A stretch of DNA of 64,000 bases from a virus. Taxonomy: Duplodnaviria > Caudoviricetes. The DNA lies in IMG/VR virus record IMGVR_UViG_3300031420_000495, positions 193,407 through 257,406 of that record. The stretch is one strand, 5' to 3'. The notes below the pieces were generated by a model, which saw only the letters and a list, made by a program, of their open reading frames with translations, was not told the origin of the DNA and searched no databases. Each line of letters opens with the position of its first letter. The first letter of the stretch is position 1. Position numbers and translations under genes: made by a program. Below are positions 1 to 64,000 of this stretch, piece after piece.

Positions 1-29
1 AGTCTCCTTTATATTCTACCCCGAAGGGA

Positions 30-1652
30 TTAGAAGTTCGCGATGATCTGCGGTGCGGCCGAGTCGAAACCGGCGATGTCCAGCATACCGCCGTCTTTCG
101 GATCAGCGATCGTGAACTGCGTGACCGACGTACCGATCACAACCGACTTCGCATTCTTGTTCACGTTCGCGCGGTACTTTGCGAGAGCCTGAACAGGCGA
201 CTGACGACCCGAGTTGGTTTCGTTGTCGGTGATGATGACGAACTTGTCGACTTTGTACTTGTGCGCCGCAGCGTACTCGTAGGTCTTCGCGCAGTCGGTG
301 CTGCCGCCGTTCCAGTTCGCTTTTTCCATCACGTTCAGCACTGCGTCGAGACGCATGCTTGGCGAGATTTTCAGTTCCACGAGGTCTTGCTTGAAACCAA
401 CCACGTGGCTGTTCGGCTGATTGCGAATCACGCCCATTGCCATACATGCCGCAACTTCCGCTGCGTTCAGGTTTGGCGAGCCGTTCACGTTCGAACCCCA
501 CATCGAGCCGGAGATGTCGACACCTACGAGGTAGTTGTCGTCAGTCTTTTCGGCTGCGGCGAATGCAGCGTAGAACGCGTCATCCAGTGCGGTAATGATG
601 CGCTGATCCGGAGTCCAGACCAACGAACCACGCTCACCATGGCCGGCCTTGTACTGCTTCATTGCCTGCAGGATCGTGATTGGGTGCACGCGACCACGAC
701 GAATTGCTTCGACGTCGGTCAGCTTTGCGACAGCCAGCTTCGAGCCTTCGGACAGCGGGCCGAATACACCGTGTGCGGACAGCGAACCCAGTTTACGGAT
801 CAGGGCTGTCATACCCATGTTGCGGACCAGAGCCAGCAACACGTCTTTGTCTTTCAGGAACTGGGTCGGCACCATTTCCCAGGTCAGCAGGTCGGAACCT
901 TCGATCAGACGCAGAACGTCTTTCTTGTCGGTTGCGCGCTTCAGGTACTCGAAGTCAACGAGGACTTGCGGTACTTCTGCGCCTTCTGGCAGCTCACCTT
1001 TTACGGAGTAGCGGAACAGGTTGGACTGCTGGTCGGACGATGGCTTCACGTGCGCGAGACGCAGAACGTCGCGGTGTGCCCAGCCGTTACGCTGTTGGTA
1101 CTTCAGCATCTGCACTGCCAGCTTGTCGATCGTCTTGCCGGTGTACCATGCGGCAACACCACGCTTTGCTGCAGCGTTCCACTTGCCCAGCGCGTCCAAC
1201 ATCGACACGAACAGGAACAGGTGGGTACCGGTACGGCAGACCTTTGGCAGGGCTTCGTACGCAGCAGCGACGGTTTCGGCATTGCCGAAGACAGCAGCCA
1301 GCGCGAGCGCCACGACTGCTGGATCGTTCTTCGGAGCGCGGCCGGCGAGCGAGTATTCGACGATGCGGTTGACCACGCGCAGACCGTCTTCTTTGATGCA
1401 ACGCTTGATCACATCGAAGGACATCTTCGTGGTTTCTTTCGCGCCGACGTAGTAGCCAGCGGATTCCGAACCGATCATGAGGAATCGGTCAAACACGCCG
1501 AAATGATCGAGCGTGAACGTGAAGGCACCGCTGTTGTTCCGCTTCATCTCTGCTTCACGGCCTGGGACCGGAGCTTGCAGTGGTGGAGTGGAAGTCTTCG
1601 CCATGTTGGTCGAAGATGCGTTTGCGAGGTCGGTGTAGATGGATGACGACAT
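30..1652 (-). CDS. rsr: Ro60/TROVE-domain RNA-binding protein with C-terminal vWA domain
   Basis: TROVE motifs (FLMIGSE..Y, KYQQRNGWAHRDVLRLAH, RVHP..IL.A) and vWA MIDAS DISGSM; start trimmed to MSSSIY behind a GAAGGA SD. Confidence 0.95.
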   Translation of the reverse strand: MSSSIYTDLANASSTNMAKTSTPPLQAPVPGREAEMKRNNSGAFTFTLDHFGVFDRFLMIGSESAGYYVGAKETTKMSFDVIKRCIKEDGLRVVNRIVEYSLAGRAPKNDPAVVALALAAVFGNAETVAAAYEALPKVCRTGTHLFLFVSMLDALGKWNAAAKRGVAAWYTGKTIDKLAVQMLKYQQRNGWAHRDVLRLAHVKPSSDQQSNLFRYSVKGELPEGAEVPQVLVDFEYLKRATDKKDVLRLIEGSDLLTWEMVPTQFLKDKDVLLALVRNMGMTALIRKLGSLSAHGVFGPLSEGSKLAVAKLTDVEAIRRGRVHPITILQAMKQYKAGHGERGSLVWTPDQRIITALDDAFYAAFAAAEKTDDNYLVGVDISGSMWGSNVNGSPNLNAAEVAACMAMGVIRNQPNSHVVGFKQDLVELKISPSMRLDAVLNVMEKANWNGGSTDCAKTYEYAAAHKYKVDKFVIITDNETNSGRQSPVQALAKYRANVNKNAKSVVIGTSVTQFTIADPKDGGMLDIAGFDSAAPQIIANF

Positions 1653-1813
1653 GTGTATTTCCTTCACGATAATTTATACGGCTGCACGCGCAGCAAAGAG
1701 CAACAACTCACTGAGAAACAAAATTGCAATCGAGAATTTCAGCGTGTCAAAGTTTGATCTGCCTCCAATTACGGTCAGCAGCAGTGAACGCCTACTCCGC
1801 ATGAATAGCATGC

Positions 1814-1900
1814 AGTAACTATCAGAGTTTCTATCTCTGCAATATCAAGTTTCAGGCACTTGCAAATTGCCGTATACCGCATACGGCGACGTCTGTTACT
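1814..1900. ncRNA. Multi-hairpin (cloverleaf-like) structured RNA upstream of the Ro60 gene
   Basis: AGTAAC/GTTACT closing stem around CAGAG/CTCTG, CAAGT/ACTTG and GCCGTAT/ATACGGC hairpins; no coding ORF. Confidence 0.45.
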
Positions 1901-1924
1901 TCTGGCTTGTCTTTCTAACTCGCG

Positions 1925-2000
1925 TTAAAAGAACAGAGAGCTTTTAGTTTTCAGTTTACGATTAAAGGATAATCGATACGCGGCGGTTTCTCAGTTTGTT
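1925..2000 (-). ncRNA. Possible degenerate Y-RNA-like unit
   Basis: AAC-T-GAGA / TCTC-T-GTT end pairing, shared GATTATCC motif, 3' CTTTT. Confidence 0.3.
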
Positions 2001-2017
2001 GAAGTTATGACCTAGTG

Positions 2018-2101
2018 AAAAGAGCGACAAAGATACAGGAACGGATTTCAATTGGGCGTCCGAAGACAATAATGGAGATAACCGTAAACCTTTCGGTCGC
2101 T
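2018..2101 (-). ncRNA. Y RNA candidate (Ro60 partner)
   Basis: 5' AGCGAC-C-GAAAG pairs with 3' CTTT-GTCGCT, giving the bulged-C helix of Y RNAs; ends in oligo-U; lies in the leader of the Ro60 gene. Confidence 0.75.
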
Positions 2102-2176
2102 TAGTTCATTGTGGGCTTTATGATATTGCCCACTCGATTCGCTACAGTTTCTGCTGCAGCATCAATCTATATATGC

Positions 2177-2182
2177 ATTATA
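2177..2182 (-). promoter_or_regulatory. -10 box (TATAAT) for the ncRNA-Ro60 operon
   Basis: Exact TATAAT on minus strand with AT-rich upstream region. Confidence 0.55.
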
Positions 2183-2366
2183 CAACGTGTTTTTGAACTT
2201 TTGGAACTTTATTTTTGTTCAACCGGTTTGACTGGTTCGAACAGATGGCCATCGCCATCAGGTGCAGAACATGGACCGGTGCGCGAGACACTATCACACC
2301 AAATACATTTCCACACCAGCTTTGCGCGTTCGTCATCAGTCAGTGCAGACATTCAACGACGATCGC

Positions 2367-2969
2367 TCATTTCGCAGTTTCCTTTGCGTACAAGATATTC
2401 TCGACACAAGCGAAGATCATACCAGGAATTTCGGGGATTTGTGCGATTCCGTTGACAATATTTGCGGGACCGTAGTACGTCATCTCGTCCGGCGTGTCGT
2501 GCTTAGGCTGCTGCACGATGATGAACTGGTAGATGTCTTTGTCACGGTACGAACCGATGACGGGTCCGGTGTCGACGACTTTCACGACTTCGATGCCAGC
2601 TGCTTTCAAAGTCTCCATTATTTCTTCGGTCGGAATTTCTTCGCCGGCAGCTTGACGTTCGGCAATTTTCGCAACAGCTTCCAGCCGAGCGCGATCGTAT
2701 TCTTCCGCTTTGTTGATGCGATCTGCTTCAGCAATCTCTTCCGGCGGAATCGTGGACGCCAGAATGTTGACGGTGACGAACAGGCATATCGCGTAGCTGA
2801 TGAACCCGAATGGAATCAGCAGCAACCATGCGAGCGGAACCAGATACGTACCTGCCCACCATCCAGCTGCGAACATGATTACCCACCATGCAATCTTGCA
2901 GCGACGAAGAGCCTTCTTCAGACGCTTGTCCATTTTCTCAGTCATGTTCTTCTCCCAAATAGAATTCAT
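2367..2969 (-). CDS. Hypothetical membrane protein
   Basis: Two hydrophobic N-terminal segments; early-type promoter upstream. Confidence 0.8.
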   Translation of the reverse strand: MNSIWEKNMTEKMDKRLKKALRRCKIAWWVIMFAAGWWAGTYLVPLAWLLLIPFGFISYAICLFVTVNILASTIPPEEIAEADRINKAEEYDRARLEAVAKIAERQAAGEEIPTEEIMETLKAAGIEVVKVVDTGPVIGSYRDKDIYQFIIVQQPKHDTPDEMTYYGPANIVNGIAQIPEIPGMIFACVENILYAKETAK

Positions 2970-2978
2970 TGTACCATG

Positions 2979-3004
2979 AAAAAAGGACCCGAAGGTCCTT
3001 TTTC
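2979..3004 (-). terminator. Intrinsic terminator (GGACC-TTCG-GGTCC + U tract)
   Basis: Perfect stem, UUCG loop, A/T tracts both sides. Confidence 0.85.
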
Positions 3005-3035
3005 TTATTTGTCAGCTAATGCTATTATTTCTGCG

Positions 3036-3974
3036 TTATGCTAACTTCTCGATGAGCATGTCTGCGTACAGTTCAACATAGCCACCGTTAGTCGGAGCGT
3101 GAAGTGTCGTCGTATATGGATATGTCGGCGAGCCAGCCACGGTATATTTGAAATCGATTCCAACAACTGCCCCTCCAGCTGGAACCGTAAATTCTCCGCG
3201 TGCATGATACGTCGGTGCACCTGTAGCTGGCGACCCATTCGATTTAGCCGAAACACTGTAGGCAAGTGCTTTTCCACTCGTGGAGTCAAATACCCGCATA
3301 CCGGTAGAAGCGGGTACCAATGCACCGCTTGCGACGCTAACACGATAAGTTCCTTGAGGAAGTGTGACTGCGTTGTTGGTTAATGCAGCACCCTCAATTG
3401 TGTTTCCAACCACGGTCTGAAGTTCTTGCCTTACGTCTACTGGTCCCGTAGGTGCTGAAGCCAACGTAAAGCTTTGACCTGAAACTCCAACAGCACGCAA
3501 GTCTTGTACATGGATGTACGGCAACGCGGCCGATGCACTCGAACCGCTACCGGTCGAAACCCCGCTGATGGCGAAGTCATCCAGGAACAGAACACGGGCG
3601 AAGCCGCGTTGGAAACTGTTGAACTGGATCGTGATGGTGTTCTCGTCGTTGACCGTGATTGCATCTGGGAAAATGACGCTGTTGTTTTCGTCGAACGCCT
3701 GGACGATGACATCTTCAGAACCCAGGTTGTGATTCAGTACCCAGGTCGTCGATGCTTCGGTCACTTCCAATACCGCTTTGCGATTACCAGTCAGTGTGAT
3801 ACCGGTCAGCTGCCCGTTGGACAACGCCAACACTTGACCTTCGCCAAGTGTGATCGCATCGAACTGACGTGGACCTGCACCGCGACGGATGATGATCGTT
3901 TCTTGTGCTGGGTCTTTATCCAGGTAGCCACGTTTTGGTAATTCTACCTGGACGAAATCTTCAAATGCGCTCAT
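3036..3974 (-). CDS. Putative virion structural/tail protein
   Basis: WVLNHNLGSEDVIVQAFD motif typical of phage tail/decoration proteins; coupled to upstream late gene. Confidence 0.65.
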   Translation of the reverse strand: MSAFEDFVQVELPKRGYLDKDPAQETIIIRRGAGPRQFDAITLGEGQVLALSNGQLTGITLTGNRKAVLEVTEASTTWVLNHNLGSEDVIVQAFDENNSVIFPDAITVNDENTITIQFNSFQRGFARVLFLDDFAISGVSTGSGSSASAALPYIHVQDLRAVGVSGQSFTLASAPTGPVDVRQELQTVVGNTIEGAALTNNAVTLPQGTYRVSVASGALVPASTGMRVFDSTSGKALAYSVSAKSNGSPATGAPTYHARGEFTVPAGGAVVGIDFKYTVAGSPTYPYTTTLHAPTNGGYVELYADMLIEKLA

Positions 3975-5629
3975 TATGCGACCTCCTCAATTTCAACTTG
4001 CAAGGTGCCGGTCGTATTCGATCCTGCAAACTCTTTGTCAGTCAGGAACAGATATGCTCCGTTCGGGTTGTATGTGCCGTCAGCATCTGTGATCGTGAAA
4101 CCAGCAAAGAACTGACTTGTGTCAGTGCGACTTGTCAGTGTGGACGAACCTGCGTACTTCGCGGTAACTTTCGTGAAGTCGCTGATCGGAGTTCCGATCG
4201 CTGCAACTTGAGAGAACGGTGCGAAGGTGAGGGTGCGACGCGCGAAACCACCAACAACGTATGCCGAGCCGGACGTAATGACATTGCCGGTAACGTTTGC
4301 CAAGTTCTGGAGAACCAGCGTGTTGAATGTTTGTGGACCATCAACATCGGCGTCAGTGATACGCAGCACGCGGCTGTAAACACCTGCTGCGTTTGTCCAT
4401 GCTCCTTGCCATGTTCCGCTCGATGCTACCAGTGTTGGTGGTGCATTCAGAATCTGGTTTGGTGTGATGCGAACAGTGTAGTCTGTTCCGCCTGGTGTCG
4501 AAGTCAAACGAGTTGGCGAACCGACGATTGTGATCGTTGCTGTTGGAGCGGTATCTGCGATCGCGACAGAAGCGGTTGCAACGGTTGATGCAGCGTTCGA
4601 TGCCTTGGTTGCAGTGATTGTGTAGTTGGCAACTCCATTTACATAGCCGCCACCGATACGTGTGACCGTCTTCGTAGTTGCCATTGTGTTCGGAGCTGTA
4701 ACAGCCAAGTCACCGGAAGTCGTGTAGACTGCAGTGTCTGCGTTTGTAATCGTTGCCGATACAGTTGCCGATTCTGTGCCTTTCAGCGCGGACTGAGTTG
4801 CTGGATACGTAATTGTGCGCGCACCAATTGTTGGGAACGTCTGATTCAGTACGATCGTGTTTGTCGATACTGTGTTTGCGCCGAATGTGCCGAGTGCATT
4901 GCGAGCACGAACTGTAACACTTTGCGCTCCGGAGTTTGTCGCGTGGACAGTGAACGTGCCGGTGAAAGTTTTGAATCCGTTGCCAGCCGAATCCGGTCCA
5001 CCGAGTGCGAGCGACGTAACACTCTTCGATGCACCGCCAGCCACGACTTCAACGTATGTTGCAGCATTGGCAACTGTACCAGAAATGGTAACCAGATCGT
5101 TGTTCTTCGCTTCTGTCTGTGTTCCAGGCAAAGCACCGATAGTTGCAGTAGTGACAGCAGGTCCAACTTCAGCGACATAGATCAATGCTTGTGCAACTGC
5201 GCCAGTGCTTGATTTAGCGGTGACAACAGTGTTGACAGCAATGCCAGTCAGATCAACGGTTCCGCTGAAAAGACGTTTGTCGTATTGGTCTTCGGTAAGC
5301 GTGACGACGCGATCACCACCAGCTTGTGGAGGTACGGTCGTGACGGTAACGGTCGGGGAGTAGAAAGCGGAACCGCCTTCTGCCATGATGGTGACGCGAA
5401 CTGATTGCGTGTCGGAAGTTGCTGCGGTTACAACTCGATTGGCTGGAACAGTGTTTGGCTCATATTGCTTGTTGCCAACAATACCACCTGATGTTGGAGT
5501 AATGTCCGTGATGAACACGCCTCCCGTTGCTGCTTGGCTTGCCACAATCTGCTGATCCACATAATGCTTCGTTGCAATCTCTTGCGGAAGTAATGGATCA
5601 GTTGTGACAGAGCTTTGATAAATCTTCAT
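3974..5629 (-). CDS. Thr/Ala-rich beta-strand (Ig-like) virion structural protein
   Basis: 551 aa T/A/G/V-rich; late promoter CATAAATA at 5672-5679. Confidence 0.65.
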   Translation of the reverse strand: MKIYQSSVTTDPLLPQEIATKHYVDQQIVASQAATGGVFITDITPTSGGIVGNKQYEPNTVPANRVVTAATSDTQSVRVTIMAEGGSAFYSPTVTVTTVPPQAGGDRVVTLTEDQYDKRLFSGTVDLTGIAVNTVVTAKSSTGAVAQALIYVAEVGPAVTTATIGALPGTQTEAKNNDLVTISGTVANAATYVEVVAGGASKSVTSLALGGPDSAGNGFKTFTGTFTVHATNSGAQSVTVRARNALGTFGANTVSTNTIVLNQTFPTIGARTITYPATQSALKGTESATVSATITNADTAVYTTSGDLAVTAPNTMATTKTVTRIGGGYVNGVANYTITATKASNAASTVATASVAIADTAPTATITIVGSPTRLTSTPGGTDYTVRITPNQILNAPPTLVASSGTWQGAWTNAAGVYSRVLRITDADVDGPQTFNTLVLQNLANVTGNVITSGSAYVVGGFARRTLTFAPFSQVAAIGTPISDFTKVTAKYAGSSTLTSRTDTSQFFAGFTITDADGTYNPNGAYLFLTDKEFAGSNTTGTLQVEIEEVA

Positions 5630-5671
5630 TGTGCTAGCTCCAATTTGATATGAGTACTTTCAAGAACTCAC

Positions 5672-5679
5672 TATTTATG
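5672..5679 (-). promoter_or_regulatory. T4-type late promoter (CATAAATA)
   Basis: Matches YATAAATA, which recurs ahead of many genes in the window. Confidence 0.65.
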
Positions 5680-5701
5680 GAACTAGCACAAACAACTTCA
5701 A

Positions 5702-6166
5702 TTACTTCTTGTGCTGTGAAACGAAGTGCGCCATGGAACGAGCCATCGTTTTGACCAGGGTCTTGTGCGGATCGCCTGGGATGATACGCGGCAAGGTCGA
5801 ACCACGCAGACCACCACCGTATCCAGAACGGTCATTGATCTTGCCAGTTGCGAGGAAGTTGAACTTCTGTTTTCCGTTCGAGAAGACAAATGTGCCGTTG
5901 CGAATTGCAGCAGCGGAAGAAATGTCCTTGAAGCCGAGGTCAGTCAGCGCTTTGTATTCGCCAGTTGCTTTGATGTCGGCGCGTGCTGCTTTGACAACAT
6001 CGCTGGTGATTGGGTTCTTCATTCGCTTATTCATCTCAGCGATCCAGTCGTCAACACTGCCGACCAGCTTGCCGGTCTTTTCGCCGGCTGCAGACTTGCG
6101 AGCAAGTGGTTGCGCGGCCGGTGCGTGATAACCTTTTGCTTCGCCAAGTAGTTCATGTACTTTCAT
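5702..6166 (-). CDS. Hypothetical late protein with capsid-targeting-like N-terminus (MKVHELLGEA)
   Basis: ORF, SD, late promoter at about 6199-6206. Confidence 0.75.
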   Translation of the reverse strand: MKVHELLGEAKGYHAPAAQPLARKSAAGEKTGKLVGSVDDWIAEMNKRMKNPITSDVVKAARADIKATGEYKALTDLGFKDISSAAAIRNGTFVFSNGKQKFNFLATGKINDRSGYGGGLRGSTLPRIIPGDPHKTLVKTMARSMAHFVSQHKK

Positions 6167-6206
6167 TTGTTTCTCCGATGAGGGTTAATTCGTGCATGTA
6201 TTTATG

Positions 6207-6230
6207 AAAAAGCCACCGCAAGCGGTGGCT
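6207..6230 (-). terminator. Intrinsic terminator
   Basis: AGCCACC/GGTGGCT stem followed by TTTT on minus strand. Confidence 0.7.
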
Positions 6231-6254
6231 TATAACTTCTCAGCTGTTTTCTAT

Positions 6255-6842
6255 CTACGCAGCTGCACGTAAGTCTTCCCATACACGGGAGTGTTCAGGC
6301 AAGAACGCCTTCAGGTATTCCATCTGGCAAGCTAACACGTTCCTGTTTTCTAGGATCAATGCTTCAGCGCGGTTCGGAGTGTACGGAACGTACAGCAACT
6401 TCATTCCGCATTCTTCCAGCAATTGGCAGTCCTTCTTGTGGTTGCAGCGTTCGCACGCGGTAACAACGTTTGTCCAGATGTCCTTACCACCTTTGGACGT
6501 CGGGATGACGTGGTCGCGGGTCAACTTCAAGTCCGAGAACGATTTTCCGCAGTATGCACACATGTGACGGTCACGACGGAACAGTTCGCGGTTCGTCAGC
6601 GATGGTGCCTTGTGCAGACGTTTCGCTGAAGCGTAACCCTTCACCGCAATGATCGGTGCTGTTTGAATTGTCGAGATACGTCCAGTCGCACGGTTTTCTC
6701 CGCCACGGAAGACGACGTCGCCTTCACCTTCGCCAAGCTGGTACGCGACCAGGTTCTTTGCGTGGTAGGTGATAGCGTCTTCGTACGAAATCCACTTGTT
6801 CGGTTGACCCTGCGAGTCTAGTGATAATATTCTGCTACTCAT
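6255..6842 (-). CDS. HNH endonuclease
   Basis: RDRHMCAYCG..LTRDHVIPTSKGG..WTNVVTACERCNHKK. Confidence 0.92.
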   Translation of the reverse strand: MSSRILSLDSQGQPNKWISYEDAITYHAKNLVAYQLGEGEGDVVFRGGENRATGRISTIQTAPIIAVKGYASAKRLHKAPSLTNRELFRRDRHMCAYCGKSFSDLKLTRDHVIPTSKGGKDIWTNVVTACERCNHKKDCQLLEECGMKLLYVPYTPNRAEALILENRNVLACQMEYLKAFLPEHSRVWEDLRAAA

Positions 6843-6875
6843 GATTCTCTTTCCTTAAATGTTAACCTCTCATAT

Positions 6876-7340
6876 TTACGACACCGCCTCGTTAAGTATT
6901 TGTTCCTCCAACAGCTCGATATACTTTACGTGATCCTTCCTTCCGTCGACCCTGAACTCCTGGAGCGTCATCCAGAGAATATACTCTGTTTCATCGCACC
7001 ATTTACCGAAATCATATTTGTCGATGATTTCGCAAGAGAACAGCGTCAGGTCATACGCACCGGAGTGCAATACAACTCGTTCATCCGCGAGGTCCCTGAT
7101 CGTGCCCTTACGAATGTTGCGGCGTTTTAGGCCGAGTTCTTCCTCGCCTTCTCGAAGCGCTGCATCGAGTGTACCTTCCATTGGTTCGATCTTACCCTTC
7201 GAAATCATTGGCCTTGGGCCGCCGAACTTCGGATCAGAGCTTACCATAACAAGGTAACGTAATGTTGATCCATCGCGCATGTACGGAATTATTCCTGCGC
7301 GCGCCCGTTTTTCATAACCTGTTTCATCTGAATTGTGCAT
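6876..7340 (-). CDS. NUDIX hydrolase
   Basis: Nudix box GKIEPMEGTLDAALREGEEELGL. Confidence 0.9.
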   Translation of the reverse strand: MHNSDETGYEKRARAGIIPYMRDGSTLRYLVMVSSDPKFGGPRPMISKGKIEPMEGTLDAALREGEEELGLKRRNIRKGTIRDLADERVVLHSGAYDLTLFSCEIIDKYDFGKWCDETEYILWMTLQEFRVDGRKDHVKYIELLEEQILNEAVS

Positions 7341-7372
7341 AGTGTGACCCTTCTACAACCGCTCCGTAAACG

Positions 7373-7404
7373 AAAAAGGGGTTTTGTCCGACGAACAAAA
7401 CCCC
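7373..7404 (-). terminator. Intrinsic terminator upstream of the NUDIX gene
   Basis: GGGGTTTTGT/ACAAAACCCC 10-bp stem plus T tract. Confidence 0.8.
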
Positions 7405-7430
7405 TCCGCGAAAACAGATATGAGGTCGTT

Positions 7431-7574
7431 CTAATTTTGTCCAACTGTAAAAATGAAACGGAACACCGCAAGATCAACGATCAGGGAATTAGGAATGTCT
7501 TCTTCCGGCATAGCGGAGACAAATTCAAATCCAGCTGAGAAGCCGGTGATCAGTGAAATCGATGCAAGTTTCAT
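7431..7574 (-). CDS. Small ORF (47 aa, MKLASISLITGFSAGF...)
   Basis: Translated by hand; below the ORF-track cutoff; weak SD. Confidence 0.4.
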   Translation of the reverse strand: MKLASISLITGFSAGFEFVSAMPEEDIPNSLIVDLAVFRFIFTVGQN

Positions 7575-7653
7575 AAATGCTTTGTTGCTGTGATATAGTA
7601 CATCCTACCACAAAAGAGACGTCAGTGGAAAATTATCTGACGTCGCTTCACAA

Positions 7654-8028
7654 TTACTTCTTAGGGGTTTTTGGTTTACGCTGCTGCGTGGATTTTGCAG
7701 GTGCCTTGCGCGCTGGCGTAGTCGACTGCTTTGCGGCTGGTTTCTTCGCAGCAGGCTTCTTTGCTGGTGCTGGCATCTTCGCAGGCTGGTGGACAATCAC
7801 GTCATCAGCAACGACCTTATCTGCTTTCACTTCAGCCACTTGGACTTCGCGAACGACTGGCGTTTCGACGACTGGTTCTACTACAGGCGCGGCAGGTGCA
7901 ACAGGTGTGACGACGGCAGTTGGTTGCACCTCTTGAGTGCGGCCAGCTTTTTCGTCTGCGAGTTTTTCTTTTGCTGCATCAAGTTTGCTGCCGAAATTAG
8001 CAAACCATGCCTTGATTGATTCAAACAT
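7654..8028 (-). CDS. Hypothetical protein with Pro/Ala/Lys-rich tail
   Basis: ORF with SD and late promoter; PAKK repeats. Confidence 0.8.
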   Translation of the reverse strand: MFESIKAWFANFGSKLDAAKEKLADEKAGRTQEVQPTAVVTPVAPAAPVVEPVVETPVVREVQVAEVKADKVVADDVIVHQPAKMPAPAKKPAAKKPAAKQSTTPARKAPAKSTQQRKPKTPKK

Positions 8029-8084
8029 AACTTTCTCCTTTAGGTTCCACTAACAGTGGTGACCATCTATTTATCGAAGAATGG

Positions 8085-8798
8085 TTACTGGCCTGTCAGC
8101 TTTTTATTGGCCGGAACAACGTCCCGGAAGTAGATTTCAGTTGCGACTGCCAATATTGTAGATTTGAGTGCTATGACTTCGTCTGGCGTTGGTACGCGGT
8201 TCAACGAGATAGTCAGAAATCCAGAAAACTGTCCGTAGTATGGTGGCAGACTTGCACGACAAACTGTTGGCATTCGCGATTCCATACCTGGAAACAGAGA
8301 CGCGTTTCCTTCGGAATACTTATTGCACGCGAATTCGCCGTTGATGACGCCAACCATGTTGCTGTTGTTCTTCTCTTCAGCTGTGAACAATGGAATTCCA
8401 AACTTGCTTACAAACTGAGCATCCAAAGTTTTCTGAACGAAAGGATCGTCAGAGTACCAATAAATCGGAATTCGACGGTTGTTGCGAAGATCAGCGTTCA
8501 AAACAATAATGGTGCTGATCAAGTCATCACCATCAATCAACTGCTTGAGTCGGTCCTGAGAAGTTTGACTGACTGTGTACGGGACGATCGTCGATGGTGT
8601 CTCAACGACAGGCGCTGATGTGATCGCTGCATAGATTGCCGTACGGTTTTGAAAAACCGTGAAGCCCGTCAAAACCACCATCGCAGCAAAAGTCCACACT
8701 GCTACCTTCTTCAGTGATATGACACTCAGTACTTTAGCAGTTAGTGAAATTACAGAATCTTGAAGCGACATATACGTTTTTCCGTTAGCAGACTGCAC
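8085..8798 (-). CDS. Single-TM protein with periplasmic GAF-like domain (T4 T/T5 holin-like architecture)
   Basis: N-terminal TM, then C-x-x-x-x-PPYYGQFSGFLTI motif; paralog of 8825-9733. Confidence 0.55.
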   Translation of the reverse strand: MQSANGKTYMSLQDSVISLTAKVLSVISLKKVAVWTFAAMVVLTGFTVFQNRTAIYAAITSAPVVETPSTIVPYTVSQTSQDRLKQLIDGDDLISTIIVLNADLRNNRRIPIYWYSDDPFVQKTLDAQFVSKFGIPLFTAEEKNNSNMVGVINGEFACNKYSEGNASLFPGMESRMPTVCRASLPPYYGQFSGFLTISLNRVPTPDEVIALKSTILAVATEIYFRDVVPANKKLTGQ

Positions 8799-8824
8799 CA
8801 GCTTATATTTATGGCCGCCCGCCC

Positions 8825-9733
8825 TTATTTTGTTGCAGGTGGTGTGATCTTCTTAGCGACGTCATTCATATAAATTTCAACTGCGATGCGTGACACTTCG
8901 AGTCGAATGGTTTCCAGTTCTGTTGCGGAAACGTTGGCGGCGATGCCAACGGTAATGAAGCCAACAAATGTTCCGACGAACGGTGGTACGGCCAACCGGC
9001 AAATGGTTGGAAATTCCGTTGCAAGCTCTGGCGCGAAACGATTGTAAATCGTGTCTTCGTATTTGTCGCACCGGAAATCGTTACTGAGAACAGCGATCAT
9101 CTGTTCAGTGTTCTTCGCGTCGTAATCAAAAACGGGAAGTGGTAGCGCAAGTGCTTGCACAGCTAGTGGTGGGAGTTTGATGTTCGGGTTGTCGATAAAG
9201 TAGTATCGAGCAACCCTACGATTCTTCTTTAGATCAACATCCGACAAGATGACCATCTGGACATTTGTCGCCTTTGCAAGGTTGATGAGTGATTGCTTGC
9301 TGCCCTCAGACAAAACCCAGTTTGTTGGGACTGCAGCTACGCTTGCAGTTTGTGCAGAGTCGTGTGATGTAAACTTTGCAACGATGTCATCGCGATTTTC
9401 GTACAGCGCAAACAGAACGAGGCCGATTGCAGTCAACAATGCAACCAGCGCAACTGTTCGGAATGTGAGAGTGCCGATGATGCTTTCGATAAAGCTCAAC
9501 GTTTTAACTGGGTCTTCACCTAGAGAAATGCCTGGCTTTGGAGGTGCAGGCGGAGGTGTAGGTGCTGGTGCAGGATCAGAGGGTGCCGGATCAACAACAG
9601 GTGCTTCTTCCACTTCAGGTGGATGCGACGGAACATCGTCTTCAGAGACGACTGGCTGTTGTTTGGCTGGAGTCCTAGCCGGAGCCTTTGCTGGAGGCTT
9701 CCCAGCAGGTTTCTTACTAGGCGGTTGCTTCAT
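8825..9733 (-). CDS. Holin-T-like single-TM protein, paralog with Pro-rich N-terminal extension
   Basis: TM FRTVALVALLTAIGLVLFAL; CRLAVPPFVGTFVGFITV. Confidence 0.55.
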   Translation of the reverse strand: MKQPPSKKPAGKPPAKAPARTPAKQQPVVSEDDVPSHPPEVEEAPVVDPAPSDPAPAPTPPPAPPKPGISLGEDPVKTLSFIESIIGTLTFRTVALVALLTAIGLVLFALYENRDDIVAKFTSHDSAQTASVAAVPTNWVLSEGSKQSLINLAKATNVQMVILSDVDLKKNRRVARYYFIDNPNIKLPPLAVQALALPLPVFDYDAKNTEQMIAVLSNDFRCDKYEDTIYNRFAPELATEFPTICRLAVPPFVGTFVGFITVGIAANVSATELETIRLEVSRIAVEIYMNDVAKKITPPATK

Positions 9734-9787
9734 GGTGTCCTCTTCATGGTATCCATTATTTATTGGATACCATGAATTTTTGGACGC

Positions 9788-10015
9788 TTACTTGCGGCGC
9801 GGCTCTGGAGGTGGACGCACGCGGCTTGGCAAGGCGCTTGCACCGTTGCCGTTACGAATGAAGTCCAATCCTGCGCGACCTAATTTCTTGGCCGCGTCCA
9901 GATCAGCAAGTGCTTCAAGGAACGTTTCGCGTTCCTCAAGATGATCCACGGTTTGCGCTTCGCCAACACCGTTGACGAAGACACCATGGAATGGCGGATG
10001 GTCTTTCCACATCAT
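9788..10015 (-). CDS. Hypothetical protein
   Basis: ORF with AAGGAG SD; start trimmed. Confidence 0.7.
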   Translation of the reverse strand: MMWKDHPPFHGVFVNGVGEAQTVDHLEERETFLEALADLDAAKKLGRAGLDFIRNGNGASALPSRVRPPPEPRRK

Positions 10016-10051
10016 AATGGTCTCCTTGTGAGAGACCATTGTACCACGTTA

Positions 10052-11203
10052 TCAGTCTTCGTGGCCGAACTTCTTGGCGATTGCATCTTCGATTGCTTGA
10101 TGCACGCGCTCGGCCGTTTCGTCCCACGAGTAGTGAGCCACCAGCTCTTTGCCGAGCACGACACGCTGCGCAGCTTGCGTCGGCTCTTCGATCAGGAAGT
10201 TCTCGATGTGACGGATGAACTCGTCGTAGTTGTTGCCGATCTGCACAACCGAACCGTACAGCTCGACGACATCGTGGATCGCGGTCGAGACGATCGGCTT
10301 TTCTGCCGCCATGTATTCGAGCGTCTTGGTCGGCGAGATGAACTTCGTCGCGTCGTTCAGTGCGAACGGCATCGTGCAGACGTCCCAGCCTTGAACGATC
10401 TGCGGCAGCAGGGTGTACGGCTGCGAGCCGAGATAGTGGATGTTGTCGCGCTGTGGCAGGCTTGCCGGATCGATCTTGACGACTGGGCCGACCATGACGA
10501 CATGCCAGCGCGGATTTGCGTCTGCGATCGCGGCAACCAGGTCGATGTCGAGACGTTCGTCGATCACGCCGAAGAAGCCGATGCGCGGATGCGGAATGTC
10601 GTGTTCGAGTTGATCTTCGACATGGGTCTCGGCTTCCAGCTGTGCGGCACGTTCTGGCGAGTAGTGGTTCGCGTCGACGCACGATGGCAGCGACAGCGTG
10701 TCCGGACGAATCGCTTGTTTCGCACGTGCGAGCGATGGTCCGCCGGCGATGACGAGGTCTGCGGTTTGCAGCAGTTCACGTTCGCGATCTTTCAGTTCCT
10801 TCGGAGCATGCGCGAACATCGACAGCTCGTCCATGACGTCGAAGATGACGAAGTCGGGTTCGAAGTATTCCTTCAGCGGGAACGCTTGCGGAGTGTAGAA
10901 CCAGATGCCGAAGCCGTCGTCGGTCAGCACGTCGTTCTCGAGCAGCCACTCGCGTACGAGTGGGCCGATCACTTTCATCTGCTGATCGTTGAAGCCCCAA
11001 CCGTCTTCGACGGTATGCGGCACGACGACGGTGATGTTGTCGTGCTTTTCGGTCTTGTTTGCTTCGATGAAAACCGAACCAGTATTCAGTGGTTCTTCGA
11101 CGAAGACGATGTTATAGTGTTGTGCCAGACGCGTCAGAAGATGCTGCGGACGCTGAAAGACGAAGTTCCAACGGAGGTGCGAGAATACGATAAGGGTTTT
11201 CAT
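10052..11203 (-). CDS. Glycosyltransferase (GT-B fold)
   Basis: FSHLRWNFVFQRPQHL, IGFFGVIDERLD, SPTKTLEYMAAEKPIVST; host-like family often linked to UDP-galactopyranose mutase. Confidence 0.9.
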   Translation of the reverse strand: MKTLIVFSHLRWNFVFQRPQHLLTRLAQHYNIVFVEEPLNTGSVFIEANKTEKHDNITVVVPHTVEDGWGFNDQQMKVIGPLVREWLLENDVLTDDGFGIWFYTPQAFPLKEYFEPDFVIFDVMDELSMFAHAPKELKDRERELLQTADLVIAGGPSLARAKQAIRPDTLSLPSCVDANHYSPERAAQLEAETHVEDQLEHDIPHPRIGFFGVIDERLDIDLVAAIADANPRWHVVMVGPVVKIDPASLPQRDNIHYLGSQPYTLLPQIVQGWDVCTMPFALNDATKFISPTKTLEYMAAEKPIVSTAIHDVVELYGSVVQIGNNYDEFIRHIENFLIEEPTQAAQRVVLGKELVAHYSWDETAERVHQAIEDAIAKKFGHED

Positions 11204-11308
11204 TGTAGTAATTTCTTCGTAGTAAGAAGCCGAATTAGCTTCTAATTGCAGTGATTATACACCGAATATATGAATATGCATAGTGCTAAATGGTGCCGTA
11301 CATACAAG

Positions 11309-11330
11309 AATGGCTCCCGTAGGAGCCATT
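11309..11330 (-). terminator. Intrinsic terminator-like hairpin
   Basis: AATGGCTCC/GGAGCCATT 9-bp stem downstream of the lipoprotein genes. Confidence 0.6.
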
Positions 11331-11351
11331 GGTATTCAAGCTATCGCTCGA

Positions 11352-11627
11352 TTACTTCGCTTCGGTAGAAGCTGGTGGTGTGACCGTGGTCGTCGAACCA
11401 GTCGATGCGGACGTGCCGGTATCTGCTGGTGGAGTTACGCCGGTCGATGCTGGTGGAGTAACAACAGTCGTGTCACCAGCTGCTGGAGCTGGAGTCGGTG
11501 CTGGAGCTGGAACCACTACTGGAGCAACTGGTACAACGGTCGTTGTCTGCGGAGGAACTTCTTCCTTCTTCGAGCAAGCGGCCAGAGTTGCTGCGGCCAT
11601 CAGGCCTACTACCAGTGCGCGCATCAT
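11352..11627 (-). CDS. Pro/Thr-rich lipoprotein
   Basis: Lipobox LAAC. Confidence 0.85.
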   Translation of the reverse strand: MMRALVVGLMAAATLAACSKKEEVPPQTTTVVPVAPVVVPAPAPTPAPAAGDTTVVTPPASTGVTPPADTGTSASTGSTTTVTPPASTEAK

Positions 11628-11980
11628 TCACGCACCTTCTTTTTCGTTACAACGGTCGTGTCGGACGAAGTGTTCATCGACGACGAGGTCGAGGATGCCG
11701 CTGGAGCTGGAGCAGCGTAGGTGGTCGACGAGGACTCAACTACAACTGTCTTGCTCGAGTGACGTGCTTCTGCCGAATCAGCCATGTGGCCGCCGACTGC
11801 AGCACCAACGCCTGCACCTACCAGGCCGCCAGCAATGTGAGCTGCCGCTCCACTACCGACTGGACCCAGAACTGCTGCACCGATCACTGCACCAGCGAGC
11901 TGGCCAGTCTGATGGTTCGTCGCGCAACCAGTTGCGAGCGCTGCTACTGCAGCAAGAGCTGCGAGTTTTGCTTTCATCAT
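11624..11980 (-). CDS. Glycine-zipper lipoprotein
   Basis: Lipobox ATGC followed by GxxxGAxxG zipper; start trimmed to MMKAK. Confidence 0.85.
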   Translation of the reverse strand: MMKAKLAALAAVAALATGCATNHQTGQLAGAVIGAAVLGPVGSGAAAHIAGGLVGAGVGAAVGGHMADSAEARHSSKTVVVESSSTTYAAPAPAASSTSSSMNTSSDTTVVTKKKVRE

Positions 11981-12206
11981 ATAATTCTCCTTCAAGAATT
12001 GAGGGTTAGTTTCTACATGGGCAAAAGGGGTGTTTGCGCTTTTATTTATAGAAATATGGAGGGACAACACAAGAACTCCTTCTTGTATTATTGACGATGC
12101 CATACACCGAGCAACGTTCTAACTCATGTTGCTAGTTTGCGTCGTGCCTTATTTACAGAGTCACGACCTCTGGAACAGATTTTACGAGTGATATTCGCCT
12201 CGGAGT

Positions 12207-12371
12207 TCAGAAGCAACGTTGGTAGACAACACGCTTTTTCTTTAGAACCCATGCATCGTGGATGCACGAATTTTTATCGTATTTGGAAATTCCGAGGAAT
12301 GTTTCACGGCCGTCTGGAGTAGTTCCGCAGCCACTGACGCTGAATGCCAAGACTAGAAAAAGCTTCCACAT
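12207..12371 (-). CDS. Small lipoprotein
   Basis: Lipobox VSGC; start trimmed to MWKLF. Confidence 0.7.
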   Translation of the reverse strand: MWKLFLVLAFSVSGCGTTPDGRETFLGISKYDKNSCIHDAWVLKKKRVVYQRCF

Positions 12372-12440
12372 GATAACCTCGCGATACAATGAACCATTGT
12401 ACCACGAGAATTATCTTTGAACAAACTTTTTCGCGTTGAC

Positions 12441-12590
12441 TTAGAGCATGCCTCGACCGAAGATCAGATACAGAATGATCAACAGCACGATGATGCCGAC
12501 AGGGCTATAACCCCAGCTACGGGAATAGCCCCATGTTGGAAGAGCACCAATCAGCAGAAGAATCAGCAGGATGATGAGAATTGTAGACAT
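12441..12590 (-). CDS. DUF3309-family small membrane protein
   Basis: Translated by hand: MSTILIILLILLLIGALPTWGYSRSWGYSP...; not in the ORF track. Confidence 0.85.
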   Translation of the reverse strand: MSTILIILLILLLIGALPTWGYSRSWGYSPVGIIVLLIILYLIFGRGML

Positions 12591-12652
12591 GGTTATTTCC
12601 TTTTCAAGGTAGCAGCAAAAAGCTGCCGATAACCTATTTATCTAAAATCTCG

Positions 12653-13246
12653 TCAAACTTCTTGAGTTACATCATCGACGATGCGGATGCCTGCTGCCCA
12701 CATCTTCATCGCTGCTTTGTCGATCGAGTCTTGCGCGATGCCACGGCATGCAGCGAGATTGACGATGACTTCGAAACCAGCATCGCGCAATTGCAATGCA
12801 GTGGTTGCGACGCAATAGTCGGTTGCGAGACCGCCAACGATAACGGTCTTGATGCCTTTCGACTTCAGGAATTCGATGACGCCAGTTGACCGCTTACGGG
12901 TTTCCCAGTCTTCGTTGTGGTAACATGCACCGTACGGGTGCAAATGTTTCTCGACACCTTTCCAGACGAAGTAGTCGTAGTCGTCTGGCTTCGGCAAACC
13001 ATCGACTAGTTCGAAACCGAATGTGCCGACTTCGCAGTGCCGCGGCCAGATTTCGCCCACGAAGTCAGCTTGATCGGAGTGAGCGTCTTTACTGCCAACA
13101 CGAATGCCGCACAGCTTCGCTTGTTCGTTCAGCGGGCCGACAACACGGTGTCCGCCTTTGACGGGCAGTTCGCGTGGACACAGCTCGGTGAAACCGTTCT
13201 GCACGTCAACGTCGAAACTCGCCGTTGTTTCTTTATCGATTTTCAT
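12653..13246 (-). CDS. pncA: Nicotinamidase/pyrazinamidase (isochorismatase family)
   Basis: DVQNGF, KDAH, WPRHC, VWKG, GGLATDYCV catalytic motifs. Confidence 0.9.
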   Translation of the reverse strand: MKIDKETTASFDVDVQNGFTELCPRELPVKGGHRVVGPLNEQAKLCGIRVGSKDAHSDQADFVGEIWPRHCEVGTFGFELVDGLPKPDDYDYFVWKGVEKHLHPYGACYHNEDWETRKRSTGVIEFLKSKGIKTVIVGGLATDYCVATTALQLRDAGFEVIVNLAACRGIAQDSIDKAAMKMWAAGIRIVDDVTQEV

Positions 13247-13440
13247 TCTGCTTCCAGTGACTTCTTGACGTCAGCAAGTGACGGCAGGACTTCGCCGAGA
13301 TGCTTCTTGCTGATTTGATATTGCCATCCATCGCGGACGCGATAGATGGTGCCGGTCTTGCGATTGCGTTTGCCGTCATGCAGGAACACGTCGACGACCA
13401 AACCGATTTTCGGAACTTGGCGTTCTTTGTAGGTAATCAT
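13243..13440 (-). CDS. Hypothetical protein
   Basis: ORF overlapping pncA start by 4 nt. Confidence 0.7.
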   Translation of the reverse strand: MITYKERQVPKIGLVVDVFLHDGKRNRKTGTIYRVRDGWQYQISKKHLGEVLPSLADVKKSLEAE

Positions 13441-13483
13441 GTGCGTGTTCCTTGGTAGATTCGATGGAAGAATTATACCACGG

Positions 13484-14062
13484 TTATTGATCTTGTGGAG
13501 GATTGCCGCTAGTTTCTTTTGCCTTGTCGAAAAGCAACTTCAACTGTTTGCTGGAATTGATAAGTTCTGCACCAACAGACTTTGCGTCGTTGGCGTTCAT
13601 CAGTAAGCTGATGATGTTCAGCATACCACCACTGACAACGGTTGACAGAAGGAATTGAATGCCGTTGTCACGCATCTGTGCAACAGTGAACAAAACGAGA
13701 CGCAACACCTTGAGCACGATGATGCGATTGAAATTCTTTCGAGAAACGTCGATACCTTGTAGCTTGATGCCGGCTTTTACCAACCACTTGTCTGCTTGGT
13801 CTTTGATTTTCTCAGGCATGCGATCATAGACACCGCGGAACTTTTCCAATTCCTGCAAGTACATTTGCCGAATGACTTTGTCATTCAGTTCGCCTTTATT
13901 GTTGGCGGCTGTCTTGAGATTGGTGAATGCAGTACCGATCTGATTGAATCCGCTTTTCAGCGTGTCAAAGATTCCCTCGTCGAGGTTTTCTCGACCTTCC
14001 CAGACTTGATCGAGTTCTTCAAGTAGGGAAGGCTGAGGTGTTTTGAGTTCGTGTAGTTTCAT
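13484..14062 (-). CDS. Hypothetical late protein (MKLHEL.. N-terminus)
   Basis: Late promoter at about 14089-14096. Confidence 0.75.
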   Translation of the reverse strand: MKLHELKTPQPSLLEELDQVWEGRENLDEGIFDTLKSGFNQIGTAFTNLKTAANNKGELNDKVIRQMYLQELEKFRGVYDRMPEKIKDQADKWLVKAGIKLQGIDVSRKNFNRIIVLKVLRLVLFTVAQMRDNGIQFLLSTVVSGGMLNIISLLMNANDAKSVGAELINSSKQLKLLFDKAKETSGNPPQDQ

Positions 14063-14097
14063 TTGTAGCCGATCAACGTTGATCGGCTATTTATGGC

Positions 14098-14757
14098 TTA
14101 GTCGTCATCGCCACCGAAGATACCCAACAGCTGCAGCAGGTTCTGGAAGATGTTGATGATGTCCAGATACAAGCTCAGTGTTGCACTGATGTACGACGTT
14201 TCTCCACCATTCACGATCTGCTGCACGTCGTAAACGATGTACAGCGAGAAGATCACGATGGCCACGATCGAGAACAGAATCACGAGTGCCGGCAACTTCA
14301 GGAAGATGTTCGCAATACCTGCGATAATCAACACGATCAGTGCGATGAATAGGTACTTGCCCATGCCCGAGAAATCTCGTTTCGTCACCGTGGCATACGC
14401 GGCAAGAGAGACGAAGATCGCAGCCGTTCCGCCGAACGCCAACATAATCAGCTCGGCACCATTGGTAAACTGTAACGTTCGAACTAATAGCGGACTTAGT
14501 GTTGCGCCCATCAATCCAGTGAAGAGCAGCAACACAGGAATACCTGCGGCCGAGTTTCGCAATGCTTGGATTGCGAAGATGAAGCCGAACATGACGAGCA
14601 GAACCAGCAGCCAACCCCAACCAGAGATTGCAGGCAGACCGAATTTTACGCCGAGGTAGGCGCCGATAACAGTTGGCACCATCGTTGCGGCCAACAGCAG
14701 ATAGGTGTTACGCAGTACAGTATTACTCACTGCGCTTTTGCTCAGAGAAACGTCCAT
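14098..14757 (-). CDS. yccA: Bax inhibitor-1/YccA family membrane protein
   Basis: VLRNTYLLL, 7 TM segments, YDVQQIVNGGETSYISATLSLYLDIINIF. Confidence 0.93.
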   Translation of the reverse strand: MDVSLSKSAVSNTVLRNTYLLLAATMVPTVIGAYLGVKFGLPAISGWGWLLVLLVMFGFIFAIQALRNSAAGIPVLLLFTGLMGATLSPLLVRTLQFTNGAELIMLAFGGTAAIFVSLAAYATVTKRDFSGMGKYLFIALIVLIIAGIANIFLKLPALVILFSIVAIVIFSLYIVYDVQQIVNGGETSYISATLSLYLDIINIFQNLLQLLGIFGGDDD

Positions 14758-14775
14758 GATTTTCCTTGTGTGGAT

Positions 14776-14849
14776 TGGTACCCCTAGAAGGAATCGAACC
14801 CTCCGTCAGCAGCTTAGAAGGCCGCTCGCCGAAATCCATCGGTAGGGGT
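14776..14849 (-). tRNA. tRNA-Arg(TCT), minimal D-arm
   Basis: Hand-folded; loop CT-TCT-AA, TTCGATT T-loop, CCA; C8, D region CCGATGGATTTCGG. Confidence 0.8.
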
Positions 14850-14853
14850 GTTG

Positions 14854-15022
14854 TAAGACCATCAACGATGGGACTACTTAATATCATCTTGCAAGAATGA
14901 TCGCACCAGTTTGTCCGCGAGCCCGCCCCAACGTAAGTTACGTCAGCCTGCCGACTGGACGTGTGATTTTCTCGATGGAGGTTGCCCTCATCGGCATAGT
15001 GCTGCTCAGCCGATGGTCTTAT
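14854..15022 (-). ncRNA. Structured ncRNA candidate 5' of tRNA-Arg(TCT)
   Basis: 10-bp terminal inverted repeat TAAGACCATC/GATGGTCTTA; internal GAGG-GCAA-CCTC tetraloop and further stems. Confidence 0.5.
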
Positions 15023-15025
15023 TTA

Positions 15026-15265
15026 TCAGTAGTTGAAAGCTCGATGCTCGTTGAGCTGTTCTTCCTTGTCTTTCGAGAGGTTGTAAACCTCCATGATCCG
15101 TTGCATCTCGCCAGGATTTGCAACGCGCTTGTGGGCTTCTTCTTGGTTCGCACAGAAGACTGGATAGTCGTCCCAATCGTATGTATCACATACGACCACG
15201 AGATGGCTTGCACCCTGTGCAACACCGCGATCGAACCATTCAGCAATTTGCGATTTCGTTGTCAT
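15026..15265 (-). CDS. Hypothetical protein
   Basis: Start trimmed to MTTKSQ behind AAGGA. Confidence 0.75.
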   Translation of the reverse strand: MTTKSQIAEWFDRGVAQGASHLVVVCDTYDWDDYPVFCANQEEAHKRVANPGEMQRIMEVYNLSKDKEEQLNEHRAFNY

Positions 15266-15272
15266 GATTTCC

Positions 15273-15689
15273 TTAATCAGGTAGTCGATAAGAGTCCCAA
15301 CCATACCACGCTTTCGTCGCAACGCGATTGCCTTTTCCAGGTCGACGGATTGCATATTGCGTTCTGCCGATGCTGCTGTCTTTGTCCGTAACACGCTTGC
15401 GATAATCTCGCGCATCACGGATCGTCGTCCCTTTCAGTTGACCGTTACCACCACAGTAGTGAAACTTCATGCCGGCGCGAACAAGAACTTCCAGCTTTGC
15501 CCATTCACGCACATTGCGTTTTGGCGGAGCGCGAAAAGCAGTTCCGCAAAACAACATTTGCTTCTTGCATGTTGGGCACTTGTGATTGCCACCAGAATAC
15601 TTAGTTTTGTGAAAGCACACGCGACAGTCGAAGCAAGCATATCGCGCAGAGCTTGTGTACTTCGCGTAAAGCCTTATGCCTGTATCCAT
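15273..15689 (-). CDS. Zn-ribbon hypothetical protein
   Basis: CFDC..CPTC..G..FRAPPK. Confidence 0.75.
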   Translation of the reverse strand: MDTGIRLYAKYTSSARYACFDCRVCFHKTKYSGGNHKCPTCKKQMLFCGTAFRAPPKRNVREWAKLEVLVRAGMKFHYCGGNGQLKGTTIRDARDYRKRVTDKDSSIGRTQYAIRRPGKGNRVATKAWYGWDSYRLPD

Positions 15690-15751
15690 GGCATCTCCTT
15701 AAAAATGATAGTCGCATTATACACTACGACTATCATTTCTCCGAGATATTT

Positions 15752-17233
15752 TTAGTTGGCGTAGTTATCCACGACTTCTTTCAGGTTGTGGTGAAGGATA
15801 TATGATCCGGATTTTTCACCGGCCCAGAAGCACTTGTCTCCGACGGTGATGTGCTGAACCATGATGTCGCCCATGCCGTGAACCAGCGTAATGCGTTCCC
15901 ACCCAATCGTGTGCGTTCCGTCTTCTGCATCATGACGAACTGGAACTTCCATGCCGAGCAATTCGCGCGGGTTCACGTAACCATATCGTGTTGGAATCGG
16001 TGCAGTTTCCGAACAGACCAGTGAAGCACCTGATTCAGTTACGAGACGGAAACCAGGTTGCAGTGTTGGCTTCGACATCGTGACAACGCCTTGATTTTCT
16101 TCAAATGTTTCTGGATCAGCAAGCATCATGCTATTACCAACTTCAATTTGACCTGCCAACATTCCATCTGGCAGAATAGCATTCACGGATACGCAACCAC
16201 CACCTCCACCTCCGCCTCCACCGCCAGCAGATGGCGCAACGTATTTCGCACCGGTAGTTAACGCATGTTGTTGAACTGTCGATGGATTTGGGTAATCTCG
16301 CAGAAGCGTAAACTCGACTCGACCTTTTGCACCATTGCCACCAGTGAGACCACTGATTCGAGCTCTGTTATCTGCGTTGAACATGTTCGACGAATCATTT
16401 GGCTTTGGTTGATAGCTTGTGTCACCAGTCAGTGTTCGTGTTCCCCAGTATCCGCCCGCTCCACCAGTACCTGTGCCTTGACGATACGTCGGTGAAGTCA
16501 AAAGAACAGCTGCTGTACTTGGGCCTGCAACAACGCCAGAGTTTGATGATCCAGCGTAACCGCCTGGCCAACCGTCTGCACCGTCACCGCCGCGAGTTAC
16601 GGAATACTGGTTGTCGTTGATACCACCTGCACCTCCGCCTCCGCCACCACCTCCACCAGCGCCGACGAGCGTAGACGGAATACCGCCACGTGTCACGCTG
16701 ATTGAAGATACTTGACCAGCACTTCCTGAAGCGCCGGCATCACCCATGAAATAACCACCACTCGTGCCAAGTCCGGTCCAGTGCCCGAACCCGCCAACGC
16801 CACCATATCCGCCATCGCCAACAACAATTGTGAGAACTTCACCCGGTGAAATTGCAGCTGAGAACCAAACTTCTTCGCCCATACCCGCAGAGCCACCACT
16901 GCCACCCGCAGCCGATGCGTTCCAGTTGTATTCACCAGCACCACCGCCTCCTCCGCCACCACCTTCACCGCCGATGACTGTTCCGGAAAATCCGCGTGGT
17001 CCATTAGGCACCGTGAAGTAATACGTTCCAGGTGAAGAGTAGAGATAGTATGTCTGCGCTGGCATGTTAGCTTTGCCACGCAAGAAGTCCATCGAGATAG
17101 TTGTTTGATCGCCAGTGACGCCAGCCAAGATGCGAACGTTTGGATCATTCAAGTTGAGGCCTGCTACGCTAACGCCAAGCTCGGCAGCAACTTGATCCAT
17201 GCCAATTGAATTTGGACTAACTGGTAATGTCAT
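15752..17233 (-). CDS. Glycine-rich tail fibre/adhesin-like protein with C-terminal Hint domain
   Basis: MTLP..IGMDQVAAELG N-terminus, poly-Gly repeats, G8-C|VSVNA start and ..ILHHN end of Hint fold. Confidence 0.75.
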   Translation of the reverse strand: MTLPVSPNSIGMDQVAAELGVSVAGLNLNDPNVRILAGVTGDQTTISMDFLRGKANMPAQTYYLYSSPGTYYFTVPNGPRGFSGTVIGGEGGGGGGGGAGEYNWNASAAGGSGGSAGMGEEVWFSAAISPGEVLTIVVGDGGYGGVGGFGHWTGLGTSGGYFMGDAGASGSAGQVSSISVTRGGIPSTLVGAGGGGGGGGGAGGINDNQYSVTRGGDGADGWPGGYAGSSNSGVVAGPSTAAVLLTSPTYRQGTGTGGAGGYWGTRTLTGDTSYQPKPNDSSNMFNADNRARISGLTGGNGAKGRVEFTLLRDYPNPSTVQQHALTTGAKYVAPSAGGGGGGGGGGCVSVNAILPDGMLAGQIEVGNSMMLADPETFEENQGVVTMSKPTLQPGFRLVTESGASLVCSETAPIPTRYGYVNPRELLGMEVPVRHDAEDGTHTIGWERITLVHGMGDIMVQHITVGDKCFWAGEKSGSYILHHNLKEVVDNYAN

Positions 17234-17242
17234 AGTGTTTCC

Positions 17243-17971
17243 TTAAAGCAAGAAGTCGCTGATTTCGCGGTTGATGCGAATGTCAGCGTCATTGACGATT
17301 GGGTCGAGAATGACTGGTTGATTTCCACGCATAGCCATGTTGCGTGTACCAAAGTCCAGACGATCATCATCAGTTAGCAGCGCACGGATTTTCGTCATGA
17401 CTTCAACCAGGCTGTAGAGTTCTGGGCTGATATTTGGAAGGAATTGTTCAAGATCAACGGAAATGCGTTGCTGTTTCTGATGATCGCTCAGCAACCATTT
17501 GAGAACACCACGCGGAGTCTTTGACGCGGTTGCCCAGCGGAAAACAGTTTCCATATCAGTGAAGTTGTTACGCTCACCACCAATTTGCTTGATGACGTCT
17601 TCGTCTTTGAAGAAGTCGATCTGGTCATTACCGTGAAATGGCGTGAGAAGTTCCATCTTCACATAGTTGATGTTTTCAGCACCATCGCCGATCTTCAAGA
17701 ACTTTGGAAGAACACGAACTTTTGACTTGAACTTTGGAAGCCATGGACTTGGGTTGTCAACACAGAAGTTTGCAAACTTTGCATACGCACTGTCTTGATA
17801 CCAGAATTTGAATACGTCCGTGCCATTGGTAAGAGCGACCCCAAGTGCACCTTTACCAAGTGGACGCAGTTTTGTTTTACCAGCGGCGAACTCGGCCTTG
17901 ATAAAATCAACTGCCTCTGCAGGTGTAAGTTGAGACAGGCGTTTTGCGCCTGACAGTTCATACAGTTTCAT
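17243..17971 (-). CDS. Protein-kinase-like protein
   Basis: LGKGALG, VFK, DFGTRN catalytic loop, ILDP. Confidence 0.7.
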   Translation of the reverse strand: MKLYELSGAKRLSQLTPAEAVDFIKAEFAAGKTKLRPLGKGALGVALTNGTDVFKFWYQDSAYAKFANFCVDNPSPWLPKFKSKVRVLPKFLKIGDGAENINYVKMELLTPFHGNDQIDFFKDEDVIKQIGGERNNFTDMETVFRWATASKTPRGVLKWLLSDHQKQQRISVDLEQFLPNISPELYSLVEVMTKIRALLTDDDRLDFGTRNMAMRGNQPVILDPIVNDADIRINREISDFLL

Positions 17972-18002
17972 AATACCTCATCATGTTATATTGAGGTATT
18001 TA

Positions 18003-18075
18003 TGGCACCACTGGAAGGAGTCGAACCTTCGCAACCAAGGATCGGAACCTCGGCGCCGAATCCGTCGGCAGTGGT
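18003..18075 (-). tRNA. tRNA-Arg(CCG), minimal D-arm
   Basis: Loop TT-CCG-AT; D region CCGACGGATTCGG; CCA. Confidence 0.8.
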
Positions 18076-18076
18076 A

Positions 18077-18382
18077 TTAGTCTTTCTTCTTTTTCTTCGC
18101 GTCTTCTTTGGCGTGTTGTTTCGCCAAGTCACGTTGGAGCATCGCCATTGCAGCGTGGATTGCTTCACCGTTTTTCAGATTCTTGCCAGCGCGATTGATG
18201 TAGAACTGAAGCATGCGAATTGCGGAACCCAGACCTTTCGGGCTGACGCTTTTCTTTTTGTACTCGTTGTAAATCTCTTGAGCCGTGCCGGTGTGCGTTC
18301 CCTTCTTTGCAAAGGTTCGTGCTGGACCGTCAGTCACAGGTTGTGACCAATTCTTTTCACCAAGCAATTCTTCGACAAGCAT
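18077..18382 (-). CDS. DUF3175-like protein
   Basis: SAIRMLQFYINRAGKNL motif. Confidence 0.75.
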   Translation of the reverse strand: MLVEELLGEKNWSQPVTDGPARTFAKKGTHTGTAQEIYNEYKKKSVSPKGLGSAIRMLQFYINRAGKNLKNGEAIHAAMAMLQRDLAKQHAKEDAKKKKKD

Positions 18383-18405
18383 AATAATCTCCCAATGTAG
18401 AGAGA

Positions 18406-26212: not shown

Positions 26213-26287
26213 TGGTGGGGCGCCGCAGAATCGAACTGCGCTCTCTCCGGTTAAGAGCCGGGACTTCGCCAGCAAAGTTTGCACCCC
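26213..26287 (-). tRNA. tRNA-Lys(CTT)
   Basis: Loop CT-CTT-AA; A8. Confidence 0.87.
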
Positions 26288-26292
26288 ATGTT

Positions 26293-26367
26293 TGGTATCG
26301 CCGAGGAGAATCGAACTCCCGTTCCCAGATTGAAAGTCTAGTGTCCTAACCGTTAGACGACGGCGAT
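26293..26367 (-). tRNA. tRNA-Glu(TTC), canonical
   Basis: Loop CT-TTC-AA. Confidence 0.93.
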
Positions 26368-26374
26368 ATAATTC

Positions 26375-26447
26375 TGGTACCACCGGCAGGAGTCGAGCCT
26401 GCGTAATCGCGCTTCGTAGGCGCAACACCGAATCCCTCGGCGGTGGT
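26375..26447 (-). tRNA. tRNA-Arg(ACG), minimal D-arm
   Basis: Loop CT-ACG-AA; D region CCGAGGGATTCGG; T-loop CTCGACT. Confidence 0.8.
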
Positions 26448-26454
26448 ATAATTC

Positions 26455-26781
26455 TTATGCAGCTACACGATCAGGTTTCTGTGCATCGAGCATTTCGATA
26501 TACGCGTGCGGCGAAGTGCCGACATCCAGCGTATGAATTTTCTCGAAGCCGTTTTCCTTCGTAATCATCGAGTCTTTCGACTTGATGCCGCCAGTGTACT
26601 TGCCGTCGCCTTTCTTGTGCATCAGATCGCCGGAAGCCGGATCGATCGAACCCCAATCAGGGGTGTGTGCATCAGCGAGAACTTCGACGTAGTACTTTGC
26701 ACCAGTGCGGATTGATGATACAATGAAGCGTCCGGTTTCGTCAGTGTTCGTGAGGAATCGTTTGGTGAAGTCGGCGTTCAT
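26455..26781 (-). CDS. Hypothetical protein inside the tRNA array
   Basis: Start trimmed to MNADFTKRF behind AGGAG. Confidence 0.8.
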   Translation of the reverse strand: MNADFTKRFLTNTDETGRFIVSSIRTGAKYYVEVLADAHTPDWGSIDPASGDLMHKKGDGKYTGGIKSKDSMITKENGFEKIHTLDVGTSPHAYIEMLDAQKPDRVAA

Positions 26782-26811
26782 GGTGTATCTCCTGCTCTGG
26801 TTATGGGTAAT

Positions 26812-26884
26812 TGGCAACCGCGTAGAGAATCGAACTCTATCCAATTTCGCTCAGAACGAAACGTGCCTGCCAAGGCTCACGGCA
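26812..26884 (-). tRNA. tRNA-Gln(CTG), minimal D-arm
   Basis: Loop TT-CTG-AG; T1.T72; D hairpin GCCT-TGGC-AGGC. Confidence 0.8.
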
Positions 26885-26890
26885 TCTGTT

Positions 26891-26982
26891 TGGCTCCCCG
26901 AGGTGGACTCGAACCACCATAACCGCCGAAGCGGTATACGTCTGATTAACAGTCAGGTCTCTTACCATTAGAGTACCGGGGA
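26891..26982 (-). tRNA. tRNA-Asn(GTT) with 22-nt variable arm
   Basis: Loop CT-GTT-AA; V hairpin ACCGC-TTCG-GCGGT. Confidence 0.85.
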
Positions 26983-26990
26983 ATTGTTAC

Positions 26991-27075
26991 TGGTCGTTGG
27001 GGTAGGAATTGAACCTACGTTGTCAATAATGACCTGGATTATCGGTCCAGTGCCTAACCATTCGGCCACCCAACG
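26991..27075 (-). tRNA. tRNA-Ile(GAT) with long variable arm and C33
   Basis: Loop CC-GAT-AA; Leu-like 3-bp D stem; 15-nt V region; A73. Confidence 0.82.
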
Positions 27076-27086
27076 ATATGTTTAGA

Positions 27087-27169
27087 TTCTTCGACAAATG
27101 CCCGAGGGCGTGCGGTTACAAGGGGGAATCGTAAAAGGATAACCTTGTGATTGCGAAGCGGTCAAAGAA
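27087..27169 (-). ncRNA. Y-RNA-like ncRNA inside the tRNA array
   Basis: TTCTTTGAC-C-G / T-GTCGAAGAA end helix; ACAAGG/CCTTGT stem with pyrimidine-rich loop; GGTTATCC motif shared with 2018-2101. Confidence 0.6.
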
Positions 27170-27173
27170 AACT

Positions 27174-27247
27174 TGGAAGGGGAGGATGGAATCGAACCAT
27201 CGCACTCTGGGTCAAAACCAGATGCTCTACCACTAAGCTACACCCCT
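27174..27247 (-). tRNA. tRNA-Gln(TTG), canonical size
   Basis: Loop TT-TTG-AC. Confidence 0.9.
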
Positions 27248-27254
27248 ATTGTAC

Positions 27255-27328
27255 TGGTCCTTCGTGGTGGAATCGGACCACCGTATCTCGCCTATCAAGC
27301 GAGGGTTCTACCATTGAACTAACGAAGG
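27255..27328 (-). tRNA. tRNA-Ile(GAT), canonical
   Basis: Loop TT-GAT-AG. Confidence 0.92.
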
Positions 27329-27335
27329 AATGTTC

Positions 27336-27409
27336 TGGCAGGCCATCAGGGAATCGAACCCCAGTCAAGAGTTTTGGAGACTCGTGTGTTACCACTACAC
27401 CAATGACCT
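27336..27409 (-). tRNA. tRNA-Trp(CCA), canonical; first tRNA of the array
   Basis: Loop CT-CCA-AA; G73. Confidence 0.93.
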
Positions 27410-27412
27410 GTT

Positions 27413-27507
27413 GTATTTTCAAAGTCTACATTCATGCGATGCGAAACGCAGTACTAGCTCATTCACCAGCAACTCTAGGTGATAAACATCGTAGACTTTG
27501 AAAATAC
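27413..27507 (-). ncRNA. Structured RNA closed by a perfect 17-bp inverted repeat
   Basis: GTATTTTCAAAGTCTAC/GTAGACTTTGAAAATAC; internal TCACC/GGTGA and TGCG/CGCA stems. Confidence 0.55.
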
Positions 27508-27632
27508 GCCTCGTGAGAAGCGTATCAAACATATCCATCCCTTTGTCGCACTCGGCAGCCTGAAGAGTACTCGGCTGGGTCATCGCGGTCCGGCGTTATT
27601 TCTATACCGCGAGTCCTGACGCGGTGTACTGC
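27501..27632 (-). ncRNA. GC-rich multi-hairpin RNA between the attenuator and the array
   Basis: ACCGCG/CGCGGT, CAGCC/GGCTG and ATACGC/GCGTAT hairpins. Confidence 0.4.
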
Positions 27633-27635
27633 AGA

Positions 27636-27671
27636 TAAAACAAAAGGGTCCGTACTTTCGTAGGGACCCTT
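27636..27671 (-). terminator. Attenuator terminator in the tRNA-array leader
   Basis: AAGGGTCC-C-TAC-GAAA-GTA-C-GGACCCTT then TTGTTTT. Confidence 0.85.
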
Positions 27672-27725
27672 GGAGTTTGCACGAGCGCAAGCTGTTCAGC
27701 TTGTCATCGTTGACCTCCAGGGTCC
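27664..27725 (-). promoter_or_regulatory. Antiterminator helix
   Basis: GGACCCTGGAG (27715-27725) pairs with CTCCAAGGGTCC (27664-27675), which includes the terminator 5' arm. Confidence 0.8.
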
Positions 27726-27826
27726 TTATCATTTTGTTCAATATTAAACTCGACGCGCATGGTATCGCGCTGGCAATCTTGCCAATGCTTCTCCATGTTA
27801 GTCGTGCGTTTAGTATTGAAGTTCAT
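27704..27826 (-). CDS. Leader peptide, 40 aa: MNFNTKRTTNMEKHWQDCQRDTMRVEFNIEQNDKDPGGQR
   Basis: AAGGA SD (27833-27837); TGA 9 nt after the antiterminator strand; not in the ORF track. Confidence 0.8.
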   Translation of the reverse strand: MNFNTKRTTNMEKHWQDCQRDTMRVEFNIEQNDKDPGGQR

Positions 27827-27872
27827 GATACGTCCTTAGTGTTCGTTGCGCAGCAAATTTGCTGCTGATGTA

Positions 27873-28140
27873 ATTATATATGGTAATTTTCGTATTCGCG
27901 AATTTTTCGTTCAACGCGATTTCGTCGATCACCGTGTTCGTTCAGTAGGAGCATTCTACCACAAAATTTCGTATCGTACAAATTTATTTCAACGTCGTTT
28001 TGTTTGTAGAACGTTCACGCTGTTCGTTCAGAGAGAAGCATTCTATCAGAACTTTCGATCTTGTGTAACTTATTTTGTGATCGAACGCTTCGTCGTTCAA
28101 GACGCGGTGTACTGCGTCTAAGAGGAGGTAATTATACACT
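27873..28140 (-). promoter_or_regulatory. Tandem sigma70-like promoters driving the leader and tRNA array
   Basis: -10 boxes TATAAT (27873-27878), TGGTAGAAT (about 27954-27962), TAGAAT (about 28041) and TATAAT (about 28132). Confidence 0.6.
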
Positions 28141-28154
28141 GAAAATTCATCTGC

Positions 28155-28162
28155 TATAAATA
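28155..28162 (+). promoter_or_regulatory. T4-type late promoter TATAAATA
   Basis: Exact consensus upstream of 28194. Confidence 0.75.
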
Positions 28163-28193
28163 TACACGTGTTGAACACACTGCAGAGGACCAG

Positions 28194-28925
28194 ATGAAAC
28201 GGAAAGCGAAACCACAGGGGCAAGCGGCGGAAAGATCACTCTTTCAGCGCTATGCGCCAGCCATCGCTGTTTTGGTTGTCTTCACGATCATCATCACCGC
28301 TATTGTCGGCACCATCAAAGTCATCCAGCGCGAAGCTGCTCACAGGCCTGTTGTCGTGGCAGAAGACTTGCCAGGACCAAAGAACCAAATCAGCCAGCGT
28401 TCGAAAGAACAGCTTGTCACCATGTCTCAAGAGTATCCTCATATTCTTGCTGTGGCTGTTACCCGCTATCACTACAAAAAGAACGAAAACCTGTTTGCAT
28501 ACGCCTGGGCGAAAACGCCAGCAGTCAAGAAAGTTCTCGACAAAATCATTGACGACTTGAACAAACGTCAGACAGGGCCGAACGCAATGTCGTCTGACGA
28601 AGTTGCTGCGATGAATGCTAAGAATCCAGAACGAGCTGCACGCATGTTGCGCAACTCGGAAGAAGCAAGATTAGGACTAATCAAGTGCGTGCCTATATCC
28701 GAGGCAACACTGACCTACAATGAACTCAGGACCATCACAACTGGTATTTGCTATGCGTCGATTCCGCCATTTGAGGCGGCACCGGCAATGGGAATAATCA
28801 TGTTGACGGATAGTAAGCTTACTGAGTATTCGGAGCTGGCTGAGATGCGACGCATCCTGCTAGCACTTCAGATTGATATTTATAATCGCGACTTCAAGGG
28901 TCGTGAGACTTGGGCACACCCATAA
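28194..28925 (+). CDS. Single-TM protein with periplasmic GAF-like domain (holin-T-like)
   Basis: TM; GICYASIPPFE; C-terminus LQIDIYNRDFKGRETWAHP. Confidence 0.55.
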   Translation: MKRKAKPQGQAAERSLFQRYAPAIAVLVVFTIIITAIVGTIKVIQREAAHRPVVVAEDLPGPKNQISQRSKEQLVTMSQEYPHILAVAVTRYHYKKNENLFAYAWAKTPAVKKVLDKIIDDLNKRQTGPNAMSSDEVAAMNAKNPERAARMLRNSEEARLGLIKCVPISEATLTYNELRTITTGICYASIPPFEAAPAMGIIMLTDSKLTEYSELAEMRRILLALQIDIYNRDFKGRETWAHP

Positions 28926-28926
28926 T

Positions 28927-29619
28927 ATGAAAGATTTCCTTCACCGTAACGTGACGCTAATTTCTGCGTTGCTTGCAATCTCATTTGCATCAGTCTTCAT
29001 TCTCTTCGTTCTGCTGCTTGCAGCGAAGGAACAGAAGGACACGTTTGAATTTCTGGACGAGCCGACAGTTGCGCTGTCAGACTTGCCTGGTAAAAAGGAC
29101 AACATCAGCGACAGATCGAAGAAGGAAATCGGCGTGTTGCTTGACGGCAATCCTCACGTGCTAGGCGGATGGGCTTCGAAAATTCACTACGAAAAACGTG
29201 AGAACCCAGTCATTCACTTCTTCGCACGTGATCCGCTTGTCATCACTGCAATGAATAACTACGATCAAATTCAGAAGAGTGGTCGTGGTTATTCGTCAGC
29301 TGAACTTGATGCGGCAACACCGCAGTCAGCGAAGAACACAGAAGAAGCGAAGACAGGTTTGATTACGTGCGGACCGTTGGCGTCAACCAACATTGGTAAG
29401 TTGGCGCCAGGTATTGAACGGAAAGTGAAGGGTGTTTGCCGTGCCACGATCCCGCCTTTTGACGAGAACGTGAACTTAGCAATTGTTGTGCTGATTGACA
29501 ACGATGGTCTGAATCAGGACGATCCAGACATTGTGGAGATTCGTCGCACGCTACTTCAGTTGCAGATTGACATCTTCAACCGCGACTTCAAAGGTCGTGA
29601 GACTTGGGCGCACCCTTAA
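28927..29619 (+). CDS. Tandem paralog of 28194-28925
   Basis: Start trimmed to MKDFLH; GVCRATIPPFD; C-terminus LQIDIFNRDFKGRETWAHP. Confidence 0.55.
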   Translation: MKDFLHRNVTLISALLAISFASVFILFVLLLAAKEQKDTFEFLDEPTVALSDLPGKKDNISDRSKKEIGVLLDGNPHVLGGWASKIHYEKRENPVIHFFARDPLVITAMNNYDQIQKSGRGYSSAELDAATPQSAKNTEEAKTGLITCGPLASTNIGKLAPGIERKVKGVCRATIPPFDENVNLAIVVLIDNDGLNQDDPDIVEIRRTLLQLQIDIFNRDFKGRETWAHP

Positions 29620-30059
29620 AAACGGAGTGACAGGTAGATCAGCACACCTGCAAGTGCTATTGTGGCCACGGCTGACGACGCCAGAATCCAGCTCAGATTA
29701 TTTTCTAACGCACTGTACTTGCGGATTGACGCAGTGTAATACTGTTCGCCCTGCGTGTTATGCCAGGTCGACAAGTGCAACTCGATTGGAAATTCTTTCC
29801 CATCTTTTGTTACGCCAAACAGGCGAGATGTCTTGCCGAGATACAACTCGGCTTGCTTCTTTATATCTGGGCTCTTGAACCGCAGAGGCATGATGGTCGT
29901 GATCGGCTGATTCATCAGCTCTTCTTCTGTGTAGCCGAACATGTCAAGAGCTGCTTGATTGAAATCAAGTATGTTTCCATCATGGCTTCCCACGATGATG
30001 CCATAGTCGATGGATGATGCGAATGCTTTGAATTGCGGATTGTTTTGCAGTGTTTTCAT
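29616..30059 (-). CDS. PAS-domain protein with C-terminal TM anchor
   Basis: ILDFNQAALDMFGYTEEELMNQPITTIMP; GVTKDGKEFPIELHLS. Confidence 0.88.
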   Translation of the reverse strand: MKTLQNNPQFKAFASSIDYGIIVGSHDGNILDFNQAALDMFGYTEEELMNQPITTIMPLRFKSPDIKKQAELYLGKTSRLFGVTKDGKEFPIELHLSTWHNTQGEQYYTASIRKYSALENNLSWILASSAVATIALAGVLIYLSLRF

Positions 30060-31300
30060 GCAGGGTCCTTGGTAAGGGCGAAGTATGGAGTCCCGATGCT
30101 GAACTTCGTTTTGTCGTCCAGCAGTTGGTAAAACGACTGCGGGTTGCCGTCGTAATGTAAGGTATATTTACCTGGTTCCACCTGCATGTTTACGTCGAAG
30201 TCCGACGCCACGTAGGCATCGATTTCTTCGAGTCGATCTTCACCCAACTGCTCGATCAGGATTTCGCGAAGTCGCGAACGGTCCATGATCGTGACCCACC
30301 ACAGGTCTGTACATACACTGCCTTGATCGACGAAGCCGGCCGGCGCGTTCTCTTGCGCATGCTCGTATTCCTCGCACGCTTCTTCGCTTTCGTTCCCGTC
30401 TTCATCTGCGTCGGAGTAACGTCGACGGCCATCTTCCGCCCATTGACGCCAGTTGTCGCCGACTGCGATGACGCCGGTTTCTTCATTGGTGAAGACGTTC
30501 GGACTTGAGTTGCCGACGAACACATAGACAATACCGAACTTCTCGGCATAGAACTTGGTGTTTGCGCAGATGCCGGCATTGTTGCCAACGCTTGGCAGAT
30601 CGCCATCGCCATTTGCATCAGTCCATGCTTTCAGTGCGTTCTCGAAACGGAACCAGTCCATTGCGACGAGGTCACCAGTTTTGAATTCGATCTGCACGGT
30701 TTCGCATTTCTTCTTCGGCTCGATTGGAACGCATTTCGTGAATCCTGTGCTGCGGGTGACGGTGCCGAGTACTGGCGTCCAATCTTCGAATTGAATGTGA
30801 ATGTACTCGCCCGTGATGCCGCACGCCATCATTTGACTGACGGCATGGAATGAGAAATCGCCTGCGTCGATGAACGCAACGAATTCGTTATAGATGGCGT
30901 CGAGGTCAAGCTGTTCTTCTTCATCGCCGGCGAAGATAATTTTGTAAATGTTGATGCCAGGCGAAAGAAGAATGTACGAGAAAACTTCTTCCATTTCTTC
31001 GACGGCCCAATTGCGGATATGCGCTTTACCCGTATTCAGAACGAGTGCATCCCAGAAATGGGCGAAGTTGACGGAACGTCCGCCACTATTTGCAACAGGT
31101 TTGAGTTCGCCGGCTTTCAGCTTTGCCTTGAAGAATCGCATCGCAGCTTTGACGATGATTTCTTGTCGGGCATCGTGAATTTTCATGTACCACGCTTCGC
31201 TTGCTGTTTTGTCGTCAGATGATGGACGTGGATTTTCATTGCGAAAATCCAGCAGGCGTTGCAGGTCGTCAGGTTTGAAAAAGTCGGCGAAAGTTGTCAT
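30056..31300 (-). CDS. Acidic hypothetical protein
   Basis: 414-aa ORF, phage-like codon use. Confidence 0.8.
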   Translation of the reverse strand: MTTFADFFKPDDLQRLLDFRNENPRPSSDDKTASEAWYMKIHDARQEIIVKAAMRFFKAKLKAGELKPVANSGGRSVNFAHFWDALVLNTGKAHIRNWAVEEMEEVFSYILLSPGINIYKIIFAGDEEEQLDLDAIYNEFVAFIDAGDFSFHAVSQMMACGITGEYIHIQFEDWTPVLGTVTRSTGFTKCVPIEPKKKCETVQIEFKTGDLVAMDWFRFENALKAWTDANGDGDLPSVGNNAGICANTKFYAEKFGIVYVFVGNSSPNVFTNEETGVIAVGDNWRQWAEDGRRRYSDADEDGNESEEACEEYEHAQENAPAGFVDQGSVCTDLWWVTIMDRSRLREILIEQLGEDRLEEIDAYVASDFDVNMQVEPGKYTLHYDGNPQSFYQLLDDKTKFSIGTPYFALTKDPA

Positions 31301-31303
31301 TGG

Positions 31304-31438
31304 TTATTCTTTGGATTGGGTTTGTTCATCCAAGTCAGCTTGCGCTTCCTCGGCTTCTTGGTTGCGTCGTTGCTCGATCGATGGCCCATTGCAGGTGCAA
31401 CGATCGGGAAGATACTTGTTACATTTCTTGCATCGCAT
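31304..31438 (-). CDS. Small Cys-motif protein (44 aa)
   Basis: Translated by hand: MRCKKCNKYLPDRCTC... Confidence 0.55.
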   Translation of the reverse strand: MRCKKCNKYLPDRCTCNGPSIEQRRNQEAEEAQADLDEQTQSKE

Positions 31439-31455
31439 ATCTGCGCCAGACCAGT

Positions 31456-31779
31456 TCATGCCGACTCCGTCCATTTAGGGTTGAGTACCGCGCGACGCTG
31501 TCCGACTTTCGCGCGATCGATAGTTCCATCAGGCAACATCCACGCTGCGCAGTCACCAGCATACATGGCGAGGGCGCAAGTATTCTCGTTCGGATCGTTG
31601 CTGTAAACGATCTTCGTGACCTGCCATCCATACTTCACAGCTTTCTCGAGCGCAGTCATCTGCGCGTCCGATACGAAAGCCGTGAAGAGTTGAAGGAAGA
31701 CTTCATTCTTCATGCTCAGCTCAGGGTTGATGCCGAGCGATTTCAGAAGAGGTTTGGTTTTGAGAGTGTTTGGTTGCAT
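31456..31779 (-). CDS. Hypothetical protein
   Basis: Start trimmed to MQPNTLK after an early promoter. Confidence 0.7.
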   Translation of the reverse strand: MQPNTLKTKPLLKSLGINPELSMKNEVFLQLFTAFVSDAQMTALEKAVKYGWQVTKIVYSNDPNENTCALAMYAGDCAAWMLPDGTIDRAKVGQRRAVLNPKWTESA

Positions 31780-31813
31780 GAGAAGATTATACACTATCCG
31801 GCAAAAATGCACA

Positions 31814-32248
31814 TCACTTTATGCCCAGCATTTGTTTCTGCTGTTCCATCAGTTGCAGTTGCTTTTCTTGTTCGCGTTCTGCGGCACACTTGCTTTTTGC
31901 TTCATCAATATCCCACTGACGGATCATGCCAACACGAAGGCGGTCCGTCAGCTTCTGCTGTGCGCACGGATCAGCCATCGCTTCTTTGATGTTGTCCGGA
32001 TTTGCTGGCAACGTATACTTGTCGTTTTGATGGGAAATGGTGTAGATGAAAAAGCTGACCATTGAAACGATTAGCACGATGAAACACGTAAAACTCGTTT
32101 CGAACTCACCATCATAGGAGAAGAACAGCTTGCGAAAAGCTTTGCGGATTCCGCGAAGAATGTTGCCTGGAATTTCGAAGATTGGCGCGATCAACCAGCC
32201 GGCACGTAGTACGCGGCGAGACCACATGCGTCGTGTTCCGCTTCTCAT
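31814..32248 (-). CDS. Membrane-anchored hypothetical protein
   Basis: N-terminus GTRRMWSRRVLRAGW; TM; paralog of next gene. Confidence 0.75.
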   Translation of the reverse strand: MRSGTRRMWSRRVLRAGWLIAPIFEIPGNILRGIRKAFRKLFFSYDGEFETSFTCFIVLIVSMVSFFIYTISHQNDKYTLPANPDNIKEAMADPCAQQKLTDRLRVGMIRQWDIDEAKSKCAAEREQEKQLQLMEQQKQMLGIK

Positions 32249-32652
32249 TTTGCACCCAATCGTTTGAGGACAGCTTTCTGCTCTTGCAGTTGGCCGACAG
32301 CTTTCCAGTGTTCATCACAGTCGATCTGGCCAATCATCAGATCGCGGTTCGTCAGTGGCGCACCCTTCTTGTCGATTGCCTGCCGACGCGGCATCAGATC
32401 GATCATGCAATTGTTTCCTTTGAGTGCAGCTTCAATCTCTGCACCGGTGGCAACACGATCAAGATACATTTGGCGATTTGTACATGCGCCAATACCTGCT
32501 GCACAGCCGAAGAGGCAGAGCGTTGTTATGGCCGCATCTTTGGTTCCGAACATGAACTTCAAGACCTTGGCAGGAAATTGCAATACGGGCGCAAGTGCCC
32601 AGCCAGCGCGGAGCACGCGGCGAGACCACATGCGTCGTGTTCCGGGTTTCAT
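32245..32652 (-). CDS. Membrane-anchored hypothetical protein, paralog
   Basis: Same GTRRMWSRRVLRAGW N-terminus; start trimmed to MKPG. Confidence 0.75.
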   Translation of the reverse strand: MKPGTRRMWSRRVLRAGWALAPVLQFPAKVLKFMFGTKDAAITTLCLFGCAAGIGACTNRQMYLDRVATGAEIEAALKGNNCMIDLMPRRQAIDKKGAPLTNRDLMIGQIDCDEHWKAVGQLQEQKAVLKRLGAK

Positions 32653-32846
32653 TTTACTTCTACCCCGCACACTTCGCATTTGCCATCAGCAGTGTGAGCA
32701 TGCTCGCACTTCGATTGGATTTCGGCACGCTTCAGCAGAGCTGCTTCCAGCTTCTTGTTGAGGCTTTTGATTTCGGCGTTGAGAGTGTCCATCTCGTATT
32801 GTGCCATCGCATCACGGCCAGTCCAACCTTCTTTGAGTTCGATCAT
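32649..32846 (-). CDS. Hypothetical protein (coiled coil + Zn ribbon)
   Basis: CEH..GKCEVCG. Confidence 0.7.
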   Translation of the reverse strand: MIELKEGWTGRDAMAQYEMDTLNAEIKSLNKKLEAALLKRAEIQSKCEHAHTADGKCEVCGVEVK

Positions 32847-33388
32847 GATAGTTCCTGGTATTCGCCGCCGGAGAATTCGGCAAGCAACAGTCGTTTTTCG
32901 GTTTCAGTTAGTGCGCGGCCAGATTTTACTTCAACAGCGCGCATGCTCGCAATCCATTCTTCGCGTCGTACTTCTTCTTGCAATCGAGCAATCTCAGCTT
33001 TCTTGCCTTCGATGCGGCTCCGTTGTTCCATCGCAAACCAGTACCGTTTCGACCGGTTCAGTTCTTCAGCGTTCTCAATGATGAAGACGAAAGCTTCCGG
33101 ATGTTTCCACTCGTTGTGCGGATCGGCAATGAACGCGTTGATAATGCCCGTAACAATTTCCATTGCGGGCTTGTAACCGTATCGTTCGTACGAATGCAGC
33201 TCGACACCGCAAACGTCGATCGTGTGGCGAGTCTCGTATTGGATATTGTTCGGATCGAAATCCATATCGCCGAGACCGCCACCAATCTGCACTAGTTCGC
33301 TTTTGTGATGGAACAACACCTCTTGCAATGTGAACTTTGGCACGTAACCATCGAGTGTTTCCGGCTCACGGGTAAAGAGGCTGTCCAT
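32843..33388 (-). CDS. Hypothetical protein
   Basis: Coupled ORF. Confidence 0.75.
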   Translation of the reverse strand: MDSLFTREPETLDGYVPKFTLQEVLFHHKSELVQIGGGLGDMDFDPNNIQYETRHTIDVCGVELHSYERYGYKPAMEIVTGIINAFIADPHNEWKHPEAFVFIIENAEELNRSKRYWFAMEQRSRIEGKKAEIARLQEEVRREEWIASMRAVEVKSGRALTETEKRLLLAEFSGGEYQELS

Positions 33389-33389
33389 G

Positions 33390-33743
33390 TTATTGCTTCG
33401 TTTCGCCGGCGCCGTTGTTGTAGGCTTCGATCAGGTCCGGCACGACGAGGTCGAGGCTTTCGATGATCTGGAACACTTCGACTGGTTCGCCAGTTACTGG
33501 ATCGAGGATGTCGAACGATGCGAGTTCGATGGACTCATCTTCGCTTTCCCTGCGTGCCAGCACCAGCACAGTGAAGTCCATGTCGTTGAACGAATCTTCG
33601 TCATCGACGCCGAATGCTTGCGCTTCTTCTGCCAGCTTGCCTTCCGGCGAGATTGGCACTTCAGCGAAGACAATATTGCCTTCGTCGTCGTCCGGCAGGC
33701 GGAAGATGATTGCGTTTGGTTGTGGCATTTCCAGTGATTGCAT
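33390..33743 (-). CDS. Acidic hypothetical protein
   Basis: ORF with AAGGAG SD. Confidence 0.75.
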   Translation of the reverse strand: MQSLEMPQPNAIIFRLPDDDEGNIVFAEVPISPEGKLAEEAQAFGVDDEDSFNDMDFTVLVLARRESEDESIELASFDILDPVTGEPVEVFQIIESLDLVVPDLIEAYNNGAGETKQ

Positions 33744-33754
33744 GTGTTGCTCCT

Positions 33755-34330
33755 TTAGTCGTACATGACGTGTTCGATGTTGGCGATGTCATCGAGGATG
33801 TTTGCCATGTGGGTGAAACGGTGATTGCCGCCTTTGAATGCCAGAATCTTAGCATGCTTATTGAACTTGGCGATCGCAACATTCGCATCGAGAAGTTCGT
33901 CGTCCAGGTCGACAGCAACGATCGTGGGCACACGCACAGCAGCCGGGTCGACGTAGTATTTCTCGAGTTGAGCCACGTCAGCAGCAGTGAGGACGTACTC
34001 CACGCCGGTTGCGTAGTTCTTCTGACGGCCGATCATCTTGCCGAGCGTAGTCATCGGGTCGAGCGATGGGTTGATGAGCACGGCCTTGATGCCGAAGACT
34101 TTCGACAGGTGATGTGCGTAGAAGCCGCCGAGCGAAGTGCCAACCAGGACGAGGTCGTCCAGCTCAGCATTGTCATAGCTCATGATCTTATCGACGAGCA
34201 CTTGCATGGCATCGTCAGGCGTATGCGGCAGGTCGGGTGCGTACACGTCGCCAAAACGCTCTGCGAGCATCTTGGCCTTTTCGTTCGTACTGCCTCCGCT
34301 GTTGAAACCGTGAATGTAGATGATCTTCAT
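33755..34330 (-). CDS. YqiA/YcfP-family alpha/beta hydrolase (esterase)
   Basis: IYIHGFNS, VGTSLGGFYA, LINPS, DELLD, GGNHRF. Confidence 0.92.
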   Translation of the reverse strand: MKIIYIHGFNSGGSTNEKAKMLAERFGDVYAPDLPHTPDDAMQVLVDKIMSYDNAELDDLVLVGTSLGGFYAHHLSKVFGIKAVLINPSLDPMTTLGKMIGRQKNYATGVEYVLTAADVAQLEKYYVDPAAVRVPTIVAVDLDDELLDANVAIAKFNKHAKILAFKGGNHRFTHMANILDDIANIEHVMYD

Positions 34331-34403
34331 TTTGCTGCCCAAGTGGTGATCCGATAAGACATTATACCATAAATATGAATCTAACATAGCTCTGAATTCA
34401 CAC

Positions 34404-34961
34404 ATGACCACGTTCAAAACATTCCTTGCAGAGACGTACAAAAACCTTACCAGCAAAGCTGACAAAGAGAAATACGTTGATCAGGTTCTTGATATTTTGC
34501 AAACTTCGTACGCGCCCATTGGTGGCATCAAGACGCCATCATTCAAAACACGTGAAGCTGCGCTCAACGGTGAGCACATGTGGAAACTTACCATCCGCGA
34601 TGGTAAAGTGAAAGTGGTCAACATCTACAAAGATGATGGTACAGGCCGCAAGCGTATTCTCACGGGCACAGACGGCACGAAAGAAGCCAAAGCAGAGTTG
34701 ACTCACATTTTGAAGGACGAGTTCGAACGCTCGTATACAGAAGTCAGTGACTCGATGGAAAGGTTCATGTTCAAGAACTTTCCAGAGTTGTGCAACAAGT
34801 ACAAAATCAAAAATACCGTTGCATTGGAAATTCTGCAACCTGGTGAAGCCCGCATTCCGGAAGATGATGACGGTTATCACTACGACCGGAATATCGGCGG
34901 ACACTGGCATACGAAGATCATGATCGGTACGCCAGGCAAACGTCTTACGAAGAAGCTGTAA
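34404..34961 (+). CDS. Putative internal head protein (MTTFKTFLAE, T4 CTS-like)
   Basis: Late promoter CATAAATA at 34368-34375; N-terminus resembles T4 IP capsid-targeting sequence MKTYQEFIAE. Confidence 0.65.
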   Translation: MTTFKTFLAETYKNLTSKADKEKYVDQVLDILQTSYAPIGGIKTPSFKTREAALNGEHMWKLTIRDGKVKVVNIYKDDGTGRKRILTGTDGTKEAKAELTHILKDEFERSYTEVSDSMERFMFKNFPELCNKYKIKNTVALEILQPGEARIPEDDDGYHYDRNIGGHWHTKIMIGTPGKRLTKKL

Positions 34962-35415
34962 TTCCGTCTTCCAGCTCTTTGATCTGCCGCTCAATGCCGA
35001 AACGGCGTGCATTGACGAGTTCACGTATCGTGACATGGAAAGCATATTGCTCTTTGTCACGATATGTGTAATACGTCAAGTTTGCGTCGTTCAACTGTTC
35101 AAGTGGCGTCAACACGTCCAGCATGAGCTGGTACACTTTGATCTGTTCACGGTCGTAAAGAATCGAATCGATCATTGACCATGTTGGATAAATCCGCTCG
35201 ACAATTTCACGAGCAGCGGTCGCTGCAACTGGATCAGGTGAATTCTGATCGACATCCACCAGCAAATCGTAATCTGCTTTCAACTTGTCGAAATACTGGT
35301 TCAGCTTGGCTGCATCCCACGATAGCACTTCTGCTCTCGTAGGTGCAACCCAGCCGTCGTAGTCTTCACTCTTGACGAAAGTATCTTCGTCAAGGTCTAC
35401 GTTGTAGATGTCCAT
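34945..35415 (-). CDS. Hypothetical protein
   Basis: 156-aa ORF. Confidence 0.75.
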   Translation of the reverse strand: MDIYNVDLDEDTFVKSEDYDGWVAPTRAEVLSWDAAKLNQYFDKLKADYDLLVDVDQNSPDPVAATAAREIVERIYPTWSMIDSILYDREQIKVYQLMLDVLTPLEQLNDANLTYYTYRDKEQYAFHVTIRELVNARRFGIERQIKELEDGITASS

Positions 35416-35765
35416 TACTCGACGACGGCACTCGCCATTGCGGTGTCCCAGTTGTCGAAGATGTCTTTCGCCATCAGTGCGACCTGGTACGGATTTTCGT
35501 ATGCAACGACTGCCGGCGCCGACGGATCGACCGGTTCAGCAGTGACACGTGCCAGCTCGATCGAGCTTTGGCCGCCGTCGGACGAAATCGCGAACACCAG
35601 CTGATTGAAGTCGAGCAGGTTGTACGTGTCGCCGTCGACGACTTGGAATTCGTGAGCGTCGGCGCCCATGATGAAGCCTTGCTCGTCGAGTGGCAGGTTC
35701 ACGAAGGTTTTGCTGCCGTCTTGGTCAGCGATGCGGATGATGAGGGTATCGGGTTTCGTCGTCAT
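35415..35765 (-). CDS. Hypothetical protein
   Basis: Start trimmed to MTTKPD. Confidence 0.75.
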   Translation of the reverse strand: MTTKPDTLIIRIADQDGSKTFVNLPLDEQGFIMGADAHEFQVVDGDTYNLLDFNQLVFAISSDGGQSSIELARVTAEPVDPSAPAVVAYENPYQVALMAKDIFDNWDTAMASAVVE

Positions 35766-36808
35766 TTGGCAAGTCCATTTGGTGTGAAGGCGCGGCCAGC
35801 TCGCCAATGTTTAGTAGTCTGCACGTGGCCTTTACGTACATACTTTGCTACGGATTTTCGGAATTCTCCGTACTTGAAACCGTCAGCCACGCGAATCACA
35901 TAGCCTTCATCGGTATCCCAGTTCAGTTCCGCTTCGATCTTCTTCAACACTTCCATCGAGAAGATACCGTCGTACAACACTGGCACAGGTGTTATGTCCA
36001 GCAGCTGGAAGTATTCCAGCGTTTCGTCCCACGAAAGGCATTCGTTCATCTCGGTCCAGATGCTGAAACCGAGGAAGTACGATTGCAGATCGTCGTAATG
36101 AATCGAGTGCTCGGCCCACAGATTCTCTCCGCAGACACGCCAACCTGCCGGCAAGTTGAAGCACACATTCTCGATCAAGAACTTCTTGACCCATGCACGG
36201 TCTTCACCGCCACGGCTATCGATCGAACGCGCGTGCACATGGCCGTCGCTGTACGCACTCGTGTTTTCACCGTCCATTTTCTTGGTGATGATAACACGTT
36301 TTCCTTCGAACTGCGAACAATCTTTCAACGCCTTGTCGTCGTCATGAATGCCTGGCGAATGCGGCAAGTGGAACGTGCGTTCGTACTTGACGTAATCCGT
36401 GAATTCGCCGAGAACCCATGCGAGAACTTTCTGCACTGATTCGTCGAAGAACAGTTCACCCTTCCCACGCCGGCCGTCTTCGAGAATTGGATTGCCCCAC
36501 TTGTCGTAAACGTGATCCGGATAGAAATGAGGCGGCACGACTTTCTTCGTGATGCCAGCCATCTCGCGCACGTTCTCGACACTGTAGATTGTCTCTTCGC
36601 ACTTCATGTGGTCTTCCTCGCAAACGGTTGCACCGTTGTCGAGATAGTATCCACCATCAGGCCAGAGACGACGTTCCAGAATGTGGTGCGCGTCTAGCTT
36701 TTTCTCAGGCGTCTCTGCAGCTGTTCGCTTACAGAAGACGCATTTATGATTGTCACGGGCAAAAACTCCTTCGCGGAATTCATCCCGTGACAGGAGTTTT
36801 GGTTCCAT
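35762..36808 (-). CDS. RNA ligase-family protein with N-terminal HNH-like module
   Basis: CVFC..LDAHHILERR..NGATVCEEDH, then KKMDGEN, CGENL, DEGYVIR, VAKYVR. Confidence 0.85.
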   Translation of the reverse strand: MEPKLLSRDEFREGVFARDNHKCVFCKRTAAETPEKKLDAHHILERRLWPDGGYYLDNGATVCEEDHMKCEETIYSVENVREMAGITKKVVPPHFYPDHVYDKWGNPILEDGRRGKGELFFDESVQKVLAWVLGEFTDYVKYERTFHLPHSPGIHDDDKALKDCSQFEGKRVIITKKMDGENTSAYSDGHVHARSIDSRGGEDRAWVKKFLIENVCFNLPAGWRVCGENLWAEHSIHYDDLQSYFLGFSIWTEMNECLSWDETLEYFQLLDITPVPVLYDGIFSMEVLKKIEAELNWDTDEGYVIRVADGFKYGEFRKSVAKYVRKGHVQTTKHWRAGRAFTPNGLAK

Positions 36809-36809
36809 G

Positions 36810-37289
36810 TCAATCCTTTTTGTTTGGGTCTGCGGTCGCGTCCAGTTCGGCTTTGACCAGTGGTGCCAGTGCCTTCGGGTCGTATGCACCTTCGTGCAGC
36901 GTTTTGATGTCGTTGATCACGACACCCATCTTCGGCTTTTCGCCATCGCCGGCCAGACGACTTGCGATCACGCTACGGATGACGCGATGCAGCGCTTCGG
37001 CGGACAGCTGCGGTTTTGCGGCCGGCATGAATGCTTGGTACACGGCGACTTCTTCTGCCACCTTGGCTTTCAGAGCCGGGTCGGTGATGTACTTCGCGCT
37101 GTCGTTCACGCCATTGATGAACTTGGTCAGGACCTTGATGCAGTCTTGATCGGTGACAGCGCGATTGCCTTCGCTCTTCGCCTTGGTGGTGATTTCGCCT
37201 TCGAGGGTCGTCAGCGTGGTACGCTTGCCGGAGTCCTTGTCGATCAGCGCTTGCTTGCGTGCAGCTTGGATGTTTTCCAGAATACTCAT
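36810..37289 (-). CDS. GatB/YqeY-domain protein
   Basis: ARKQAL..KRTTLTTLEGE..E.AVYQAFMP..LS..KMGVV. Confidence 0.82.
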   Translation of the reverse strand: MSILENIQAARKQALIDKDSGKRTTLTTLEGEITTKAKSEGNRAVTDQDCIKVLTKFINGVNDSAKYITDPALKAKVAEEVAVYQAFMPAAKPQLSAEALHRVIRSVIASRLAGDGEKPKMGVVINDIKTLHEGAYDPKALAPLVKAELDATADPNKKD

Positions 37290-37299
37290 ATTGTTTTCC

Positions 37300-37530
37300 T
37301 TATAGGACTTTCATTAAGAACCACGTGATGACAGCAATTGCGATCACGAACCTGTTGAGGTACGGCACGAAGCCGAGAAGCACGCCTTGCCACCACACGA
37401 TCTGCGGTGCTTTGCCAGCATACTCGAGCCAACTGTTTCCGATGTACGGCCACAGCCAAGCATTCAGAATACCCCAGAACAGCAGGTATACGATTGCACC
37501 TCCAGTTGTCATTTCTTTCTTGTCGCTCAT
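37300..37530 (-). CDS. Small membrane protein
   Basis: Start trimmed to MSDKKE; hydrophobic. Confidence 0.7.
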   Translation of the reverse strand: MSDKKEMTTGGAIVYLLFWGILNAWLWPYIGNSWLEYAGKAPQIVWWQGVLLGFVPYLNRFVIAIAVITWFLMKVL

Positions 37531-37763
37531 TTCTTCGCTTTCAACTGATAAGTGCCGATGCCGACTTCCGTCGTACCGTGGCAGTTGTGAATTTTGCCGT
37601 TGTCCATCAGGCAGACAGCATGGGTTCCCCAGCGATCCGTCACGTGGCACAACACGGTACCAGCGTTATCTTCAGGAAACTCGCCAGGTCCGCACACGAT
37701 GCCAATACGGCTTGCTGGTGCTGGGAGGACGGGAGCTTTGAAGACGGTACGTTTCGTTTTCAT
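37527..37763 (-). CDS. Hypothetical protein
   Basis: Start trimmed to MKTKRT. Confidence 0.65.
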   Translation of the reverse strand: MKTKRTVFKAPVLPAPASRIGIVCGPGEFPEDNAGTVLCHVTDRWGTHAVCLMDNGKIHNCHGTTEVGIGTYQLKAKK

Positions 37764-37817
37764 GTTGTGCCTTTTGGTTAGATGAGCCATTATACTACGT
37801 GACTTAAAACTTGCACA

Positions 37818-38162
37818 TCAATAAAACACGATGCCGTCATGTTCATCGAACGGATCATAATACGAAACGGGATACGAAGGCATGATTGGGCGTTGCACCG
37901 GGTCTTTCGTCAACTCGGTATAACGATCAGCAATCTTGTTGAACTCTTCGATTTGTTCACGGAGACGCAACATCGAGCCGGGACCGGAATCACCGAAGGC
38001 GTTGATTTCCGACTGGCACTGGGAGATGTTTTCGTAGAGGCCTTCGCAACCTTCACCGAACAAATACTCCGAAGCGTAAGCGATGAAGTCGTCCTTGGTC
38101 ATCGCACCGTAATGGGCGAAGGCCAGGGACGATTGTTGGCGATTGTAAGCGAAGGTGGTCAT
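37818..38162 (-). CDS. Hypothetical protein
   Basis: ORF after early promoter. Confidence 0.75.
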   Translation of the reverse strand: MTTFAYNRQQSSLAFAHYGAMTKDDFIAYASEYLFGEGCEGLYENISQCQSEINAFGDSGPGSMLRLREQIEEFNKIADRYTELTKDPVQRPIMPSYPVSYYDPFDEHDGIVFY

Positions 38163-38201
38163 GTTGGGCTCCGTTTGTTTAGGAGCCCATTATACCTTAG
38201 C

Positions 38202-39080
38202 TTATACGATCTGCAAACCAGTTCCGCACTCAGTGCAGAACTTTGCTACTGCTTTGTTTGCTTTGCCGCACGACGGGCATTCCGCTTTCGTCTTCACAGT
38301 CACTGGTGCAGCGACTTGCTTGCCTTCAACTTCACCCAGCACACGCATGACCATCACGTGCTTCACACCGTCAGTCGGGAACCACGATGCAGCATGGAAC
38401 TGCTGGTTCGAGATTGCACCTTCAACGGTGATGCCGACTTCGCTCTGCGGAGCGACATACGAACCATCGGTGACAGTTGTCGAGACACCTGGCGACGTCA
38501 GCGATTGACCGCTGACACCACGCGAACGCAGTGCTCTGCCGGTAGAGAGTGTCGATGCCGAACAGTTCACGACGTTTCCGTCTGCCATCTGTCCACTGAC
38601 TCCACCGCTTTTCGTCAGTGGCACACCGAACGATGTGTTGCCGACGAGGTCGTCATAGTACTGTGGAGTGCGAGGATTACCCAACGAATCCCAAGTTGTT
38701 GGGACACGGAACGTGTTTGGGCGACGTGGTTGTTCAAACTCGAACTCGACGCGGATCAGACCATCGTCCACCTTGTTGCCGCGATGTTCGGAGATTGCTT
38801 CAGTGCGTTCGATGAACTTGAACTTGTTGCCAGCGTTCATGTTGCCGTTCTTGATGAAGCGTTCCAGGTCGATGCTGGAGTTTGGATGCACAACGAGCTG
38901 CGTGCCATCGGTCACGTCGGTGCCGTCGATCCAGATGCGGACCAATGCTCGGACGGAGTTGAGGTTCTTGATGAGGAGGGAGTACTCGCTTCCGAATGGA
39001 ATGTACACTGCGTCTTCGAATTCACGGAGAACGCGCGAGTTTGCTTTGACCGCGAGGGCCATCTTGGAATCATACATCAT
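38202..39080 (-). CDS. Hypothetical protein with C-terminal double Zn ribbon
   Basis: CPSCGKANKAVAKFCTECG. Confidence 0.8.
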   Translation of the reverse strand: MMYDSKMALAVKANSRVLREFEDAVYIPFGSEYSLLIKNLNSVRALVRIWIDGTDVTDGTQLVVHPNSSIDLERFIKNGNMNAGNKFKFIERTEAISEHRGNKVDDGLIRVEFEFEQPRRPNTFRVPTTWDSLGNPRTPQYYDDLVGNTSFGVPLTKSGGVSGQMADGNVVNCSASTLSTGRALRSRGVSGQSLTSPGVSTTVTDGSYVAPQSEVGITVEGAISNQQFHAASWFPTDGVKHVMVMRVLGEVEGKQVAAPVTVKTKAECPSCGKANKAVAKFCTECGTGLQIV

Positions 39081-39182
39081 GGTTTTTCCTTATTAAAACG
39101 GCACACAGAGTAAGTGCCCAAATTAGACTCTGTTAAGGTACTGCAACTGTATTTATTATAACTCGAGGACGTTGACTCTTGG

Positions 39183-39190
39183 TATAAATA
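39183..39190 (+). promoter_or_regulatory. T4-type late promoter TATAAATA
   Basis: Exact consensus upstream of 39220. Confidence 0.75.
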
Positions 39191-39219
39191 TCTGATCGAA
39201 GGAAACTGAAGGGACAGAG

Positions 39220-40008
39220 ATGATACGCTATCTCGCAATACTGGGTTTCGCCTTACTCGTTGGTTGTACAAAACAAGAAGATACCAAACCGGTAGAAGAT
39301 CAAATCGCTACACCGCAAATCACACTCACTGCGGACGAGCAAGAGTACATTAAGAAACATCGTGTTGTGACCTGGGCTGTCGAAGAAAATCGTCCGCCAG
39401 GTGTATACATCGATGAGACAGCCCAGGTACGCGGTCGCGTCCCTGCATATCTCGCTGTCATTTCCAAAATGACGGGGCTTGCATTCAAACCAATTCCGGT
39501 TGGTGGACTTGGTGCGGCTGTAGAAGCAGTGGCAAACGGTCAGATTGATCTTGTCACCAGCGTTCGGCCAACGACAGAGCGATCCAAACGACTTGGATTC
39601 ACTGCACCATTCGCAGACAACAAGGGCGTGTTTTTGTTTGGAAACAATCAGAAACCGAACTCACCGCTTCGTGCCGGTGTTCAGGTTGGTGATTCAGCGA
39701 AAGAATACCTGGAAGAAAATTTCCCAGGTATCAAGATCGTTGAGTTGGATGAATACGAAGAATCGTTGGTTCTGCTTCAACGCAACTCACTCGACTTCGT
39801 CATGATGAACGAAGCGACAGCAGACTTTCTGTCGCGTAAGTTCAACACGAAGTTTCACAAAGTGCAGACGGACTTCAACTACCAAACCACGTTTGGATTC
39901 AGGAAGGACAGACTGCTTCTCGGCAGCATCATGTCCAAGGCCATTCTCGCAATCAGCCTCCAAGACAAGGAAAAGCTGAACGAGGCTTGGAAGACTGAAA
40001 AGCCTTAA
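39220..40008 (+). CDS. Lipoprotein with periplasmic substrate-binding (SBP bac_3/BvgS-like) domain
   Basis: Lipobox LVGC; LTADEQEYIKKHRV, GQIDLVTSVRPTTERSKRLGFTAPF, FGFRKD. Confidence 0.85.
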   Translation: MIRYLAILGFALLVGCTKQEDTKPVEDQIATPQITLTADEQEYIKKHRVVTWAVEENRPPGVYIDETAQVRGRVPAYLAVISKMTGLAFKPIPVGGLGAAVEAVANGQIDLVTSVRPTTERSKRLGFTAPFADNKGVFLFGNNQKPNSPLRAGVQVGDSAKEYLEENFPGIKIVELDEYEESLVLLQRNSLDFVMMNEATADFLSRKFNTKFHKVQTDFNYQTTFGFRKDRLLLGSIMSKAILAISLQDKEKLNEAWKTEKP

Positions 40009-40844
40009 TCGAAGAACGAACCTTCCGGCACGACCGGGAGTTCTCGCTTGTGTTGCGTCTTGATGAACGCTGCGATGATCTTCTCTTCCGAATCTTCCGG
40101 AATTTCCATGCCCTTCAGGTACATGTTCGTGTGCTCATACGGGAAGCCGAACGCTTCTTCGTCGAGCAGACCCGGACGAAGATTTTCCAGATCAGCAGTC
40201 GGCGGTTTGTGTACCAGTTCTGGTGGCACGCCCAGATATTCGCCGATCGCGCGGACTTGATCTTTCGCCAGGCCCGACAGTGGCATGATGTCAGCGAAAC
40301 CATCTCCGCCTTTCGTGAAGAAACCCATCAGCGCTTCTGATGCGTGGTCAGTTCCCACGACCAGACCATTGATGGTGCCGGCCAAGGCGTACTGCGCGAC
40401 CATGCGCAGACGAGCCTTGATGTTGCCCATCACGAAATCTTCTTTGCTGACGTCGCTGAACGGGTCTTCAAGGGTCAGCTCGAACAACAGCGCTTCTGCA
40501 GCGCGGGCGATATTGTGCGTGCGGATGAAATCCGGCTGGATGAACGCCAACGCTTTCTGCGCGTCAGCTTCATCGCGTTGCGTGCCGAACGGCAGGCGCA
40601 TTGCGTAGAAGGATTTCTTCTGCGGGTACCGGCGACGCGATTGCTCGACGGCCAACTGACACAGACGACCAGCAACGGTCGAGTCGATGCCACCACTGAT
40701 GCCGAGCACGAGTGCATCAACACCAGCTTTGCGCGAGTAGTCGTCGAGGAAGTTCACGCGAGTGACAACTTCTTCTGCGACGTCGATGACGGGTTTTACG
40801 TTCAGCGCACGGATGACGTGCTGTTGAAAAATACGATCTTTCAT
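40005..40844 (-). CDS. nadE: NH3-dependent NAD+ synthetase
   Basis: LGISGGIDS, GNIKARLRM, VGTDHASE..GFFTKGGDG, KPPTADLE. Confidence 0.95.
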   Translation of the reverse strand: MKDRIFQQHVIRALNVKPVIDVAEEVVTRVNFLDDYSRKAGVDALVLGISGGIDSTVAGRLCQLAVEQSRRRYPQKKSFYAMRLPFGTQRDEADAQKALAFIQPDFIRTHNIARAAEALLFELTLEDPFSDVSKEDFVMGNIKARLRMVAQYALAGTINGLVVGTDHASEALMGFFTKGGDGFADIMPLSGLAKDQVRAIGEYLGVPPELVHKPPTADLENLRPGLLDEEAFGFPYEHTNMYLKGMEIPEDSEEKIIAAFIKTQHKRELPVVPEGSFFD

Positions 40845-41881
40845 TTTCCTGCCTTTTTAGTACGGTACTTCGATGCTTCACGGTGCGACATCGTTTTCAC
40901 TTCCTGATCGGGAATCAGGCCGTCGATGCCAGCTGCTTTGAGTTGCTTGCTCGAAGCAGTCTGCCTTCGGAAGAAGTACTTGTTGTCCGGAATCAGTTTC
41001 GGACCACGGCTGTACCAGTTGCCGTTGTTGAAGCCCGGCAGGTCCGGCGTGTCGATCTTATCGCGCAGGTATGGTTCGACCATGACCTTTTTGCCGATAC
41101 GTTCCTTCTCGCTTTCCGGCAGCGCTTTCCAGATGCTGTCCAGCATCCAGCCAGCTTGGCCAGGATTTTTCAGGGCGAAGTCGGCCGGCATGATGTACTT
41201 GACGGTTTTCGGCGGCTTCAGCTTGGCTTCGTAGTGGAACCAGATGCCGTCGCGGAAGATCAGGTGATTGTCGTCGTCGATGCGAGCGTACAGCTTGCGC
41301 AGACGGTCTTCTGCGGCTTTTGCTTCTTGACCTTCACGCGAGCGACGCTGTGCGTGGGTTTCTTGCCGCGGTGCCTTCATCAGGCCATCGCGCGGGTCGA
41401 CGTAGTAGGTCGGGTAGTTCGGATTGCCGAACGTGATTTCTTGATAGGAGCTATCGCGGCTCCAGCGAGACAGCTTGTGCGGCTTGCCATCGATGATGAC
41501 GGCATTCAGTTCCACATAGTCGAACAGGTGCTCGAGGATGTGGTTGTTGATGACCTTGCGCTTGTCGAAGGTCGAGGTGATTTCGGAGTAGATTTTGTCC
41601 CACGGACGGCCGGCGTTGACACGCAGGAAATTGATCAGCGGGTTGAGGTTTTCGTTGAAGCGTTTGCGACCGGCGTTACGGCCTTTCGCATTGCGGCGGC
41701 GAGCATGGATCGACTCCTTACCGCCGCTCATGTCCTCGTCGAGAACCTTGTTGAGCTTGGCGTTACGGTAGTCGCCGAACTTCATCTTGTGGCCAAGACG
41801 CTCACGTTCGGTCAGCTGCTTATTGAAATCTTCGCGCATGGTATTCCTTGAGTTGATGGAGAGATTATACATCAATCCCAA
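40841..41881 (-). CDS. Basic hypothetical protein
   Basis: 346-aa ORF. Confidence 0.78.
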   Translation of the reverse strand: MGLMYNLSINSRNTMREDFNKQLTERERLGHKMKFGDYRNAKLNKVLDEDMSGGKESIHARRRNAKGRNAGRKRFNENLNPLINFLRVNAGRPWDKIYSEITSTFDKRKVINNHILEHLFDYVELNAVIIDGKPHKLSRWSRDSSYQEITFGNPNYPTYYVDPRDGLMKAPRQETHAQRRSREGQEAKAAEDRLRKLYARIDDDNHLIFRDGIWFHYEAKLKPPKTVKYIMPADFALKNPGQAGWMLDSIWKALPESEKERIGKKVMVEPYLRDKIDTPDLPGFNNGNWYSRGPKLIPDNKYFFRRQTASSKQLKAAGIDGLIPDQEVKTMSHREASKYRTKKAGK

Positions 41882-41894
41882 GGAATGTACACAA

Positions 41895-42692
41895 TTATTT
41901 TCTTGGGATTTCTGGTTTTGTTACTTTACGAGTTGTCTTGATTTCACGATCCAACGTTGCTGCTGCTTCTTTAATGGCCAGCGAATGCTGCTTGACTTCA
42001 GCAGTCAAATACGCCAACAACATATTCAGAGCTTGCGCAGCATCCGGCACCCGTTCAGGTGCAGTCTGTTTGATCTTCAACGCCAACAGTTCTTTGAAGT
42101 CCGAGTCTTTCAACTCAGCCTTGTCGTTCACGGCAACGATCCGTTTGAAGAACTTCGCTTCATTCTTCACGAACCGAACCAGTGCAGCAGGTGGCGATGG
42201 AGCATTCGCACCACCCATCACGCGAGCTTGCTGGTTGTACTTCGCCATTTGCGAACCAGCCACTTTGCCACTAGAAATAAGTGACTTGTTGAAACCAACA
42301 CGAAGAGCTTCTAGCCTTGTGGCGAGTTTCTTGAAAGCAGTGAATGCAGCGTGCAAGGATGCTTTGTCTGGGAACACGTCCAGAATATCTTGTGGCTCGT
42401 CATTGGTATCGAACGATGGGAACTTCGAAAAGAAATTGTCAAGGAACTTGTTTGTGTATTCCACACTTGCGTTCTTGTCAATCTTCTTCGGTTCCTCAAC
42501 GTCTGCTTCTACTTTGCCAACGTCTTTCTTGAACTTTTGAGCTGCGTCCTTGATGGCCTTTTGGCGTTTCTCTTCGGCATCGTCGATTGCCTTTTCGGCT
42601 TTCTCCTTGGCATCGGCGTAACCCTTCTTGAAATTACCAATGACATCAGCTTCGCTCAAGTCCAGCATTTCCTGGAGAGCTTTGAGTGTCAT
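41895..42692 (-). CDS. Hypothetical late protein (MTLKALQEMLDLSEA N-terminus)
   Basis: Lys/Ala-rich helical; coupled to upstream late gene. Confidence 0.78.
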   Translation of the reverse strand: MTLKALQEMLDLSEADVIGNFKKGYADAKEKAEKAIDDAEEKRQKAIKDAAQKFKKDVGKVEADVEEPKKIDKNASVEYTNKFLDNFFSKFPSFDTNDEPQDILDVFPDKASLHAAFTAFKKLATRLEALRVGFNKSLISSGKVAGSQMAKYNQQARVMGGANAPSPPAALVRFVKNEAKFFKRIVAVNDKAELKDSDFKELLALKIKQTAPERVPDAAQALNMLLAYLTAEVKQHSLAIKEAAATLDREIKTTRKVTKPEIPRK

Positions 42693-43087
42693 TATCGTCC
42701 CCTTGGGCGTCCGGTGTTTTCTGGTTCAGGTTCGTCAAGATCATCAAGCCCATCATTCGGCAGGCCTTCATTTTCGTCGTCATGACCATTAGCACGGTCG
42801 AACTCTTTGTCAATCGCCTGCAAAGATGCTTCCAACGCAACGATTGCTTTGATGGCGTCACGTGCCAGACCTTGAGTCTCAGTGCTCATGTTGAAGTCAG
42901 TCATCTTCATGTACTCGAGCCATTTCGGATTCTTCATGACTTTCTTCATCTTCGTGACCTGCGCAAACAGGTCATAAAATTCGTCAGTGAATTCGCCGGA
43001 ATCAGAGTAGCCTTTGGCTTCGGTGAAGAACCCGCCGCTCGTTGCTTCGTTGATGTTTGTCAATTCTTGGAGGTGTTTCAGATGCAT
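42692..43087 (-). CDS. Hypothetical late protein (MHLKHLQELTNINEA N-terminus)
   Basis: Late promoter CATAAATA near 43121-43128. Confidence 0.78.
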   Translation of the reverse strand: MHLKHLQELTNINEATSGGFFTEAKGYSDSGEFTDEFYDLFAQVTKMKKVMKNPKWLEYMKMTDFNMSTETQGLARDAIKAIVALEASLQAIDKEFDRANGHDDENEGLPNDGLDDLDEPEPENTGRPRGR

Positions 43088-43138
43088 GTCGATTCCTTGG
43101 TGGAAATGTGTTCGTCGTCTATTTATGGTTCCGGAAAC

Positions 43139-43162
43139 AAAAAAGGACCCGAAGGTCCTTTT
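43139..43162 (-). terminator. Intrinsic terminator, same element as 2979-3004
   Basis: GGACC-TTCG-GGTCC + U tract. Confidence 0.85.
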
Positions 43163-43201
43163 CTTATTTGTCAGCTAATGCTCTAATTTTGCGTATCGTT
43201 A

Positions 43202-43573
43202 TTAGTCACGTGCATGCTTCAGCAATTCCATGTACGCCTCGATACCGCCTTCAGCAACTTCACCGGACTCGAGACGATACTTCATGATGAGGTCTTCGAG
43301 TTCGTCTTTCCAGGAATCGCGCACGGGGTCGCTGATGAAGTGTTCGCCGTTAATGACGACGTCTTCATCAGTGAAATCGTAGTACGAGAAATTGCCCTTG
43401 CGGTCGACGACCACGTAAGCTTCGACCGTGCCATACGGCTCGTTCAGCGCGATGTAGAACATCTGCGAACCGTTTTGTTCGCCCATGTGGTCGCACTGGT
43501 TGCGCGTCACGTGATCGATCGGAATGTCGCCGTCAGCGCGGAGGACCAGATCAACAGCTTCGAGGTTCGTCAT
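43202..43573 (-). CDS. Acidic hypothetical protein
   Basis: ORF after early promoter. Confidence 0.75.
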   Translation of the reverse strand: MTNLEAVDLVLRADGDIPIDHVTRNQCDHMGEQNGSQMFYIALNEPYGTVEAYVVVDRKGNFSYYDFTDEDVVINGEHFISDPVRDSWKDELEDLIMKYRLESGEVAEGGIEAYMELLKHARD

Positions 43574-43634
43574 GATGTTCTTTCGTTGGAGAGGATATGT
43601 AAAGAATTATACCCTGGCTCCAACGTTTTGTACA

Positions 43635-44426
43635 TCAAAAGTATGCTGGTTCTGGCTTCAATTCGTCGAAGCGTTTCAGCAGTTCTGCGCACGCTTGTTC
43701 GGAATCGATCGGCCAACGGAATGCGTTCAGCACTTGGAGGGATGGTTGCTCTTGTGGAAGGTTCCATGCGAGGCCGCGCGATGGCATCATGTGATATGCT
43801 TCGATCTTCAGTGCGACCATGTCGGCCCACTTGACGACAACTTCGCCGAACTCGCGGAATGTTGGCCACTTGTCTGCGTAGCCGAGTTCGAATTTCTTGA
43901 AGATGACATCGTCCATCTTCGCTTCGTAAACGCGATATGCTTCGCCAACGCCTGGCAGACGTTTCACTGGTGTTGGGAGGTCGATGAGATACGCTTCTGC
44001 GAAGTCGTGCATGAGTCCGTGGAACGCGACCATCTGGATTTTGCTGTCGTCCAGGTCGCGACGGAACGTATCCTTGAAGTCAGACCACTTGCGGAACTCG
44101 AGCGCAGCGGGTGTTGGATTTTCTTCTGCGTCCTCTTTGAAGACGTCCTCGGTTGCGAAGTGATTGATCGCTTCATCGAGGTAACGCGAGAACATGTCGT
44201 GAAACTCGTTACCAGGTCGCAATGCTGCCTCAACGATACGCGACACTTGGACGGTATGCTGTGCGACTGTGTACGGCTTCTTGGAAATGGTGTGACCTGC
44301 ATATCGGTTTTGACGTGAGAGACCCCACGCAATGTCGCCGAGACGAATGTCATCCGCATGTGGCTCTGCAAGATCGATGATCGCGCCGGACGCGGTCTCT
44401 GTGCAGGTGATTCCTACAAATTTCAT
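43635..44426 (-). CDS. HD-domain phosphohydrolase (YfbR-like)
   Basis: DIAWGLSRQNRYAGH..YTVAQH, GLMHDFAEAYLIDLPTPVK, VKWAD. Confidence 0.88.
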   Translation of the reverse strand: MKFVGITCTETASGAIIDLAEPHADDIRLGDIAWGLSRQNRYAGHTISKKPYTVAQHTVQVSRIVEAALRPGNEFHDMFSRYLDEAINHFATEDVFKEDAEENPTPAALEFRKWSDFKDTFRRDLDDSKIQMVAFHGLMHDFAEAYLIDLPTPVKRLPGVGEAYRVYEAKMDDVIFKKFELGYADKWPTFREFGEVVVKWADMVALKIEAYHMMPSRGLAWNLPQEQPSLQVLNAFRWPIDSEQACAELLKRFDELKPEPAYF

Positions 44427-44986
44427 TTTCGTGCCTTTCTTTTGGTTTTCTTAATGGCGATGAGACGCACGTCTTCTCGAACACCCATGCGCTGGTAAAT
44501 CTTCAACTTCGAATAAATCTTGTCGGTCTCCGGGTCGTAAACAACGTCGGCAAACCGTTTCGTGTCATTGAAGTCATGAGCCCAGATCGTGTAGCGATCG
44601 GACTTAATCATCGTCTTCCACATGCGTCGACCCAGCCGCGATTGCTCGTAGCCAGATGCGAGTATGAGACCTTCTTTATCGATGACGGTGTCGTACAACA
44701 ACTTTCCCCAGCCATCACCGCGAACTTGAGGAAATACAAACACCTGATCCACCGTCCAGCATTCCCACTTTGGCTTCTTCGCGATGTTGATCCATCCGTA
44801 GATGGTCACTGCATCTTTGCCAAGTGGTGTTGCGGCAACGTAAAATAACGTGCCGTCCTCTTCGCTGACAATTTTGTATACAGGAACGCCGCGAAGCTTT
44901 TTGTATTCACCCTTTCGGAACGCGGAGTCTAATTGGAAAAAGACTGGGTCCGAGCATTCCTTCGGAATGCTTGCATCGATATACAT
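44423..44986 (-). CDS. GNAT-like protein
   Basis: VFVFPQVRGDGWGKLLY acetyl-CoA motif. Confidence 0.7.
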   Translation of the reverse strand: MYIDASIPKECSDPVFFQLDSAFRKGEYKKLRGVPVYKIVSEEDGTLFYVAATPLGKDAVTIYGWINIAKKPKWECWTVDQVFVFPQVRGDGWGKLLYDTVIDKEGLILASGYEQSRLGRRMWKTMIKSDRYTIWAHDFNDTKRFADVVYDPETDKIYSKLKIYQRMGVREDVRLIAIKKTKRKARK

Positions 44987-44989
44987 GAT

Positions 44990-45247
44990 TCACCACAATT
45001 CTTTCGGACACGATGCGTCCAGTATTTTTGTTTTCAAGTCCATGAAGCAATTGCAAATGCTGCACTGCCGCGCGATCTTCCGAAAAGCAGCGCAGTCAGT
45101 GCAGACCTTCAAACGTTCAGAGGCGAGCTCTTCGCTCGAAAGCGTCAGCTCGCCTTTTAGTACCGCAATTGCAATATTTCTCAGCGTGCTCACGAAAGAA
45201 TCCAGGTGGGCAAAGAGCCGCGTGCGTATGGACAGTGCTTCATCCAC
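44990..45247 (-). CDS. Small Cys-rich protein
   Basis: RLKVCTDC..QCSICNCFMDLKT..ASCPKELW. Confidence 0.7.
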   Translation of the reverse strand: MDEALSIRTRLFAHLDSFVSTLRNIAIAVLKGELTLSSEELASERLKVCTDCAAFRKIARQCSICNCFMDLKTKILDASCPKELW

Positions 45248-45447
45248 ATTTCGGTTGCGTCTTCAGGCGATTTGCTGTACAGTTTCTTCATCGCATCTTG
45301 CGCCTCATTCATTGCAATTTTACCACGTGTGAAGCGCTTGGTGTCGAATGGATCGACGTCGTAGTTCCAATCGACAGAACGGAGAGCTGCTTCAGCATTC
45401 GTGCTGAGCGAGGTTTCGTACTCTTGAATCAGTTCGGCCAGCTTCAT
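45190..45447 (-). CDS. Hypothetical protein (MKLAELIQE N-terminus)
   Basis: ORF with AAGGA SD. Confidence 0.7.
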   Translation of the reverse strand: MKLAELIQEYETSLSTNAEAALRSVDWNYDVDPFDTKRFTRGKIAMNEAQDAMKKLYSKSPEDATEMWMKHCPYARGSLPTWILS

Positions 45448-45471
45448 TGTAGTTCCTTTTACATTACGTGT

Positions 45472-45738
45472 TTATTCTTCGTCCGGTTCGTCGAAGCAAT
45501 GCTCGGCGATATTGCACAGCTGAAAGAATGGTGCGCGACGGATTGCCGGCGAATCTGGCAGAGCGAACCAGAAATCATTCGCCATGTTGACCAGTTTCGA
45601 ATCGGAATACTCGCCGGCTTCGACGCCGCCTGCAGTCATGCCTGCGCGAGTCAGCACCGAGTTGTACAGTTGGACGTAGTATTGCTGTTCGAAGATTGCC
45701 TTCTGGACTTCAGCTGTGTCCTGTTGAAGTTGACCCAT
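45472..45738 (-). CDS. Hypothetical protein
   Basis: ORF. Confidence 0.7.
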   Translation of the reverse strand: MGQLQQDTAEVQKAIFEQQYYVQLYNSVLTRAGMTAGGVEAGEYSDSKLVNMANDFWFALPDSPAIRRAPFFQLCNIAEHCFDEPDEE

Positions 45739-45739
45739 A

Positions 45740-46009
45740 TTATTCCCTTTTGTTCATGATGTTACGGATCGCTTGATCCGCCGCGTGTTCAACAGCAATC
45801 TCACGCAGCTCGTCCATGGTTTCTGCGAGCAGCATGGTTTGATGAGCGAGTTGCTTGCCGATGACGGTTTGCATGCCACCTTCAGTGATGGCGGCTTCGG
45901 CTTCGAGGCTGCGCTGGTATTCGATCGCTTTCTCGCGACGACCCGGCGGCAGACTGTTGATATAGTCCCACAGATTTTTCGTGGCCTGTTCCACAGCTTC
46001 GTTGCTCAT
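45740..46009 (-). CDS. Hypothetical protein
   Basis: Start trimmed to MSNEAV. Confidence 0.7.
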   Translation of the reverse strand: MSNEAVEQATKNLWDYINSLPPGRREKAIEYQRSLEAEAAITEGGMQTVIGKQLAHQTMLLAETMDELREIAVEHAADQAIRNIMNKRE

Positions 46010-46065
46010 GTCTACTCCTGATGAGGTTGATGTCCGATTATACCTCAATCTCATTCGGAAGTACA

Positions 46066-46569
46066 TCAATCATTGTTGCTTGACGAAGACGATGAGCCGC
46101 TGTCGCTGCTCGATGAGCCGCTGTCATAACTGGACGATGACGAATCGTTTGACGAACTCGTGCGATCCCAGTCGCCGCTTGATCCACCGCCATCGAATGT
46201 GCCGCCACCGCCGGAGAATTTCTCAGGCTCTTTGTCCGACGTGTCTGACGTCTGGATTGTACCGGCGAGTGAAGCTGCACCGAACATCCAATCTTCTGTT
46301 GGTGCTGGCGAAGGCGTCACGCTTGGTGTTGGCGTTGTTTCAGTCGATGCAGCTTTCTGCTTGTCAACAACATGCAGGTTTGCTTTTGGTTTCGGCTGTG
46401 GCACGTAGTCTTGACCGCGCATAGTCTTTGCACCTTGCACCACGTTCTCTTGCAAGAGTGCCGACTCGCGCATCTCTGCTTCGGCCTTCTTGTTCTGATA
46501 ACGACGGTGGAGGAACATCAGCGGTAGGGCGATCACAGCGATCACCACAATGAGGAGAATGAAGTCCAT
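46066..46569 (-). CDS. Membrane protein with Gly/Ser-rich tail
   Basis: N-terminal TM; FSGGGGTFDGGGSSGDW..S-rich tail. Confidence 0.8.
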   Translation of the reverse strand: MDFILLIVVIAVIALPLMFLHRRYQNKKAEAEMRESALLQENVVQGAKTMRGQDYVPQPKPKANLHVVDKQKAASTETTPTPSVTPSPAPTEDWMFGAASLAGTIQTSDTSDKEPEKFSGGGGTFDGGGSSGDWDRTSSSNDSSSSSYDSGSSSSDSGSSSSSSNND

Positions 46570-46697
46570 TTTACTATCTTTCCAAAATTCACGCTGATCG
46601 GGGCGTGTTACCCGTTGAAGTCAATTATACCGAGTTGACAATTCATGTGACGCTAAACCATGATCGAAAAGAAAAACGGACCCGAAGGTCCGTTGTC

Positions 46698-47078
46698 TTA
46701 TTTCACTGTCAACTTTGATGTAGAGCAACAGTCCATCAATTTCTGATAGACTACTGGGTCGACGTTGATACAACCCATCGTGATTCGCCGGTATTTTATG
46801 TTGCCGCTCTTCAAACGTTCTTCACGTTTCTCCCAAGGTCGACCTAACCACACGCGGTGAATAGCGTAGATCATATTGTCACTCTCTTTGAACTGAAGCA
46901 CGTCACCGCCATACCCAGGAGATTCTACGAGCCGCTGTTGCAGATCGAATTCACCACGTGGCGTGTCATTGCCGATCAGAACTGGATAACACTCTTGCGT
47001 CGGCTCAAAGCCTTCGTACTGCGGTGGCGTGATGATACAGAGAGTCGCCAGTGCTATATCTACAACTACAGACAACAT
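46698..47078 (-). CDS. L,D-transpeptidase (YkuD)-like protein
   Basis: PVLIG..TPRGEF, YAIHRVW..ITMGCINV; start trimmed to MLSVVV. Confidence 0.75.
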   Translation of the reverse strand: MLSVVVDIALATLCIITPPQYEGFEPTQECYPVLIGNDTPRGEFDLQQRLVESPGYGGDVLQFKESDNMIYAIHRVWLGRPWEKREERLKSGNIKYRRITMGCINVDPVVYQKLMDCCSTSKLTVK

Positions 47079-47139
47079 GATGTAATCCTTGAAATGAAAA
47101 AGGGCAACCGAAGTTACCCTTTTATTTAGCGGCAGAAGA

Positions 47140-47595
47140 TCACTCGTGAATCTTCTTGCGTGGCACTTCCTTGATGATGACGCGCTCACGTACTTCGACC
47201 GAGACAGCAGGTGGTTCTGCGATGACTGGCTTGAAGAACAGATACTCGCCACGACCCATTTTCGGGGTCCAGTTGTAGCCGTCGCATTTCAGCTTCGGTT
47301 CAGTGGTTCGTGCAACCACATCACCGCGGCGATTGACTGTCGAGACAACCGAGGTTCCGACGCGAACGCATGGAACTTCGACAACTCGCGGCCAGATCGT
47401 GCCGGCCGTCGGATGGAACGGCAGATATTGCGGAGCGTGGTAGATGTTGTTTTCGACAACATCAGCATTCTCGATGCCGCGCATACCAGGGGTGCCAGAA
47501 CCGTATTCGTTACGCTGAATATCGATCGTGGCCGTTTGTGCCGAGGCTGATGCTGCGATCGCAGCAAGAGCCATGACTGCAAAGAGTTGCTTCAT
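47140..47595 (-). CDS. Secreted hypothetical protein
   Basis: Signal peptide ..AASASA; HAPQYLP.HPTAGTIWPRVVEVPC. Confidence 0.8.
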   Translation of the reverse strand: MKQLFAVMALAAIAASASAQTATIDIQRNEYGSGTPGMRGIENADVVENNIYHAPQYLPFHPTAGTIWPRVVEVPCVRVGTSVVSTVNRRGDVVARTTEPKLKCDGYNWTPKMGRGEYLFFKPVIAEPPAVSVEVRERVIIKEVPRKKIHE

Positions 47596-47605
47596 GGCTA
47601 ACTCC

Positions 47606-48358
47606 TTATTCTTTGATCTTCGGCAGACCCATGCGTTCGCGGACGATCGGATCGACTGGCTCGCCGGCGTTCAGCGCAGCTTGACGTTCAGCCACGACCG
47701 TACGACGTTGCTCGCTTTGTGGGCAGGTGAAGCCCGTCATTTCGAGCGCTTTGCGATTGTCTTCGTCCATGCACATGCGAGCCATTGCTGCGGCCTTCAT
47801 GCCCATGTTCCACATTTCGCGCGCGTTCTTCAGCATGACGCAGTTCGCGTCGGTGTAGGTCTTGCCCAGCGAGATGCCGAAGCCCGGACCGTTGGCCGAA
47901 CCCGAAGCCGAACCCATACACGTGTCGTTCGACGCGGTCAGCGGAGGACCGGACACGGATGGCGTGTTCTTGATCGTCTGCGTACCGAACGTTTGATGCA
48001 CGGTGCTGTTGGTGCCGCCGGACACGACTTGTTCAGTCTTGCCGTTGACGGTCTGGTTGTTGTTGACGGTCTGCTCACCTTTATTGATGACAGTCGTCTC
48101 GGTTTTGCCGCTCACGTTCTGGTTGACAGTCTGACTGCCACCATAAACCACGTTCGATGTCGACTGCTCTGGCGAAGTGAACGTGATATTCTGGCTGTTA
48201 CCCTGGTTCGACGCAGCCGACCAGGATTGGGATTCGGTAGAGCTGGATGCCGTTGCTTTAGCGCCTTGGGCCTGGCCTTGCGAAGTGCTAGTCAATTCAG
48301 TAGCTTGTGCTCCACCGAACGCTGCAAGCATCGCGGTAATGAGGAAAATCTTTTTCAT
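47606..48358 (-). CDS. Secreted protein with Cys-rich C-terminal domain
   Basis: Signal peptide; Q/N/T-rich repeats; DTCMGS..G.S.GKTYTDANC..AAAMARMC. Confidence 0.8.
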   Translation of the reverse strand: MKKIFLITAMLAAFGGAQATELTSTSQGQAQGAKATASSSTESQSWSAASNQGNSQNITFTSPEQSTSNVVYGGSQTVNQNVSGKTETTVINKGEQTVNNNQTVNGKTEQVVSGGTNSTVHQTFGTQTIKNTPSVSGPPLTASNDTCMGSASGSANGPGFGISLGKTYTDANCVMLKNAREMWNMGMKAAAMARMCMDEDNRKALEMTGFTCPQSEQRRTVVAERQAALNAGEPVDPIVRERMGLPKIKE

Positions 48359-48385
48359 GGTGATCCTTGGTTTGTTTGGTGAAGA

Positions 48386-48403
48386 GGGGATCCGAAGATC
48401 CCC
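48386..48403 (-). terminator. UUCG hairpin (terminator or stabiliser)
   Basis: GGGGATC-TTCG-GATCCCC. Confidence 0.6.
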
Positions 48404-48413
48404 ACCTGACTTA

Positions 48414-49199
48414 TTAGTTCAGGTTCAGCTTGCTGTTGGTAACCTTCACGTTACCGCTGAAGCTGCCATTCTGGATGGAACCCACGCCGTTGACCAGCAC
48501 CGGGTTGGCCTGGGTGCCAGTGGTGACCTGCAGCGTGCCGCCGGCGTTCACGGTTTCGTTGCCACCGACTTTGTAGCCGAAGGTCGAGGTCTTGTCGACA
48601 CCAGCAGTGATACCGGTTGCAGTGGTGCTGTTGAACAGGTGGCCGGCGGTCACGATCGACGTGTTGGTCGCATTCGCCTTGCTGCCGCTGATTGCGGCGC
48701 CGCTACCGACATTCGTGGCGGACGATTCGGTACCGACAGTGGCACCGGATGCTGCCCAGGTACCTGGCTTGTCAATCACTTGAACTTTTTCACCGTCGAT
48801 TTTCACGGTCTTGAACGTGTCTGCCACCAGGGTGGCCTTGGCATCCGCACTGCCATATTGGCTTGCGTATGCGCCCGAGCCGCCCTGGCCAATGCCGCCG
48901 GCTGCGGTGATCGTACTGCCGTTCGTCTGTGCAGTGGTAGCTGCTGCGCCAGCGCCGGCGTACTGATTGCCGATGTATGCGCCTTCGCCGCTCGCGCTCG
49001 ACGAGTTCGTCGAGCCTGCGAAGGAACCGTGCATTGCGCTTTGGTTCACGCCGTTGGCAACCGAGTAGCTCGAGGTGCTGCCAGTGACGGTCGACTGTGC
49101 GTTGCCGGTGACTTGTGCACCGACGGTGGTAACACCGGTTGCGGATGCCGATGCCGAAGCGATCAGGGCCAGGGTGATCAGTGCGATTTTGGATTTCAT
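48414..49199 (-). CDS. Secreted Ala/Gly/Ser/Thr-rich low-complexity protein
   Basis: Signal peptide ..ASASASA; no Cys; few charged residues. Confidence 0.8.
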   Translation of the reverse strand: MKSKIALITLALIASASASATGVTTVGAQVTGNAQSTVTGSTSSYSVANGVNQSAMHGSFAGSTNSSSASGEGAYIGNQYAGAGAAATTAQTNGSTITAAGGIGQGGSGAYASQYGSADAKATLVADTFKTVKIDGEKVQVIDKPGTWAASGATVGTESSATNVGSGAAISGSKANATNTSIVTAGHLFNSTTATGITAGVDKTSTFGYKVGGNETVNAGGTLQVTTGTQANPVLVNGVGSIQNGSFSGNVKVTNSKLNLN

Positions 49200-49389
49200 T
49201 TGGTATTCCTTTAAAGGTTGGCTTTAGCGCCGGGTTTATTTCGTTTCGCTTTGTGCTTGACGATGGAGAGATTCTAACTTGATTTTGCTACGTTGTACAG
49301 CTTTATTTCGCGTTCGTTTCAGTTTGTTTCTGACTGTAACGTTTTGTTTCAAGTATTGCTCAACGACGAGGAGCATTCTACCACGTTTT

Positions 49390-50496
49390 TTACGACAGAG
49401 TAAAACTTTTCGCGTTGAGCGACGCTGCAACAATTTCACGACGAGCATTGGCAATTGCTTCACCCAACGCTTTGCCTTGTACTTCTGGGAACTGCGATGC
49501 TGCCACCACTTTCGTGGCTTCCGCGATGTCGGCCAACTGCTGAGCCGAGATAAACAACTTGTTCTGCATGCTTTCTTCCAACTTCATCGCTTGAATCAAG
49601 TCAGCGAAGTCAGAACCTTGTGACCAGACTTTGGTCGTCACCAACAACGCGAACACGTTGTCAGCGCTTGCTTCTTCAGTGCAACGAACACGGTTGATGT
49701 TCGTATACAGCTTCTGTGTTCGAATCGGTGCCGATTGTATCACAGGTTTGCGCGGCCATGCTGCTGCGGTCAACGCGGTAAAGTACATCAAACGTTCTTC
49801 AGAACTTTCGATGCGCTTGACTGCAAAACCGGCATGCGTCATTGCAACATGATCGAACTCGAACAAGCCAGCAAAGAAGTCGACGTGTTCGAACGCGCCC
49901 ATGATGTCCAACACATGGAAGAAGTGTCCGGCCATGTTTTCACCCAAGGCCTTTCCCATCTCGGCCCAGAACCGCTCGTGTGGCAAGTGGTTCAACTCGC
50001 CGTCGGCAACCATCTCACGCGCCAACGACATCGTCGAGTTGGCGATCGTGAAACCGAAGTAACGAGCCGCGAACCGTGCCAAGCGAACAACACGCAACGG
50101 GTCTTCAGCAAATGCCGGCGACACGTGACGCAAGACTTTCACTTCCAGATCGTAACGGCCGTCGAACGGATCGATGATTTCGCCGGTCTCAATGTCTTTG
50201 GCCATCGCGTTGATGGTCAAGTCGCGACGCGACAAGTCTTCGGTCACAGTGACGGTCGGATCGAAGTCGACGGCGAAGCCATGATAGCCGACGCCGGTCT
50301 TACGTTCGATGCGAGCCAGCGCGTATTCGTCTTTGGTTTCCGGATGCAAGAACACAGGAAAGTCCGCACCGACTTGTTCGTAGCCCAATGCGATCATTTC
50401 TTCTGGTTTTGCACCAGTGACCAGGTAGTCGACGTCTTTGGGCTTTAAGCCCAACAGCTCGTCGCGGACTGCTCCGCCGACAATGTAGATTTTCAT
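49390..50496 (-). CDS. cca: CCA-adding tRNA nucleotidyltransferase (class II)
   Basis: [38 protein letters not shown]; start trimmed to MKIYIV. Confidence 0.95.
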
Positions 50497-50729
50497 ATTA
50501 GTGTCCTGTTCAATTCGACCAGTTGTTTGTACGGCCCGAGGTCCGCATCGGTGAAGCAAGAAGAAGGTGCAATCTCTGCGTTGTTCAAGACTTGCTCTGC
50601 CAGCCACAACTTCGCATTGTACTGGGCATCGTAGCCGAACACTTTGCGACTACCGACGTAGCCAGCAAAAAGGCCTTGTGCGTTCTTGCGGACGCTAACA
50701 AGGCCTGTGGGTTCTGAGGGAGTTGTCAT
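50493..50729 (-). CDS. Hypothetical protein
   Basis: Start trimmed to MTTPSE. Confidence 0.65.
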
Positions 50730-50818
50730 GCGATGTCCAAGTACGTTTCGATAGAGTGATTGTACTCTATTGTCCCGCACTTGTAAATAGACGTTAGCAC
50801 TTATTCAAAGGAACTAAC

Positions 50819-51175
50819 ATGGCACTTCAAGCAACAGTATCAAAAGGTGGACTCACCATTGAAAACGGTTACATCTTGGTTGTTGGTATTCGCATCGATC
50901 ACGCTACACGCCCAACAACTGACGATCAAGGAAACTTCGCCGGCAATGTTGAAGTAGTTGCATCGAACGCGCGTCTCGTTCTGTATGCGGGTCAAGCAGA
51001 ACGGAAAGCAAACTTCAATTCGTATCTTTACACATTCAGTGTTGACTTTGAACACGTTGATGGTGCTGATCCATTTGCTGAAGCCTACGCAGCATTCACT
51101 GCGCAAGCAAATGATCCAGACGATGCAGGCAAACAGAGTGGTTGGTCATTCACCAACATTACTGAAGTGGATTAA
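50819..51175 (+). CDS. Hypothetical late protein
   Basis: GTAAATA late-like promoter and AAGGA SD. Confidence 0.75.
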   Translation: MALQATVSKGGLTIENGYILVVGIRIDHATRPTTDDQGNFAGNVEVVASNARLVLYAGQAERKANFNSYLYTFSVDFEHVDGADPFAEAYAAFTAQANDPDDAGKQSGWSFTNITEVD

Positions 51176-51426
51176 ATCAGGCGAACGCCTTTTGTTTCGA
51201 TCCACTTGACGAGGTCGAAGTAGTCGAGCAGAATTTCTTCGTTGAACGTGACGATGACGAAGCCGCCGGATGGATTGATCTTTCCACGAGACAACGTCAT
51301 TGCACCCTTGCCATCAATCAACTCCGAGAACGGAATGCGTTGATCGGCAAGGATTGCTTTGCAGGCTTTGAAGTTCTCGGTTTCGAACTTGCCGGTGCTG
51401 ATGATGGAAAATTCTTTCATAGCCAC
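51172..51426 (-). CDS. Hypothetical protein
   Basis: Coupled ORF. Confidence 0.7.
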   Translation of the reverse strand: MAMKEFSIISTGKFETENFKACKAILADQRIPFSELIDGKGAMTLSRGKINPSGGFVIVTFNEEILLDYFDLVKWIETKGVRLI

Positions 51427-51920
51427 TGCATTCCGTCAACCACAGCACCACCTTGAATTTTCAGGTACACGATTTTCGTGCCCGGGCTTTTTGCAGCAAG
51501 GCGTTTCACTTCATCCATGGCGGATTCAGCAGTCAGATGGATTTTCGGCTTGGAGCCGAACACCAGCGAACCGTTTTGAATTTGCGCGATGACGAAGCCT
51601 TTGGCTTTCAAACCTTCTTCAGCCGTCAAGCCATCGACTGCCGGTGCAGCATTTGCCGATTGCATTTCGGTTTCTTTCGACCAGTCTTTGTGCAGCTTCG
51701 CGTTGATCAGCAGTTCATCGCCACGACGGCTGACGGATTGGTTGCGGCCAACGCCCAGCGTGTAGTACGTCACGCCAGCAGCATACGAGCCGGTCATTTT
51801 CTTCGGCTTTGCGAATTGCTTAGTCGAAAAGACTTCACCCTTGTTGTTGATGAAATAGCCCATCAGCCGCGAGTCGAGGTTCTTCAACGGGAACAAGCCC
51901 GCCACGTTTTCGATATTCAT
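51417..51920 (-). CDS. Hypothetical protein, possible NUMOD/HNH-associated-like N-terminus
   Basis: GYFINNKGEVFS; start trimmed to MNIENV. Confidence 0.65.
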   Translation of the reverse strand: MNIENVAGLFPLKNLDSRLMGYFINNKGEVFSTKQFAKPKKMTGSYAAGVTYYTLGVGRNQSVSRRGDELLINAKLHKDWSKETEMQSANAAPAVDGLTAEEGLKAKGFVIAQIQNGSLVFGSKPKIHLTAESAMDEVKRLAAKSPGTKIVYLKIQGGAVVDGMQWL

Positions 51921-51934
51921 TATGGTACTCCAAA

Positions 51935-52087
51935 TTATAGCTTGCGGTATTTTGTTTTGTTGCACTTGTTGCAACGTTGCATGGAGTAATCTTTACTCGA
52001 AACGATTTCATCGGTTGCATTCATTTTCTTGAACTCCCACACGTGGAGGCAGCGTTTGAATAGTTTGCGAAGAAATGTTTCGATCAT
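51935..52087 (-). CDS. Small Zn-ribbon protein (50 aa)
   Basis: Translated by hand: C.H.W..RCNKC.K. Confidence 0.55.
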   Translation of the reverse strand: MIETFLRKLFKRCLHVWEFKKMNATDEIVSSKDYSMQRCNKCNKTKYRKL

Positions 52088-52116
52088 GATTTTACTCCAT
52101 ATAGTTTATTGCGTGA

Positions 52117-52521
52117 TTACCACCCGAGCAGTTCGCCAATATCTATATGAAATACAACTGCACCAGTGTGTTGGTCTTGAATCGAAGCCCAGATGAGCGA
52201 CTTCGGTGAAAGTCCGGCTGCAACGAGTTTTGCGTTCAGCGAAATATCGAAATTCTTGTCGGTCATGATGTGACCGGTAACGTTGGCGTCGTATCCACGA
52301 AGCACGATTATGGCGCTGCCTGAAACAACAGTTGGACTGTCATCATCGTCGGCTTCTACTGTGACACGTACGTCGACAACGTCGTAATACTGCGGGGTTT
52401 CCCACTTGCCATGTTGTCCAAACCCATCTTCGCCGAAAGCGCAGAGAGTCTGCCGAATCAACGCGCGTTCAAGAAGAAGAATGCAATCTTCTTCTATTAA
52501 CATTCTTACTGATGTTGTCAT
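52117..52521 (-). CDS. Hypothetical protein
   Basis: 134-aa ORF. Confidence 0.7.
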   Translation of the reverse strand: MTTSVRMLIEEDCILLLERALIRQTLCAFGEDGFGQHGKWETPQYYDVVDVRVTVEADDDDSPTVVSGSAIIVLRGYDANVTGHIMTDKNFDISLNAKLVAAGLSPKSLIWASIQDQHTGAVVFHIDIGELLGW

Positions 52522-52741
52522 GCTGTGATGGGAATCACAACGATTCCCAGTTTCCTTGTTTCAACTTTTGCTTCTCTTGCGATCGGCTCAAAGTGTCTTT
52601 GTCCTTCATCCGGCCAGCCGGACGCGACATCAAGACATCGTTGAGATGTTCGTTGCGCGGTTTGAAGTCGCGCATATCGATCGTCTCTTTATCCTTTTTC
52701 TTTCGCTTGGCCATGATGAGTCCTTTGTTAGTAAGTGCAGA

Positions 52742-52972
52742 TTATACTACGGGTTTATCCGTCTGCACAGCCTTTTCCTCGATTGTGAGGTCCCATTCAA
52801 GTGTTGGGATGTTTAGATCGGCAGCCAGAATCTTACAGCCTGGATGCTGCTTTCGTGCTTGCGCTAGCATCCAGACTTTTTCATCCACTACCACCCCAAG
52901 CTCGGAGCCATTGATGAAATGTTCAGCAATGACTTCCTCTTGCTCAGGTGAAACTGGGATTGTGATTATCAT
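52742..52972 (-). CDS. Hypothetical protein
   Basis: Coupled ORF. Confidence 0.65.
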   Translation of the reverse strand: MIITIPVSPEQEEVIAEHFINGSELGVVVDEKVWMLAQARKQHPGCKILAADLNIPTLEWDLTIEEKAVQTDKPVV

Positions 52973-53919
52973 TTTCCTTCGTCGTCGTTTGTTTCCAGAT
53001 CATACTTATTTACAGTGATCGGCTCAACAACTTGGAAAGACGATGGTGTTGCTTTGTAGAACTCCCAGGTATCCAGGTTGATGCAGGTCAAACCGGCCCA
53101 GTCGATCGGCCGCGCATCGCACGAACCGTATGCGCACGTGTCGATGTTGGTGAGACCGAGGATCGTCATCGGATGACGCATGATCGTGTGGCCCGAGATA
53201 ATCATCGAACGATCTTCGTTCATTGGCTCATGCAGGCCTTCGCGCTTGACGTCGTTCAACAGCTTTTCTTTCGTCATCGCACGACCGTAGAAGCCGTACC
53301 ATACCGAGCGAGCCCAGAGGAAAGCATCACCATCACCGCCTTGGCTCTTTGCCAACTTCATCACGGTGTCTGGATCGGCCAGCATTTCGTCAGTGACGGT
53401 GTACGATTGTGCTGGCGGAAGTTCAGCGTGCAGGATATGGAACTTTCGGCCGTTGCGGTTCTCGACAGTGATGAGGAACGGAAGTTCGTCAACCAGGTCG
53501 ACCAGATCGAAGATGTTCTGATGTTCGTCGGAGATTACGAGCGAAGCGTCGAGAAGAGGATCAGTGCGCTTCATGGCCTTGTACGTTTGCAAAGCTTTGT
53601 AGCCCCAGTCGCCACCATTCTGAATCCAGTACGCGCCCATGCGTCCGCCTTTGAAGGCTTCCAGCATCATTTGCTCGTGGTTCGACAACGTGCAGAAGAA
53701 CCATGGTTCACGGATCAGCTCGAGACATTCGAGCGAGTTCGGGCCACGGTCAACAAGATCGCCAACCGAGAACATGCGGTCCTTGGTCGGATCGAAATGG
53801 ATTTCGCGCAACAGGTTACGGAACGCAGGCATTGCTCCATGCAGGTCTCCGATAACGAAATCACGCCCAAACATGTTGGGCGTGAAGGTTTTCAATGGGT
53901 TCTTCATATTTCCTTTCAA
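52969..53919 (-). CDS. Ser/Thr phosphatase-type metallophosphoesterase (lambda NinI/PrpA-like)
   Basis: GDLHG, GDLVDRGP, LSNHE, SGHT, IDT. Confidence 0.92.
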   Translation of the reverse strand: MKGNMKNPLKTFTPNMFGRDFVIGDLHGAMPAFRNLLREIHFDPTKDRMFSVGDLVDRGPNSLECLELIREPWFFCTLSNHEQMMLEAFKGGRMGAYWIQNGGDWGYKALQTYKAMKRTDPLLDASLVISDEHQNIFDLVDLVDELPFLITVENRNGRKFHILHAELPPAQSYTVTDEMLADPDTVMKLAKSQGGDGDAFLWARSVWYGFYGRAMTKEKLLNDVKREGLHEPMNEDRSMIISGHTIMRHPMTILGLTNIDTCAYGSCDARPIDWAGLTCINLDTWEFYKATPSSFQVVEPITVNKYDLETNDDEGK

Positions 53920-53947
53920 GTGGGAGCCCGAAGGCTCCCGTACAGGT

Positions 53948-54625
53948 TTAGAACTTGAACACGTTGGCGAAGCTCATGCGGACGAAACGGCCCGAGATTT
54001 TCGCGAACACGTCCGCGGCGATACGTGCGATTTCCATGACCAGATCGCCGATGATGAGGCTCACTGCATAGAACGGCCAGAACAGAATCCAGACGCTGAT
54101 GTGTTCAGCCAGTTGCGTGCGATCGACTTTCGGGACGATCAGGTCATCAGTGCCTTTTGCATCTGCGTTGAACGCCACGCCGATGATGCGCTGATTCGAT
54201 TTGCTATACATGCTGGACACGAAACTGTTTGCAATGTCTGCCGGCGATTCTACGTCTTTACCAGCTTTGCCGGTCTTGTTCGAACGATACAGTGCCCAAC
54301 GTTCACGCCAGTAGCGAACCGAGCGACGGACATCCAGGGCGAACTCGAGGATCGAGTAAGCGAAGCCGATGACGAGGTAAATGCCGATCACGCGCCACAG
54401 ATGCGACGACCACAGTGCGTCCCACGAGAAGCGGTAGCCATGACTCCACCCGATGCCGGCATACAACGCGACCCCGAGGAAGAAGATCCACCACTTCGCA
54501 GCTTCGGATTGACGACGGTCGTACGTACAACCGATAATCATTGCGATGATGAAGATGCCGGTGATGATTGCCAGCCACACACTGCCGAAGAAAGATAAAA
54601 TGTCCAAAATGTTACTCCTTAACAA
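53948..54625 (-). CDS. Multi-TM membrane protein
   Basis: Four hydrophobic segments. Confidence 0.8.
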   Translation of the reverse strand: MLRSNILDILSFFGSVWLAIITGIFIIAMIIGCTYDRRQSEAAKWWIFFLGVALYAGIGWSHGYRFSWDALWSSHLWRVIGIYLVIGFAYSILEFALDVRRSVRYWRERWALYRSNKTGKAGKDVESPADIANSFVSSMYSKSNQRIIGVAFNADAKGTDDLIVPKVDRTQLAEHISVWILFWPFYAVSLIIGDLVMEIARIAADVFAKISGRFVRMSFANVFKF

Positions 54626-54682
54626 AATTTAAGATGAACATGATTCTACCATGTGGATTGTCCTTTCTTCGACGCGAGTTTT

Positions 54683-54690
54683 TATAAATA
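54683..54690 (+). promoter_or_regulatory. T4-type late promoter TATAAATA
   Basis: Exact consensus upstream of 54721. Confidence 0.75.
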
Positions 54691-54720
54691 GGCTGTACCC
54701 AACCGGAGACCACCCAAACC

Positions 54721-55761
54721 ATGTCACGTTCACTATTCATTCTCAAACGTCGTGAAGATTACTCTCACGACCCGAGCTATTCCGCTTCTCCTCAAATCGC
54801 AACCGGAATGTACAATTCCGCGAAGTTCGTTGTTGACGAACTGCAAGATGCAGGTTTGCAGGCGAAGCTTGAGCTCGTCATCGACAACAACGACATCGAC
54901 CGGGCAGTTAGCAACTACAAACCAACACACGTCTTCATCGAAGGCCTTTGGGTCGTTCCATCCAAGTTCAAAGAACTCATGTCACTTCAGCGTCACAAAA
55001 ACGTGAAGTGGATTATCCGTGTGCACTCTGAAATTCCGTTCATTGCATCTGAAGGCATCGCGATGGAATGGATTGCGGAATACATTCGCATGGGTATCAC
55101 AGTCGCTCCGAATGCACCACGTGCACACGAACAACTGAAGTGGCTCGCAACTACGATGACCGACTCTGGGCAAGCTGAAGAACTGATTACGTATTTGCCA
55201 AACTGCTATCCAGTCGATTTCGAACCAATCAATAACAAACCTGAAGACGAGTATCTTGATGCTGCGTGCTTCGGCGCATTCCGTCCTCTGAAGAATCACC
55301 TGCAGCAGGCGTTCGTTGCCCTGCGCTATGCTGAAGAAATCGGAAAGAAACTTCGCTTCCACGTCAACTCGCGCAAAGACGCTGCTGGCGATCAGCCATC
55401 ACGTAACGTTGCTGCACTGCTCAAAGCTGCAGGTGCAGAACTGATTGTGCACGAGTGGGAAGACCGCGAGACGTTCCTCAACAGTCTTCGCAATGTCGAC
55501 GTGCTGATGCAGGTGTCGATTTCGGAAACATTCAACATCGTCGCAGCTGACGCAGTTCTTGTTGGAACTCCAGTGCTGCCATCGAAAGAAATCTCGTGGG
55601 CATACCCAACATACGGTGATCCGCAGTCTGTGTCTGATTGCTTGAAGAAGTTGAACCTTATCATGAAGAACAAAGAATTCTTCATCAACGGTAATCGTGC
55701 TGGCCTTAGCATTTATGCAAGCGCAGCTCGTCGCCGTTGGGTTTCATACCTGGGAGCATAA
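54721..55761 (+). CDS. GT-B (GT4-like) glycosyltransferase
   Basis: FGAFRPLKN, QVSISETFNIVAADAVLVGTPV. Confidence 0.82.
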   Translation: MSRSLFILKRREDYSHDPSYSASPQIATGMYNSAKFVVDELQDAGLQAKLELVIDNNDIDRAVSNYKPTHVFIEGLWVVPSKFKELMSLQRHKNVKWIIRVHSEIPFIASEGIAMEWIAEYIRMGITVAPNAPRAHEQLKWLATTMTDSGQAEELITYLPNCYPVDFEPINNKPEDEYLDAACFGAFRPLKNHLQQAFVALRYAEEIGKKLRFHVNSRKDAAGDQPSRNVAALLKAAGAELIVHEWEDRETFLNSLRNVDVLMQVSISETFNIVAADAVLVGTPVLPSKEISWAYPTYGDPQSVSDCLKKLNLIMKNKEFFINGNRAGLSIYASAARRRWVSYLGA

Positions 55762-56328
55762 ATGACTATCGCAGACAAGAACGGTGTTGATGTAATCATT
55801 CCGGCAGTAACCGGAACCAATGATCTTTCAGTGAACATCGACTATAATTTTCCGGACAAATACTTTTACGACCTGGATCACCTGTCGCGTGATTGGGACT
55901 TCAAGTTAATGGACGGCAAGCGTCACATCGCAACCGTGAAATTCTCGGCGTATCAGTTCATGGCTGATGGCCTGGACCGTCGCACGATCGCGTTGAAGCA
56001 CCTGGTCGTTCAGCCTCGTGCACGCGGACAGAAGAAGAGCTACGACATCATTCAGTTCGTCATCAACACAGTTACGACTGAGTGCGATCGCGACTGGGGT
56101 CCAGTGTACGGTAAGCCAGTGTTGTTCATCGAGAAACAACATCTCGAAGTGCCAGAGAAAGAACGTGGTGGGCTGTTCGATATTTTGAAGCGTATCGCTG
56201 AGAAAGTTATCGGCGGAGGTTCGCACAATCGTCCATCAGATAGCGGTGAACTTGCCGTGTCTGTAATTGGCGAGCAAATCTCGATGCAGTTGATCGAAGG
56301 TCACCTGAAGCGTTCAAATAGCCAATGA
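55762..56328 (+). CDS. Hypothetical protein
   Basis: Coupled between GT and tail protein. Confidence 0.75.
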   Translation: MTIADKNGVDVIIPAVTGTNDLSVNIDYNFPDKYFYDLDHLSRDWDFKLMDGKRHIATVKFSAYQFMADGLDRRTIALKHLVVQPRARGQKKSYDIIQFVINTVTTECDRDWGPVYGKPVLFIEKQHLEVPEKERGGLFDILKRIAEKVIGGGSHNRPSDSGELAVSVIGEQISMQLIEGHLKRSNSQ

Positions 56329-57377
56329 CACTGCCAACTGGTCAAATCTCAATGTCGCAAGTCTCTGCTGAACTCCAGTTCGGGTTGAATCTCAACCTGA
56401 ACAACGGTTCAGTTCGCGGCCTTGCAAGTAGACCAGACAACTACAGTACAATTTCTATGAGTCAGCTCCGCGGCAAGTCCAACAAACCGCCGAGCACTTT
56501 CGATCCTGCAGGTGTTTCTTCTATACCAGCATCTCTTAGCGCTGGCAGTGCTGGTTCATCAGCACGTGTTTCATTGACACTGAGTTCAAACGGAACATGG
56601 TCAACGTATTCAAGTAGTGGTGGCAGTAAATCTGGTCGTTGGATTCCGGGAGCAAACGGCAGCGACTACGAGGTTGCTTGGACGATTACGCCCGGCACCA
56701 ATTATGCTGGCGGCATTAACGCGACTGGCGGTTACAGCAGCTACGAACCTTATTTTTCGTTGAGCAGCAACTGGATTTTGTCCGCGCTTGATGCTGACTC
56801 GGAAACGTATGCGGAAGATCAAGCAACAGTGACGATTCGCAACAAGTGGAACACTGCTGATAGCACGTCGTTTACGATCTACATGTACGCTGACGGACGA
56901 TGCTTTGCGGTCGGAACAATGCTGCGTACTCCGTTCGGTGGCCGAACAGTTGAGTCGTTTGTTGAGGGTGATATTGTCACCAGCTTCTACGAACCAACAA
57001 TGATTGATGAAAGCACTGACGGCTGGAGAGATTGGACGATCAACAACTTGGTGAATGTCGAGACGGAAACCGCGATGTCACGTGTTCGTCACTTGCGTCG
57101 ATTCACTGAGAATCAATCCATCAAGATCAACGGGATTCACAGCACGTTGTCTCACGTCTACTTCGTTTATTCCGACAAGATTTACATGTGGAAAGAAGCG
57201 AAGGACATTCTGACGACTGACTTGTTTATTGATTCGGAAAAGAATTTGGTTCCAATCACGAGCATTGAACACGTGACGGAACCAACTGAGTTTGTGGCTG
57301 TGAACGTTGAAGACGTTGACACGCTGCAAGTCAAGATGGGCGATCGCTACATCTTAACTCACAACATCAGCGCTTAA
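56325..57377 (+). CDS. Tail fibre-like protein with C-terminal Hint domain
   Basis: MTLPTGQISMSQVSAEL N-terminus; C|FAVGTMLRTP..ILTHN. Confidence 0.78.
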   Translation: MTLPTGQISMSQVSAELQFGLNLNLNNGSVRGLASRPDNYSTISMSQLRGKSNKPPSTFDPAGVSSIPASLSAGSAGSSARVSLTLSSNGTWSTYSSSGGSKSGRWIPGANGSDYEVAWTITPGTNYAGGINATGGYSSYEPYFSLSSNWILSALDADSETYAEDQATVTIRNKWNTADSTSFTIYMYADGRCFAVGTMLRTPFGGRTVESFVEGDIVTSFYEPTMIDESTDGWRDWTINNLVNVETETAMSRVRHLRRFTENQSIKINGIHSTLSHVYFVYSDKIYMWKEAKDILTTDLFIDSEKNLVPITSIEHVTEPTEFVAVNVEDVDTLQVKMGDRYILTHNISA

Positions 57378-57604
57378 CTGAAACAGAACACCGCGATCCA
57401 GGCAAACACTGCGATCCACAGCACCTTCCAGCGATAGCCAGGAACTTGTCCCTTCAGCTGCATGCGGAGTAGTTCCAGCTTGCCGGACATGCTGTTGTGA
57501 TACCAGTACATTCCCAGCGCGCCGGCGATGGATGCAAGCGTCGTGCCGATGGCCAACACCCACACAGCGATGTACAGAAACTTGTTGATGTTGAATTCCA
57601 TCAT
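57374..57604 (-). CDS. Small membrane protein
   Basis: Start trimmed to MMEFNI. Confidence 0.7.
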   Translation of the reverse strand: MMEFNINKFLYIAVWVLAIGTTLASIAGALGMYWYHNSMSGKLELLRMQLKGQVPGYRWKVLWIAVFAWIAVFCFS

Positions 57605-57795
57605 TATTCCTTCGGTTCGAATTCTTTGTCGGTTTCGTACACGAGCTTGGCGCACGTGTGGCAGAACCAGTATGCTTCGGTAACTTTCTTCTGCGGCTTG
57701 CGCGGGAAGACGTTACCCTGTTCGCCTTCGATTGGCGTATAGGTTACGGTAGAGTAATGACCCTTGTCGTAACCGCAGTGCGGGCATTTCTTCAT
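57604..57795 (-). CDS. Small Zn-ribbon protein
   Basis: CPHCG..CHTC. Confidence 0.7.
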   Translation of the reverse strand: MKKCPHCGYDKGHYSTVTYTPIEGEQGNVFPRKPQKKVTEAYWFCHTCAKLVYETDKEFEPKE

Positions 57796-58106
57796 TGGTC
57801 ATCAGCCTCCACAAGGCGTACAGCAGTTTTCTGGTGTTTCTCCGGAATGTACGAACGGCCCATGAACTTCGGCGCGATGTAGAATCCGGACTCGCCTTGG
57901 ACGTAGTACGCGACCGTCCGCTTTTCCGGCCTGCGATTCCATTTCGCAGCAGCACCGTCATGGCCGGTGTCAAATGCACCGCTCGTGCCGCAGCCACCGC
58001 GATTCGCGTTGCAGACGACTTGGAATTCGCCTGGATAGTTCGACGGATGGAAATACAGTGCGTCGTCGCGATCGCACATTGGACATCGTTTCAGTTCAGG
58101 TTGCAT
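57792..58106 (-). CDS. Lar (restriction alleviation)-like Zn-finger protein
   Basis: LKRCPMCD..VVC..GCG..AAAKWNRR. Confidence 0.7.
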   Translation of the reverse strand: MQPELKRCPMCDRDDALYFHPSNYPGEFQVVCNANRGGCGTSGAFDTGHDGAAAKWNRRPEKRTVAYYVQGESGFYIAPKFMGRSYIPEKHQKTAVRLVEADDQ

Positions 58107-58422
58107 TTTGGTCTCGGTGTTTTAGGATTACTTCGTCGCTTACTTTATAACACAAAATCGCGAGCTGATCGTAATATTCCATCGTCATATCGATGATCTG
58201 TTCGATTTGCTCACGCGTGGCGATGATGCGAACCGGGATCATGCGCTCGACGAACAGTTCGCCATGCGGCGAAATCCATTGGCCTTTGGCCGGCGTCATG
58301 ATCGTCAGTCCGCCGGAAATCGAACGGACTTTCTCGTCCCACACCCTGTGGTATCGCGTCTTGTAGAACTTACCGGGTTCCAACCGCTTCTCGGTCGGAA
58401 CCAAAATTTCCCACATGTTCAT
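58096..58422 (-). CDS. Hypothetical protein
   Basis: Start trimmed to MNMWEIL. Confidence 0.75.
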   Translation of the reverse strand: MNMWEILVPTEKRLEPGKFYKTRYHRVWDEKVRSISGGLTIMTPAKGQWISPHGELFVERMIPVRIIATREQIEQIIDMTMEYYDQLAILCYKVSDEVILKHRDQNAT

Positions 58423-58430
58423 GCGTTTCC

Positions 58431-58862
58431 TTATGTGGTGCGCAGCACCAGTTTCTTTTCTTTGCGTTTCTTCGGACGTGGGTTTTCGCATGCAGCGAAG
58501 TAATAGTACATCGTCGCGAGTGCTGTTGCAACAATATCCAGCCCGTGAATTCCGCTCGGCTTCAGTATCATCAGTACGATACTATACAACGTAATGCCGA
58601 CCAAGAACACCCTGAACCACACGCCAGTTCCAAGTGTTTTGAGCATCGCTTCGTTTCGCGCGGCGACAACCAGTAGCGCGCCGACGAGGATGGTGAGAAC
58701 CAACATAGCCGAACTCCAGCCATCTGGTTCCCAGCGAAGTACGCGTGACACGATGTTGACGACAGTATTGGGAATGATGACTTGTTCAGCCCACCATCCG
58801 GGTTTCTTTTCAGAAGTGTCGACGATCCATTGGTGAGCCGCAAGCAGCTTACTATCAAGCAC
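58431..58862 (-). CDS. Membrane protein
   Basis: Three to four hydrophobic segments. Confidence 0.75.
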   Translation of the reverse strand: MLDSKLLAAHQWIVDTSEKKPGWWAEQVIIPNTVVNIVSRVLRWEPDGWSSAMLVLTILVGALLVVAARNEAMLKTLGTGVWFRVFLVGITLYSIVLMILKPSGIHGLDIVATALATMYYYFAACENPRPKKRKEKKLVLRTT

Positions 58863-58878
58863 AGTGTTCTCTCAGTTT

Positions 58879-58953
58879 GTGGTACCACCGGCAGGAATCG
58901 AACCTGCGTCCCAGGAGTAGGAATCCCGTGTATTATCCACTATACGACGGTGG
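58879..58953 (-). tRNA. tRNA-Arg(CCT), canonical
   Basis: Loop TT-CCT-AC; CCA. Confidence 0.92.
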
Positions 58954-58959
58954 TGTTGA

Positions 58960-59205
58960 TCAGTGCGACGTAGCCGCTTGTTGGTGACGTTTTGCAGTGA
59001 AGCCGAGGTTCACGACCAGTCGGCGTTGAGCGTGTTCATCGCCAGCCAGAAGATCGTACAGCTCGGTAAATGCAAGCACGCAGTCTTCCATGCTCGACTC
59101 GGAGTCGTTCATGGTGTGACGAAGTTCCATGATACGATCATGGTTCTTGTCGAGGTGCTCCATGTACTTCGCGGTCTTTTCCGGTGTTGAGTACGCGTTT
59201 GCCAT
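58960..59205 (-). CDS. Hypothetical protein
   Basis: Start trimmed to MANAYS behind AAGGAGG. Confidence 0.7.
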   Translation of the reverse strand: MANAYSTPEKTAKYMEHLDKNHDRIMELRHTMNDSESSMEDCVLAFTELYDLLAGDEHAQRRLVVNLGFTAKRHQQAATSH

Positions 59206-59452
59206 CTTTACCCTCCTTGGGTTTTCGTCCATCGGGATTCTTGGGTTTCTTCTTTTTCTCGAAGAAGTCCAAGAGCAAGTCATCCGTCATCGAGTCCATG
59301 TGCTGCTTGAGGCCAACACTATCGACAGTCTGATTCGCTTGATAGAAGACTTTGATTTGCTTCGTCTCAAGGCGAACGAGGACCACATTGACTCCCGGGA
59401 AGGGAGTCGCAGCGAGGATCGAGTAACAGTATTTAGTAGGATCGTAGTTCAT
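59138..59452 (-). CDS. Hypothetical protein
   Basis: ORF after early promoter; overlaps the next gene by about 68 nt. Confidence 0.55.
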   Translation of the reverse strand: MNYDPTKYCYSILAATPFPGVNVVLVRLETKQIKVFYQANQTVDSVGLKQHMDSMTDDLLLDFFEKKKKPKNPDGRKPKEGKDGKRVLNTGKDREVHGAPRQEP

Positions 59453-59484
59453 GACCCCATTATAACACAGCTACTCGAAATGTG

Positions 59485-59622
59485 TTACTTCTTTTCGTCT
59501 TTTTTCGGTTCTTCTTTTTCTGCTTTCTTGCCAAAGATCGCATCGTAGTTATCGCGATATTGATTTGTAGCAGGTTTCGTTTTCAGCAGAGCACCGGTAA
59601 TTGGATTGCGGGCAATCGTCAT
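59485..59622 (-). CDS. Small basic protein (45 aa)
   Basis: Translated by hand: MTIARNPITGALLKTKPATNQYRDNYDAIFGKK... Confidence 0.6.
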   Translation of the reverse strand: MTIARNPITGALLKTKPATNQYRDNYDAIFGKKAEKEEPKKDEKK

Positions 59623-59852
59623 GGTAAGTCCCTCATTGCAGCAACGGCTGCATTCATGTTGTCGGCGATTTGTTCTTCTGTGAGCGGTTTGCCAGCAGCA
59701 TCGTGGGTTGAGCGAGCCATGGCAACGCGGTCTGAGATAGCCAGCATCTCGAGAACCTTGCGTTCATTCCCAGCGATGTAGCGAAGGAAATGCAGGTGGC
59801 TGAAGAAGTTCTCGTAGATTTCCAGGCGTTCCTTTGCGGAAATCTTTTTCAT
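59619..59852 (-). CDS. Hypothetical protein
   Basis: Coupled ORF. Confidence 0.7.
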   Translation of the reverse strand: MKKISAKERLEIYENFFSHLHFLRYIAGNERKVLEMLAISDRVAMARSTHDAAGKPLTEEQIADNMNAAVAAMRDLP

Positions 59853-60100
59853 GACATGCTCGACTTCGCAACCGAAGTGTGACGGAGTGAGCCAGCATTT
59901 GCTGGTGCAACTGGAGCTTGATTCGCTTCACGGAGGCATGCGCCGGCAGTCGTGAATTTCTCGTACAGGCCGGTGACAGTGTTGAAGTAGATGACACTCG
60001 CATTGGTGGCAGTGCTACCAGTGACTGTGAGCAATGGACCGCCGCTGCGAAGTTGAACGACGGTACCTGGTGCGAATACTTGGAGTACTTGATCTGACAT
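59849..60100 (-). CDS. YodC/DUF2158-like protein
   Basis: GTVVQLRSGGPLLTV. Confidence 0.75.
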   Translation of the reverse strand: MSDQVLQVFAPGTVVQLRSGGPLLTVTGSTATNASVIYFNTVTGLYEKFTTAGACLREANQAPVAPANAGSLRHTSVAKSSMS

Positions 60101-60153
60101 GATATGGTCCTTTAAGTGGTGAAATACCAGCACTTATTTATAGACAGAAAATG

Positions 60154-60786
60154 TCAAATTTTTACGATGCCTTGCGGTTGAGTTGTCCTGGCGGTGTTCG
60201 CAATCGATTCAAGGAACGTGAGGGACGTCTCGATGTCAAGCAGACGATGCTTCTTCAGCAGCTTGTCATCGAGTTCCCACCACCGCAGAGCAAGCAGTCG
60301 TGCAATGATTTCTGGAGGGAAACGGTACTTGAGATGTTTCGCCGGGAGTCCAACGACGATTGAATAATCATCAACATCTTTTGTCACGATCGCACCAGCA
60401 CCGATGACTGCACCGTTGCCAATCGTCACTCCGTTCATGATGATGACTTTGTCGCCGATCCAGACGTCATTCTTGATGCGCACCAGGGTTCCATCCGGAG
60501 CGTACTTTACCGACGGCTTCGCATCGCTGTCAAACCAGGACGAAGTCGAAAGCAGCGTCATGTCGTGATGGCCCGTGCCGATCGTGACGTTGTTGCCAAT
60601 AGAACAATAGCGTCCGATGTAAACGCCGCCCTGAATGCGACCTGAGTTGATGTATGAGTGCTTACCCATTTGAACACCAGCACAGATTTCTGCGTGACCA
60701 ACACCGACTGGTGGTTCGAAAAAGAAAGGAGAATTCGGAGCTTGATAGCCCCGAATTCCTGGATGCTTAAGAGTTTGGCGGTTCAT
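60154..60786 (-). CDS. CatB/Vat-related hexapeptide-repeat O-acetyltransferase
   Basis: IGRYCSIG, IKNDVWIG, GVTIGNGAVIGAGAIVTKDV, KYRF..LRWWE. Confidence 0.92.
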   Translation of the reverse strand: MNRQTLKHPGIRGYQAPNSPFFFEPPVGVGHAEICAGVQMGKHSYINSGRIQGGVYIGRYCSIGNNVTIGTGHHDMTLLSTSSWFDSDAKPSVKYAPDGTLVRIKNDVWIGDKVIIMNGVTIGNGAVIGAGAIVTKDVDDYSIVVGLPAKHLKYRFPPEIIARLLALRWWELDDKLLKKHRLLDIETSLTFLESIANTARTTQPQGIVKI

Positions 60787-62038
60787 AGATGTGAAGGATG
60801 CGATTACGACCTGCAGCAGGTTCGCTGAGTTCGATTGGTATGAGGAAACCTTCTTCCATCCTACCAGAAGTCGGAGATGGGGCTTGAGCCTTTTCTCCGT
60901 TCACACCTTTCACTGCGCCGACTTGATGACAAAAGAAAATGCCAATGCGGCATGCATACAGTGGTTGACCCACTTCAAGAATCTGCTCTGAACGTTTCCG
61001 AACGAACATGTACGACACCGGCAACTTCGCACCGATCTTCAGTGTCGACGGATCAGCCTTTTCCAGATTCAGCTGCGCCGTGTACATGTCAATCAGTTCG
61101 TACTCACGAACAACCGTCTTGACCAGTGCGACCATCTTCACCTGCGTGATTTCGATGTCAGCCATGATCGAGTGCGCGAGCCCAAGTTTCTCGCTGTCTT
61201 CGCCATTGATTTCTGTTGCCGTGCGGAACTTGGCGTCTTCAACCGAATGCTCTTGATCCGGATCAGGTTGAATCGGTTCAATATAGTTCGGGTCTTCGTA
61301 CTGTGGTGGAGCCGGCTCAGGCTGCGGTCTTGGTTGAACCACGCCAGGCTGATCGATCATCCGCTGAATGTCTCTGTCGCGTTTCTTCCATTCATCTTCT
61401 TGCCGTTTGAACTCTTGCTCTTGCCGTTTCCATTCTCGCTCTTGACGAAGTTGGGCTTGCTTCGCTTCATCGACAGAGCGTTGCATTTCTTTCTCGTTTT
61501 CATCGGATCGCCACTTGGAAAGCTTTTCCAAGTACTCAGCTTTCGACTTTGGTTCTTGACCCAATGCAAGACGCAGATCACTCATGACGTTTCGTACTGG
61601 AGAATCCGGAGGCAGGTTGACTTCGTACGTGCCGATCGCCTGAATGGCTTCAGGTGTCTGCGTCAAGTCTTTGAGATAGAGATTGGCCGTTGGGCCGATG
61701 CGTTCAATGAGACCAAGATCGAGATTGGAGTTTTTCTCCAGATCAACAGTCGCATTGAAGAGTTTGTTGTAGAGATACTTCTGCTGTTCTTGCAGAGCCT
61801 TGATGTCGCGGATATGCTTGTCAATCGAGCTTGGCAACTTATCCAGGCTCTGCTGCATGTTCGCTTGACCTTCTGTGATTGCGAGCACACCTGCAGCATC
61901 ACGTGTGGTGTGATACGGCAGGCCCCAATATCTACTGTTGTCGAAGTATGAGACGTGATAAACAAAGGCACCTATTGCAACAAACGCTATCACGAACAAA
62001 AGCGCCAACTGTGTCCTTGTTCGCATCTCATACCCCAC
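60767..62038 (-). CDS. Membrane-anchored coiled-coil protein
   Basis: N-terminal TM; Q/E/K-rich coil; Pro linker. Confidence 0.8.
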   Translation of the reverse strand: MGYEMRTRTQLALLFVIAFVAIGAFVYHVSYFDNSRYWGLPYHTTRDAAGVLAITEGQANMQQSLDKLPSSIDKHIRDIKALQEQQKYLYNKLFNATVDLEKNSNLDLGLIERIGPTANLYLKDLTQTPEAIQAIGTYEVNLPPDSPVRNVMSDLRLALGQEPKSKAEYLEKLSKWRSDENEKEMQRSVDEAKQAQLRQEREWKRQEQEFKRQEDEWKKRDRDIQRMIDQPGVVQPRPQPEPAPPQYEDPNYIEPIQPDPDQEHSVEDAKFRTATEINGEDSEKLGLAHSIMADIEITQVKMVALVKTVVREYELIDMYTAQLNLEKADPSTLKIGAKLPVSYMFVRKRSEQILEVGQPLYACRIGIFFCHQVGAVKGVNGEKAQAPSPTSGRMEEGFLIPIELSEPAAGRNRILHIYEPPNS

Positions 62039-62050
62039 AAAAGTTTACAT

Positions 62051-62443
62051 TCAGTATTTAGCGAATGCTGGCAAACGTTCACGCACTGCCGCCAGCACTT
62101 CTTCGCGACGGCCTTCTTTCAGGCTGGCGTACGGCTGTGCCAGTGCATCTTTCAGTTCGCGTTCGGGCAGAATGCCGAGCTGGACGCCGCGCAGGATGCC
62201 GATCGTGTCGACGATGTTCTCGCCGCAGATGTCTTTGTACAGCATCCAGATTTTGTCTTCGTAGATGCCGTGCGTGTCGAGGCTCAGCAGCGTGCCGAGT
62301 CCGCCGAGCATGTTGTCCGGATCGATGCGTTCGCTTTCCGTCAGCAGTTGCATCGACACACGCATCGCGCCAGGATTTCCGCCAGCCAGCTTCATGATTG
62401 CCGACATTGCAGTGTCAGTCATGCCAATACGTTCTTTGCCCAT
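62051..62443 (-). CDS. Hypothetical protein
   Basis: AIMKLAGGNPGA.. Confidence 0.78.
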   Translation of the reverse strand: MGKERIGMTDTAMSAIMKLAGGNPGAMRVSMQLLTESERIDPDNMLGGLGTLLSLDTHGIYEDKIWMLYKDICGENIVDTIGILRGVQLGILPERELKDALAQPYASLKEGRREEVLAAVRERLPAFAKY

Positions 62444-62488
62444 TGTATTTCTCCAGTTAGTTGGGCCCGAAGGCCCGGTTGATTTACT

Positions 62489-64000
62489 TCAGTTTTTCGG
62501 GATGACGATCGTCACCAGTTCGAACTGCGAACGCGTTGCAGCCACGTAGCAGAGGTTATCTTCTTGGGCGATTTCCCAAGGCATTTTGGCGAAGCCGGAA
62601 GGACCGGTTTGCAGCCACACGACTTTCTTCCATTCACGACCTTTCGACTTGTGGATCGAGGACAGCAGCACGACCGGCTTGCTATCGTCGCCACCGAAGA
62701 TCGCGTCGATTTCGTCGCAGACTGCTTTCTGCGGCGGCACGGTGACGGTGCCTTTTTCCAGCACGCGGTTGATGATGACCAGCAGACATTCGACTTTGTC
62801 GACGACATCAGCTGCACGCTTCGGCTGTTCCTTCGCCATGAACTTCTCGACTTCGCGATCGCGGAACTCGGTAAGACGTTCGATCAGCAGACTGATCGTC
62901 TTCACTTTCCAGCGGTTGGCCAGAGTCTTCAGACCGGCGCCGATTTCGCGACCTTCAACACGAGCCGGAATACCTTTGGCGATCAGCGCGTACACGTTCT
63001 TGATGAGCGGTGCGTTGAAGCGGCAGAGGATCGCATCGCCAACTTTGACTTCGGCGAACAGGTTTTCAATCAGTGCTTCGCGCACGATACCGTCCGGTGC
63101 CGACTCGTGGGCATTGATGTGGTTGACCCACTGTTGTGCGTAGGCGACGACCGATTTCGGGCAGCGGAACGTCACGTTCAGGAACAGACGAGTTGCATTC
63201 ACTGCGTTGCCGATCAGGTCCAGCGCGTCAGCGTCAGCACCGGTGAAGCCGTAGATGGCTTGGTGCTTGTCACCGACCGCAACCAGACGACCGCCTTTTT
63301 TCAGCAGTGCCAGCGACAGCAGACGACGCGATGCGTTGGTATCTTGTGCTTCGTCGATCAGAACCCAGTCGTACTTGTCGAACGTCACACCGTGGTACAG
63401 CGGTGCGAAGATCATGTCGTCGAAGTCGATGACTTTGTTGTTGACTTCAGCCGACTTTTCGAACAGCTTCTTGGCCAGCATGATGATCGTGCCGGTGTTA
63501 TCACGGCCTTGCTGCTCGTTGAAGGTTTCGACGTTGAAGTGATTGATCAGGTCGATCCAGGTTTGATCGTTCGCGGCTTCTTTGCCTTCGACGATGTCGA
63601 CCGCGGCTTGCTTGGCGTAGGAGACCAGTTGCAGAACCGGCGATTCGAGCATGCCGTATTCGAACTGACGGAGAGTCATTTGACGGAAGATGTCGCGGCA
63701 CTTGTCAGCGTTGACACGCACAGCACCGACGGCTTTGCGCCATGCCTTCATACCGGCGGCGTGCATCGTCGACACATCGAGACCGGGCATGCTGCCGGCC
63801 TTGGCTGCGATTTCTTCAGCGATCTTTTTGTTGTACGCGCCGAAGAACTTCTTGCCGAACATCAGCTTCAGACCTTCGATCAGCGTGGTGGTTTTACCAG
63901 CACCAGCGACCGCTTCCAGGACTGCCGAGCCCGTGCCCAGCGTAATCCAGTCAAAGAAAATTTGCTGCTGGACAGAAGGTTTGAACTTAGGCTTGGTCAT
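62489..64000 (-). CDS. UvrD/Rep-family SF1 helicase
   Basis: AVAGAGKTT, LIDEAQD, VGDKHQAIYGFTGA, TFRCP, SIHKSKGREW, YVAATR. Confidence 0.93.
   Translation of the reverse strand: MTKPKFKPSVQQQIFFDWITLGTGSAVLEAVAGAGKTTTLIEGLKLMFGKKFFGAYNKKIAEEIAAKAGSMPGLDVSTMHAAGMKAWRKAVGAVRVNADKCRDIFRQMTLRQFEYGMLESPVLQLVSYAKQAAVDIVEGKEAANDQTWIDLINHFNVETFNEQQGRDNTGTIIMLAKKLFEKSAEVNNKVIDFDDMIFAPLYHGVTFDKYDWVLIDEAQDTNASRRLLSLALLKKGGRLVAVGDKHQAIYGFTGADADALDLIGNAVNATRLFLNVTFRCPKSVVAYAQQWVNHINAHESAPDGIVREALIENLFAEVKVGDAILCRFNAPLIKNVYALIAKGIPARVEGREIGAGLKTLANRWKVKTISLLIERLTEFRDREVEKFMAKEQPKRAADVVDKVECLLVIINRVLEKGTVTVPPQKAVCDEIDAIFGGDDSKPVVLLSSIHKSKGREWKKVVWLQTGPSGFAKMPWEIAQEDNLCYVAATRSQFELVTIVIPKN

What the first reader, a model, noticed from the sequence alone, without database searches (positions are those of the whole stretch)
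30..2182. Phage Ro60 operon led by a classical bulged-C Y RNA and further structured RNAs
Seen: about 500 nt of non-coding sequence lie between a TATAAT box (2177) and the TROVE gene. At 2018-2101 the minus-strand RNA pairs AGCGAC-[C]-GAAAG with CTTT-GTCGCT and ends in oligo-U. Established: this bulged-C, G.U helix is the Ro60-binding element of Y RNAs (human GUC-C-GA/UU-GAC), and bacterial Rsr acts with Y RNAs in structured-RNA decay and tRNA-damage responses. This RNA lacks the tRNA-mimic domain of YrlA, so it looks like the metazoan/YrlB type. Inference: it is a phage RNP for handling damaged tRNA or rRNA.
Basis: partly seen in the sequence, partly recalled or inferred. Interest (0 to 1): 0.72.

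Follow-up and report, generated by a model that had tools for sequence, protein, structure and literature searches.

The report
Two Y RNAs lead phage Ro60
An uncultured giant phage's gene for the RNA-surveillance protein Ro60 is preceded by two conserved partner "Y RNAs" and a small look-alike hairpin at the ribosome-binding site; this is a known kind of system, in a new, richer version.

Summary
Window 30-1652 (-) encodes a Ro60 protein (TROVE + Ro60 vWA), preceded by about 555 nt of non-coding DNA.

I call this module Y-a.

The reading needs four corrections:
- The U-rich run after the helix is not a 3' tail. It is an internal loop closed by a further, covarying outer helix.
- The "further structured RNA" is a second, roughly 300-nt Y module, Y-b (2001-1701). 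It has its own bulged C, a closing stem of at least 14 bp, and a closed 7-bp hairpin plus a D-like stem.
- A capped copy of the bulged-C helix (1698-1679) lies 14 nt before the ribosome-binding site. It is found in 40 of 59 loci against 0.3 by chance, and is a candidate Ro60 feedback operator. Earlier notes of this scan describe such hairpins on other DNA.
- The tRNA mimic is not missing. A tRNA-ordered Y RNA with an open acceptor stem and CCA sits in the tRNA array (24489-24362), and related giant phages carry the same kind.

The same 5' motif occurs upstream of 72 of 80 bacterial Ro60 genes, so Y-a is a YrlB-like member of the known Y RNA class. Rfam models do not detect it. Ro60 binding, RNA ends and function are untested.

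The parts
30..1652 (-). Ro60 (Rsr) gene, 540 aa, with TROVE ring and Ro60 vWA domains; ATG at 1652-1650
   Evidence: Pfam hits. PDB matches 1yvp, 9nen and 2nvo at about 1e-97. The start codon and the AAGGA ribosome-binding site are conserved in relatives.
1660..1665 (-). Ribosome-binding site (GAAGGA) of the Ro60 gene
   Evidence: Sequence; an AAGGAG-like block is conserved before the ATG in relatives.
1679..1698 (-). Y-op: capped copy of the bulged-C helix (CUUU-GCUGC-gcgu-GCAGC-C-G), 14 nt 5' of the ribosome-binding site; candidate Ro60 feedback operator
   Evidence: Present 15-45 nt before the start codon in 40 of 59 loci, against a mean of 0.3 (maximum 2) in shuffles and 0 of 54 control segments. 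With sequence-only anchors, pairing is 41/41, 34/41, 32/41, 33/41 and 35/41, and shifted registers collapse.
1701..2001 (-). Y-b: long Y module. Closing stem 1995-1986 with 1719-1710, plus outer pairs 2001-1996 with 1706-1701. Bulged C at 1985. GAUUAUC at 1974-1968. Conserved motif at 1925-1904. Hairpin with 5-bp stem and 7-nt loop at 1839-1823. Closed 7-bp hairpin at 1815-1797. D-like stem from 1796. 3' strand GAAAU..UCGAU..UUUUG at 1745-1719.
   Evidence: Closing stem of 14 positions is 74-100% paired in 23 distinct relatives, with 3-6 pair types at each position above the invariant C-G pair, against about 10-75% in shifted registers. RNAalifold supports the upper stem AUYGG/CCGAU and three inner hairpins; 19 of 21 pairs have compensatory changes. 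Coordinates.
2008..2108 (-). Outer helix P1 2108-2102 with 2014-2008. 3' internal loop 2022-2015. Helix P2 2101-2096 with 2028-2023. Bulged C at 2095. P3 2094-2092 with 2031-2029. GGUUAUC at 2083-2077. ACGG 2086-2083 pairs with CCGU 2044-2041. UUCG-loop hairpin at 2067-2058.
   Evidence: sequence, fold, coordinates. (covariation of P2 and P3). P1 is at least 6 bp in 19 of 29 relatives, mean 6.1 against 4.7 in shuffles; own model R2 scores 40 bits, E 7e-9.
2111..2159 (-). Two leader hairpins H1 (2159-2142) and H2 (2133-2111) between the promoter and Y-a
   Evidence: Minimum-energy fold. Compensatory changes between the window and its nearest relative L001 in both stems. Not examined further.
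2177..2206 (-). Promoter-like site: -10 TATAAT 2182-2177 and a weak -35 TTCCAA 2206-2201 (18-nt spacer)
   Evidence: Sequence. The -10 block and following CATATATAG are conserved in L001 and L002. It is unique in the window. The consensus scan did not call it.
24362..24489 (-). tRNA-ordered Y RNA, outside the finding: 7-bp acceptor stem, A73, encoded CCA, and D and T arms. The anticodon arm is replaced by a capped bulged-C helix (UUUU-GUCGC-loop-GUGAC-C-G) plus GGUUAUC.
   Evidence: Alignment A4 is 93.8% paired, with 18 of 26 pairs compensatory and slid controls at 35-47%. Model R1 gives full-length hits of 56-120 bits in all five related giant-phage genomes, while ordinary tRNAs score 48 bits or less. 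ARAGORN and Rfam did not call it.
27087..27169 (-). Compact Y-like RNA in a tRNA slot of the array: UUCUUUGAC-C-G ... GGUUAUC ... AUUU-GUCGAAGAA
Evidence: I read the sequence and saw a 9-bp helix, a bulged C and GGUUAUC. My model R2 does not reach significance there (6.9 bits).

Best explanation
The 555-nt stretch upstream of this giant phage's Ro60 gene is a composite leader. It carries two Ro60-partner Y RNAs: Y-a, about 100 nt and YrlB-like, and Y-b, about 300 nt and an expanded YrlA-like form. A third, capped mini-copy of the Ro60-binding helix lies next to the ribosome-binding site.

Shown:
- All three share one signature: a helix ending in a C-G pair, one bulged C, then G.U.
- Y-a and Y-b also carry GGUUAUC 9-10 nt downstream, and UUUG on the partner strand.
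- The helices covary across about 50 related uncultured phage loci.
- The same 5' strand marks the Y RNA arrays beside bacterial Ro60 genes.

Inferred:
- A promoter at about 2182 transcribes Y-a, Y-b and Ro60 as one precursor, since no terminator lies between them.
- Host RNases release the Y RNAs, as published for M. smegmatis YrlA and YrlB.
- Ro60 grips the bulged-C helix and 5' strand of each Y RNA.
- The variable loops tether Ro60 to other factors, such as host PNPase as in RYPER and phage phiLo, or tRNA-handling enzymes.
- Free Ro60 binds the mini-copy beside the ribosome-binding site and limits its own translation.

Further Y RNAs from the tRNA array, one of them built in tRNA order with an open acceptor stem and CCA, supply the tRNA-mimic partners. 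The likely role is RNA quality control or tRNA maintenance during infection.
For: - Ro60 identity.
- Helix and motif in the sequence.
- Motif enrichment: 42 of 49 loci against 0 hits in 272 kb; expected 0.13-0.26 per window.
- Y-a helix: 29 of 29 paired at five positions with 34 double-change cells, register shifts collapse; outer helix covaries.
- Y-b: closing stem and inner helices covary.
- Same strand motif upstream of 72 of 80 bacterial Ro60 genes, about 40% of copies followed by a T arm.
- Positive control: the Rfam YrlA model detects RNAs beside distant phage Ro60 genes.
- No terminator-like site on the minus strand between 2182 and 1652.
- Capped helix at the ribosome-binding site in 40 of 59 loci against 0.3 expected.
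- tRNA-ordered Y RNA.
- Published precedents: two Y RNAs processed from one precursor upstream of rsr in M. smegmatis, and the motif GNCGAA(N)G (PMC4201824); Yrl1 and Yrl2 upstream of Thermus phage phiLo Ro60, which binds them and host PNPase (PMC12135203).
- RNA-repair gene content: Thg1-like and HD genes downstream, Rnl2 ligase and CCA-adding enzyme in the window.
Against: - No Rfam Y_RNA or YrlA match at E<=10, even on the 111-nt stretch alone.
- The RNA ends are unknown and no terminator defines a discrete small RNA.
- The whole-leader fold is not more stable than shuffles (z = -1.1).
- The -35 element is weak and the promoter scan did not call the site.
- Y-a's motif has A where the published bacterial motif has its first G.
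- My Y-a model does not find Y-b, and scores the array's compact Y-like RNA at only 6.9 bits, so the modules share little beyond the docking helix.
- Ro60 binding, processing and feedback are all untested.
Confidence: 0.75

Rival explanations
1. The whole leader acts only in cis. It is a long autoregulatory 5' UTR carrying three Ro60 docking sites that set the stability or translation of the Ro60 mRNA, and no free Y RNAs are released.
For: No terminator between the modules and the gene. Y-a is enclosed by an outer helix rather than ending in a U tail. Y-b ends 2 nt before the capped helix, which abuts the ribosome-binding site.
Against: In M. smegmatis the same layout yields processed, Ro60-bound YrlA and YrlB (PMC4201824). 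Y-type RNAs of the same design also sit in the tRNA array, far from Ro60, where a cis role is impossible. Large, lineage-specific loops with their own covarying hairpins suggest surfaces that act in trans.
Confidence: 0.15
2. Y-a is a transcription terminator or attenuator (hairpin plus U run) that gates read-through into Ro60, and its likeness to a Y RNA is coincidental.
For: The window has CUCUUUUC directly after the helix.
Against: The terminator scan finds nothing there. The helix below the bulge is only 5-6 bp and A-U rich. In relatives the tract reads CCCUCUC, GCAUAACG and the like, and is followed by a covarying outer helix. The invariant CCG...GGUUAUC strand has no role in termination.
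Confidence: 0.03
3. The modules are structured RNAs for a partner other than Ro60, such as a neighbouring protein or an RNase, and merely travel with the Ro60 gene.
For: Binding has not been tested. The conserved Y-b motif at 1925-1904 has no assigned partner.
Against: The conserved strand matches the published Ro60-contact motif. It co-occurs with Ro60 in phages at 55-82% protein identity and in bacteria at about 40%, while the neighbouring genes vary.
Confidence: 0.05

Closest known systems
YrlA and YrlB of Mycobacterium smegmatis and Salmonella Typhimurium (Chen et al. 2014, PMC4201824; Rfam RF02553)
   Same: There are two Y RNAs on the Ro60 strand next to the gene; in M. smegmatis both lie upstream and come from one precursor. 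The 5' motif is GNCGAA(N)G followed by YUAY (here ACCGAAAG ... GGUUAUC). The 5' and 3' ends pair into the docking stem. One partner is compact (YrlB, like Y-a) and one carries tRNA-like parts (YrlA, like Y-b).
   Different: The Rfam YrlA model gives no hit. Y-a has an extra outer helix and a pyrimidine-rich internal loop. Y-b is about 300 nt, with roughly 120 nt of extra hairpins and a T-like hairpin whose loop is not canonical in this window (AUAGAAA). The first motif base is A, not G.
Thermus phage phiLo Ro60 with Yrl1 and Yrl2 (PMC12135203; PDB 9KOP, 9L5Y)
   Same: It is a phage-encoded Ro60 with two Y-like RNAs directly upstream, containing a CGAA motif. Binding to the phage Ro60 and to host PNPase was shown there.
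   Different: The phiLo protein is only distantly related (E 1e-5). An operator-like copy and tRNA-array Y RNAs are not mentioned in the passages of that paper I read.
Metazoan Y RNAs (Rfam RF00019; Ro60 contact strand GGUCCGA, as cited in PMC4201824)
   Same: They share the bulged C flanked by a C-G pair and a G.U pair, a 5'/3' terminal stem and a large internal loop. From memory only, human Y1 and Y4 also read CCG-N10-GUUAUC.
   Different: The RF00019 model gives no match. There is no Pol III-type oligo-U 3' end. The pair next to the C-G pair is A-U here and U-A in vertebrates. This RNA is embedded in an mRNA leader.
Circularly permuted tRNA view of YrlA (Wang et al. 2018, bioRxiv 10.1101/312249)
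   Same: The array RNA at 24489-24362 has the same parts as YrlA: acceptor, D and T arms, with the Ro60-docking helix in the anticodon-arm position.
   Different: The order is that of a normal tRNA. The acceptor stem is open with an encoded CCA, and the docking helix is capped by a loop. In YrlA the acceptor stem is closed and the docking helix carries the RNA ends.

Membership tests
Y RNA class (Ro60-bound non-coding RNA) | Encoded within a few kb of the Ro60 gene on the same strand (bacterial and phage members) | tested here: met
   Y-a and Y-b lie 49-456 nt upstream on the Ro60 strand. The same holds in 42 of 49 related loci.
Y RNA class (Ro60-bound non-coding RNA) | Terminal stem formed by the 5' and 3' ends, holding the conserved Ro60-contact strand (GGUCCGA in animals, GNCGAA(N)G in bacteria) with a bulged C | tested here: met
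   GAC-C-GAAAG pairs with CUUU-GUC. The helix covaries in 29 of 29 relatives. There is one deviation: A replaces the first G of the bacterial motif.
Y RNA class (Ro60-bound non-coding RNA) | Length of about 80-130 nt with a large internal loop | tested here: inconclusive
   Y-a spans 79 nt from P2 to P2, or 101 nt with the outer helix, and has a large loop. Y-b is about 300 nt. The true RNA ends are unknown.
Y RNA class (Ro60-bound non-coding RNA) | Physically bound by Ro60 as a discrete stable RNA | not testable with these tools
   The phage is uncultured.
Rfam Y_RNA (RF00019) | Match to the covariance model | tested here: not met
   No match at E<=10 in 1550-2450, in 2005-2115, or anywhere in the 257-kb genome record.
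Rfam YrlA (RF02553) | Match to the covariance model (gathering score 69 bits) | tested here: not met
   No hit near Ro60. The only weak hits (21 bits or less) are in the tRNA array. As a positive control, the model scores 35-44 bits beside distant phage Ro60 genes.
YrlA (tRNA-mimic Y RNA) | T arm and D arm with tRNA-like conserved bases, flanking a closed acceptor-like stem | tested here: inconclusive
   Y-a has none. Y-b has a closed 7-bp hairpin followed by (U/A)GUAGG and a D-like stem, and a preceding hairpin with a 5-bp stem and 7-nt loop. That loop reads UCGAA or UCGUA in most of the aligned relatives and AUAGAAA here. The array RNA at 24489-24362 has canonical T and D arms, but in tRNA order.
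YrlB-like compact Y RNA | A second Ro60-linked RNA with the docking motif but no full tRNA-like domain, next to a YrlA-type RNA | tested here: met
   Y-a sits 6 nt upstream of Y-b. About 60% of the motif copies beside bacterial Ro60 genes also lack a T arm. The class has no formal model.
Intrinsic terminator | G+C-rich hairpin directly followed by a U run that ends the RNA | tested here: not met
   No site was called on the minus strand. The tract is not U-rich in relatives and is enclosed by an outer helix.

The most novel reading that the evidence does not exclude
A clade of uncultured giant phages runs an elaborated Ro60 system in three layers. Two Y RNAs are cut from the Ro60 leader. A docking-site mimic beside the ribosome-binding site gives Ro60 feedback control of its own translation. 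Y RNAs built in true tRNA order (open 7-bp acceptor stem, encoded CCA, canonical D and T arms, Ro60-docking helix in place of the anticodon arm) are made from the tRNA array. These last RNAs would be handled by RNase P, the CCA enzyme and perhaps a synthetase, and would deliver Ro60 to the tRNA machinery. They would also be the un-permuted form from which YrlA could have arisen.
Probability: 0.35. Interest if true: 0.8.

Novelty: new variant of a known kind. Interest (0 to 1): 0.6.

Why it matters
Ro60 and Y RNAs are conserved from bacteria to humans, where Ro60 is a lupus and Sjogren autoantigen, yet how Y RNAs direct Ro60 is still open. This locus does four things:
- It defines a phage Y RNA family that the current Rfam models miss.
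- It shows that one short strand signature (RNC-C-G ... GGUUAUC) links the phage and bacterial partners and recalls the animal Ro60 contact strand.
- It offers a simple, testable case of Ro60 feedback control through a docking-site mimic at its own ribosome-binding site.
- It points to tRNA-ordered Y RNAs inside phage tRNA arrays. Together with the phage's RNA ligase, CCA-adding enzyme and Thg1-like enzyme, these suggest that Ro60 takes part in keeping tRNAs working during infection, possibly against host tRNA-cutting defences.

Tried and rejected
- Rfam at gathering and at E<=10 on the window, the leader, the 111-nt element and five relatives: only tRNAs and a chance RAGATH-27 hit.
- RF00019 and RF02553 over the whole genome record: nothing near Ro60.
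- ARAGORN: no tRNA or tmRNA in the leader, and it misses the tRNA-ordered Y RNA.
- DNA search of cultured phages: no match. The best cultured-phage Ro60 proteins are under 41% identical.
- Whole-leader minimum-energy fold: z = -1.1, uninformative.
- Promoter and terminator scan: it called neither the TATAAT site nor any minus-strand terminator.
- The first MAFFT alignment put the N9 and N10 spacer groups one column out of register, so I re-anchored on sequence motifs.
- My Y-a model R2 finds only Y-a in the window. Y-b is not found and the array's compact Y-like RNA scores 6.9 bits.
- No RNA holder listed among public runs for window 1-2400; the only full holders are two phyllosphere DNA runs that may be the source. 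I did not lay reads.
- RtcB: absent from this 71%-complete record.
- A local hairpin ACCG/CGGU, which the minimum-energy fold chose in the array RNA, was considered. I set it aside because those bases never vary, so it cannot be tested, and the long-range helices do covary.
- Two reviews (PMC10870794, PMC6047535) are not held, so I could not check whether tRNA-ordered Y RNAs or the operator-like hairpin have been described there.
Full report
**What is there**

The window is the last 64 kb of a 257-kb IMG/VR giant-phage record. It carries 29 tRNA genes. Window 30-1652 on the minus strand encodes a 540-aa protein with Pfam vWA_Ro60 (4.9e-51) and TROVE (4.5e-28). It matches the solved Xenopus and human Ro60 and D. 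radiodurans Rsr structures at about 1e-97. Between its ATG (1652) and the next upstream ORFs (2209-2352, 47 aa; 2367-2969, 200 aa) lie about 555 nt with no supported ORF. A TATAAT box is at 2182-2177.

- On the minus strand, AGCGAC (2101-2096) pairs with GUCGCU (2028-2023).
- C2095 is unpaired, and G.U, A-U, A-U follow (2094-2092 with 2031-2029).
- Ten bases after the CCG stands GGUUAUC (2083-2077).

**Relatives**

Protein-guided scans gave 46 viral and 34 metagenome loci, 59 of them non-redundant. Their Ro60 is mostly 55-82% identical to the window's protein, and several sit on contigs of 330-376 kb. Cultured phages reach only about 40% identity. In 185,579 species genomes only two contigs come close (73% and 67%), and bacterial Ro60 proteins stay at or below 44%. 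This is therefore a clade of uncultured, mostly giant phages.

**Is it more than chance?**

- The pattern CCG-N9/10-GRTTAYC is expected 0.13-0.26 times per window.
- It occurs at least once in the 700 nt upstream of Ro60 in 42 of 49 clade loci, and at least twice in 30.
- It never occurs in 272 kb of the remaining sequence of those loci.
- I anchored the 5' side on CCG and the 3' side on the invariant UUUG column of an alignment made without structure. With these anchors, the five pairs below the bulged C are paired in 26 of 26 distinct sequences, with up to five pair types per position. Shifting the register by one to three bases destroys this.
- The pair-counting tool on alignment A5 gives 29 of 29 at each of the five positions, with 13, 13, 7, 1 and 0 double changes. 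The G.U pair holds in 27 of 29 and the next A-U in 23 of 29.

The helix is real and conserved.

**Correction 1: the oligo-U is not an end**

The tract after the helix (CUCUUUUC, 2022-2015) reads CCCUCUC, CCUUUC or GCAUAACG in relatives. It is followed by a further helix that pairs with the bases just upstream of the 5' arm:
- GAACUA with UAGGUC in the window
- CGAUUGG with CCAGUCG or CCAAUCG
- AAGAGUUC with GAACUCUU
- GCUACGU with ACGUAGC
- AUAGAUUUA with UAAAUCUAU

A contiguous outer helix of at least 6 bp is found in 19 of 29 relatives. The mean best length is 6.1 against 4.7 in shuffles, whose maximum mean is 5.3. The terminator scan finds nothing on the minus strand. Y-a therefore spans at least 2108-2008.

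**Correction 2: a second, long module (Y-b)**

The same motif recurs at 1986-1968 (AAAC-C-G ... GAUUAUC). Its partner lies 267 nt downstream (UUUU-GUUUCUCAGU, 1723-1710), with further pairs 2001-1996 and 1706-1701. In 23 distinct relatives, 14 stem positions are 74-100% paired, with 3-6 pair types at each position above the invariant C-G pair. Most shifted-register positions pair in only 10-60% of sequences.

RNAalifold, run without my input, recovers the following; 19 of its 21 pairs have compensatory changes:
- the upper stem that pairs the GG of GGUUAUC with a conserved UCCGA
- a hairpin with a GCCGAAAA-type loop
- a hairpin with a roughly 5-bp stem and 7-nt loop (RNAalifold pairs four of them)
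- a closed 7-bp hairpin

After the 7-bp hairpin come (U/A)GUAGG, a stem enclosing variable hairpins, and GAAAU-UCGAU-UGCAA-UUUUG. This is the order acceptor-like stem, then D-like stem, then 3' docking strand, as in YrlA. The T-like loop is UCGAA or UCGUA in most of the aligned relatives but AUAGAAA here. No tRNA or YrlA model matches. I therefore call the tRNA likeness of Y-b partial.

**Correction 3: a capped copy at the ribosome-binding site (Y-op)**

Two bases after Y-b lies CUUU-GCUGC-gcgu-GCAGC-C-G (1698-1679), 14 nt before GAAGGA. It is the same docking helix with the strand order reversed and a loop on top.
- A helix of this form (T-T/C-G, at least 5 bp, a bulged C, then G) lies 15-45 nt before the start codon in 40 of 59 loci.
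- Shuffles give 0.3 on average (maximum 2), and control segments give 0 of 54.
- Stems vary (GCUAC/GUAGC, GUUGGC/GCCAAC, GCUGUC/GACAGC, GUUCACU/AGUGAAC).
- With naive sequence anchors, pairing is 41/41, 34/41, 32/41, 33/41 and 35/41.
- Some Chloroflexia and Myxococcota Ro60 genes have GCCCC-loop-GGGGC-C-GAAAGGAG, where the motif runs into the ribosome-binding site. Across all bacterial loci, however, the count (24 of 77) is not clearly above the in-gene control (13 of 77).

After finding this I looked up earlier notes of this scan. Four of them (e1-2694084, e1-5339578, e1-2641530, e1-5353484) describe such hairpins before rsr genes on other DNA. I found no paper on Ro60 autoregulation.

**Correction 4: tRNA mimicry exists elsewhere in the phage**

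The motif search also hit 24409-24427. The 128 nt at 24489-24362 lie in a gap of the tRNA array that ARAGORN and Rfam leave empty. They read as follows:
- acceptor stem GCCGACG with CGUCGGC, then A and CCA
- a D arm and a GGUUCGAAUCC T arm
- in place of the anticodon arm: GAAAC-UCGU-...-UUUU-GUCGC-loop-GUGAC-C-G-N9-GGUUAUC

Homologues lie in the tRNA arrays of related giant phages, sometimes two or three in tandem. Two more lie next to distant Ro60 genes (L051, L084). On ten sequences the structure is 93.8% paired, 18 of 26 pairs have compensatory changes, and slid controls give 35-47%. A model built from them gives full-length hits of 56-120 bits in all five related genomes searched, while ordinary tRNAs score 48 bits or less.

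The published view is that YrlA resembles a circularly permuted tRNA with a closed acceptor stem (bioRxiv 10.1101/312249). This RNA has the same parts in normal tRNA order. I read it and saw a 9-bp helix, a bulged C and GGUUAUC, but my Y-a model scores it at only 6.9 bits.

**Relation to known families**

Chen et al. 2014 define the bacterial motif GNCGAA(N)G, followed by YUAY, and cite GGUCCGA as the strand that Xenopus Ro60 contacts. The window's ACCGAAAG ... GGUUAUC fits this except for the first base.

In 72 of 80 bacterial Ro60 loci the same strand, typically GGGCCG-N9-GGGUUAUC, stands on the Ro60 strand, mostly upstream of the gene and often in three to six tandem copies. About 40% of the copies are followed by a T arm. 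The bulged C is therefore common to bacterial and animal Y RNAs, and 'metazoan type' is not a useful label.

Two Y RNAs processed from one precursor upstream of rsr are published for M. smegmatis. Two upstream Yrl RNAs bound by a phage Ro60 are published for Thermus phage phiLo. Rfam's Y_RNA and YrlA models do not match here. YrlA does score 35-44 bits beside distant phage Ro60 genes, so the tool works and this family lies outside the models.

**Mechanism**

Shown: the shared docking signature, its covariation, its linkage to Ro60, the absence of a terminator, and the position of the capped copy.

Inferred:
- Y-a, Y-b and Ro60 are co-transcribed from about 2182. The -10 box and the block after it are conserved in the two nearest relatives, but the -35 is weak.
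- The precursor is processed into free Y RNAs.
- Ro60 binds the bulged-C helix.
- The loops tether Ro60 to PNPase or to tRNA enzymes.
- The capped copy gives feedback on Ro60 translation.

Gene content fits an RNA-maintenance role. A Thg1-like enzyme and an HD protein lie downstream of Ro60; Thg1 recurs in L001, and HD in L003, L004 and L043. An Rnl2-type RNA ligase is at window 35837-36298 and a CCA-adding-type enzyme at 50128-50490. RtcB was not found.

**Verdict**

Y-a alone is a new member of a known kind. The locus as a whole is a new variant of the Ro60 and Y RNA system: an expanded Y-b, a docking-site mimic at the ribosome-binding site, and tRNA-ordered Y RNAs in the tRNA array. Binding, RNA ends and function remain untested.

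Noticed in passing
window 24362-24489 (-): A tRNA-ordered Y RNA lies in a gap of the tRNA array. It has an open 7-bp acceptor stem, A73, CCA and canonical D and T arms, and a capped Ro60-docking helix plus GGUUAUC replaces the anticodon arm. It is conserved with covariation in related giant phages. ARAGORN and Rfam miss it.
   Followed up: yes
window 27087-27169 (-): A compact Y-like RNA sits in another tRNA slot, with a 9-bp helix, a bulged C and GGUUAUC after a 14-nt spacer.
   Followed up: partly
L112, L121, L122, L126, L128 (bacterial genome contigs), positions 36-1046: Verrucomicrobial and Chloroflexi-lineage Ro60 genes are preceded by tandem arrays of four to six Y modules (GGGCCG-N9-GGGUUAUC). 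Some copies have a T arm and some do not.
   Followed up: partly
L136, L138, L140, L144, L148, L152, L157, L172, about 1097-1160: In Chloroflexia and Myxococcota a capped GCCCC-loop-GGGGC-C-GAAAGGAG hairpin runs directly into the ribosome-binding site of the Ro60 gene. It looks like the same operator idea in bacteria.
   Followed up: partly
L108 (G000:186000-193500) 5215-6318 (-) and 4460-5146 (-): A Thg1-like tRNA-His guanylyltransferase and an HD phosphohydrolase lie 1-2 kb downstream of Ro60, after an unknown 201-aa gene. DHFR, a bactofilin-like protein, PrkA and DUF444 follow.
   Followed up: partly
window 35837-36298 (-) and 50128-50490 (-): An Rnl2-type RNA ligase domain (PF09414, 93 bits) and a CCA-adding or poly(A) polymerase family domain (PF01743, 80 bits) are present, so the phage carries a tRNA repair toolkit. 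RtcB was not found.
   Followed up: no
window 1904-1925 (-), and the same place in most Y-b relatives: The block ACGCAAGUUGAAAGACAAGCC is highly conserved inside Y-b. A shorter GAAAAGAC stands at the matching place of the tRNA-ordered Y RNA, before the T arm. I could assign no partner or pairing.
   Followed up: no
L109 741-860: A 36.6-kb contig binned in an Acinetobacter MAG carries a 73%-identical Ro60 with the same Y-a and Y-b motifs. It is either a mis-binned phage contig or a hint at the host genus.
   Followed up: no
window 24837-27075 (-): Several array tRNAs (Lys, Asp, Glu, Asn, Ile) are 83-92 nt long, which is unusual for these amino acids. Earlier notes of the scan also flag them.
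   Followed up: no
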